Below are positions 1-59,222 of a DNA stretch of 59,222 nt, in pieces. Position 1 is the stretch's first letter, and the number at the start of each line of letters is the position of its first letter. Under the pieces are notes generated by a model. The model was not told the origin of the DNA, did no database searches, and saw nothing but the letters and a program-made list of their open reading frames with translations. The translations under genes and the position numbers were made by a program. This DNA comes from Basidiobolus meristosporus CBS 931.73 (taxonomy: Eukaryota > Fungi > Basidiobolomycota): the NCBI GenBank assembly GCA_002104905.1, contig MCFE01000551.1, forward strand, positions 1 through 59,222, written 5' to 3'.

Positions 1-839
1 TGCTTACTAATTCAACTTGATCAGAAAAATATAAATAAAGATTACTGAACCCTTTGGCTTAGTGTCATCTCAATAAATTAAGATTGAGCCTCAGCAAAAT
101 TAAGAATTCAACAATACTGTTCTAGTTTTCACCCAAGCCTAACATATCTAGCATTCCCAAGAACACCAAGTCTAGCCTGTATAGAAAACCAACCCTGTTG
201 CCTTTATAGCCCAACTCAACTATATAGAAAACCAATATTAGACCAGAACTTCTCTGCTAATATTTCTGCCACCCTTGACAATTCTAAGATTCTGCATCTA
301 GTTATCACTTAGACTTGGTTAACTCATTCAAGAATATTATTACACTTTTCTCTTGGATTCAACAATAACTATCACATTGTCATCAGTAGTTGGTACACCC
401 ACAGATTTCATTTCATCCACCAGCAGGGTAATTCTATTTATTAGATTATTCATTTCTTCTCCTAGCAGCATTTTTGTAGTAAGGAGTTTTTGTCTCAGAT
501 ACATTTTCTTAGCAGCTGAGCATGACTGGTATGTGTCTTCTAGTCCCTTCCAGGCATTCTTTGCCATTTTTGCTCTTGAGCATTGAATTAGCAATTTGTC
601 TTTGACATTAAAGCAAATGCAGTTAAAGGCACTTTGTTCTTTCTTCTAGTACTTTAAGGCTTCCTCTCCCGCATTTTTAGGAGCATATTATTTGCCAATG
701 ACAATATCCCAAAGACTTTTTTCTTGTAGCAGCATCTTGTCTTCATCTTCCACTCTTGGTAGTTAGATCAATCCAACTTTTCAGCAGAGGGAAAAATTTC
801 AGTAATAGCAGTAGAGGACATATCAGAGAGTGACAGCTT

Positions 840-852
840 GGAGCTCATAGCC
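840..852 (-). promoter_or_regulatory. Primer binding site (copia-type GGYTATGRGCYC, internal tRNA-iMet-type)
   Basis: GGCTATGAGCTCC directly abuts the LTR; the copy at 8527-8539 reads AGCTATGAGCCCC. Resembles the Drosophila copia PBS GGTTATGGGCCC. Confidence 0.75.
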
Positions 853-1200
853 TGTTGTAAGAGTCTTGGAGATATTGGAAGTGATTGGGAGAACAAGTAG
901 ATTATGTGGTTTTCACTTAATGATTTATTACATACAAAAGTAGTATTCATACTTTTACATAGTCTTAGCATAACAAACACATAGAATAGGCTAAGGAAGG
1001 TCCCAAGAACAAGGGTGCAAAGTTTAGGGCTGATTGGGCAACTTAGAATACTTTCACCAAATACCAGGTACCCAGTACATGAAAATTCTCAAAGTAAATC
1101 CCAACAAGGAATTTGGTCTGTATTCTCTAGGATTTGAGGATAATGATATAAGTGACTAAGTAAGGTGAATATTTAGGTGGAATTACAAATTTCTACAACA
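853..1200 (-). repeat. Copia LTR copy 1 (348 bp, carries an internal ~55-bp inversion)
   Basis: Aligns by eye with copies at 8540-8888, 51309-51657, 57492-57741, 58386-58736 and 48078-48321; TG...CA termini. Confidence 0.92.
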
Positions 1201-2180
1201 TTCAGTTCCTAATGGAGTAGTTCAGGGCTCTGTGCTTGGTCCCATACTGTGCGCTATTTTCCTGATTGACTTCCCAAGACTCTCAGCTGACTGCCTTGTT
1301 ACCCTGTTTGCTGATGACATCAGAATATCCTCCTCCAATGTGTAACAAGACTCCCAAACCATCCACCAGTATCTGCAGAAGAATAACCTCCAGCTTTCAA
1401 TTGCAAAGTCAGTACCTTTGGGTTGTCCTATCAATTTGGAGAGCTGCACTCTACCTGATCAGGTTTCTGCTACATATCTTGGCTTTCCCTTCCTTTCTAC
1501 TGGACTATACTCTGGAGCACACCTGAAGAAGAGAATTATCCTGGCAAGACAGGCACTCCACAAACTACTGGCTGTTACTCCTCCTACAACTTCAGCTCCC
1601 AGCCGCCTCCTTCTACTGAAGCAGTTTGTCTTCCCTATCCTGGAATTTGGCTTGTCACTTCTCTCTCTTACTTCTAGAGACTGCACTAAGCTTGCAGTCT
1701 GGTATATTACCTCCTTGATGCCTCATTTGCCTAAATGCCCCTACATACATGCTATTCTTGGTGCTATTGAGTTTATGCCCTAAAAGATCAGACTTCTCTA
1801 CCTTAGAACCAGATTGTATCTCAGACTTCACCACTGCAACAACCCACTAATCAAGGCCTGGAAGAGAACACACCACACTACACCTGGCTCCTGCTGGAGA
1901 ACTATGCTTGGAGATTGTGAAGCCAAGAAGCTTACTCAATATATTCTGCAGTCAGAATGACCCAAGCCTGCCTATCTGAGATACTTGACTAACCTTTGGT
2001 AGGAATATCTGAAGCAACACACTCCCTTTCTGATGAATATCAATCCTTTAATATTCACCTCATTAATGTTGTTCACAAACCATTCTTACCCCTGTTACTA
2101 CCCCCCTTCCCCCTGAACAGTGTCTTGAGCACTGAAGAGCTATCTTCACTTCTTGTAAACTTACCTATAAGTTCCCCTTA
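1201..2180 (+). mobile_element. Degenerate non-LTR (LINE) reverse transcriptase fragment
   Basis: From 1211, one frame reads NGVVQGSVLGPILCAIFL...TLFADDI (RT motifs QGSxLGP and F/YADD), later TYLG and VFPILEFG. Contains stops/frameshifts and is CpG-depleted. The 3' end is approximate. Confidence 0.88.
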
Positions 2181-3990
2181 GCTACAAACTCTTGTATCAA
2201 GGCTACAACAGTAGCACTGGCTTCATTGTTTCAACTGAATTACAGATATCACCTATTGGTGACTGTCTCCCCCCCTAACCCAAGCCCCCTGTTTATCTAA
2301 CCTTTTCCTAGCCCTTACTATAGCACCTATGCTCTTCCATGCCCCTGAGTGTAGGTTCAAATCATGGATCCAACAAAATTCCTACAATAAATTGATGTGT
2401 GCTCATTGCAAGATATCTTGCTCAACCATTGGGCAAAGTAAAGGCTCTAATTAGCTAAAATTCTTGAAATGTTAATTGGTCAGATTTGTGTAGCAAGCTT
2501 GGCCATTGATTGCCCAGAAATCCCCCTCAGCTCCCCCAGTCTACTAGCCATTTCAGTCACAATTCAGCTACTGCAAGCCACTACAACTCACCTCAGATAT
2601 ACTTGTATTCTCACTTCTCAGGGCCAAATTTCCAGGAAACCTCTGGTAGACCTAGCTAATAAGGAAACATAGCTCCACTCAGCCTCTCAACTCTCAGACC
2701 TGGCTTCTCAGGATGATATCTCTCATATCTAGCTTTTCAGGAATACTTACAGACTAACTTGGCTTCTTTAGATACTTGTCAAAGGTAAATAAAGATTTCA
2801 CTACTTGGTGACTTTCCTCCCCCCCCTAAATGTTATCATGCTTTGTGATAACCAGATGTATCTACATTAGGCTTCATCTTTTATTCAAGCAACCCTACAC
2901 CAATGAACCAAACCTCAACTACACCCAACATATTGAAGCCCTGTTGTATTCAGTTGTACTCAAAGATGCACTTAATAACTATAATATTGATTTTGTGCCT
3001 TGTGTCTCTTCATACTATCATTTCTGCCCCAATTCAAAGCAGGCCCTTGTCTTGAATTTGATGGTTCAGCCAGTGCATCCAAGTATACCAACCATCAGGG
3101 TGCCAACAACTCAGACAATGACTCTAATTATCCCATTATTGTGGTGCAGCTCATGCAAGCTGATTCATACTCCACACCAGTAGTGGGCTCCAAATACACT
3201 GAAGGATGCTCTGACAAAGTTACACATTCCACTGGGCCCATGGAAAATGCTCAATGTGGCAATGTTGAGCTTATGGAAGACATCCAATATACCAACAACT
3301 GCGTTTTACCCCAAAGCCAGTAAATATCAGTTATTCATTCTATTGGTTGCCTTATATGTAGTGGCAGAAATATGTACAATGCCAACACAAGATCAAGGGT
3401 AGTGTTAGAGCACAGCAAGGCAGTCCAGCTCACAAAAGCAATATCAGCAAGTATTGGGCAGTGGTATATTCTTAAGTAGTGACTCTACTACGATCCTGAG
3501 CAGCTAAAATGCACAGTAAGTTGATTATGGAAAATTTACATCTGCTACATCAATTTGTATTGGTACTTGTTGAAAGAAGCCTGAGGATTGGCTTGGTACA
3601 TAATTGGGTCTTAATTGTTGCGTATTGAGTATGGATTCTGCATGTTGGTATTGCTCACTACCATTAACTGAATATATGGCAGACTGAACACATGTCAAAT
3701 ATGCACAACAGTAGGGTAACTTGTACAGTAAAGGGTTTGGCTGAATAGTAGCGCCTGATCAGCTCTATCCCCTCCTTTAATCTTTGCTGGCACCTCCACC
3801 CATCCCTGTTGCACCTTCTCTTTCTGATGCCAATTTGTATAGTCTTGTTCACAGAAGAAATGGGAGGACTTGATAACTTACAATGATAGTGAGGCTGGTA
3901 TGATATCTATTGTATGATACATATTCCCTATTGATTATGATTGGTGAGCACTAGTATTAACATGTATAAATGCTCATTAATATCCACATC
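2181..3990. repeat. Unclassified CpG-depleted repeat remnants
   Basis: Almost no CpG, no recognisable protein, and two copies of a ~36-bp purine-tract motif (2244-2278, 2793-2829). Confidence 0.45.
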
Positions 3991-4377
3991 TGTATCGATG
4001 ACTACGGTCTGATCTTGTGTGACCCTAGGCAAGCAAAGTCTCACCAGTACCTCAAATACAGATTCCAGCGAGGCGACAATCATAGACGTGTAAACAAATG
4101 ACATTTAGACAAAGGATGGTATTAGGATTGAATACAGCACAGGCAACGAGAAGGGTATTCACATCCACGTGTATCAATCCAGACTGCCTACATTTGTTTC
4201 CAATAGTACTAAACCTACTTCACAAAAATCTCAAGAAATATATTGCGCAGCACAAAGGAAAATTTCAATTTTTTATGAGCCAAAATACATTATGAATATA
4301 TATCACATCACAAATTAGAGAACAAGGGAAATATTAGTTATTTATAAGCTAAGATACATTAGGAGTATTGATCAGGA

Positions 4378-6235
4378 TCACTCAAGCACCAAGTTGCGCT
4401 TCTGCATCCTGATGAATTTAATTCCCAAGCTAAACAGGAATAGCAATCCAGACATCCCAATGGCGATGTAAAAGATGGTGCGTAATACATGAACGTACAC
4501 CCCCATCACAGCTAGTCGTTCTTCTGCGGGCAGGGTATCCATGAATTCGAAGCTATTCGTCGCCTCCTGGATTGGGATATTATAGCTTAACTTGGACAGT
4601 CCAGTGACCAGCTGGTTGTTGTATATTGAGCCGCAAATGGCGATTCCTAACACTCCACCAACCGAGCGGAAGAAGGACGACATTGTTGTCACTACTCCCA
4701 TATCTTTAGAAGACACTTCTGATTGGGCAGCCAGGATCAATGTCTGAATGCAACAACCAGCTCCAGCTCCCACGACGATCAAGAAGCCAATTTGCTCCCC
4801 ATGGCTTGTATTGGCATTCCAAATGGTCAGCAATCCCACACCCACCGTCATGACTGCTGAGCCGACCCAACACCAGACGACGATCACCCCGGTCTTCGAG
4901 ATGAAAAATCCGGAGACAATACTGAATAGTGAAGCGGAAAGCAGCATGGGCAGCATCTGGAGCCCTGAAGTGGTGGCAGAATCCCCACGAACAACCTGGA
5001 AGTACATTGGGACGTAGTATACCAATCCAAAGAATGCCATACCAAAGAAGAACTGGGCGATGAAGGAGAATAACGGATTACGCATGCCAAACAGCCGACA
5101 AGGGATGATTGGCTCGGCTGCAAATCGGTACTCCACTACGATAAATGCTATCAAGAGTACCCCCGAAACACAGTAAAGAGATATGATTCTTGGTGAGCTC
5201 CAGGGGTAATCTCCACCTCCCCATTCGGTGGGCAACAAGAGAGTGATGATGCATGCTAGAAGCAGCGCCGTCCCGAGGAAATCGATTCTCCGGATCTTTT
5301 CCTTGAAAGAGCCTGTCGGCGTAGGAAGTTGCAGGAACAGAGAAACGATTACTACCGTAAGCGCACCGATTGGCAAGTTGACGTAGAAAGACCACCTACA
5401 GAGACAGATGTTTGTCAGCCATCTACCAAGGGTGAGGGAAGGGGATCAAGATTACCTCCAAGTAGTGTCATCCGTAAAAATGCCACCGAGCAATGGGCCC
5501 AGAACAGATGCGATACCAAACTATAGATCAACGGGGTTTAGAACCGGCGATATAATCAACTATCAGCAACTCGTTTGACTTACTGTAGCGCCGATGAACC
5601 CTTGATACTTTCCGCGCTCTCGGAGTGGGACAATCTCGGTGATAATAATGAAGACCATACCCTCGACTGAGAAAAGAGCGGGTTAGATAGACGTCAAGAG
5701 AGTTCGAGAGGGATAAATACTCACTGCCTCCACCTCCGATTCCCGAGATCGCTCTAGACACAATCAGCATGGTCATGCTCTTGGAAGCACCACATAGCGC
5801 GCTGCCCACCTCAAAGATGATAATGGCGAAGAGGAATACTATTTTACGTCCGAAGATATCCGAAAACTAGTTCACCTGGTTAGTACCATGAAATATGTTG
5901 CCCTGTATGGGGAAACTCACCTTTCCGTAGAGAGGCTGGCATGCTGTAGCAGTCAACATGTAGGCAGTAGCCACCCAAGCGACCTGGTTTACTGCGCCAA
6001 AATCCGATGCGATTTTGGGTAGAGCGGTGGCCACGATTGTCTGATCAAGACCGGCCAAAAGGACGGCCATTGCAAGGCCCAGAAAGACCAATAGTAGCTT
6101 TCCAAAAGGTAGAATCGCTGGATCATCCACCTCCAGCTCTGGTTTAGATGGGTTCTTTTCTAAATCCTCCAGCTTCAAGGGGCCTGAAGGATCTGATTGC
6201 TTCTCAGCTAAGATGGCAGTAGGTTCGTCCCGCAT
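4378..6235 (-). CDS. MFS drug:H+ antiporter (DHA2, 14-TMS type), 5 exons, ~540 aa
   Basis: Exons 6235-5921, 5866-5725, 5666-5584, 5520-5456, 5395-4378 with GT-AG introns; total 1623 nt, in frame. Motifs LDQTIVATALP, PLYGKFSDIFGRK, RGKYQG, GPLLGG, WRWSFYVNLPIG. Confidence 0.95.
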
Positions 6236-8158
6236 TGTGTGTTAGAGCTATCAGTCCAGATCACTTGTTTATATAGAGACGCGCAAGAAAACGGAAGGTA
6301 TGGGCACTATTCCGCAACTTTAACAAGTCACGGAAATTCGGCTCCACTCTGATATACCACGGTTGGAAGAGGCCCACTGTACCAAATCTTACACCCAAGC
6401 GTTCCTTCCACCAGAAGAGAGTTTGTTCCTGCACCACTGGGACACCAGAAAGAGCGAATCCCTTCTGATTAGAGAATTCTATGGACTAGATCTAGATGCA
6501 TTCCCGGTATCTCATTCTCGGTAATACTCCTCATTTGGCAGGAATTCTATCTGGGTTGGAGAATGGTAGGAAAGTCATGATTGGGCTTAAGTTGCTGCGA
6601 ATTTCAGACCAAGGCCAATCAGAAGCTTTCCCAACTCCTGCTTGACAGTTTTCACGTCATTATCTAGATTCGGTACCGGAATATCGGGTGGGGTTGAAAG
6701 GCGGAACAACGGATCGTGGTTTAAACTTGGGGGGCAAGAGCTATTGATGAATGAGGATGATAGTGGAACATGGTGCTGACCGACATGAACCAAACAAACA
6801 AAAATCATGTGAAATTGAGCGTTTAGGCTTTTCTGTCACCAAGTTTATCCAGCTACCGTAACGTTGGTGTGCCAGAAAGCGGCTTGGGAGACGATATTAT
6901 ATGCTGAGCTGATACTTCGACAGCGTATATGCTGAGAATGCAAGAGACCGATGGACCGTTGGAGGGTAGCTGACTCCTTCAAAACACCAGGTGGAGTGTT
7001 TGTGAGGCATTGATCAAGTAGAAGGTAATGCATGGCAAGGATTTTATCTCGGGAGGTTTACAAACCGGAATCTGGTCCTATTGGAATACAAGCGAATTGT
7101 TCTTCGAAGGCCTTGGCCGTAAACTCTCTTCGGTGGAGACCCTCAGAAGTAACGGGTCATGGGTTTTGTGGATTTACGGTTGAAGAGTATTGATAGAACT
7201 GGGCCCCGGATAATTTCTTAAGTAGTTTACGGATTGCTGCTATGTATATTCTAGTTGGGGTGAAAGTCATGATATACGTGTTGCACTTAAGTGATGTAAG
7301 TCACAGCTTTGGCCGGTGGCCTATGAATGATAACCCAAAGTTCGTCAATGTGAAACTTGGAAATGAGCAGTAGTGAATACATGCTTCTGAAAGACAATGT
7401 TTTATGCCAGAAAATGTGGCACAGTCTCTCCATTAATTTCAAGAATCCTAGGTCGTGATTATATTCCTCGATTTGTTGTAAACGTGTTTGTTGATTGTAA
7501 GGCTACAGTAGTGAAATAATTTGTTGCTTAATGTGCTACCAAGATTATTAGTGGCAGTTACCTGCTCTTATACTTGGCATAAAGATAGAGATGCACTACT
7601 GTTCCACTGAAATACCGCCACACTCTTGCTTGCCACTCCTTTGCTTTTTGTGCCCTGAGCTGACTAACGGGTGAAAAACTATTTGCAAACCTATGTCGGC
7701 CATGTACTGTGACCACGTTACTGACTGTTCTGCCATTGTGATACCGGTAACATCCAAAAATTGCACATTTACCCTATTATGTTAGCATACAACCTGTAGT
7801 GAATTTTATATTTCTCAACTCGATATCTTGAATTGCCCTAAGATAAAAATTATGAAAAGGCCAGCACAATATCATTATAATATCAGCTTAATTCTAACTT
7901 TCCCAAAAGTCACAACTCTGAATATCTCAGGTACTTGCCTCACAGCAGACAAGCAGACATTCTTTCTCAGGGGAGACTATGTCAACCAGCATTGATAATC
8001 AGCTGCGCATAGTTTCCACCAAAAGTTGCAACCAAACATTTGAAGCAGAATCACTAGCCAAATACCATCTGAATACCAGCTAAAAATCCAATGAATCCAA
8101 ACTTAGTGATTTTTCATATGGTTACTTCAAATCCCAAGTCTTAATCTATGCTCCTAAC

Positions 8159-8888
8159 TTTGTAGTAGAGAATTTTTGTCTCAGATACATTTTCTTAGCA
8201 GCTGAACATGACTGGTAGGTGTCTTCCAATGCCTTCCAGGCATTCTTTGCTGTTTTTGCTCTTGAGCATTGAATTTGCAATTTGTCTTTGACATTAAGGC
8301 AAATGCAGTTAAAGGCACTTTATTCTTTCTTATGGTACTTTAAGGCTTCCTCTCCCACATTTTTTGGAGGGAATTCTTCTCCCATGAAAATATTTCAAAG
8401 GCCTCTTTCTTGTAGCAGCATCCTCATCATCACCATCAACACTTGGTAGTTAGATCCATCCAACATTTCAGCAGAGGGAAAAGTTCCAGTAATAGCAGTA
8501 GAAGGCATTGCAGAAAGTGACAGCTTGGGGCTCATAGCTTTTTGTAAGAGTCTTGGAGATATTGGAAGTGATTGGGAGAATAAGTAGATCATGTGGTCTT
8601 CACTTAATGATGTATTGAATGTAAAAGTAGTATTTATTCTTTTACATGATCTTGGCATAACAAACACACAGAATAGGTTCAGGAGAATTCCCACAACATG
8701 TGTGCAAAGTTTGGGGCTGTTTGAACAACTATGGGAATTTTCATGTTTTGGGTACTTGATATTTTGGTGAAAATACTCCAAGTGAGTCCTGACAAGGATT
8801 TTGGTCAGTATTCTCTAGGACTTGGAGGTAATGATCTAAGTGACTAAGTTAGGTGAATATTTAGGTGGAATTACAAATTTTCACAACA
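8159..8888 (-). mobile_element. Second truncated Copia: 5' LTR (8540-8888) + PBS + N-terminal gag
   Basis: Same LTR/PBS/gag as 340-1200 and the same orientation, but gag breaks at a different point (~8159). Confidence 0.9.
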
Positions 8889-9740
8889 GAAATAACCCTG
8901 GGCAAAAGCTTGCTAGGAATACTTGGGCTTTTGTCTCTACTCTAATGTGAAGTGGAATAAAGCCACAAGCTTGTCAAGGGAAAACTAATGAGCTACAATC
9001 CCCAGCTTAGTTGGTGTCTTAACAACATATAAAAAGAAGCCTCTAATCCTAGTGTTTTGCAAACATATGTTATCATTGACAATTCAGTGACTTGGGATTT
9101 ATCAAACAATAGGAGTCAAATCAATATGCTACAATGGTGGGTGTTTTCTATAAACTCAATCAACTTGTCAGCCTTGTGGTTATAGAGATCTACATGGGTT
9201 GCACCATCAATAGTATAGAATTCCTTTGCTCACCAGCTTTCTTGTATGTCTTATTGAGTATCACTTTGCATGCAGATCTGCTCTCACCTAGTTCATAGTA
9301 ATGCTCTTATCTTTCTAGCCACAACAATAATAACTAGTCATGCTATCTTACAAAAAGTGCTCCCTCCTTCTTTCAAACCCTAAATGACAAACACTTCTCC
9401 CCAAGTGATATTGTCTGTAGTTTACAGCAATAAATCACACCAACTAATCACACACTATATTCATGGTTTTGCAACTGATATAGTATAGAGCAGGTCTTAC
9501 TTGCAGAGGTAGAAGCACTGTTAGGGTGTTGTCCAATTGATTCCAGCTGGTCCTGTGGTTGCACATGCTCATTCATTTGTGACAGTTATTAACATGAGCA
9601 GTCACTCTAGTGGTGTGTAATATGGGAGAGATTGAAATCAACATAGCAGTAATGCATACAAGCTTCTCTGACCTGAGAATGGAGATATGAATCTTAGGGA
9701 AACCAGTGCAATGGAAGTTGAACAAAGCACCACACAAACA
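8889..9740. repeat. Unclassified CpG-depleted remnant
   Basis: CpG nearly absent; no confident protein similarity. Confidence 0.4.
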
Positions 9741-9877
9741 TTTAACTGCGGTTGGTAGCAAGCTAACTACAAGAACAAGATATGCTACAATATATGCCCT
9801 CCGCTAATGCACCCTATAAGAGTAAGCCAATCAGATATTGAACTAATTTTAGGTGTGAGTGTGATACAAGCGATTGC

Positions 9878-10717
9878 ATGAATAGCCACACACATCACCA
9901 TCATTACCTACATGCAGTTTTGTTTGATTTAGCCTCAACGGCATATGGGCCTTTCTACTATTTAATGCATCAGGCAGCCAACATGATAGTCACTTCAACA
10001 ACGATGCTCACCATTATATTCACTTTGCTTGCTTACTTATCGTGTGTAGCGGGATATTGGAATTCAACCACCCGCATCGGGATGGTGCTGTATCCCAAGT
10101 TCGAGCAACTGGATGTTGTTGGCCCTCATACTATCTTTTCCTTCGCGAAAGTCTTTTTGATGGCAGAAAAGCGGGGTCTAGTCAGATCCCGGATTGGCAC
10201 CCAGTGGCAGGTTGATCACGACTTCCAAAATCACCCAGAATTCGATGTTCTCTTTGTACCAGGGGGCCTTGTGGATGATGAGCTTGCAAATCCGGCTATA
10301 TTAGAATTCATTGAAACCCAAGCGAAAAAAGCAAAGGTCGTCTTAACTGTTTGTACGGGAAGTGTCCTACTGGCCAAAACCGGCTTACTTGACGGTTCAA
10401 GAGCCACCACAAACAAGATGGCTTGGAAAAAATTCACACCACAGTGTATGTATATTCACAATCGCACTTCGGCCTTTACTTCGCTAATCAATTTTTACAA
10501 AACAGTTCCTGACGTCAATTGGGTGAAACATGCCAGATGGGTCCAGGATGGCAAATACATCACGTCATCTGGGGTCAGTGCAGGAACGGATATGGCCGCA
10601 TACTTCGTCAAGAAGTACTTTGGGGAACAGACCCTTAATAACAGTCTGAAAGTGGCCGAGTATATATGGAATAGCAACCCAGACTATGATCCGTTTTCGG
10701 GATCGGCAGATGAATAG
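9878..10717 (+). CDS. DJ-1/PfpI family protein, isocyanide-hydratase (InhA/ICH)-like, probable signal peptide
   Basis: IGMVLYPKFEQLDVVGPH, FDVLFVPGG, nucleophile TVCTGS, RWVQDGKYITSSGVSAG. In-frame 60-bp intron 10446-10505 (GTATGT...ACAG). Alternative in-frame ATGs at 9878, 9983 and 10004. Confidence 0.92.
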   Translation: MNSHTHHHHYLHAVLFDLASTAYGPFYYLMHQAANMIVTSTTMLTIIFTLLAYLSCVAGYWNSTTRIGMVLYPKFEQLDVVGPHTIFSFAKVFLMAEKRGLVRSRIGTQWQVDHDFQNHPEFDVLFVPGGLVDDELANPAILEFIETQAKKAKVVLTVCTGSVLLAKTGLLDGSRATTNKMAWKKFTPQCMYIHNRTSAFTSLINFYKTVPDVNWVKHARWVQDGKYITSSGVSAGTDMAAYFVKKYFGEQTLNNSLKVAEYIWNSNPDYDPFSGSADE

Positions 10718-10979
10718 TCACGAGTTGTTTTTTTTCGAGTCTGTTTAGCGAACGTTGTTGACAGCATCTATGGATTTTATGAGTATTAAGTAAACTTTTG
10801 GGTGCACATTGTCCCTGAGGAGATGACATCCCATGACACCTGTGAGTAGGTCGAAAATAGAATGGTGGGTGGAAGGAAACTAACTACCCGTATGAAAGTT
10901 TATTACATTGCAAAGGCGATTTTAATGAAAGTTACAGCAAAGTACCAAACCCAATATTCCAAGATTATTGAGCGGCCGG

Positions 10980-11491
10980 TTAATTTTTTCTAGTTACCAA
11001 GGGGACTACAGAACGAAGGAAATTTTAGTTGGGTGACCTGTATGGTATATGATAGCTTGGACTTACTAATAATGACCAGCAGAAGGATAATCAAGACGGC
11101 TATAATGATCAGCTTGAGCTTGCAATTTTTCCACCACATGTTCTTGCGAACTTTGTTTGCTCCTCGGCGAAATTGAAGTGCTCCACTTTCAAGATCCTCT
11201 ATGAATGGAAAAAGTGGTCAAAAATCCATGCGGTTGATCTGAGTTTAGGTTCGCTACACACTAACCAGCTTTATGGTTCAACGTGTCCAGGCGCTCGCCG
11301 CGTTCCATAACTTGGTTCACGTTGTCCTGCATGATATTGACTACTTCATCGACCTGCTGCTGTACCAACTTGCTTTTGTTGGGCCCGTCGGAGACGGCGC
11401 CAGGGGTTGGAGAATCGTATGGCGATGACCTTGTTGAGAGACTGGTTATTTCAAAAATTCCTCCTCAAGTGAATCTGAAGAAAGCCTACAT
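10980..11491 (-). CDS. SNC1: Synaptobrevin/VAMP R-SNARE, 107 aa, 4 exons
   Basis: Exons 11491-11490 (AT), 11429-11266, 11198-11067, 11005-10980. QQQVDEVVNIMQDNVNQVMERGERLD...FRRGANKVRKNMWWKNCKLK plus a C-terminal TM segment. Missed by the ORF track. Confidence 0.95.
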
Positions 11492-11945
11492 GTTCGGTAT
11501 TCGGGTGGAAAGAAGTTTGTACAAGAACGAAAGCAAAGTCTCATATATCAAAATCGGGACAATCACGCTATCGGATCAATCACTAAAAACGGAGATTTAT
11601 GTATATATTTAAAAGCAAGTATATATTCTAGCAAAATGACTAAACAGCATTTATCCACTGGTGAATGTGAACGTGAATGTGAATGTTCTACTACAAGGAA
11701 ATGATTAAATTGAAATTTGAACAAGATTAGCAAAACCTATACAAGAGAACCCTAGATGTCTGAAATAAAAGAGGCTTGAATTCGGGGGATGGGAAGATGC
11801 AGAGAAACATACAGCCCGCTAGTCTAAATGCTATATCGCTCAACTACTGGTGCGGCTGTCTTATCTTTTATTCTTCGACTGGTTTCCGCGCCTTCCATTG
11901 CCACCGTTACCGCCACCGCCACCGCTGGTTCCATTCATGCTGCCG

Positions 11946-13214
11946 CTAGTGCAGACTCTGGCCATGTGGAATGTCATGAGCTTTGTGTGATGGCTCATCG
12001 TCGCTGCTGGATGATTCCTGCTTTAACTGTTAACTATGAATTTCGATTCTCCGCGTATTGCGTGCAAACTTACACCGCGAAGCATCGTCATATCTTCCCG
12101 GATTTCTTCCTCTTTAAGCGCGATACTAATGGCAGGACGTGATACATAAAGTTAGGGATATTGTTGAGAGCTCGTGGCGATGGAACTTCGCAACTGCAAA
12201 AAGGATATCACTCAGGTTACGGCGCTTCGTAGGCTTGACTTCGGTATGCTCCATATTCCGTTTGCGCAATTTACGTGTGCTGTGTGAACGGGACGGAGAT
12301 TCGATTGCATACTCTAAGGTAGGCGTATCAGGGAAATGATTGCTATTGGTAAATTGGTTTGGACTGCTTACCGTTGATGATCTGCGAACTATCCTTGTCT
12401 TCCTTAAGTTTACTCTTTTTCTCTTCGATGGTGGCCAATAGCTTTTCTTTGATGCCTTGCTTTTCTCTCTATACCACATTCTTTGGTTAACACGGGGCTG
12501 GTTGGATCAGGAAATACTTGATATGAATTCTACTTCGTATTCTTCCTCGGCTTTTTGGACCTCGGCTTCATAGATACGCTCTACGTGTGTCGTTAGGTAT
12601 TCCCTGTACAGTTTTGTTGCATACAAGCTTTCGTCGCGCTGACTGACTAGCTCTTCAAGTGAAGCTTTAAACTCTGGATGGGTTTCTATTGGGAGAGGCA
12701 TAATTACATTACCATCACCATTTAAGAGCCGTAATATGTTGAATACCGTGATAGATTTGCTTCAATTCTCTACTCAAGCCGTCACTCTTCTCACGGAACA
12801 ATCTACAATTACACGGCGTGTAAGAAAGCAAACCGATGAACCAAAAACGGATCTCCTTATCGAACTCTGTCTCGTTTGGGAAGACGAAAAAGAGGAAAAT
12901 AGCTTACTTGGATTTTCGCAATTCGAATTCTTCATTCAGTCTCGTTATTCGCTCTAGGATTTCCCGGTGAAGCTTTTCTTTTTTACTTTCAGGCTGGATT
13001 ATCCCTAGGATAGAGTGGTGTTGGTAAATTGAGGCGTCAAAGGTAGGCATGAGTTGAGCACTTTTTTGCTCTCAAAAGGAAAAGAGAAAGTGCGGGCAAT
13101 TGATAAAGCAGCAATGAAGCTACGGGGTAGAGACTACTTCGTACCTGGCAGATTTTCCTCCGTTCCGTCTGCAACATCCATATCAGGTGTTTGATTTCTA
13201 CTTGACAGAGACAT
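11946..13214 (-). CDS. SDS3: Sds3-like subunit of the Sin3/Rpd3L HDAC complex (multi-exon)
   Basis: Spliced reading gives KKEKLHREILERITRLNEEF...LFREKSDGLSRELKQIYHETHPEF...AEEEYEREKQGIKEKLLATIEEKKSKLKEDKD, a typical Sds3 coiled coil. The 3' exons are less certain. Confidence 0.8.
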
Positions 13215-13533
13215 GGCAAATTATAGTTTAGGCTTGCTGACAAGATTGTATGCGGAATAACTTGATTTGAGGGGAAGTCAATGACTCTATAAGCAAAGAT
13301 AGAGAAAAGCAAAGGAGTGCGATTTTTCCGGATATAGTCACTCTGCCTTCACCCTCAAGAACGCACCTACTTTTCTTGGTCAAAGCTAAACGCGTAGAGA
13401 AAAGTATTCTTCAGGAAATTACTCGAGAGAATGATAATGGATAATGTAAGGTCACGTGATTATTTATTAACAGAAATATGAGTGTACAAGCAGTCATATA
13501 CCAGATTTTGAAAGAAAATACAAGACATCTCAT

Positions 13534-14520
13534 CTACACACCCAATCCGGCCATCAACTTCTGCAACTCAGCAAGCTCTCGCTCATCTTCTACCTGGTTC
13601 AGAGACTCTCTTAGCTTGGGGACTGTCGAGTGAAATGATCATTAGTTAAGGAGCCCAACAAATTGCACAGTATACTTACCAAGCGTATTCCAGGCTTGTG
13701 GACACACCCAGATTGCAACAGCAGAAAGATTCATCGAAGCCTTTTTTAAACGCCTGAATCAAGTGATTTTTAGTCAGCCATGGCAATGGATAGGTATCTG
13801 ATTGTTCGCCACTAACCAAGAGCCAGACATATTCCCCAGACAGGCATCAACCAGTGCCATTTCCTCTTCAGAGCCGAGTTGCGGCTCACAAGTCAGAAGC
13901 AGCCACTTCAGAGCTTCGAGAGCTTCGGCTTTCAGTTCCTCATCAAGCGAATTTAAAACAATAAAAAGAAGGTATTCCGTTGGGAAGTGTGAGTTCAGAA
14001 ATGTTATTAGCTCCTCTGGAACGCCGCTTTCTTCCTCCTCCTCTACTGTAGATAAGGTTGTCAAGATATTTTTGAGAAATCTAGCACATTGGGTTAGGAT
14101 CTTAGGATCCTGAGTGTTCCTTAAGGTGTCCAGTACCGTGGCCAAGACCTGGTTTTTCTGAACATATACTCGAGTTAAGGCCGCCTGGCAAACCAGGTTA
14201 CTAAATATTCCGAAGACCAATTCTATTGTACGCGAACGCTTGGTCATCGACAAGGAACGTAGTAGCAATTGATCTACCTCCCACTTTTGAAAATCTTGGG
14301 CATACTCAGGGAAACTACTGAGATCCCAGATAGAACACAGTGTAAGCTCGAAAGGGCTGTCTTCACCAAGAATGTCGACAGCATTTTCTATGTCATCCAC
14401 GGTATTACTCTCTATTTTCGATACTAACGAAAGGAGAATGCCTGTAACGGAAGACTGAACAGGCTCCAACTCAGATAATGGAGGTGGGGAAGGGTTACGA
14501 AACTCAGAGTCTAGGTCCAT
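13534..14520 (-). CDS. SAAL1: SAAL1-like ARM-repeat protein
   Basis: Start MDLDSEFRNPSPPP at 14520. LCSIWDLS, RTIELVFGIFSNLVC and QDPKILTQCARFL parallel the motifs I recall for animal SAAL1 (RNPSPPP, ICRVWDMS, REICVGILGNMAC, DPPTLLETSRLL). Two short 3' exons end at TAG 13534-13536. Confidence 0.75.
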
Positions 14521-14788
14521 TTGAGGCCGTTTGCAAAGGGTTTTATTCCAAGAAACCGAAGGTCGGATTCGCACATCATTCAGCTGGGCCAAATTTTGTT
14601 TATTTATCAAGGCTGCTAGCAATCATCGAGCCCACAATCCTGTACAGATTGGAAATTTGAGTGCACATTCCCAGTTCTCGCATAAATTTAAACCCAAAGA
14701 GTCTAGGATTCAGCCACAATCGAATTTCCATGAATTTCCACCATAATATGCATAGTGCGTTCGCTGTATCTTCTAAATCATCTTGCGT

Positions 14789-15620
14789 ATGTCAGAGATG
14801 TCCGCTCCAAGCCATCTTGAAAAAATAGCTGAAGGAAAAGCTCGAAAAGATGAGGGAAACGAGTTTTTCAAAACAGGGGATTACGTCAAAGGTACGTCTT
14901 GATAAGTAGCTTGAGCTCCTCAATATTCCATACTAATTTACAATGTAGCCATGACAAAGTATCATGAGGTAATATATGGGCTCCCGTTTCTTGAATCCTT
15001 TTCAGTCCTTAACACCTTCACAAAAAAAGGCCATTCTTTTTCTAAGCGGGCTAAGTGGTGGTGAGGGAATGCTACCAGGCATTTCAACGGGCCAAAAACC
15101 CCTTGGGGAAAACGAGAAGCTCGAGGTACAAAAAACCCTAGCTATATGCTATAGCAATATGGCAGGTAAAACATTGCACTTTATCATGTCAAGCGGTTGG
15201 ATATATTTTTCTAAGCACCTTTGAAAGCCTGCCACATCAAAAATCAACGCTGGGAACGTGCAACTATGTACGCTGACAAGGTAAGAAAAACCATCGCAGA
15301 ATACAAAACGCACCCGAAGCTAAAATAGATCAAATAGGCATTAACTGCCGATCCCAGTAACGTGAAAGCCCGGTTCCGACGTGCCCAAAGTCTTTTAAAT
15401 CAAGGAAACTTGAATCGTGCCGAAGAAGATTTAAAGAAGCTGTTGGCCGATTCACCTAAAGGTAGCTCCAACTCTTTTGGTCGATTCCCTTAACATATCT
15501 AATACCATACAATTAGATCCATTGGTTCGACGCGAATACGAAATTCTCAAACAGAGATACAAAGAGCAAGACGAGAGGCAACGTAAAGAATTTGCGGGCA
15601 TGTTCGACAAAATGAAATAA
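14789..15620 (+). CDS. TTC9-like TPR protein (3 TPRs, no PPIase domain), 5 introns
   Basis: KDEGNEFFKTGDYVKAMTKYHEA...ICYSNMAACHIKNQRWERA...ALTADPSNVKARFRRAQ...RQRKEFAGMF; all splice junctions are GT-AG and in frame. Confidence 0.85.
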
Positions 15621-17122
15621 ACAAGGAAACTGGCATGAGCCAATTCGATGGTAGTCGATGTTACTTCTAAGTGAAAGGATTCGAACGCCTTTACTTGTTA
15701 TATAAACCATAAATTGAAGAATTACCTCCGATGGCAGCTCCGGCGTCTGAAGAAGTATGCTTTACGCTCTAAATTACATCTTTACAACTGGTCTTGTGGC
15801 AACTAGCTTTGCTAACTTTGGCACATCATTGTTTGCTTAGCATGAAAATATGGAATAGCTTGAATGTGGTTGGAAATAATAATAGACAGTTTATTCGAAT
15901 GACATAGCATTTTTGAAGTTGTTTGCTCGAATTGAGCTCAATTAGGATGTATTCACAGGTTCAGTCATCTAATGGGAACGGTACATATATGCTTCAAAAC
16001 CTACCATTCTATACTACAATACTCGAACCTCTCAGTTACCGATTGGTTTTCGTTCATTTCAGATTTAGATTTCGACCACTGAAACAGGCGTTAAATGGAT
16101 TTGTCAAATATGGTATCAATCAGAATCTTGTTGTTTATGAAACGCAAATTGTAAACAACTGTTTCATCCAATGAACAATGAGTATGCGAAAAATTTTCAT
16201 TCTTTACCAGGGAAAGAACCCATGTAAATGGAAAATAGCGTCATCGATTAACTATATAAGAGAGCCTGAATGCCATGATTACAACTCAGCATTCTAACTG
16301 TGTGAGGTAAGCTACTTTCATTTTTTTATACAAATTCATCGCACTATGTGTGTACAACATGACTTTCAATACCCACGAGTTTTGTTGAAGGATTAACGGT
16401 GCTAAATTCTTTTAAATGGTTACTGTTCGACAATATCCCATTTCTACGATATTGTCATAGTAACCGTTTAGTAAAGCTTTCTTCTATTCTATGTATGTAT
16501 CCGTTTACTTACATTTTCCTTCTAGGACTTGCCCACAAGCCAACTCAGTTTTTTCTCATGTTAATACCTAAATAAATAAACCAAATTTCAACAAAATTAT
16601 TGCAAAATTGATATGCATCTTTTCAAACCCTGAAGCTTACCTCATGGTCAGTCTTGGCATTTGTGAAATCCAGCAGTTTAGAACGGCAAATTTTACAAAT
16701 CGACCAAATAAGCCAATGAGCAATTTACAACATTGCGACTACCATCATTTGGCCATTTTAAGACTGATTTCTTGCAACGTGGTGGCTAGATAGTATCGGT
16801 GGTAATAAGATTCGAGGACTTCTTAATGTATGACAAATGGGTTCTCGGGGATTAATTCCCGTTCCATTAGCAATGGTGCTCCTTTTACTGGTAAAATGGC
16901 AGTTCTCTTCCGTACTTATCATCTTATCTCTTGACCAATCCTAACCTAGTTGAGTGAGCTCTGTACAGATTCCAAAGTAATCTCGGAGGCATGTCATGAG
17001 ATCTAGCGGAATTCCTCAATATCATCCCAATTAGTCGATTGCCCATCGTTTTCAATCTGCTGTGCACACTAGTTTCACGCAACTGTAGAATCCACCCCAT
17101 TATCCCCCAGACGAGTTGAATC

Positions 17123-17130
17123 TATATAAA
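17123..17130 (+). promoter_or_regulatory. TATA box of INO1
   Basis: TATATAAA ~300 bp upstream of the ATG, followed by a pyrimidine-rich stretch. Confidence 0.6.
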
Positions 17131-17265
17131 CTTTCGAGATTTCTCGTTGTTGAAATCAGGTCCTCACCTTTCTCTCAGCGCACCAGTTCTATTTACAGCC
17201 CTAACGCTGTAAGTGTTTGCAACCACGTTCGCCAACCTTTTAAGTTCTCTTCACAATCCGCACCG

Positions 17266-17330
17266 GTATGTCCTCCTCCCATATGATCAATGCTATCACT
17301 TCGCATGCTGACACTAGTTCACTTCCATAG
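17266..17330 (+). other. 5'-UTR intron of INO1 (alternative upstream donor at 17209)
   Basis: GTATGT donor, GCTGAC branch point, CCATAG acceptor; 65 bp matches the local intron size. Confidence 0.65.
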
Positions 17331-17422
17331 GGGTAGAAAAAGAGTTTCCGCTAAAGCAAAGAAATCCCCTTAGTGCCGATTCAGCCCAAACCGTATCAAC
17401 CTTTTTATCTGTCTCTACCGAA

Positions 17423-18991
17423 ATGCCTCCTGCCACTCCTAACTACACCCCTGCCCCCGAAACCAAGGCTTTCCGCGTCAACGCGCCCAACGTTCAGTAC
17501 ACCGATAGTCATATTTTGGCCGACTATGTTTACCAAAATACCAGGGTTACCAAGAACGAATTGGGTGAGATGATTGTCGAGCCAATTGAAACCAGCTACA
17601 AGTTCAAGACTGACCACCGTGTCCCTAAGGTCGGTCTGATGCTTGTTGGCTGGGGTGGAAACAACGGTTCCACCGTCACCGCCAGTATCATTGCTAACCG
17701 TCGCAACGTTCAATGGCGTACCAAGGAAGGTGTCAAGTCACCCAACTACTACGGTTCCGTCGTCCTCTCTTCTACCTTGAAGATTGGCATTGACGAGAAC
17801 GGCAAGGATGTCTTCATTCCCTTCAATGACATCCTTCCCATGATCCACCCTAACGACTTCGTTATTGGCGGATGGGATATCAACGGCGCCAACATGGCCG
17901 AGGCCATGGAGAGGGCTCAGGTGTTGGATGTTGATCTTCAAAGACAGCTCTATGACGAGCTCGCTCAAATGAAGCCTCTTCCATCCGTCTATTTCCCCAC
18001 CTTCATCGCTGCCAACCAAGAGGAGCGTGCCGATAACGTCTTGAAGGGCAGTGTCCAAGAGCAATTGGACGAACTCCGTAAGAACATCAGAGACTTCAAG
18101 GCTAACAACGATCTTGATAAGATCATTGTCCTTTGGACCGCCAACACTGAGCGTTTTGCCGACATCATCGAGGGTGTCAACGACACTGCCGAGAACCTGT
18201 TGAAGGCTGTGGAGCAAGGTCATTCCGAGGTCTCCCCCTCCACTCTCTTTGCCATCGCTTCCATTTTGGAAAATGCTCCATTCATCAACGGTAGTCCACA
18301 AAACTCCTTGGTTCCTGGTGTTGTCGAGCTCGCCGAGAAGCACCAAGTTTACATTGGTGGCGATGACTTCAAGACCGGCCAGACCAAGGTCAAGTCTGTC
18401 CTTGTGGACTTCTTGGTCAATGCTGGTATCAAGCCTATTGCCATCACCAGTTACAACCATCTTGGTAACAACGATGGCAAGAACCTCAGCGCTCCCGAGC
18501 AATTCCGTTCCAAGGAGATTTCCAAGAGTAACGTCGTTGATGACATGGTTGCTGCCAACCACATCCTTTACAAGAAGGGTGAGCACCCTGACCACGTTGT
18601 TGTCATCAAGTATGTTCCTTCCGTGGCTGACTCCAAGCGTGCTTTGGATGAGTATGTCAGCGAAATCTTCATGAATGGTCGCAACACCATCTCGTTGTAC
18701 AACACTTGCGAGGATTCTCTCTTGGCCTCCCCCTTGATCATCGATTTGGCCATTCTTACCGAGTTGATGACTCGTATCGAGTTCAGAACTGCCCAGATGG
18801 AGGAGTACGCACCCTTCCACTCTGTTCTCTCCATCCTCTCCTACTTGTTGAAGGCCCCAGTTGTCCCCAAGGATACTCCGGTAGTCAATGCTCTTAGCAA
18901 GCAGCGTATGGCAATGGAAAACATTTTCCGTGCCTGTGTTGGTCTCCCACCCCAAAACGAGATGTTGCTTGAACACAAGGCATTCCACTAA
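17423..18991 (+). CDS. INO1: myo-inositol-1-phosphate synthase, 522 aa, intronless CDS
   Basis: [49 protein letters not shown]; strong codon bias. Confidence 0.99.
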
Positions 18992-19369
18992 ACGCTGTTT
19001 ATGGGGGAAATTAAGCCATCAATTCAATAAAATATTAATGGAAAAAGCAAGTCCCAATGGCATCCCGTTATATATATGAATCAGTCACCCGATGTTAGCG
19101 AACGCAACTAGTCATGTGAAAGAATTCACTGTGGTGATGGAAGATCGATCAAAGGGTGATCAAGTCAGTTGAGCATCAAATTTTCTAAAAAAAATGTCGC
19201 AATCTCTCCGTTAAGAAATACACGCAATGAGGTTTAAGAGCACGTTGGTGAAGGGGCCTGCGGCAGTACTTTTGTCTTCTGCCAGGACTGTGTTCGCTAA
19301 ATACTTCTGCTCCCGCTTGCAGTGAGATATTTGACCAAGGCATCCCCTCTATCTTCCAGTGGCGAATTG

Positions 19370-19944
19370 ATGTCAGACGACTCAGCGTGGGTTCATTGGG
19401 CAAACCATTCATTTGTTGCTGAAATCCCCTTAGAGCCGAAGCAGCCAGACCACTCATACCTACCGATAGCCTGTAGCACCACCTTGAAACGGAATCAGTT
19501 CAGTGATGACGAGTCGGAGTTGAGTTTGGACCTTGAAGAGGAGGCCACTCCGACTTCCAAAAAACCTCGTCATCTGTACTGGCCCATCGCTTCGCAGACT
19601 ACCGGAAAGTAAGGGTTATTCATGTTACGTTTACTCAAACCAGAGGAGTTAATCTTATGTCTGATTTATGAAGTGATCCCCCTGCCGAAGGGAGGTCCAT
19701 GGTCCTACCGAGCCAATTCAAGCCCCTCCGTATATCCACCCGTACGTCGCATCCCACTGAGCCCGACTTGACTGAGTACGAAGATATCAACCAGCTCTTG
19801 AATGCCGCACATAACGTTCGAAGGCAAGCCCACCCTGCGGAGGAAGAATACCGTCCGCAGCAGTTCTCAGCACCAGCCTACCAGAACTACCAAAACATCA
19901 ACGAAGTCCTGCGAGAGTTGCATCTCAACCGAAGAGGCGCTTAA
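19370..19944 (+). CDS. Small disordered protein with two C-terminal YxxINxxLxxxH helices (FAM104/VCF-like), 169 aa
   Basis: Exons 19370-19608 and 19674-19944 joined by a 65-bp GTAAGG...AAG intron, in frame; joins two ORF-track fragments. Confidence 0.75.
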
Positions 19945-20195
19945 GTAGCTTGAGGGTTTCTTTTCCCATGTAACATAGACATCCTGCCACGAGTCGTAGC
20001 GAAGAGTATTTCATCCAGTAATTCTCAATGAATAGAATCGAACCAATCTGTACCCGAACCCATCATGAAACGAGTCCATTACACTTGTTCCATCATGCAT
20101 CTGTGTCCGATCAATAAAAGCCAGCATTCGTGGATGGCTCGGCTGTTCTTGGTGCAAGTCACTTGTGCCTCTCCACCCCGTTATCTTGTTCACTC

Positions 20196-20492
20196 ATGCA
20201 ACTCCGCAAAGGCTTCTTCCTACTTTCCATCATGTCCCTCACCTGGACGCAACCGGGTGCGGCTGGAGTTGCATTGAGCAGGCGGGATATCGTGGAGAGC
20301 CGGTACGCGCTAGACCCCGATGCCATTGACGAGGCCCTAGGGTTGGGCTTCGTGTCCGGAATCTTCACCGGGATCCCAATCATTGAGCATATTGTGGATG
20401 GTGCGTTGAACTACTTCTTCAGATCAGCCAGGAGAAGAAAGCCGGTCGAAAAGGCTCCTCCGCCAGCACCGAAGGTCGAACAGACCAGTTGA
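20196..20492 (+). CDS. Small secreted precursor (98 aa): signal peptide, RR site, amphipathic segment, RRRK
   Basis: MQLRKGFFLLSIMSLTWTQPGAAG-VALSRR-DIVES...GLGFVSGIFTGIPIIEHIVDGALNYFFRSARRRK; gene-like codon use, AATAAA ~50 bp after the stop. Confidence 0.6.
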   Translation: MQLRKGFFLLSIMSLTWTQPGAAGVALSRRDIVESRYALDPDAIDEALGLGFVSGIFTGIPIIEHIVDGALNYFFRSARRRKPVEKAPPPAPKVEQTS

Positions 20493-20638
20493 TCCTTGGG
20501 TGGAAGTGAAGATACTTTTTGTGGTGTTTATTAATTCGAAATAAAATCTTGTGTGCTCACAAAAAAGCTCCCCTAATTTGCATGGAATGGGTATGTATAC
20601 GGGAGGGGAGATGAGAAGAGGGGTGGGAACGCGTGGTT

Positions 20639-22379
20639 TCACACGAGTTCCCGGCTGGTTGGCTTGCCCTCCTGAAGCTTTCTCCCCTCTAAATACTCCA
20701 TGGCTTCTGCGTAGGTTTTCGGCATGATTCGAGGGACTTGGGCAGATTTCCCGCCAGCAAAGGTGAAGTGGAACACGTTGGTCGTGCGTTTGGTGGATTT
20801 CTCATGGTCCAGGACGTCGGCCACTACGGAGATCTGGAATTTCTTGTCTTTCCCACCCGGAGAGTAGACCACCTTGGAGTTGAGTGAGAGGATGGAGCCC
20901 ACTCCAACTGGGCTCTTGAACGAGATATCATCGAGGGCTAGGAAATATGGACGTCCTTTGATGAACAGACATGCGTTGGAGTAGGCCAGCTCAAAGGCCA
21001 GCCGCATGAGGTAACCGCCGAAGATAGAGTTCTGGATGTTGCGATCTTGCGGTTGGCAGAGGACGTAAGACTGGAGGGGGGTTTCATCCATCCAGACCAT
21101 ATTGTCAGGTCGGATGCCTTGGTCAGCGTACTTCAGCCCCTCAAGATGAAGGTCATGGATGACCAAACGTTCTTGAGCGTTCGGAGGCCTCTTCAAAAGG
21201 GATTCAGCAGACGAGTTGCGTTTGCGGGATTTCAATTCTACAATTCGGGATAAGTGGGGGCTTGATCAAGTGGGGGGGGGTGGAGGTGGGTACCTTCGCC
21301 AGCCTGGAAAAGTTTTTTCTCGGCGTCGTTTTGAATGGTGAGGGGGTTCACCTGGGCGGACTTCTTGGACTGCTTATCTCTAGCAACCATAGTAAACCGC
21401 GCGATAAGTATGGTGTCGCTGGCTTCGTTGGGGGTGCTGGGAATGGTTTCGACCTTCATCAAAACTAAAATGTTGATCAATGGGGGGGGGGCACGACGAA
21501 TACATGGGTTCTGAACAATCTACCTTCCATGGAGCTATATCCCACATAGATCACCTTTCCTACAGGTTGATTAGTGGATGGGTGGTTGAATACTGGAGGT
21601 CCGCCTACTCACCGGATAGCTTGAAATCATGTCTTGTATCGAACGGCTTTAATATGTCAATTCTATCCACAGCAGCGGTCATAATGATCAGCGATTGCCA
21701 GCCACGGCTACCGTCATCATTGTGCTTGTAAGCGACCGAAGCCGCCAGTCTATCCAGATCTTTGAAACTCGAGTTTTAGGACAGGTCAGGTGCAAAGATG
21801 ACCAGGACAACTACCTTCAAGAACTTTCCCAATTCTAGCACGCGGCGAGTAGGGTTGAGGGGAGGGGGAGAAACCGGGTTACTAGGTGGTTTGCGAGAGG
21901 TAAAGTTTCGTTCATCTACCTAACACCGCCGTAAGTATTGATGTAGTGCTCGGCAAGTTCGGGGTTGGACTTCAACGGCAGGAGCACTTCGACCACCGAT
22001 TCTTCCATCTTCTTCATGGTGACTTTTCGGGGGACGTATTCTTTGTTCGAGTCTCGGTTTGCTCCGTTTAATATGTTGAGCCAAGGCTCGGTGGAAGTCA
22101 CCGAGAAATCCCAAATCGACCCTGGGGGCGTGGTGGCAGTTTTCTCCTCTTTTGCAAACCAGAGTTGGTTAATGAAGTCAGTTAGAAAGCCAGGAAGTGA
22201 AATAGGCTGCGTATTGTACCGTGACTGCTCATGTTCAACTTTTCGGGGCGAACTGCTTGAAGTGTAGGCGAACACGTTCTAAAAGTCCGCACACCTACCA
22301 AGGAGCCCAACCGCCTCGAGGAGATCTGGCGAAGACTGGCTGCGGGAAATGCGTGGAGGGTTTTGTGGGGGAGATTCAT
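20639..22379 (-). CDS. Mitochondrial double-hotdog acyl-CoA thioesterase (ACOT9-like), multi-exon
   Basis: Arg-rich presequence MNLPHK...RTFRTCS; RIGKVLEDLDRLAA, IMTAAVDRID, YVGYSSMEV, PQDRNIQNSIFGGYLMRLAFELA, TTNVFHFTF; introns restore one frame. Confidence 0.92.
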
Positions 22380-22850
22380 AACTGCCAGGTGGGTTAGTTG
22401 GCGAACTTTATAAACTAGCAAATGACGAAAGTTCGGCAACTCTTGAGCCTGGAGCACCTTCTATATATGGTAGTTCATCAATGATTATCCTCTGGATCAC
22501 TCTCATCTTTCGGTGATAAGATTAAGTTGAATCTCCAGATGAATTCCGTTTATTAGTAGAGTAACAGTAATCGATGTCACGGGGGTGCATTTGAGATTAA
22601 TACGCATTGTCTGGCAATTCATCCTCCGAACATGTCTCGGTGTGACCTAGTGTCTCGGTTTGGTCGTTTATACTATATTACGAATTATGGCTTATGGAGC
22701 TACTTACCGAACCAGCGATTAGCAGACATCGTCATGAGTATAGCTTCTGCTTGGGTGGGCAGCAACAGGTGGTTCGATGAATCCAGCTCGGACAAGTCAC
22801 TTCGAAACATTGTTAGTGGGCAAAACAGGCTTCGAAAACAGAAGAGATAC

Positions 22851-25800
22851 TTACTCTATGCCTGGAAAGTGGTGGATTGGTTCGCGCAACGACTGGCCAG
22901 AGTCGAAACTGTGCCCCCTCGACAACGATAAATATGATCGAAAATGGGAGACTGGCGAGATGGGTGAGCTGCCACCGGAGCTGGTAGGCGAATGCTCCTG
23001 GGCCTCACTCAAGGCTGCCCCTTCGTTGATGGTGATCCGTGGAATCTTTGGGGTCGAATGATCGAATAGCCCGTTGGTTTCTTTCTGGATGAACTTTCGC
23101 CGCTGCACAATGGTCATCAAGATGCCACGCACCTTTTCAATGGCCCACATACTCAGCACAGCATCGTCCACCTCCTTTCGTTCCAGAAGCTCGGCAACGC
23201 CGAGATACTGCTCAACGTCGATCAGACGGTAGGAGAAGATCCGAAGTAGTGTGGCGAAGGAAATCCCTCGCCGTTCACGTGTCATCATCGCCTCCTGGTA
23301 GAGTTGATTGAATTGACGACGGCGTTCTCTGATCTTAGTGGAATCCAAGGTGCTCAACTGTTGGTTGAGCGAACGAAGATTGTATTGGGGAAATCGACTG
23401 GGCCGCACGCCGTATGGTTTCTCGTGGATATCTGGCTCGTTTAATGCCTCCGTCAGTTGAACGATGTAGTGTTCTGGGTCAAATATCCGAACCCGGAACT
23501 TTCCGGTGAGTTTGTTAAAGAGAGGAACCAAGTCCGCGGGTGATATGTAGCCGGTCGCCTGGGGATCGAATTCGGCCCACGCGCGTTTCCAGTGAAGCAG
23601 GTCCTCTTTGGGAATTAGCGAAAGGACGGAGTTGCTTTCATATATATACGTGAAACTCCCAACCACGACTACGATAAACATGTTCAAGAAAATGTATGTA
23701 CATATAATATAAAACGAAATGAACAGCAGGAGTGACCAAAGGGTGCTGCCGCAATCCGTGTCGAGGTAGTTCTCTACGCCATGCACGCAGAATGGCGGCT
23801 CCACCATCATATCGAACATAACGACATGCCAATTTTCACCGGTGGTCATCCGAATGCTCATTAGCAGGCTGTTCCCAAACCATCTGAAGTTCGAATTGGG
23901 TGTGGTATCTACCCCGTACCTAGTCAGCCCAAAGATCTCCTGGAAGAGGATGGAATAGATGACGAGAACCAGAGCATAGAGGCCTGTGATGGAGAGAATG
24001 GATGGTAGCGACGAAACCAATGCCTGAAGAAGAGTATTGAGGCTCTCTATCTTGTGGAGAACACGGATGGCAATGCCAACCAAGAAAAGCTTCTGGATCT
24101 GAAGCAGAGAATTGGCCTCAAACCCTGCGATGCGGAATACCACGGTTACCAGGACCCCGATGGTGACCAGAGCGTCGTAAAGATTCCACCGGTTTTTACA
24201 CCACCGATGGAATCCGGAGCCGCCTAGCCTTACCAGTATCTCGAATACGAAGAGAAGCGCAAAGACCCCATGGACGATGTTTCTAATGCTGTCAATCCAA
24301 GTGGGCTGCCCCCAGGCCTCAGTCATCATCACGAGTACGTTAAGCATCATGCTGCTGGTGATTATTTCCGAGAATCGATACTGCTTTACATGTAAAATAT
24401 CAAAACACCGCCCTCCAAACCAGGTATTCGGGCGCGCTGGGAGTTCGGAGGGCTTCACCATCTTGAGCTGTAGTTGTAGATCAATCCATTGGCGTTGCTC
24501 CACAGTAAGGAGCGACATTCCACTGCGGTTCTTGAAAATCTCCACCACAATTCCAATGAACAACTGAATGGCGAACACCGAGCCAAAAAGCATGTACACT
24601 ACGAAGTAGATCCAATTGAACCAATTTGCGTCGTATGGCAGGTATCTGGGTTGGATCTCCATGTTGATGGGGATGCTCATTCCGTGGAACAGCACATCGA
24701 CCCATCCCTCGCCCGAGGCCATCGTGAATAAGGTCAGCATTGCCGATCCGAAGTTGTCAAAGTTATGTGTATACGGGTTTTGCCACACGCGAGGCATCAG
24801 AAAGCCGTCGTTCCCGTCTCCATCCACATGGTACCAATACTCCCCAGAGCAATCGAAGGATCCACTGACATCCTGGTCATTGCATCGGTAGAATAGCCCG
24901 AGAACAAGGTGACCCCGTAGATGGCAAAAGGAACAATGAAAAGAACCGACAAGACGGTCGCATCTATGATCTTTGGCAGCCCTCTGATCATCGAGACCAT
25001 GATATCCCTCATTCCCTTGAATTGCCGAATCAAACGTAGAGGGCGCAGTGCTCTGGAAGCACGAATCGCTCGAGAGAGTAACGAAAGCTCAGTGGCTTGG
25101 CCCACCATAGAGATGTAGTAAAGCACCAAAACAACAAAGTCTAGCCAATTCCACCCGTTATGGAGATACGCATTCGGAGTGAAGAGAAATCCGTCGGCCA
25201 GAACACGCAGCATAAACTCCAGGGTCGATATAGCGACAAAAAAGACATCCAGATGGTGGAAGATCTGGGACTGCTCTTCCACAGGAAGCTCGTGGTTATA
25301 TTTTCGATGGATGGGGTTGTCGATGGCTGCAGTCACGACACTTCCGAAGATGCAGACAAGAATGAACCAATCGAAGTAGGATCTGGTGGATTCCTTTCCC
25401 GTGCCCAGTATCTTCTGGCAAAAGAGACGGAGGCGGTTTCGTGGTGATAGGAGGAATAGAGCACGGTTGTACGTTGGATGGCTCTCCTGGAAGGTCAGCT
25501 CTTCGTCGGATTCGTTCTCCAGCTCCTGGTATTCTATGGTCGATTGCCCCCTATAATGGCCATGGAGGGTTAGTGAACAATCAGGGGGAGTCACCGCCTG
25601 AAATACTTGCCATGTTGGTTTGCGTTTTTCGCGAGTCAAAATCGGTGCTTTCATAAGGGTCTCGTGTTGGTGGTCGATCAATCGAGTGTAGTTGTAGGGA
25701 TTCTCAACCGTACTCTTCCTACGGAAATCATGTCCGCCGGTTGTGGAAGGGAACAGACTTTCTTCGGTGTTGCTACCTCGTGTTCTGCACCATGAAAGGA

Positions 25801-28800
25801 ACCTGGCCAATCTTGACTGCTCGTTCACACTACACGTGGAGTCCTTCTTTTCGCCCTGGTCGGGCCGCGTGTCAACCAGAAACCGTTTGAAGTTGCTCTT
25901 GTTCACTCGAAGAACTAGCTCCGAGGGAATGGCTTGGACCTTAATTAGTTCCGGGCTTGGCTTGAGGTAGCGATAGGGATTCAGCCTTCTCAGGAGTGGC
26001 GATATCCTCGAAAAATTCGCCTTTCGTTGATTCTTGTGGACATAATTGTGCACCTGCTGAATGCGCTTCTCCTCTTCTTCCATCTCAAAATTCTCCAGGA
26101 AAACTGCGACAAAGAGGTTGACAATGATAAAGTGCGAGTAGAAGTAAAACACGACACAGAAGATCGCTCCGACAAACACCATGAGTCCACTTTGAGAGCG
26201 CATGGTATCCCAAAGAATGGTAGTCCAATTCTCCCCAGTCAAGATTTGAAAGAGCGCGACAAACCCTTCGCCGATGGTATCAAATGTTAGGTATGGATCA
26301 TCCTCTTGATCAGGGAAATCGAAGCTTCCCGAGAACAACTGTTCAGCAACGGAGGTGGAGAAAAGAATGAACAGCGTGGTATACAACAGTAGATTCCAAA
26401 TCCCCACCGCACTTCCGAATACCTTGCGCACCAGCTGACTGACGCGGGGCATGCACAGAATCACTCGATAGGATCGCATCACCTGAAACACCGTGAAGTA
26501 GCGATAGATGGGTCTTGACCGTATAAACGGCATGATCACCACACACGTTGCAACGGCTAGGAACAGATCTACACGATTGCTACGTTGCCGCCAAAATTGC
26601 CGAAATGAAACAGCACCAAAAATCCTCAGAACAATCTCGAGGGCGAACAGGCCGGTGAAAATGATCTCAATATGGTCCAAAGCGATCTCTTGACTTGGCG
26701 AGGAATCTACATTTCTTAGGGACATCGAGATCAGATCCACGACAACCGCCAATGCCCCGCAATACGGGAATATGGGATGGCGCACGATCCCGTGCATCAT
26801 CATCTCGAACCGTTTTCTGTTGGCCGGCAACTGTCGATCCTCCTCGAAGGCCCATCCATCGGCAGTATCCTTGAGGATTCTGGTTGGTCTGTTTGATGTA
26901 AAGGCGCTTCGGCATTTGCTGTTGGCCCGGATCTTTGCAAAGGTGTCCACAATGGATGCTGCAAGGCTGGGTTAGCCAAGTGGTCTCGAAACAACGATCT
27001 CCTTCAACTTACCGATGAAGAGCTGGATGATGAAAAAGGTGACGATGAATATCAACCCGCAGAAGTAAACAGCTGTGACCATCCCGTACTCAGCATCCAT
27101 GGCATAGTACATTATGTCTGTCCAACCTTCAGTGGCGATGACCACGAAAACGTTGAGTGTGGCGTAAAAGATGTTGTCAAAGCTGACCAGGCCGTGCTCC
27201 GGATTCTCCATGGTTGTGCATATTTGGCCGTGGGGACATATATATCCTTTGGAGAAGCCACCAATCCCACCAGTAGCTGCTGAGGGGTCTGTTCCGTTGT
27301 ACCAACCACCGCAGGCACGTTCCGGAAGGGCGGTCGCCCCCACTGTTGTTGTATTCTATGCTTAGCGATGGTGATCCAGCTAAACGCGGATAAGAAGACA
27401 TGCTACTTACGTTGACCATATCCATCGATGAAAACACATCTCCTCGAAAGGGACCCCTTGAAGGCATGAACACCAATAAGGCCGAACAGGACAAAGAAGT
27501 AGCTGATAAACATCACTACGATGACCAGTATAGGGATACTCACTTTCAACGAGCTCTGAATCACCGATAATCCACTAGTAAGCATCAATAGACGGATCGG
27601 CCTTAGAGCACACAGTCCCTTGAAGAGAGGGAAATTTCCATCGCTATACAGTGTCAGCAGTAGGTCGATCCAATAGCTGACCACCACAATCAGATCCAGG
27701 CGATTATAGCTGTGACGCAGGAAAGGTCGGGGTATCGGAGCCAGTGAATGGGCGGTTTTCCCAACGAACTTCAACCCGAAGCTCTCAGCCTTTTTCTCGC
27801 GGAATCCATCGGCGGGCTTTTCTGGCAAGATGGTGATATAGGATGAGCTACTGCTGTAGTCCTTTGGAGATGGCTTCGGGTCGAAGAGCAACCCATACAC
27901 GATGATTCGAACTACGCATTCTAGCCTAGGAATAATAAGCATTCGCTTGATGTACTTTCTCTTCCAAAGTCACTTACGTGAAGAAGCTGTATATAAATAG
28001 CTGGGCGTAATCCTCCCATGTGTCTCCAAAGATAAACTTGTTGCTCTCTTGGCGAGAGCTGAACGCAAGAATCACCCAATTCAACAGGATGAAAAAACAG
28101 ACTAACGGCTCAGTCCACCTACGAAATCTCTACCGTGAGTGGACACCATCGTGTCAACCAGAATATCACTAACAGTACCTGTACATCAACACCTGTGCCA
28201 ATGCTTGTCTTAGTCTGCTGTTGGGGCCAAAAAGGTACAGAGAATTCCCTTCCAACCGGATATATCGTTCCGTGAGGGGATTGGATCCTGAAGGTGGCAT
28301 TAGGACGTGCAGAACTGAAGTGAGGTTGGCTAATTTGTACCTGGTAAGTTCTCCGAGGATTGCTGCACTACGCTCTCACCCTGGGCTGGTTCAATGGGAG
28401 AACTGGGGTTGGAACTATCAGATGCTTGAGGGTCTGGGTTCTCACACGATTGAACTACTCTTGAAGATGCTGATATCACCAAATCCGCCAGAGATTGTCG
28501 GGTGTTGCGCTGTCTACGGTTTTCCAGGGTCGAGTTCATCATACCAACACCCGTGCCTAAAACAATGGGTTGAGTAGCCTGTTCACCGAGCGACTGCTCC
28601 CAAGCATGTGGTGGATATCCTTCAAAATATCTATGTTCTTGAGAGTTCATAGGGTCGCTTCGTTCAAAAGTGAAATCTTCATAGTAACACGAGATAGGCG
28701 AATGTCCTGGAGACTCTTCGCTACTGCTGCCGTGAAAATACGGGTCCTCTTCCTCGGCTTCTGAGATAGTAAATGGCCGTAAATTGGTCGTCGATACGCT

Positions 28801-29133
28801 CAGGCTACTGCTCTGTTCTCGGGAAACACGAACTCGACGGGGTCTACTATTATGAGCCTCTGGGCTATATTCAGGTGATAAAGTGGAGGTATTTACAAAA
28901 GAAACTTTGGGCCTGTTATCGGGGTCAAACTTTGGAGGGGGCTGTTCGCTACTTGTCAGGTTAATGATTGGAGTGGTACTGGTGGAGTTGACTAAAATTC
29001 TGGTGTGTTCTACAGCTGTCTTACTGTCAGAGCTCTCTCCAGTCGAACTGGTGGAAGGCTCGTTCTCTCGCTTGTCGGAAACACTTGTCTTCGAAGAGGG
29101 TTCATCGTTAGCGACAGAGAACTCCAGTGGCAT
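22851..29133 (-). CDS. CCH1: Four-domain Ca2+ channel (Cch1/NALCN clade), EEEE filter, apparent 1-bp frameshift at 24897-24899
   Basis: Four P-loops (ATEGW, TGENW, SGEGW, TGENW), S4 segments such as SRAIRASRALRPLRLIRQFK, and C-terminal HWKRAWAEFDPQATG. Several ~55-70 bp introns in domain I. Confidence 0.96.
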
Positions 29134-29414
29134 TCCACAAAATTGCTGACGGTTCTTTTTGCGGGAGTAAAGTGGGGGGAGGTGTCGTGGGTACCCAGCA
29201 TAGAGTAAAGAACTTTAGTTGATGATAGTAATGCCATGTTGTAATACATGTGTCCAAACTTGGTCCAGTTTATTCGAGATTGTAACCTTTCACACAACCA
29301 AATTTATCAGCTTGGGGTATCAAATCAAGATTAGTTCGAAACACTTAACGTAATCCATTGAAATCAAAGCAATTTTAAGAGAAAACTAGCATATAAGCTT
29401 ATACTATACAAAGT

Positions 29415-30103
29415 ATGAAGGTCAATGGTCAAAGCCAAGGGGAAGGGGAAGCCGCCTCAGATGTGCAGTCACCTTCTGAGTCTGCCAACCAAGGTATTAG
29501 ACACAGGTGTGCTAGACCGTGTTTTATCTAACGATCGTCTTCAGAGCAGGAAGCGCAGTATTTAGAACTTGTTAGAGAATCTGCACAAGCCAACTATGTG
29601 TTCAAAGTAAGTCTCGTTTAGCAACAAATCGCCCTGCTTTACCTTATTAACCTCGAGTCCAAGATTGCGCTGCATATTCTGCCCACCATACTATTTATCG
29701 TGTAAGGGATTCTTTGACTGGGTTGTTTCCCTATTTAACCAAGCCACTAACCGTTACTTACTTTGAGAATAGCTATTTTTGGTCGTCGTTTGTGTCGATA
29801 CAAGAATACATTCAAGCCAAAAATATCTCCTCTGCATCGTCCGTATCAACCACACTGTGTTTGGTCTCTTTGGGACTTTCGATCTATGTCCTTCACCTGA
29901 AGGAGCCCTCTCGCTTCTTCATGCGGGCCTTTTTATTCGTATCTATATTGCCTTTACTACTGATGGGACCCTCGACCTTTGACGGCATCATTATATGGGG
30001 AATGCCGGTGATCGTGCACCTAATCCAATCGTTAGCGCTGAAGTTGATACGTGATGACATGCGAAAGGTAGAATTGCAGGGAGCAAAGCTGAAAAGAAAC
30101 TGA
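29415..30103 (+). CDS. Uncharacterised multi-pass membrane protein (~170 aa, 3 introns)
   Basis: Spliced reading MKVNGQ...EQEAQYLELVRESAQANYVFKIALHILPTILFIVYFW...; 3-4 hydrophobic segments and a basic tail; GT-AG junctions in frame. Confidence 0.7.
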
Positions 30104-30290
30104 GTGCTTCAACCGAACGCGGAGTTTTTGAGGCCACGTCTTTCAACTTGTGTACGAATAGAGGAATGATTAAAGTTGGATGCTGTTTATTCGTTTGCAA
30201 TACGTGTTCTAAAGAAATTAATGTAGGATCGGCTTGAGCTTGAATTAATATATGGTGGTTCTATTGATGAATGAATTGAGTAGTCTACAT

Positions 30291-31870
30291 TCAGCGTTGA
30301 GCTTTGCTCAAGACATTGCTCTTCAACTGGCCACAGGCAGCAAAGATATCTAGCAGCGCAGAGAGATGGACGTTAGTGATGTCTCAAAAAACCTCCCCAA
30401 AATTATTCACTACCTCTCCCGCGGGGACGGCGAATTGTGGCTTTAGTGCCTCCCTCATTGACGATGTCAACAAATTGCTGAAGTCGGGCTTCTGGAGTAC
30501 ATTTATAGGTGCTTCCTGGCCATGGGTTGAAGGGACTGATAAAGTGGTTAGTGAGCGAAGTGAAATCAAGACACGATTACGGAGAATACTACATTAGATT
30601 AACGTGTGCGGGAAGCTCCTTTAACATACGAGAAAGCTCCCTAGCATCAGCCAGGCTATCGTTCACGCCGTCTAGCATTACATATCTGTGATGCCATACA
30701 AAAAACCTCGTTAAACATCTCATCCTACAGATGAATTGGACCAAAATCAACTCACTCAAAGGTAATGCGTTTGGTTTTCTCATCAGCAAGATGGACGAAG
30801 TTGCGACAGGCGTTCATCAGCTCCTTTATAGGCCATGTTTTGTTGAGAGGAACAATCTTGTCGCGAATGTCGTCGCTAACAGCATGAAGAGAAATCGCCA
30901 ACGAAACTCCTAGCTCTGTTGGGATCTTCTCGATGGCCGGAACTACCCCAGAGGTGGAAACGGTGATACGTGCTTTGGGCAGGGCGATTCCGCGGGGATC
31001 GGTGAGAATCTGAATAGCTTTACTAACGTTTCTATATCATTGCAACTTCAGCTACCTGCCTACTTCAAAGGTATTGTTTTTGGATTTGGATCTGAATTTA
31101 CCTGTAGTTATAGAGCGGCTCGCCTTGTCCCATAAACACCATATTGGAGATTTTACGCTGATGATTGGGAGTGAACGGAAACTCGTTTAATCTTGACGCA
31201 AGAATCATGTATTGTCCCACAATCTCACTGGCAGTCAAGTTACGAATGAGCTTCTGGGTTCCAGTATGACAAAAGGTGCATGATAGAGAGCAGCCGATCT
31301 GCGAAGAAATGCACTGCGTTCCGCGGGATGGCTCGGGAATAAAGACCGTCTCGATCACTTCATTTGGCTTTTTGTATGATATCAAGAATTTTCGAGTTTC
31401 GTCTAATTTGGAGGTCACGTCGTGCTACATTCACAAAGAACATTCCCAGCAATGAGTCTCGGATAGTCAAGGAAGCATTGCCTGTAGTAATACCTGAACA
31501 AATCCATGATCTATGCAATAGTTTTGCTCCAAGTTCTCCCGAATGCCAATGGGTAAGTTAGACATGGGTGCAAAGGTGTTGACACCTGTAGGAATCGGTT
31601 AATACTCGACCTGTGGAAGTCAAGGGCAACGTGAACGAGACCTTTCTTGTACATCCACTCCCATATTTGTTTGGGAGCAAATAGTTTCATTCCGGGAACG
31701 TTGGTCAGTAGCTCCTTGGTAAGTTCATTGAGTGACATGCCAGCAATATTTTTCCTGTTTAACAAATTCGAGCCTCCACTTGTCTTACTCAAGCCGCTGT
31801 CATTCGTTATTGAGGAGTACAATCGAGAGGAGGTTCTCCGTGAAGTGTTGAGGAATGCCTTGTATATCAT
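30291..31870 (-). CDS. rlmN: RlmN/Cfr-family radical SAM RNA methyltransferase, probable mitochondrial presequence
   Basis: [15 protein letters not shown] (CxxxCxxC plus upstream Cys), [57 protein letters not shown]; 6 introns; N-terminus [20 protein letters not shown]. Confidence 0.95.
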
Positions 31871-32126
31871 TGTAACGGCCTGGGGAGTGGAGGTATATTG
31901 CCAAGGTACTTCGAGCGTGACTGCAAACCTTCGCGTCCGAAATATAAAGAATTTTTTGAGAAATCGATAAACCAAGCAGATCGAGATAAATTTGCTTGGA
32001 ATAGCCTAAAATTTTCTTACCAGTGACTGCCAAAACCTGTAGAAAAAAACATCCCTATTGAACTGGCTTGAGATAGATGCTTGTAAATTAGTAAACCGAA
32101 CATAGAAGAATTTATATCACATTCCA

Positions 32127-35100
32127 ATGAGAACTAGTGAACCGCCCGAGCCATCCTCATCTTTTCCACTTTGGACGTGGCCGGAACCACCTGAGAGTTG
32201 CGCCGATGCAATAGATTTCGGTTTAACCGGAGGGGCGTTTATTGATTTACAAAGTGGGGTCGATTCTGCTTGGACGTTCAAGAACAACCACAACTCAAGT
32301 ACGCTGCAGCATACCTCCTGAGGCTGACTTACTAGCATTTGTATAGAACCCGTGTTAACCTAAAGCAGATTTTAGTGTCAAAGCTATAAGCTCTCTTGAA
32401 CAAGTCTTCCCACGAACACGGCACTATACGCACCCGAATCTCAGGAGACCCGTTAAAAGAAACACAAAGGCTGTGGTAAAATCCTTCTCGATCCAATGAC
32501 TGGGCGAACCTTATTTAAACGACGCCTTAATTTTCGCACAGATCAATTATTTTCAAGCTAATTTCGAAGATGCATACATACCGCAAACGGTTTTTGAGGA
32601 ATGCCTTAACGAGACACTTGCCGAGCAGGAGTCCCAGCTGCATTACGACCCTTTTTACGGAAATGCCACCACGCTCCTGGCCTCCAAGTTTACCCCCGAC
32701 TCTCACTATTTAGCTTTCCCCGCTGGTGAGGTGGGGAACACACTTAGTATCCTTTTGGTGGACCAGTCCCCGCTGGAAATCATGTGGATGCAGTAGACAG
32801 CTTAACTCGCAACAGATATCTCAATGCTAGGAAAAGTCCATGGAGAGTCAAGCTCAGCCTTTCAACTTCGCCCAAGTACGGAGCCAGTAACCAAGTTTAC
32901 CACCCCCATTCGCCAGGTGGTCGCCTCTAAATCAAATGAAGATGCTGGTGAGGTTTGTTTCCTAGAATGGATCAGGCTGTACCTATCGGTAGCCTAATCT
33001 TTGGCAATTGCACAGAAATCATCGGCGTGAGAACGATATCAGGTGTGACATTCCTGACCTTCAAGGAGAAAAAGCAACATGATCCTCCAGGCAGCTGTAA
33101 AACCATAGGCTCATTTTCCCTCCCAACCGAGCCGATGCACCTGGCGATTAACCCTTACTGGGTTGGGGAAGCGGCGGTTGTAGGGGATAAGGGATACCTA
33201 AGTATTTGGGACGTCAATTCGCCCAAATCGCAGAGGTGTGTGTTGTATTTCACAATTCCACTGGATTTCTCTTCAACTGACTTTGGTTCAGGGTCGTCAT
33301 GGATGTCAAGGCTGACGAAGATGTCAGGTTTGCTGATAAGTGGAGGAGCTGCGAGTGGGGTACCCACCCGCGCTCGCTCGTCATTGGGTCTGCCACTGAT
33401 ATCAAACTACTGGATCTGAGGGTAAATATACATCATGTAGTACGGTGCTGGTCTATATACTTAGCGACTTCTAGGACTCTTCATCGCCCAGTCTGCTCTA
33501 TACACCCAGCAACGAAAAGGTCTACGCTTTGCAACGGGGCTCAAATCATGAGATGCAGAGCTTCTTTTCCACGACCACTCGGGTAGGCATCATAGATCAC
33601 CGATTCGGAAGTAGGCCGCTATTACAGTGGAGACATAACCAGAGGGAGCCTCCTTCCCAGCTCCAGGTCTTTGTATCACCTAAGGCGACGGAAAACAAGA
33701 GTATGGCGATTTGACTACTCGCAGCAACTTAAGTTTTCTAAATCCTTTTCTTCTCGCAGCCTGCATTCTTGGTTGGAATCGGTTTGAATCCGAAGTCAAT
33801 ATGTATACATACGAGCGCTCTCCGACGTACGGGACATTCTCATCTGCTGGCTATCCTGTCTCTTTGGAGTCAATTTCTTCACACCCAGACTATCTCTCCG
33901 ACGAATTAGTCCACCCCATGGAGTTTAAGCCCAACAAAGTAGGCCGTGATGAGCGTGACTATCAACGACACCCTCCACTCGCTGGTCTTGCATGCTTCCC
34001 ATATTGGAGCGACACCTCACTGTCGGATGAAAACGATAGCTCCTCGAGGCTGTTTAGCCTCTTTCAGTACATCGAGAATGGCTCTATCTATAGCCAAGTT
34101 TACAGGTTTGGCTCTGGTATGGGCCCATCGTCATACATTGATGACGAAGGATTTTTCGTCCCTGGTGCCAGCCAAGGCGATGGTATGTATACCCAAGATG
34201 ACGAGGAAGTAACAACGTTAATTGCAAGGTCGAAATCACAATGGCCAAGCAGTGTCTTGGAGATGGAGAAGCAGGCAGATCACGTGGATCTATCGCCTTT
34301 GGACTTGAAGAGATGTACAAAGGTCAATATGAGATCTGTAATGCAGTGTAAGTTTCATATATTTCCGGGCCATATTCCAGTGAACTCAACTCCTTTCGGA
34401 CAGATCTTGCCAGCACTTTTCATGACGAGACGGATTCTTCGTCAGCCTTGATTAAGGAGGAGAAATCTACCAGCACAACCTCAAGTCGCTCGCCAAGCGA
34501 ATTCAATGATTACCTAAGCTCCTTGAAGTCACCTGCCTCAGTGTATCCTTACATTATTCGTTCCCTGTGTTTGCAGAGATGATTCTTTTGTGTCCTTAAC
34601 TCAGTTTCTAGTTATGATATGGTTCAGAACAAAGATGGTGGTCAACCCATTGAGAACGTACAGGAGATCGTCAAATGCGTTACTAAAAGCCTGCATCTAA
34701 AGCTTGATTGGAGAGGGATTCGCAACACTGTATTGTATCCCTGGGACAGCAATGCCAACCAAATCCTCGAGCTTAACAACAAGCAAGATATTCGCGTCCT
34801 TTTGAAAAGCGAGTTTGAGCTTAACACTGAGGGCCATGGTAACGATGAGGAGTCGTTGCTTTTGTTTGAGACGCTGGAGGAGAAAAGTATATTTGGGCCA
34901 CAGACTGGGGATAAGGCTATCGAGCAGATGACTGAGGCACTCTACTTGAGCTCTCTGGTTCACATCCCTGTTCAGAAGGTTTCCCTGCCAAGTCAACAGG
35001 ATGATTCGCTTGACCTCGAACTCCAGGACGAGCTTGATGAGTTTACCCCTAGAAAGCCAAGGGCTCCTGAACCACCATTGCATGAGATGAGATATGTTTG

Positions 35101-35731
35101 CCCACAAGGAAGCGTTGAACTTGACGTCGGCACGAAAGCATTGCTGCAGGAGTGGTCCATTGGCGATGCACCGCCAGAAATGGATCACGGCATCGAGGAG
35201 TATATGGACATGCGAGTGAAATCACAGAGTAGACGTACATTCCTGAAGAATGTCCCAGCAACCCCTCTTACCTTCAAAGGCTCCCGTCCGCTAATCACCA
35301 AATCCATATCTCAGCCAGACTCCGAAGCTGGACGAAACCTATATTTCAGCCCATTATCTCATTTCCGTCGGAATGATCTCACCACCCCTGCGGTCAGTCG
35401 CTCGCAACCGCAAGCTGCGACACCGCAGTGGCGTACTCCTCATATCAGAGCATCCCAGCCATCCCAGAGCACTGCCCAAACCCCGCGTACCATTCTCAAA
35501 TCCATAGTGAAGCGTAAGCTTGATCATATCTCGCAATCCCAAGCGACCCCCAGCGTATCAACCCCACCCGCCCTCTCGAAAACCCAGTCCTGGGTGCCGG
35601 TTTCTACTGAGTCCCCACCGCCAATCCATGAGATCCCCTCAACCCCGCAATTTACCGCCAGTCAACCGGTGGCCGGTTCGACCAACGTTCGCAAATCCAA
35701 GAAAAAGAAACCTCGTATGTCTGGCTTTTAA
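32127..35731 (+). CDS. RRN6: RNA polymerase I core factor subunit Rrn6/TAF1C, multi-exon
   Basis: NPYWVGEAAVV..G.LSIW, WRSCEWGTHPRSL, DLR, PLLQWRH; S/Q/T-rich tail ending KKKKPRMSGF. Confidence 0.85.
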
Positions 35732-35804
35732 TAAACATCCTTTTAATAGAACAATGGTGGGGCCCGTCTGTACATGTCCCTCGTTTTATCTATGTCGTCT
35801 GTAA

Positions 35805-37130
35805 TCATCGATGAAATTCCATTAACCGCAGGCGATTCGTCTGTTGTGGATGTCGCGTTGCGATTCCTCCCTCGACAAGGAGCTCGATGTAAGGCTCCCA
35901 GCAGCTGTCAGGGTCTATCTGGATGTAGGAGTCGTTCACGCCAGTGACAGCGGAGTTCATTAAATCCTAGGCCAAGCGGTTAATATCTTGAAATACAGCC
36001 AACACAAGTGCCACCAAGTACCTCCAATATAGCCTTCAGGGAGCACACACTGCCCAATGTTCCGGTTTCTTCGCTGTTGACTCGCTTGCCCTAGATCGTT
36101 GTCTCAAGGATCAATACAAACACTTGAGAGTGCAGTGTGCTGAGAAAATCACCTTGTACACTCGCACCGGTGGGAAATGGCTCTCCACGAACCTCATCAA
36201 CTCGATCATGACCCGAGCGTTTAATTTGCGAAAGCGAAGGAACTCTGCCTGTACGCCGGGGCTACTTGTGCCAATAGGAGTGAGTGAGTCGATACAAAAT
36301 CCTGGATTCTGATATACGTGACTTACGGAGGCGCTTGTTCATCCACTGCATACGGGTTACGAGCTCTTAGGTGGTCAAGTCTCTTGAGCAACGTTTCATT
36401 CATGCGATGATATTCCTCGAGTCTTTCCTTTTCGCTAGGGTCCGGAGGTTATTTCGAGAGAGCGCGCCGTCCTAGACTGGTGAGCTTACCGTGAAAGTTT
36501 GCTTTCAAGTTCCTCCTGCTCCTGATTCAGCAAGGGAAGTGCACGTTCGTAACTCTCTATGGTCGCGTCAAGCTTCCATCGAGCCTGAGTCCAGCTCAGT
36601 TCAGGGATCTTGTTGTCCAGGATTTGCAATTCTACTAAGAGGTGAGTGGGAGTCCCATGTCACGAGCATTTGGCGTACAGGTACCTTCACGTTGCTGATC
36701 CAACTCGTTGGCGAGACGCTGCTCCTCCGCGAGCAATAAGGCTATTCTCTGATAGGGCATAAGAGTACAATCAGCAAATGGGGGGCTTCGATTGGGGCGT
36801 CAGAAAAGGGGCATACTCTAGCACGGGTAGAAGGGACCCGTGTTTTCGGCAAATTCACTCGCTCTTTCAGCTAGATCCGGGAAAGTGGCACCTGAGGTGA
36901 ACACACAAGCGATGGGGAAAGGTAAACATAGTAGAGATTGCGATCGCGCTCTCTCCTACCTCAACTAGCTTTTGAAAGTGCTGCTCGCAGCAGGCTTTTA
37001 TCTTTTCTATGAGAACCTCGTATTGCGCATCCGTATCAAGGGGTGGTGGGTTCGGGGGAAAGGGTTCGGTGAACTGGGACACAGGGTTATACTCGACCTT
37101 GACCTGCTGCGTTTGGTTACTGTTAGACAT
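35805..37130 (-). CDS. CENPK: Centromere protein K (CENP-K/Sim4/Mcm22), multi-exon
   Basis: Coiled-coil N-half; C-terminus DLMN...SYIQIDPDSCWEPYIELLVEGGIATRHPQQTNRLRLMEFH matches the CENP-K WxPYxELL..GIA.RHP...R.RL..F motif. Confidence 0.88.
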
Positions 37131-37212
37131 GCTGAAGGGATGAGGGGATGGTGATTTCCGCGTAGTCTTATGTCCGATCAACAAACAACTCGGCTAAGGA
37201 ATTGGATTGAAC

Positions 37213-37276
37213 GGGATTTATTGATTGAATATGGTGGATTGAGTGGGATTTATTGATTGAATGTAGTGGATTGAGT
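37213..37276. repeat. Tandem 32-bp duplication between the VPH1 stop and the CENP-K start
   Basis: GGGATTTATTGATTGAAT(AT/GT)(G/A)GTGGATTGAGT x2. Confidence 0.85.
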
Positions 37277-37289
37277 ATAATATGAAAGA

Positions 37290-39932
37290 TTAATCTTCGG
37301 GAGTGCCTTGTAGGATGGTTTGGAACGAGAATGGAGTGAACTTGTATCCTCCACCCGCATAGAACTTGTTGTTGAACTCGACCCAATGCAAACGGAGTGC
37401 GTGAAGGAAAGCCGAGAGCCCCTCCATGATCAACAAAATGCCAATGGTCAATATAAACCACACCGCGAACCCAGCCCATGCGCCAATGGCGTTGAGCGGG
37501 AAGCTGAGGTTCAGGGTATTGTCTAGAACCATCTCCCAGAGGACAGCAGAGAGCTGGTTGTGAGCAAGGGACAGAGCCCAGAGACGAAGATAAGATGCGG
37601 TGTTCGAGATACATCCCAGACAGAACTCGATGGTGTGGATGATTTGGTGGATCATAACATCAGCGAAGTCGAAGGGCTCCTCTTCTTCCATCTCTTCCGC
37701 GCCAATTGGGCCGCCTTCGTGAGCGACTTCAATGGAGTTCTCGTCGATATCCTTGATGCTTTGAGGCGCACTGGTTCCAGCCTGGTTGTTTGCCTCCACT
37801 TCCAATGAAGGTCTGTTCTTGTGGTCGAGATGGGTGGTGGATAGGTTCTTGGATTTGCGGACAGCGTTTTCCGCTGGCTGGTTTGCCTTCTCAAGAAGCT
37901 CCTGCTTGTGGAGTTTCTTCAGCATCAATGGTCTGGACAGCAACATCCATGGGACACAGATCACCGCGACCAGCAAAAGAACGAGTTGAATCATTCCTTG
38001 GCCGGGGAACAATTGCTCGCTCTCGTCGACACTGCCGGGGCTCAAGAACATGTAGATCAGCATGTTCAACAAACTTGGGGGGCTGATGCTCTTGGTGCTC
38101 CAGTCGGTCAACCACTTGTAGATGATGGTGACGCACAGATATCCGAAGATGCACAGCAGGAAAAGAACCTGGGGAATGAACTCGGCCCAGATGCCAAACT
38201 TGTGGTTGAACTGGACATGGTTGTAGTTGGTGAGCGCAATACCGAAAGTCATCTGGATGACACCAAAGATGACCGACATCTTCATCTTGTACGAGTTGGT
38301 GAAGATCAGGTAGTTCTCTGCCCCGTGCCACATGTAGTCCATACCGAAAGCATAGGTAGTTCCGGTTCTGACTGCCTCGATAGTCTCGCCTTCGTTGAAA
38401 TTGGTGGGCCACTTGAATCCACTTGGGAACCAGGCAACCGCCTTGGAGAAAAGATCATTGTAGATCAGACCGGTGTAGATAGAGAAGAGCCCCATCAGCA
38501 GGATGATATAGCGACCGCCGAACATCATGTGGAAAATCTCTCCGCCATCGAACTTCTTCAATTGCTTCTCCTTCAAGCAAAGATAGAGGGCGGCGAGGAA
38601 CATGAAGATTCCGTGACCGAAATCACCGAACATCACCGCGAACAAGAAGGGGAAGGTGATCACGGTGAACAGACCGGGGTTGACTTCCCTGTAGGTGGCA
38701 ACACCATAGGAATCCACGATATTCTGGAATCCCTCGGTGAACTTGTTGGTTCTGTGGAAGGTGGGTGGCTTGCGACGGGTGCTCACCTCGTGAACGATCG
38801 GGTAGACAGGGGAACCGGCTTCATCGGCTGCTTGCTTGAGTGCGTCCCGAACAACTCCCAAGTCCAGGGTTGGGCACCAGCCTTCAGCAATCAAGGCTTT
38901 GCGGTTAGGATCGTAGTTGAACAAGTTCAGGATGTGATAGATGGCCTTCTCCTTCTTGAGGATGGTGGTCCAAATGGGAAGCTTGGCGGAGATCTGCTCC
39001 AGTTCGTTGCAGCCCGTCTCGTTGGTGGTCTGGATGATTCGGTTGAGATCCTCGATCTTGGCTGTGAGGTCGAGTAACTTGATGGATCTCTGGGTCTGGT
39101 CCTCCTCTACTGGGTAAAGCGCGGCACCCATGGCATCGGCGGTTTTCTTGATCTTGTTGATAAGCTGCTGGCCGTGGGCGAAAATGATGAAGACGTTCTT
39201 ATTCTCCTCGCGTCCAGACTCGGGGTCGACAAAAGGCTCCTCGATCTCCTCCTGGTTCATGAAGAGGTTACCACGAAGGGTTCTCCAAAGAACTCTCTCG
39301 AACACGCCGATCTTCTCCCGGGGAATAACTCCAGCGACGAAGCTGATGCTCTCACGGGAATCCCATTCGCCGCCCTCCAGGTCGCTTCCTGGGACGAGTG
39401 GGGCCTGAGGGTTGTCGGTGAGGTTGGATGAGGTAGAGTTACGGTGATTGGCTGGTGGAATGGCCAGGTTGTTTAGTTGCTGCTGCTGCTGGATACCATT
39501 GATGGACCCGGACATCTCAACGACATATCTATGCTGTATCAAATCTTGACGCTGCTTCAGGAGAGCGCTGTAGGATTCATTGAGATGGTTCACTCGGCCT
39601 TCGCGCTCGTTGAGGATCTCCTGGAGCTCGTCTATCTCACGAGCACTGATGGACCGATTCACCTCTGGATCATCCAGGTCGATGGGTTGAATGGGGATCT
39701 GTGACTTCTCAGACTCGGCCGACAGGTATATGAGCTGTCTTTCGAGGTCGTTCAGCTTCTTGATCTCATCGGTGAAGGCCCGTTGGAAGGCACTCAAGCT
39801 TGGGTTGAGATCCCGGAACTGGATCAGCCCGTGGTCACCCAAACGAGAGACGGTGGTACGGGCGATCTCCACGGGGATGTAGATTTGCACCAGGGACATT
39901 TCTTCCGACCGGAAGAACGTTGACTTGGCCAT
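37290..39932 (-). CDS. VPH1: V-ATPase V0 subunit a, 880 aa, intronless
   Basis: MAKSTFFRSEEM start at 39932; FRDLNP, PPTFHRTNKFT, FPFLFAVMFGDFGHG, SNTASYLRLWALSLAH (essential Arg), LHALRLHWVEF. Confidence 0.98.
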   Translation of the reverse strand: MAKSTFFRSEEMSLVQIYIPVEIARTTVSRLGDHGLIQFRDLNPSLSAFQRAFTDEIKKLNDLERQLIYLSAESEKSQIPIQPIDLDDPEVNRSISAREIDELQEILNEREGRVNHLNESYSALLKQRQDLIQHRYVVEMSGSINGIQQQQQLNNLAIPPANHRNSTSSNLTDNPQAPLVPGSDLEGGEWDSRESISFVAGVIPREKIGVFERVLWRTLRGNLFMNQEEIEEPFVDPESGREENKNVFIIFAHGQQLINKIKKTADAMGAALYPVEEDQTQRSIKLLDLTAKIEDLNRIIQTTNETGCNELEQISAKLPIWTTILKKEKAIYHILNLFNYDPNRKALIAEGWCPTLDLGVVRDALKQAADEAGSPVYPIVHEVSTRRKPPTFHRTNKFTEGFQNIVDSYGVATYREVNPGLFTVITFPFLFAVMFGDFGHGIFMFLAALYLCLKEKQLKKFDGGEIFHMMFGGRYIILLMGLFSIYTGLIYNDLFSKAVAWFPSGFKWPTNFNEGETIEAVRTGTTYAFGMDYMWHGAENYLIFTNSYKMKMSVIFGVIQMTFGIALTNYNHVQFNHKFGIWAEFIPQVLFLLCIFGYLCVTIIYKWLTDWSTKSISPPSLLNMLIYMFLSPGSVDESEQLFPGQGMIQLVLLLVAVICVPWMLLSRPLMLKKLHKQELLEKANQPAENAVRKSKNLSTTHLDHKNRPSLEVEANNQAGTSAPQSIKDIDENSIEVAHEGGPIGAEEMEEEEPFDFADVMIHQIIHTIEFCLGCISNTASYLRLWALSLAHNQLSAVLWEMVLDNTLNLSFPLNAIGAWAGFAVWFILTIGILLIMEGLSAFLHALRLHWVEFNNKFYAGGGYKFTPFSFQTILQGTPED

Positions 39933-40853
39933 GGTGTGGGTGGATGATTGGTGGTGGGTGGTGGTGGAGTGAAGAGGTACTAGTGATGAGGGAAGTAAGA
40001 AATCAAGCAATGGTGTCGTGGGGATTGCCAACGAACCATTATAAAGAATCCCGGCGATGGCTGGATGTCAAATGCGGCAAGAGCGATCCACGAATCATGG
40101 CACTTCATGCTATACATTGGTCCGGTCGACTTTGGAAATGTCTAAATAATTTTAACTTTAACCTACCACCAACTACCATATAAACCATGGTGGCTTTCTG
40201 GGAGACGTAATTGGTCTGATTTCGTTTTTTTTTCGTTGTTTGGTCGACAAACATCGCACGCTGGCGAGAAGCATATGCGACACCACGTAGTGTAGGTGGC
40301 GGGTAGGTGGTGGCAGGTAGGCTGGCGTGGGTTATTGTAGGCTAGCCCAGCTAAAGCCCGCCGCTTGGAATTAAGGTTGTCGTGTCTAGCTCATATAGCC
40401 CAAACAACGTAGGTGGACATCGTAATACTATCTAGGGCCTCCATTCACCCAGGGAATTCCAAACGCGTAATGGGCCTCCCTTTCGCAGCGATGGCGGAAT
40501 GTTCCAATGTTTAAATCTCATGAACGTGATGGTCGCTGCTTAAAATCATCGGGTCCATATTTGGCGCACCCAATCGAGATGTGTTTGTACCTCCCTCCTA
40601 GACGTCAACTCTAATATATATAATATACTACCGCATATATCAACAATCCCCTTTTAAGGCCTGATTAAACAAGGTGTGGAATGTTCAACATGGGCTCCAA
40701 TTTTGGCAATCCGAGTCAGGGCAGGGCTACGGTTTAATACGAACATTATCTGGTCAACAGACGTACAAAAAGGGACAAAACTGCAGGATCAATGCGGGAT
40801 GCATAAGTGGATGATAGGTGATGGACCATGGCAATTAGATTAAATGTGGATGA

Positions 40854-41981
40854 TTAGGCAAATGACACAGTCATAGGTTTAAGTCCCAAATCGTAGCTTT
40901 CAACCCCTACCGAGGGGTGGTCTCGCTCCGGAGGCAATAATATAGAGAACATGTTCATGAAAGTTAATGCATATCCCAGATTAAATAGTTTCAGCAGCAG
41001 GTCTGACGAGAACTTGGCTGGCTCCCCGGTGAACCCAATATACTCCACGTTGACCGTTAACAACGAGGCCCACATGAGCGTCAGTGACAAGCCCAGGCAG
41101 ATGTTCGTCTGTAGAAACTGGCCAACATGGCTGGGGCTTCTTGACGCGGTGCTGATGTCACGCAGGACTTTGCGGAGTCGCGCGTGATTGAAGGCCGCCG
41201 AGATCACAATGAAGCAACCTTCTGGAAAAAGGGGGAGGGTGAGTGGGGCTTATTCGCTACCGAGCGCAAGACACACAAACCTGCGCAAAACACGAACTGA
41301 GGGATGACCTAGATGGGGAAGAGAGCGCCATGAGTTTCCTATGCCAACTTTTCGGACTCACTTCGCACCACCTACCGTGGCCTTTTTGGTATCGTTGAGA
41401 AACCAGAATTGAAGCGCGGGATAGAGCGTGAGACTCAACCCCGAATAGAACAGGTAAAGTCTGAACTCGAGGCTGCTCATGAAGCTCATTCTCGTCAGGG
41501 TCTTCACCATGAAATGCCAGAAGGAGTGAAGAAGGAACAACGAGCTGGTCATGAAGGCGAAGCTGAGGTTCAGCAGTAGGTCGGCTATCTTGGACAGCTT
41601 CAGATTGGTGGGCAGCCACATGGCTTTTGGCTTGGATATGACGAGATTGTTGATGTTGATGAAGCCCTCTTCATACTTCACCACTGTGGCCAAAGCATCC
41701 GACGAAATCACAAACAGCAGTGACAGCGTCAGTAGTAGAGAAATGATCGGCTTCAGGTCCCCGTTGATCAGTCGTCGCAAGGGGATGAACCCGCTGAACC
41801 CAGCTGGGGAGGAAAGAATCCGATAGAGAATCCACACAACCACAGCCAAATTGCACACGCATCTATCTACAGAGCCAAAAAAGAAGGAGGGTTATTGTAT
41901 GGCCACAGAAGGAAAGGGAAGGCAAGGAAAGGAAATGCCAACTCGTATACCTAAGTAGGTGAAATCGGACTCGTGGGTCAT
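40854..41981 (-). CDS. Uncharacterised fungal multi-pass membrane protein
   Basis: At least 6 hydrophobic segments with KYEEG, SSLFLLHSFW, FMSSLEF and YPALQF blocks; start codon uncertain. Confidence 0.75.
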
Positions 41982-42558
41982 GGTAAATCAAACCACTCAC
42001 TTTAAAGCAGCCGTAGTTCCCGTTGTCCTCGTTTTTATAAGGCCCTGATCAGACCGGATTCATTTATCAAGTTAGGAGTGACGTTGGCCACAATTGATGC
42101 AGCATCCATTGTACAGGTGTGGAGATAAAACCAAAGTGACAGGATCTCCTGTCAAACGCCAAAAGGGGTGAAAAGGAAAATAATCATTCAATTGTTAATG
42201 TTAGTCACCGTCACAATCCATCTGATTTTATACACGAATAGCTGGGTTGGTTTATTCTATCCTCCCGGTAGCTTGGTTTTTGCAAAAGGAAATGTGGATG
42301 CAGGGTGACATGCCGAGGAATGCACGACCCGCTGATTCCTAGTGGTTGGCGATGGTTGATGGGTGATGGGTGATGGATGATATGTTGAGGGTAGAGGATA
42401 GAGGGTTAGGGTAAGCGGTGATATGGACTTTTGTTTAAATCTTGCATACATGTGTCCAAATTGGTTTAGACCGGCCGTGGTGGAAAAAAATTCCTTGCTT
42501 TATTTGGAATTTTTGCCATTGAAATTCCATTCACGCTTGTATCGAGCAAAGGGTGATC

Positions 42559-44113
42559 ATGTTCAAGAAGAAGGGACAAAAGGTAAGGAGGTTCAACCGC
42601 GTCAGAGGTGATCCGACAAATAATCCGCCGTGGAAATCCTGGTTGACGCGTTGTTTTTAGCGTAAGCTAGAAGAGGAATTGGGCCTTGTGCCCAACGGGC
42701 AAAAAGCAAAGAAGGCCGAGGAAGTCCTTCCTGAGGTTGAAGAATTTCCCCCCAAAGACGCCAAGGGTCGCAAGTACACCGTCAGTGTTGCTGTACCCGG
42801 ATCAGTGGTTGAATCGGGCCAGACCGCCGAGTTAAAGACTTACCTAGTCAGCCAGGTAGCATCGCACCTTCACTTACTCCTCCTATGTTGTATTCATACT
42901 AAGGGCGGTCCAGCTTGGCAGAGCTTTTGCTCTTTTCAACATCGACGAGGTCATTGTGTACAATGATTCTCACAAGAAGGTCCAAGATACCACGGAAGGA
43001 GTATTCGAAGGCGCAAACAAGGACGATCCCAACGTGTTTTTGGCCCGTGTTCTGCAGTATTTAGAAACACCACCGTACGTATGAAAACGTCCGCCTCGAG
43101 AAAGTCATTTGCTGATCCTGATTCTATACGGCAGATACCTCCGAAAGGCCTTGTTCCCAGTACACAGAGACCTGAAATTCGCTGGTATGTCGAAACGTCT
43201 CTACAGAGTAAATCTAGCTTCCCGTTGATTGAGCGATTTCGTTGTGCAGGGCTACTTGCTTCATTGGATAGTCCTCACCACGTGCGCATGGACGAAGAAA
43301 GTCCCTACCGTGAGGGAATAGTGCATGGTAGAACCGGCAAAGCTAATGGATCTTACGTGAACTGCGGTTTGAGAAAGGTATTTGATGGTGATGCTCGACA
43401 CACCGAATGATATCATCTGATCTGTATACGTTCACCAGGAAGTCAAGATTGATCGTCCTGTGAAGAACGGGATTCGAGTTACCGTTCAACTGGCCGGAAT
43501 CCCATCTAAAGGTAGGCAAATCAAGCATCCCAACGAGCCTACTGAAGCTTACTCCAATCAATTGCTAAATAGACAGTAAATTCGTGGCTGGCAGAGTAGT
43601 TTCCCCTAAGGCGCCTCGTGAAACCTTGGGCCTATACTGGGGTTACGAAGTCCGCCTCGCCCCCACCATTTCGAAGGTGTTCAAAGAGTGTCCTTATCCA
43701 GTAAATCTCCCTCAATACCCTATTCATGACGATGCCATTAGCTAACTAAGCTCCTTAGGAGGGGTACGATTTGAAGATCGGTGTTTCCAATAACGGGGAG
43801 CCAATCGAGGAAGCGGCCACCAAGATCAAGCCCTTCAAGTAAGATAGCTGCACTGTAGATAACCTTCGATCCACGACTTATCTTGAACCTTAGGCACGCC
43901 TTGATCGTCTTGGGTGGGAATACCGGGATCGAGACCGCTGTAGAGATAGACCAAGAGCTAGACTGTGCTATCGAAGATACCGCCTCCCTCTTCGATCTCT
44001 ACACCAACCCCTGCCCGAACCGGGGCAGTCGCACATTAAGAACTGAGGAGTCCCTACTTGTCAGTTTGTCTGCACTTAGACCGTCTTTGTTAGCCAAGGG
44101 ACTAGAGAATTAG
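42559..44113 (+). CDS. SPOUT1: SPOUT RNA methyltransferase (SPOUT1/C9orf114/CENP-32 family), multi-exon
   Basis: YTVSVAVPGSVV, LGRAFALFNIDEVIVY, LARVLQYLETPPYLRKALFP, GLLASLDSPHH, YREG, YWGYEVR, NPCPNRGSRTLRTEES. Confidence 0.95.
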
Positions 44114-44220
44114 GCACACCACCTATTGTATACAATCTTTATTCATGATAAAATCTTCGAAACAGTAAATGAGGCTTCCATCTTATCAATGATTCTCCCA
44201 TATTACATCCCGTTGGCTAT

Positions 44221-45134
44221 TTATAAGTTGGAGAGGACCGAGTCCACGCTGCTCACTTCCAATCCTGGTCCGTTCTCGACTCCAATCCAGCTGACCTTGA
44301 GGTCGTCGACCACCATGGCAAAGCGCTGAGTTCTTTCGCCCATAGCGAAGCCGCGTGCGTCCATGGTGAGGCCCAGTTTCTTGGTGAATTCAAGGTTGCC
44401 GTCACTAACCATTAGCTTGAGTGCGAGGGATATGAGGGCCCGAGTTAGAGTCATGCTCATTGAGCGAGAGATAATGAAAGTTGCTTACAATCTTGTCCTG
44501 AACCTTCTGTGCTTTGCCCCAGGCATCCATGACACTGTTCGTCGAGGAAAGAATAGGTTTAGTTCCGTTCAGGCTGTGCTCGGTTGCGAGGCTAAATGCT
44601 ATACTCACAATGCGTCGCTAGAGCAGGGAAAGGTTAGGCTCGGCGGGATGCAAAGGATAGGTTTAGAAAGCCTTACTTGGCGGCTAGGCATATGACCAGA
44701 TCCACTTTCTTGCTCTTCAGCTCGTTGTACTTCTTCAGATATCCTGGGAGGTGATCGTTGTGGCAAGTGGGGGTAAAAGCACCTAACGACAGACCGGACA
44801 AAACGTTAGCCTACGCTCCACAGGGCTGACCTCTCCTCTTCCGGGTTCGATTTACCTGGTACCGCGAAAATCACCGCCTTCTTCCCCTTCAGTTCTGGAT
44901 GGTCAAAAAGAATGGTCAGTGAGGGGCTTGCTTCGGAGGTCCACTAACGCTCGCTTACTCTCATGGACATGGAAGTCCTGGGGCTTCCCGCAAGCATCGG
45001 CAGGGATGGATGCGTCATACTCGCAGTATTTAAGCGTGATGTCTGGGATAACAGTGCCGACTTGAACTGACTAAGAAAGAGAGGTGGGTGAATACAGCGT
45101 ACAACACAGGTGGTAGTCAAGGAAAAGGTACCAT
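44221..45134 (-). CDS. AHP1: Prx5-type peroxiredoxin (Ahp1/Pmp20-like), multi-exon, ATG-only first exon
   Basis: MSVQVGTVIPD...DACGKP...KKAVIFAVPGAFTPTCH..HLPGY...NDAFVMDAWG...DGNLEFTKKLG...RTQRFAMVVDD. Confidence 0.93.
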
Positions 45135-45428
45135 GGTGACTTGGAATTCTCTGATTAGCCACGACTCGCTGGAAGCAACATTTATATAGGGACCCCAGAC
45201 AGACATGGGTAGTGGCTTAGCCTGGATGACGTTCACCGTTGTCATCCAATGGACTCTGGTGAAGCGAGGAGTCATACGTTTCACGAGGAATCGACGAGAT
45301 TCACAAATGATGATGTACGGGGATTTTTCTATAGGTTTATTAATACATAGCTATATAGGCAACGACACGCTCAATACTAACATATGGTTGGTATCATGGT
45401 GGTCAAATAACATGCTCACGAGAGATGG

Positions 45429-46248
45429 TTAAACTGCGTAGGACTTATCAGGGGCATGGACGATATTGGCTGGCTGCTGGGCCATGGGTTGTGCCGTGTT
45501 GTAGGGGTGCGCATTGTATTCGTTCATATTGTTCTCCGGGGCGTATGCGCCGGAGTAGTTGGCCGCGTGTCTGGCGGCGAGGATGACCTTTCGGTAGCGA
45601 TAAACGGCATAGATGAAGTAGCCTTGAACCAGCAGCTACAGGATGTCTAGGTTGAGAATGGTGATGGATACGTGCAACCTGTTACCAAAACCGATACTAA
45701 CCGAAATCAACGCCAGCATACCGTTGTACCACTGCCTGTTGATGAAGGAGAACACCACCCCCACCAAATTGGCAAGCATGATGATGGTGGTAATGATCAC
45801 GTAGATAAGCAACATCCATGGCTTGCACTGGGGTGAAGTGGATGGATGTCAGATCTGGTGCGACATCGATACATGTGCATGCAACATTCCATTACCTTCA
45901 GTGTTCCAACGAATCCAAATAGACCGATCAGCAGCATTACGATGAAGCTGCCGAATGATACGTATTGTCCAACATTCCCCAGGGTGTTTAGAGTCGCGTT
46001 AGAGTTGACTGTGTTGGTGGCTCCGTTGGTGCCAAACGAGGAATTGGTGACGCCCACCCAGTTCAGGATCACCAGCACGGTGGTTGCAATACCGATCACC
46101 TAGAAGAGCCAGACGGGATGAGACAGGGTGGTGGGCAGGGTGGTGCGGCGGAGGGTTGGCTTACCAATTGTATGAAGGTCAGAATCAGGCAACCAAGTCG
46201 AAGGTTGAGGCAGCAACAGCACGTTGCGTTGGTTTTGATGTAAGTCAT
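45429..46248 (-). CDS. Four-TM protein with N-terminal CCCC-LNLRLG motif and Y/P/Q-rich tail (LAPTM-like topology)
   Basis: Spliced MTYIKTNATCCCCLNLRLGCLIL...4 TM...QGYFIYAVYRYRK...HPYNTAQPMAQQP; 3 introns, in frame. Confidence 0.75.
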
Positions 46249-47887
46249 GTCGCTAGTGAAATGGCCACGACGTACCCACAGCCCACCGGAATATATACTG
46301 GCGAACCACCCGTTTCAAGTTCGTGTTTTCCACCCAACAAATGGTTGATTCACCCCTTCTCCCAACAAACCTTGATGTCATGCTTTCCCAATGATCTTCC
46401 AGCAGAGGGACTGATGTAACAACTTCCGATCCCCAACCACCATTTCGGCCAAGATGGGGGATTCCGGCAAAGTTAAATACGCATGAGGTGTCCCGGTGTT
46501 TTTAGCGACTCTATGCTGCTCTGCATAGTCACACTGATCTAGTCATTCCCGAAACTGGCCAGTCGCACTTTCACTGCCTGTCTATGCAATATGCTGGTCC
46601 AAGCTGTGTCTCCCGCCAATCATGTGCCGCCTTGGAACTTGCAACTCCAACTCCACCCCGCCAATTGGTGCGCGTCAACTGATTGCGTTCGAAATGTCGA
46701 TTCAGCACAGGTATTTGGCTTGGCGTGCTCTCTCCACAGATGGAGGTCCATGGTGTCATCCATCATGATTAGCGACGCCATCGATGATGCTTGGCGGTTG
46801 TGTTCACGAAACGAATCCACTGTTTGTTGATGCATGTAATTAGTTGCCAATCATGGATATATGCCCGAGGCCTGCCTCCCCGTCAGATCCATGCGTCTTG
46901 CTGCCAGTCAAATCCCTGGATGACGGAAGGTGATGAAACTTCGATTGACCATCATTGGTTTCAAGCACTACACCCATTCATACCCCACTCGTGATTCCGC
47001 GATTCCATGCTTCCATAACCGGGAGTTGTTCTGGGCTGACAAGAGCAAATTCATGTTATAAATAGCAGGAGATGGTGCATTATCATTCATCCATCGTTTA
47101 TTTGTACCGCCAATGTCGTAGGAATCCAGTCGAATTTACAAATAGTAAGCCTGCGATCATCGCAATTGTTGGCAGCATCATTGCGGCCTTGGCTGGAATG
47201 TTTTCCTATGTAACAGTGATTGAGCTCATGTGGTCTTACTAGTTCATGAATACTATACGTGGAGTGATATGGAATTCTGCATTGAGCCATCATGAATGGG
47301 ATGTTGGCAACCTCCTTGAATAAGCCACCAGAATGGCCTGTTCTTGAATAATATGAGCTGCAACAATGATGAAGCAATGGGATATTTGCATTCACCCCTA
47401 GGATTTTATGCAACCATGACAAAAGTCCATTATACCATGTTAAACCTAACTTATGAATTGCACCATATTTGGAGTATATATCTGGCACTCTATTTGAATA
47501 TTAGTCTCAAAGTAGAACCCATATGAAGTACTTATAGAGCCAGATAGTACCAGTGGACCACAACAGTGCCATGCATTTTTGTGACCCACTACAGACACCT
47601 GCAGCTAGATCTACACTGTCATGGGTGTTGAATAACAAATGCTTGCCTTCAGTCTTTCTGAGCTCTTGCACATCATGCACAACACTAACCTTTAAAAAAA
47701 AGGCCAAAAAATGGATTTTCTCCAAAACAGTAGGTGAAACACAGGGGCTACTTTTTACAAAGATGTAGAGCAATGTTTCACAATTGGTGGCCAAGTATAA
47801 GTCTGCTGTGCCTCTCTGGCACAATATGGCACTATTTGGCACCAATGGCCCAACACCAATTTAGCACATCAACAGCATTACCACAAG

Positions 47888-48077
47888 GTGTGTGTAATGG
47901 GATTTGAATGGTTATGATTCTTGCATAAAGCTGAATGCATAGGCCACTGCCACCACTGTATTCATTCTGTACTCCATCATGCTTGGTATGTGGGGAATAT
48001 TGGTCCCTTCATCACTACTTAGGAGTGTCCTATGGAGCAGATGTCTGGGGAGAGAGGAAGGCAAGTTAAGTTGCAGA
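47888..48077 (+). mobile_element. CACTA (En/Spm) transposase C-terminal fragment, copy A
   Basis: Aligns with 53740-53925 (H-x-x-LH...IGP...PME...G); interrupted by the LTR at 48078. Confidence 0.75.
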
Positions 48078-48321
48078 TGTTGTAAAAATTTGTAATTCCA
48101 CCTAAATATTCATCTAAATTAGTCACTTGGATCATTACCTACAAATCTGAGAGAATACTGACCAAACTCCTTGTTGGGATTTACTTAATAATCTTCTATA
48201 GGGTGAATACATAGAATAGGTTCAGGAAGGTCCCAAGAGCATTTGTTCAAAGTTTGAGGCTGTTTGGACAACTTTGAGAAAATTGCATGTTCTGGGTACC
48301 TGATATATTGGTGAAAGTATT
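48078..48321. repeat. Rearranged Copia LTR (terminal part inverted, followed by the middle part in the opposite orientation)
   Basis: 48078-48186 is the reverse complement of the LTR end; ~48209-48321 is the LTR middle in the same orientation as the other copies. Confidence 0.85.
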
Positions 48322-48480
48322 TTGTGATAATACCATCAAAAGACCATCAAAAATTTAAAGTCCCATGACTAAGAGGTATTGATCACATTGGGACATTGTG
48401 CAAAGACCATCAAAAAATAATTGCACCCCAGATTTCACAAAAAACTTGATCAAGATTTTTCATCACAACAATACAAAAGT
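48322..48480. repeat. CACTA-like subterminal repeats (GACCATCAAAA / TACCATCAAAA)
   Basis: Three copies here; related motifs at 54720-54840 downstream of CACTA copy B. Confidence 0.55.
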
Positions 48481-48499
48481 GGCTTTTGATTGGTTTTCT

Positions 48500-49900
48500 G
48501 CCATTTTCTTACTTTCTGATACCAGACACTCTATCACCTCCAATGTTTGTGTGCATTGATTGGCTATTGCCTCTTTTTCACACTCCTTGCTTCCTGACTT
48601 AGCTGTTTCTCTTACTTTTCATGCATACAATTGATTTATTTCTGTTGAAACTTCAGTAGTACCTCAATTGCCAATTTTATCAACCTGTACAAATCCCTAT
48701 ACCATACACTAACATTAAGCCCAACCCCACACTCAACAAGCACCTCCATCAAATTCCACCACTCAATAAGTATTTCTGCCATAACATTCTGTTTCCATGA
48801 CTTTTTGTCCTTGATAAATGCTGCTCTGATGCATCTGTTTTGGCCTGCTTGTCCCTTACTGGCACTCTGCAGGCAACATGGTGCTTTTTTCCTACTTGTT
48901 TTGAACTCTCAGCCCATGCTGTGAAAGGTGCCTGAGGTAGCCACTTGTCTTTATTACTGCCAGGCCCTTCACTGCTACGTTGACTGGGTGCATCTTGAGT
49001 GGAAGTATGCTCTTTCCTTGATAAATGTTGTGCTGATGCATCTGTGTCTGCCTATTTGTCCCTTATTGGGACTATTCCAGCTACTTGATGTCTCTTTGAT
49101 GCTTGTTTGGAGCTTTTGGCCCTGCCTGTAACAGGCTCTTGAGGAAGCCACTTGTTTTTATCCATTGCACCCTTGCTTTTATGCCTTTGATAGTTTCTGC
49201 TATTCTTGAGATACTTAGCATACCAATGCTGAACAAAAATCTGTTCAATAATTTGAGTCCAGGATAATGCTCATGGAGCAAGTCAAGCTCATGCTGCTTG
49301 ACCTTGAGTTCCTGATGGTCCCATGGTATGCTGGCCTTAAGGTGATGGCATGCCAGACTTCTAACAGCCTCTTGAATATTAGCCCACACTTCATAATTGA
49401 ACTCAATGGCTTCATGGATATTCAAGGTCTTTTGATTATTAGGCTTTGGTATAAGCACTGTGGCTTCTCCCTCCCATGCTATGATAGGTTCTTCTGTGGG
49501 TTTTACCTTTGGGCACTGCTGTTGTGCTTCAAAGACTGAATGGTGTTCCTCCACTGTTACATTGGGAAATGTCTCATTTCTTGGCTGAGATTTTGAGCTA
49601 ATTGAGTTCCCTCTTTGCAGTAAAAATACTGCTTTCTCAACCTGAAACATTGATTGCTCTACACATATTATCCACTAACCATGCTTCTGGAATATATCCT
49701 GATTTCTCTGGGCTATTGCATCTATCCGGTCAGCCACTGCACCTAATTGCCTCAGTAATGCTTTGGTATGAGCTGACAAAATTCTTCCTAATACAGGTGG
49801 TGGTGATGTTACAACAGCCACTTGCTGGTCTTCAACTGAAGGTACTGCTTTTGCTACATTCTAATCTACCTTAGTATTATGGTCAGCTTGTGACTCCAGA
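48500..49900 (-). pseudogene. Degenerate TE accessory ORF (possibly CACTA ORF2-like)
   Basis: 189-aa open segment (WANIQEAVRSLACHHL...WDHQ) in CpG-depleted DNA; identity is not established. Confidence 0.35.
48800..49190. repeat. Diverged ~207-bp tandem duplication (69 codons)
   Basis: CTTGATAAATG at 48810 and 49017; GCCACTTGT at 48940 and 49147. Confidence 0.75.
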
Positions 49901-51013
49901 GTGACTCCCAATTGCCTACTTTACAAGCCAAGCATTCTTCTGCTGCTATCAGTGGTGGGGTTTGGTTGGGAACCAGATAACTTTTCTTTATTTTTTGGCA
50001 GCATATATATGGAAGTGAGTCAAGCCAAAGGGGAAATGGAGTTACATATACATGTGTGTGTGGTGCCACAACTTTATTTATAATGCTTACTATGCCAGGC
50101 CATCATTGAGTCTTTTATTCATATAGGTGCAATGTCTCAAATACAAGACTGCCTTAAATTCACATGAGTATTGACAAAAAAACAATTTAATAGAGTTACA
50201 TTGTTAAGTGCCAAACTGTTTGCCCCATGGACAAGACTACTTTAATACAATGCTGCAAGAGAAGAGCAAAAAGACCATGTGGCTATTGTAGCAAGCCTCT
50301 CATCCTGTCATGATCACATGACAACCATGAACACCCATGCCAAGTTTCAGCTTCCTAGCTCAATTTCTAAGAGATTCCTTCTGGAACCTTCTACCACCTT
50401 CCAGAAAGTTCCTGACCATTCCAAACCATTGTTACACAATGGAACATTCCATGGAAGCTTTCCATCGTATTTTTTATAGTCCAGTACCATAAATGGAAAT
50501 ACCAGGTCACATGACTTAGTCACATGATCAGGTGACCCAATCCATTTCCCCATCCTGTCTCAGTGCCATGTCATCTATGTCATTATCCCCAGCACCATTG
50601 CTGTGCCTCACCCCACAACCCCATTAGTATTAGCTAATATCTCTTGGCATCAATATAGCCAAAAAGTATATATAGTCCTATCCCCCCTTAAGTATTCCTC
50701 AGTCTGATAAACACAGGTCTTGAATAAACAGCCTTGCCTTGAATCCTGCCTTGCCTTGATGGTCCACACCTAAGTCCTTTCCTGCCGTGCCTAGCTTTTC
50801 CTCCTGCCTTGTGTCTATTCATAACACATCCATGAAGCATGCAGAGAGCATAGGAAGTATTACAAGGATCACAACCAGTGTTTTGCCACACAAGTCATAC
50901 ATGACCATTCACCGGTCACTACCTTACCAATAATATCTTGCCAGCCACTTGATACTTCTATCACAGTACCTGGTCATACTTGTCACCTTGCACAAACTGA
51001 GGCAGGTGAGTTT

Positions 51014-51308
51014 GTGACACCTTCAGGCTCACCCCAGCCTTCTGAATATGGCATGCAGAGTGATAGCTCTGAAGAAGCAGGCTCACAAGCTATCAGTAAG
51101 CCTATCACCCCAAACAGCAGTACCCTGCATGAGCCTGGCAAAATCCCAATTTGCAATGAGACAACCCCTGTAGAAAAAAATTCCAAGGATACTTTATGGA
51201 GTCAAGTGAGCCCAGTTATCCATCTACTGGTGAATGATGTGATGTTGTGGCTAGAGAAGTGGCATGTTTCTGCTAATATCAGTAATGGGGGCTTTGAGGA
51301 TTTACTAC
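51014..51308 (+). mobile_element. Probable CACTA transposase N-terminal fragment
   Basis: LWLEKWHVSANISNGGFEDLL resembles the W...NIS...F..LL block of En/Spm Tnp2 N-termini; cut by the LTR at 51309. Confidence 0.55.
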
Positions 51309-53420
51309 TGCTGTAAGAGTCTTGGAGATATTGGAAGTGATTGGGAAGACAAGTAGATTATGTGGTTTTCACTTAATGATTTATTGAATGTAAAAGTAGT
51401 ATTTACACTTTTACATGATCTTTGCATAGCAAACTCATAGAATAGGTTAAGGAAGGTCCAAAGAACATGTGTGCAAAGTTTGGGGTTGTTTGGACAACTT
51501 TGAGAATTCTCATGCTCTGGGTGCCCGGTATTTTGGTGAAAATATTCCAAGTAAATCCCAACTAGGAATTTGGTCAGCATTCTCTAGAATCTGAGGGTAA
51601 TGACTTAAGTGACTATGCTAGGTGAATATTTAGGTGGAATTACAAATTTTTACAACACTCCCACTCAGCTAAATGTTCACACTGACTAGTCCTAGTTTTG
51701 ACCTAAGATATTCAAACTTGTCTCTAGCTAATGGTCTGGTAAATATGTCTGCAATCATTTCATCTGTAGGACAGTAAGCTAAGCCAACTAAGTAATTCTC
51801 TATAGCTTCATGTATGAAATGATGTTAAATATCTATGTGCTTGGTTTCAGCATGAAAAGTTGGATTTCTACCTAATTATATACATCCTTGATTATCATGA
51901 AATAAAGTAATAGGCGTTTTTTGACATAGGCCTAAATCTGTAAAAAGCTTTCTTAGCCACATTGCTTCTTTTGTAGCCTCACAGGCTGCCATATACTCTG
52001 CCCATGTGGTAGAAAGTGCTACAGTTGGTTGCTTTCTTGAGTTCCATGAAATTGCCACTTTGCAGTAAAGAAAGGTGTATCCTGTGGTGGATCTTCTGTC
52101 TTCCAAGTTCTGTCCCCAATCAGCATCAGAGTATCCCACAAGATCCAGCTCTGAATCCTTATAAGTGTATTTTAAGCAGATATCAGCAGCTCCTTTTAGG
52201 TATCTAAAAATCTGCTTAACTGCTGCAATATGATCAGATCCATAGTTCTAATTATGCTGGCTGACAATTCCCACCAAACATGAGATATCAGGATGTGTTC
52301 CAAGCATGATATACATCAGACTGCCGATCATAGACTGATAAGGAAAGTCAGGGCTTTCAGATGGCACCAAGCTCTCTTGATTTGGTTGAGTTTTGACTAA
52401 GTTAAGGTTTGTCTCCAATGGGGTAGCTGCCAGTTTACACTCTTCCATTTTGTACTTCTTTAGTATATCTTAAATATACTTGGATTGGCTTGGGGTAATA
52501 GTCTGGGTACTTCTGTCTATGGAGAACTTAATCCCTAAGTAGTAACTAAGTTCTCCTAGATCAGACATCTTGAACTTCTTAGATAGGCTGGATTTAGTCT
52601 CTTCCAATGTTTCTAGGTTATTGGTGGCTATAATAGATCATCCACATATAGGGCTAATAGAATTGGATTTGCTCTATCTGGCATATAGTATATACTATAG
52701 TCAGCATTACTCCTTTTGAAACTCAAAGATTCCAAATAAGAGTCTATCTTGCAATACCAGGCTCTTGGTGATTGTTTGAGACCATATAGTGCCTTTTTAA
52801 GCATGCAGACCAAATGAGGTTATCTTGGTCAGCAAACCCATCAGGCTGGTCCATATACATGTCCTCATCAAGTTCTCCATTCAAAAATGCAGCTTTTACA
52901 CCCATTTGATGAATAAAAAACTTATATTTGGCTGCAATAGCCAATATTAATCTGATGGAATCAAACTTGGCTACCAGTGCAAAGGTCTCAGTATAGTCAA
53001 GTCCATTTGTCTGAGAGTATTCATTGGCCACAAGTCTTGCTTTATATCTTTCATTTGTACCATCAGCCTTGTATTTTGTCTTAACAACCCATCTGTATCC
53101 AATTGATTTTTACTGATTGGTAATTTGACCAAGTGTCCAGTTTTATTTATCATTAAGGCCTGATATTCCTCTGTCATTGCAGATCTCCAAAACTTTGCCT
53201 GAGGGCTGCCTAGGGCCTCTTTTCCAGTTTGGGGCTCATCAATATGAGCTGAATAGGCATAGGCTAAGTTTGTACCCTCATTATATAGTAATTGAACTAT
53301 TTCTTGTCCAGTTGGATCTCCAGGCATTTGAAATTGGCATGATCACTTCTGGGATATTCCTGGGCACTGCTTCAGGCTGAACCACTCTGCTGGAGTGAAA
53401 AAATCTTATTGTTTTGCACT
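51309..53420 (-). mobile_element. Copia 3' half: RT + RNase H + PPT + 3' LTR (51309-51657), 5'-truncated
   Basis: QTNGLDYTETFALVAK, LKKALYGLKQSPRAWY, LYVDD, GYSDADWG...RRSTTGY...ISWNSRKQPTVALST..AEY; many stops. Confidence 0.96.
51658..51668 (-). promoter_or_regulatory. Polypurine tract (CTGAGTGGGAG) abutting the 3' LTR
   Basis: Identical tract at 58737-58747 next to the LTR at 58386-58736. Confidence 0.8.
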
Positions 53421-53439
53421 GATCCAATCCTGACATTTA

Positions 53440-54870
53440 AGCTAAATGAGCCTTTTGAGATACCCAAGAAATTTTAAAGAATTGGCAAGATAATACAGAG
53501 TAACTGCTACCCTAAGTACTTCTCACAAGCTCCAATCAATATTTATACACATATGCAACAATATAAATGCAAAGACTGGATGAACTGGATATGTATTTAT
53601 TCAAGTGGTGTTCTGAAGCCATTCCTACCAAGAGTACATTGGAAGCAATGGGAGTCATATGTGGACATTGTAGGAATATTTATCCAGAAGCAGATTGCCA
53701 ACATCAACTTGACACATCTACAGCTGTTGTGTGAGGAGTTTGCAACAGGATTTGAGCAGCTATACCACAAACATAAAGCTGAATGTGTAGATCTCTGCCG
53801 CTACTATATCCATTCACTACTCCATCTTGCATGGTGTGTGGAGAATATTGGGCCTTGCTTCACCTTTTAGGAGTTTCCTATGGAGTGGATGTGTGGGGAA
53901 ATAGGAAGATAAGTCAAGTTGCAGGTACTACCATATCCCAATCTCATCAAGAATATTACATTCAAGTCCATAATGGATGTGATGAGTTGGCACATGTAGG
54001 ACAGCCAGCAAGAGTTGGAAAATACTGAGGACAAATGTGCACATGGAGACACCTGTGCCTATGGATTAGGAAGCCAAGGAGCCCCAATGCATTGGTAATC
54101 AGTTAAGTAATGCAAAGTTGGATTGGGTGCAACAAGCAACTGATTTTTATCAGGAAAACTCTACCAAGAAATGCCAGATTTCTCATGGTGGCAAACCAAC
54201 TTCTACACCATTCAATACGGAATTCACACAAGCAAAAGCCAGAGCACACCAATAAGGGAGACTAGAATCCAGCAGGGTGATGGAATATATTGGTTAAATA
54301 CCAAGAAGTTCTTTGCGGATATTCAGGAGGTATTCATGGCAGAAGTGGCAACAACCAAGCATATGTTTGCAAGATGTATATATTATCAGCAGTACAGGAC
54401 ATATGGAAACTTTGCAAGTATCACACTAAGAAGCCATAAAGTTGAGGTGATAGAAATATTTCAATTGCAGCAAGTGTGTGTATTTATAGAGGTTAGTAAG
54501 CAGGAGGCCAAAGTTTTTGTTGATTTGAGCTATATGTGGAATACTCAAGTTATAGTGGGTAAGCAAATAAAGAAAGGTGATTCTACAGTGGAATTTATGA
54601 ATTGCACAAGGGGAGGTAGAAAAAGGGAATGCCATTTGGTAAACTGGTATGGCAGCATCATACAGAACCAGCAGTAGGCCATCATAATTCCAATATAATG
54701 CCATCAGAGTCTTGCTGTGAGGCCATCAAAATACCGTCAAGTTTCTTGCCATATAATGCATTGGATGTCCTGGCCAACTGGATCCACTTAAAATAGTTAT
54801 AGAGTGCTGAAAGACCGCAATAATACCATGCAAATATTGTCAAAGTACTGATAAAATATTGTCAAGTCTT
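53440..54870 (+). mobile_element. CACTA (En/Spm, Tnp2-like) transposase C-terminal half plus subterminal region, copy B
   Basis: YFSQAPINIYTHMQQYKCKDWMNWICIYS...FEQLYH...IHSLLHL...IGP...FPMEWMCG...PYPNL; degenerate. Confidence 0.8.
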
Positions 54871-56330
54871 ATCCCTTTATTTGGTTGTAAAATTAGCAAA
54901 ACACCATCATGATTTTGTCATAAGATTGTTAGGAGGGTCACTAATTCTAAGCTGCTGCTGTTATGATGATCTCTAAACAGGATCTTGATGGCTGATCCAG
55001 ATTGGATGCACCCAAAAGACCAAATTATTTGTCATAGGGGCTGTTGCTTGCAGTCTGTATTATTCCGCTTGAAGCTCACCCTCTGGTTCCTCAAGGTATT
55101 CACCTACCCTCTGTCTGATACTTTGTCACTGTTGCCTGGATGAGTCCTGTGTATATTGCTCTTGGAAGCCACTTAGCTCTACTAATATATCACATAATGC
55201 ATTGGTCATTTGAGGCAAAAACTCATTCAAATCTCTTTGATTCCCAAAGTTGAGGCACAAACGGATGTGTCTGGCCTGTACTATGTAAATTGCATGCAAA
55301 ATCATTTCCATGCAGCTTCTTCTTCAAATCTCCTCACTTGCAGCTCATCCTTGATTTCAATACTTGTCTTCTTATATATCTTCTTATGTATATCTACTGG
55401 CATCTTGATGTAGAACTCATGCCACAGCTCTCTACTCAGGTTCTTCCATATCTGTCAGCTGTCAGAGGTATCAAGTTCTGCTAGATTAATGAGTAGTGCC
55501 CAAATATCTGTATGAAGGCTCATTGTAGACACTTGAGCCTTACTAAAATCATTTGGCAGGGACTCAAATGGATCCAACATTGACTTCCCCAGTCTGGGCT
55601 GTGCTTGTGAGCTGGGGGATGGGTTTTGTATGGGTTCAACTAAAGATAAGTTGAGACTTGATATAGGGAACATAGTGACAGCATTGGATACTTATACAGT
55701 ACTGTATTGGCATCAGCCTGATCTTATATGAAATATATATGAAAACCAATGTGATTGTTGAGTTCTCCATATATTATGCATGATGCATCTTGGATTGCAT
55801 TGACACAGATTGGATCCCATCAATTGCAGATTTCCTATTTGCTTATAGACTTGGGAGTAAAGCATCAATAAAAATACCAGGTCATTGTTTGAGAATGATT
55901 CTTGCAACATCATGATGGGATACATGGCAATAGATGGAGATTTAATCATAATGCATATAAAATCAGATAAATATAGTAGATAGCACCAAGTGAAATCAAT
56001 ATGCCTCAGCCCAATCATCAACCAATTTTGATATGACTTACTGATCTGAATGGTCTTCTCTCATCAATCCCATCACTATCACTGGATTTCCTGTTGACAC
56101 AGTGGAGGAGATCTATACCAAGTACTGTGGACCTTCTACCCCAATCTACTCAAGAGGATCCCTTGTTAAGCTTCTCTGCTATTAGACAAACTATTGCCCC
56201 ACAAGGTTTCATCCCACCATCCATGCCAACAAAAGTCCTAGAAGCTTTCAATCCCAGCTGACAGCAATGGCAAACCACCTTGCAGAGGGTATGAATGATG
56301 TAGAGCAAGCTTAGAGTACTAGGTTCAGAA

Positions 56331-56840
56331 GCTCCATTAGACTTCCATATCCCAGAGTGTTCAGCAACAGGTTCACATAAGGAGTATTTTGGATACCTTC
56401 CCAGTCAGGATTAACAGACCTTCTATAGGGCAGAGGCACTTTTATTCTGGCAAGTACAAGGCATACTGTGTGAAGTTTCAAATACTGTCTGACATAGAGG
56501 GCTCCAATGAATTCCATATCCAAGAGTGTTCAGCAACAGGTTCCATATAAGGAGTATTTTGGATACCTTCCCAGTCAGGATTAACAGACCTTCTAGAGGG
56601 CAGAGGCACTTTTATTCTGGCAAGTACAAGGCATACTGTGTGAAGTTTCAAATACTGTCTGACATAGAGGGCTCCAATGAATTCCATATCCAAGAGTGTT
56701 CAGCAACAGGTTCCATATAAGGAGTATTTTGGATACCTTCCCAGTCAGGATTAACAGACCTTCTAGAGGGCAGAGGCACTTTTATTCTGGCAAGTACAAG
56801 GTACACTGTGTGAAGTTTCAAGCACTGTCTGACATTGAGG
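56331..56840. repeat. 170-bp x3 tandem array inside the transposase
   Basis: Units start at 56331, 56501 and 56671; 56427-56631 is identical to 56597-56801. Confidence 0.97.
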
Positions 56841-57256
56841 GTAACATCATCTGGTTTAGTGGGCCATTTGCTTGAAGTAGGGATGACTAAGCACCCTGGG
56901 TAGAGAAATATCCAGAATTCAGTAGCAGGGAGAAAGGTATGGCAGACTTAGCTTATATATGAGAGGATTGTCAGAGATTAGGATGCATTACAGCTTATAG
57001 GAAGCCAAGGAATGGTATGCCTAGTAGGAAGCAGCAGCTCAATAATGAGAAATGTAATCATTTCAGAGTGAGGGTAGAGCATACATTTGAATATCTGAAG
57101 AGATTCAGCATGTTGACTGATAAAGTCAGAGGAAAGTCATATATAGGGGAAAACAGCAGAATAGGTAAAATAGTTGATATACTTATCAGTGCACAGTATA
57201 TTGATACAAGAAGACATACACCAATAGAAATGTGTCTGGAGCATTATGAAGAGTAA
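56331..57256 (+). mobile_element. Degenerate PIF/Harbinger/ISL2EU-type (DDE_Tnp_4) transposase
   Basis: DTFPVRINRP...QRHFYSGKYK.YCVKFQ.L.D..G.I, DLAY, RVRVEHTFEYLKRF. Confidence 0.85.
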
Positions 57257-57491
57257 ATAAAGCAAGGAAAGCACTATTCTGAGCAACATAAGTAAGATTA
57301 AATAAATTACTAGTAACTATATCCTACCACTGGCATTATGGTAGAAATTATAGTGCCAGATGGTGCTGTAGAGTGTCATATTGATCTGGCTCTATAAACA
57401 GGCCGGCACTTTGTGGCACTCTCCAATGGAACAAGTCTATAGATTATATGGTCTTCATTAATGACTTCTTGTATGCAAGAGCAGTGTTAGA

Positions 57492-57741
57492 ACTTTTACA
57501 TTGTCTTGACATAAAGAGCACATAGAATATGTTTAAGAAGACCCCAAGAGCATATGTGCAAAGTTTGGGGCTGTTTGGACAACATTGAGGATTCTCATGT
57601 ACTGAGTACCCAATACTTTGTTGAGGATATTCTAAGTAAGTCCCAACAAGAATATTTGTCAGTATTCTCTGAGATTTGTAGGTTATGATATAAGTGACTA
57701 AGCTAGGTCATATTTAGGTGGAATTACAAATTTTTACAACA
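57492..57741 (-). repeat. Partial Copia LTR
   Basis: Aligns with the other LTR copies and ends TACAACA at 57741; no adjoining PPT. Confidence 0.85.
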
Positions 57742-57789
57742 ATCTGACTAGCTAAAGTACAAACATAGAGATTAATGCATAATTCTCTG

Positions 57790-58385
57790 CCACTAATGTA
57801 TCCTTCCTCTACTCCATCTTGCTTGGTGTATTGAGAGTAGTGGGCCTTGCTTCACCTTTTGAGATTTTCATATGGAGCAGATGTGTGGGGAGATAGGAAG
57901 ACAAGTCAAGTTGCAGGTACTACATATCCCAATCTCACAAAGAATATTACCCTCAAGTCTGTCATGGATGTGATGAGTTGGCACATGGAGGACAGCCAGG
58001 AAAAGTTGGAAAATATAGAGGACCAAGGGCACATATAGACACCTATGACTATGGCATTATGAAGCAAAGTAGCCCCAATGCATGGGTAATCAGTTTAGTA
58101 ATACAGAGTTGGGTTGGGTGCAACAAGCAACTAATTTTTATTGGGAAAGCTCTACCAAGGTATGCTGGATCTCTCTTGGTCATAAGCCAATTTCTACAGC
58201 ATGAAGAATAGAATTCACACAAACAAGAGCCAAAGCACTCCCATAAGGGGGACTAGAATCCAGCAGGGAGAAGGATATGTTATCTAAAGACCAAAAGGTT
58301 CTTTATGGATATTCAGGAGGTATTCATAGCAGAAGTAGCAGGAACCAAGCGTATGTTTGCAAGATGTATATGTTACCAGTAATAC
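57790..58385 (+). mobile_element. CACTA transposase C-terminal fragment, copy C
   Basis: Co-linear with ~53815-54395; interrupted by the LTR at 58386. Confidence 0.8.
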
Positions 58386-59222
58386 TGTTGTAAGAGTCTT
58401 GGAGATAATTGAAGTGATTGGGAGTATAAGTATATTATGTGGTTTTCACTTAATGAATTATTGAATGTAAAAGTAGTATATATACTTTTACATGGTCTTA
58501 GCAAAGGAAGCATGTAGAATAGGTTAAGGAAGGTCCCAAGAACATGTGTGTTAAGTTTAGGGCTGTTTGGACAACTTTGAGAATTTTCAAGTTCTGGGTA
58601 CCTGGTATTTTGGTGCAAAAAAATTCCAAGTAAATCCCAACAAGGAATTAGGTCAGTATTCTCTAGGATTTGAAGGTAAAGATTTAAGTGACCATGTTAG
58701 GTGAATATTTAAGTGGAATTACAAACTCTTACAACACTCCCACTCAGCTAAATGTTCATACCAACTAGTCCTAATTTTGACCTAAGATATTCAAGCTTGT
58801 CTCTAGCTGATGGTTTGGTACATATGTCTGCAATCATTTCATCTGAAGGGCAGTAAACTAAGCTAAGTAAGTTACTCTCTATAGCTTCACGTACAAAATG
58901 ATGTGTAATATCTATGTGCTTAGTTCTAGCATCGAAAAGTTGGATTTCTACCTAATTATATACATCCTTGATGATCTTGAAATAAAGTAATAGGCATTTT
59001 TTGACATAGGCCTAAATCTGTAAAAAGCTTTCTTAACCACATTGCTTCTTTTGTAGCTTCACAGGCTACCATATACACTACCTCTGTGGTAGAAAGTGCT
59101 ATGGTAGGTTACTTTCTTGAACTTGATGAAATTGCTCCTTGACAGTAAGGAAAAGTGTATCCTGTGGTGGATCTTCTGACTTCCAAGTTCTGTCCCCAAT
59201 CAGCATCAGAGTATCCCACAAG
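58386..59222 (-). mobile_element. Copia 3' LTR (58386-58736) + PPT + RNase H, continuing beyond the window
   Basis: Co-linear with 51309-52142. Confidence 0.93.

Follow-up and report, generated by a model that had tools for sequence, protein, structure and literature searches.

A candidate two-helix FAM104/VCF-like Cdc48 cofactor in Basidiobolus and Glomeromycotina

Does the small gene K493DRAFT_319642 of Basidiobolus meristosporus CBS 931.73 encode a fungal counterpart of FAM104/VCF1-2, the animal proteins that bind the N-domain of p97? We analysed the whole 59,222-nucleotide contig that carries it (MCFE01000551.1; hereafter the window) and began from its gene model (Table 1). When every GT...AG pair was tried, a single splice exactly reproduced the 169-aa product annotated by NCBI as hypothetical protein K493DRAFT_319642 (P0001), and a word search of proteins with exon 1 returned this protein as its sole match. 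Expression and splicing are predicted from this annotation and from conservation.

The comparison with Basidiobolus ranarum supports a real, conserved gene. The orthologue in this species (P0002, 177 aa, 50% identity) occupies the same place in a gene order that is shared by both fungi, running from a TPR protein and inositol-3-phosphate synthase through this gene to a ~100-aa protein, a ~454-aa protein and a ~2,000-aa ion channel. Conservation between the two proteins is block-wise with in-frame indels, and third codon positions agree at just 48% of the sites where the amino acid is identical, which indicates that the identity of the conserved blocks reflects selection rather than recent divergence. 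A spurious gene model laid over intergenic DNA would fit the unreached Pfam thresholds and the low-confidence structure model described below, as well as the dependence of expression and splicing on annotation and conservation. However, a syntenic orthologue with the same intron site and phase, in-frame and block-wise conservation, synonymous divergence at conserved residues and relatives in Glomeromycotina genera with E values down to 1e-15 all speak against this reading, which we regard as barely credible. The relative from Rhizophagus irregularis contains one phase-2 intron of 95 nt (L003 3186-3280), which starts with GTTCTT and lies just past a KRMRLDLDHD block. It does not fall at the Basidiobolus site, and intron position was rejected as a deep family marker.

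Table 1. Features of the K493DRAFT_319642 locus and its neighbours, in window coordinates.
Feature	Position	Strand	Remarks
Upstream neighbours: TPR protein and inositol-3-phosphate synthase (PF07994/PF01658)	~17423-18991	+	
Whole coding region, ATG to stop	19370..19944	+	Spliced translation identical to P0001; syntenic B. ranarum orthologue
Exon 1	19370..19608	+	Residues 1-79 and two bases of codon 80
Conserved block LKRNQFSDDESELSLDLEEE	19484..19543	+	Residues 39-58; from alignments
Basic patch KKPRH	19559..19573	+	Residues 64-68; conserved in B. ranarum
Intron, GTAAGG...GAAG	19609..19673	+	65 nt, phase 2; the B. ranarum counterpart at the homologous codon is 83 nt long and also phase 2
Exon 2	19674..19944	+	Last base of codon 80, residues 81-169 and stop codon; contains the ISTR block and both helices
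Conserved block VLPSQFKPLRISTRTS	19702..19749	+	Residues 90-105; I-S-T-R (19732-19743) family-invariant
P-[LI]-R-I-S-T-R-[ST] block	19726-19749	+	Residues 98-105
Helix 1 (predicted)	19774..19827	+	AlphaFold2 residues 114-131; VRM-like core YEDINQLLNAAH at 19777-19812, residues 115-126
Helix 2 (predicted), C-terminal	19870..19935	+	AlphaFold2 residues 146-167; VRM-like core YQNINEVLRELH at 19888-19923, residues 152-163, then LNRRGA
Stop codon	19942-19944	+	Protein C-terminal end is ...LNRRGA
Adjoining downstream small gene	20196-20492	+	98 aa; syntenic 103-aa counterpart in B. ranarum, L001 7089-7400
Downstream neighbours: 453-aa protein without Pfam family, ~2,020-aa Ion_trans channel	~20639-22379 onwards	-	

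Two short helices near the C-terminus link the protein to p97 cofactors. A six-frame translation of the 59-kb window contained exactly two occurrences of the pattern Y-x-x-I-N-x-x-L-x-x-x-H, at 19777 and 19888, with a mean chance expectation of 0.02 (100 shuffles). AlphaFold2, given a 7-sequence alignment, returned a low-confidence model (mean pLDDT 54, pTM 0.16) in which the helices at residues 114-131 and 146-167 were the only secondary structure; local confidence was best there (60-70), and the rest of the chain was without secondary structure at pLDDT 44-55. A preliminary description of this DNA had proposed a 169-aa, otherwise disordered protein with a basic KKPRH patch and with YEDINQLLNAAH starting at 19777 and YQNINEVLRELH at 19888. 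The spliced two-exon reading frame equals the annotated protein, the patch is present at residues 64-68, both helices were found at the positions given, and the prediction of two helices alone at a mean pLDDT of 54 upholds the term disordered for the remainder.

Animal FAM104 proteins are described as carrying a cNLS at the N-terminus and a conserved helix at the C-terminus, joined by a long disordered stretch, and they function with one helix. A 24-residue human VCF1 peptide is sufficient for binding to the p97 N-domain, and Y184, N188, L191 and H195, the four most conserved residues of the FAM104 helix, all touch the N-domain cleft, while N188/L191 double mutants lose binding (PMC10541173, eLife). 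Single substitutions N167A, L170A and H174A each abolish binding, which also requires p97 Y143, and the Kd of ~6-10 nM between VCF1/2 and the N-domain represents the highest affinity known (PMC10950897, Nat Commun). The complete Y, N, L, H tetrad is present in both B. meristosporus helices at the spacing of VCF1 (Y-x3-N-x2-L-x3-H), together with an Ile preceding the Asn, and each Basidiobolus core shares 7 of the 12 residues of the human VCF1 core. Helix 2 of the Glomeromycotina relatives described below reads I-N-S-[VI]-L-R-E-A-F, compared with I-N-Q-T-L-R-E-A-H in human, and basic residues follow the helix in animal FAM104 and in the fungal proteins alike. The overall build is also alike: the proteins are small and largely disordered, a basic, NLS-like patch precedes a highly conserved C-terminal amphipathic helix, and the disordered region that separates patch and helix in FAM104 is present and poorly conserved in the fungal proteins (AlphaFold2 and alignments). 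Unlike FAM104, which has the helix once, the fungal proteins carry it twice together with an invariant P-[LI]-R-I-S-T-R-[ST] block, some members have Phe (helix 2) or Asn (helix 1) at the place of the His, Pfam scores are sub-threshold, and the basic patch of Basidiobolus sits mid-chain rather than at the N-terminus.

We quantified this likeness against the published 24-residue human peptide and the Pfam family FAM104 (PF15434), rather than an animal alignment. With hhalign, the fungal helix-2 profile matched the human p97-binding peptide with a probability of 77% (P = 2.1e-5) over 15 columns. In HMMER controls for the helix-2 profile, 3 random peptides out of 200,000 and 1 shuffled peptide out of 200,000 scored as high as the human one; with a profile combining both helices, none of 400,000 random or shuffled peptides did. 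Helix 1 alone gave a weaker match (P ~4e-3, against ~1e-5 for helix 2). The match is short (~15 residues) and therefore represents motif-level similarity, not proof of ancestry.

Among the 24,736 Pfam models scanned, FAM104 was the sole family matched by more than one member. Scores were 14.4 bits for exon 2 of P0001 (E = 0.055, profile positions 68-98), at best 15.3 bits for C-terminal fragments of the Glomeromycotina relative P0008 (E = 0.03-0.045) and 19.1 bits for P0010 (E = 0.002), so that no member reached the gathering cut-off of 27 bits, and P0002, P0005, P0007 and P0009 had no FAM104 match. In every match it was helix 2 that aligned to the helix positions of the profile (~83-97 of 109). 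In a protein-language-model search, an arthropod FAM104 cluster ranked with the closest neighbours (0.85), which we treat as a lead only; a search confined to the C-terminal part produced no named match of use, and structural matches carry no meaning for a chain that is disordered.

The human p97-binding sequence that the preliminary description had given agrees with the published peptide. Its larger claim, of an unrecognised fungal FAM104/VCF member, stands as far as the tetrad, the layout and the profile match are concerned; it fails at the Pfam cut-off, and the range of the family is narrow. On sequence criteria other than that cut-off the fungal protein is probably VCF-like, and homology of the fungal family to animal FAM104 appears likely, though unproven.

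Relatives outside Basidiobolus were sought with a profile built from the last 80 residues of both Basidiobolus proteins, which was compared with 1.84 billion representative sequences at E <= 0.001. This search returned five matches, with no animal FAM104 protein at that threshold, and a single true relative, a 244-aa protein from a soil metagenome (P0005). A bacterial Ig-repeat protein (P0003, 16 summed stretches), a shark collagen-VI-like vWA repeat protein (P0004) and a short tandem-repeat peptide (P0006) were rejected as artefacts of added weak repeat scores. Their summed per-repeat scores had ranked them at E = 1e-20 to 2e-4, which calls for caution with short-motif profiles. A three-sequence profile used in a word search then yielded four further proteins at E values of 1e-9 to 1e-15, from Geosiphon pyriformis (289 aa, E = 1e-14), Ambispora gerdemannii (247 aa, E = 4e-14), R. 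irregularis (246 aa, E = 3e-12) and A. leptoticha (Ambispora; a partial protein, E = 1e-9). None of the Geosiphon, Ambispora and Rhizophagus relatives had been given a functional name, and no Pfam domain was precomputed for any of them. A first metagenome scan, with confirmation against the Basidiobolus sequence, confirmed no relative, and a second, with P0005 first, revealed two Glomeraceae-like soil contigs (L005 and L006). No Dikarya relative was detected by one search needing shared words and one two-sequence profile; since the searches able to show such relatives were limited, the observed range of Basidiobolus and Glomeromycotina is a lower bound. As judged from these searches, this is a previously unannotated family that was detected solely in these two groups and is not general to fungi.

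All members share one layout: one or two basic patches of the form K-[KR]-x-[KR], a disordered stretch rich in Ser and acidic residues, the P-[LI]-R-I-S-T-R-[ST] block, helix 1 (consensus Y-[DEM]-[DN]-I-N-[QS]-[LV]-L-x-x-A-[HN]), a variable linker and helix 2 (Y-x-x-I-N-x-x-L-R-[DE]-x-[HF]-L-x-R-R), which is followed by RR(R). The helices are spaced 37-97 residues core to core, and 6-14 residues separate the end of helix 2 from the C-terminus. Conservation in the family alignments is low outside the blocks. The preliminary description had staked its proposal on conservation of the motif in orthologues, and both helices are kept in every relative found. Tyr, Ile, Asn and Leu are invariant in both helices of all seven aligned members, which dates the helix duplication to before the Basidiobolus-Glomeromycotina split. 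The His is less constant: all Glomeromycotina members have Phe in its place in helix 2, and Rhizophagus and L005 have Asn in helix 1, which leaves Rhizophagus without a complete tetrad. Either fungal Cdc48 complexes accept a substitute for the His or the helices have a different partner.

A different partner would be expected if K493DRAFT_319642 were a conserved nuclear disordered protein whose helices bind something other than Cdc48, for instance the PAH domain of a co-repressor, which is another groove-type receptor for helices, or else a transport receptor, and its VCF likeness were a coincidence. The match spans only ~15 residues with every Pfam score below threshold, a His that is essential in human VCF1 is lost from Glomeromycotina helix 2 and Rhizophagus helix 1, the ISTR block has no described FAM104 counterpart, and a single Y..IN..L...H should arise by chance about once per proteome by a rough, uncomputed estimate of frequencies. 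Helix 1 of B. meristosporus also fits a Sin3-interaction-domain-like pattern, h..hh.AA..h, although its Ala-Ala pair is gone in B. ranarum and all Glomeromycotina members. Coincidence would have to explain why the residues kept throughout the family coincide exactly with Y, I, N and L in the VCF pattern, why FAM104 is the only recurring Pfam match, why none of the 400,000 control peptides attained the profile score of the human peptide, and why the placement of a C-terminal helix behind an N-terminal basic patch agrees with FAM104. We consider a non-Cdc48 partner unlikely, though a serious alternative.

Other helix classes were compared with the seven members by sequence patterns. The VIM and VBM helices of p97 cofactors such as SVIP, gp78, ataxin-3 and RHBDL4 are likewise short and dock in the same cleft between the N-domain subdomains, and the Arg run after fungal helix 2 recalls the basic VBM. 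Regular expressions for VIM (R-x5-A-A-x2-R), VBM (Arg-run-L-x-x-[FY]) and the SHP box matched none of the seven, these three readings of the fungal helices were rejected, and Pfam scans of family members gave no UBX match. The Sin3-SID reading of helix 1 was rejected because its h-x-x-h-h-x-A-A-x-x-h pattern is lost in 6 of 6 relatives. Sequence searches with the family profile and the human peptide found no solved structure of the helix motif in the PDB. The discoverers of VCF themselves compare it to small NLS adaptors of the AKIRIN2 and HAPSTR1 type (PMC10541173). These proteins resemble the fungal ones in being small and disordered and in supplying strong NLSs to a large complex of the ubiquitin-proteasome system; their cargo and motifs differ, and we found no sequence relationship between them and the fungal proteins.

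With a probability of roughly 55%, we favour the reading that K493DRAFT_319642 is a VCF-like Cdc48 cofactor in which each helix docks in the N-domain cleft and the basic patch serves nuclear import or placement; a FAM104-type cofactor is probably present in early-diverging fungi in a two-helix form. Each helix would fold upon binding and enter the cleft that separates the Cdc48 N-domain's two subdomains, as animal FAM104/VCF1-2 do on p97, with Leu in a hydrophobic pocket, Asn and His in a hydrogen-bond network and Tyr stacked on a conserved Cdc48 tyrosine. The patch, in which KKPR (residues 64-67) agrees with the consensus of monopartite classical NLSs, K-[KR]-x-[KR], in a check of that pattern alone, may act as an NLS and give the Cdc48 hexamer extra import signals; alternatively, it might tune nuclear Cdc48-Ufd1-Npl4 or place the cofactor with it. 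In all full-length relatives, one or two patches of this kind precede the helices, those of the Glomeromycotina (KR[QMT]R) lying at residues 5-8 and/or 24-76. We infer that the protein binds Cdc48, is targeted to the nucleus, is bivalent and shares its ancestry with animal FAM104.

The two helices need not have the same task. In a monovalent adaptor, helix 2 alone would be the Cdc48 ligand, and helix 1 with the ISTR block would recruit a partner or substrate, contact Ufd1-Npl4 or fold back on helix 2. Such a division of labour agrees with the far better match of helix 2 to the human peptide (P ~1e-5 versus ~4e-3 for helix 1), with Pfam FAM104 alignments that always fall on helix 2, with the family-specific flanks of helix 1 (ISTR upstream and, in Glomeromycotina, LTRNSHVVNELEEDLGxMEIDE downstream) and with the sufficiency of one helix in animal FAM104. 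It accounts less well for the fact that helix 1 has Y, I, N and L in all members and has the His in more of them than helix 2 does, or for the variable spacing between the helices, which suits two tethered modules better than a fixed helical hairpin; we judge it rather improbable. Because tether length varies freely (37-97 residues), the helices are best seen as independent docking modules. Two such modules per chain, in the VCF-like reading that we prefer, would give an avid, bivalent grip on two N-domains of one hexamer. It is conceivable, as speculation, that one chain bridges two Cdc48 protomers, and at a geometric guess the short Basidiobolus tether, with ~14 residues between the predicted helices, might span neighbouring clefts.

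VCF1 and VCF2 have been recognized as p97 cofactors only since 2023-24, and we found no paper on a fungal FAM104/VCF protein. The discoverers of FAM104 reported, from a helix-based search, that the family is absent from fungi, plants, protists and nematodes. We entertain, more tentatively, a broader scenario in which the VCF/FAM104 class predates the animal-fungal split, is bivalent in Basidiobolus and Glomeromycotina, where it would clamp two N-domains of one hexamer, with a gain in avidity and possibly a fixed N-domain conformation, while the patch drives import, and was lost in Dikarya; taken as a whole, this remains doubtful. If true, the published statement on fungi would be overturned, the origin of the cofactor class would move back to the opisthokont ancestor, and the protein would be the first tandem-VRM cofactor, binding two protomers of one hexamer by a tandem-helix mode that is undescribed for VRM cofactors. 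The replacement of His by Phe or Asn would then serve as a natural experiment to tell which residues of the tetrad can be dispensed with. FAM104 has also been proposed to compensate for a lost N-terminal bipartite NLS of Cdc48 (PMC10541173), and a fungal counterpart would make this proposal checkable in Basidiobolus and in arbuscular mycorrhizal fungi.

Conservation also marks segments beyond the helices. The P-[LI]-R-I-S-T-R-[ST] block recurs in P0002, P0005 and P0007-P0010, sits 12-16 residues upstream of helix 1 and is second only to the helices in its invariance; it matched no nameable motif and may be a phospho-site or an extra contact with Cdc48 or a cofactor. The start of LKRNQFSDDESELSLDLEEE, KR-x-x-[FL]-acidic, pairs in the alignments with the basic KR[MQ]R[LF] patch that the Glomeromycotina relatives carry. 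Directly after helix 1, the Glomeromycotina sequences (P0007-P0010, P0005 and L005 662-994) contain a highly conserved acidic segment that is absent from Basidiobolus, with the consensus L-[TM]-R-[NT]-S-H-[VI]-V-x-E-L-[EQ]-[ED]-[DG]-L-G-x-M-E-I-D-E.
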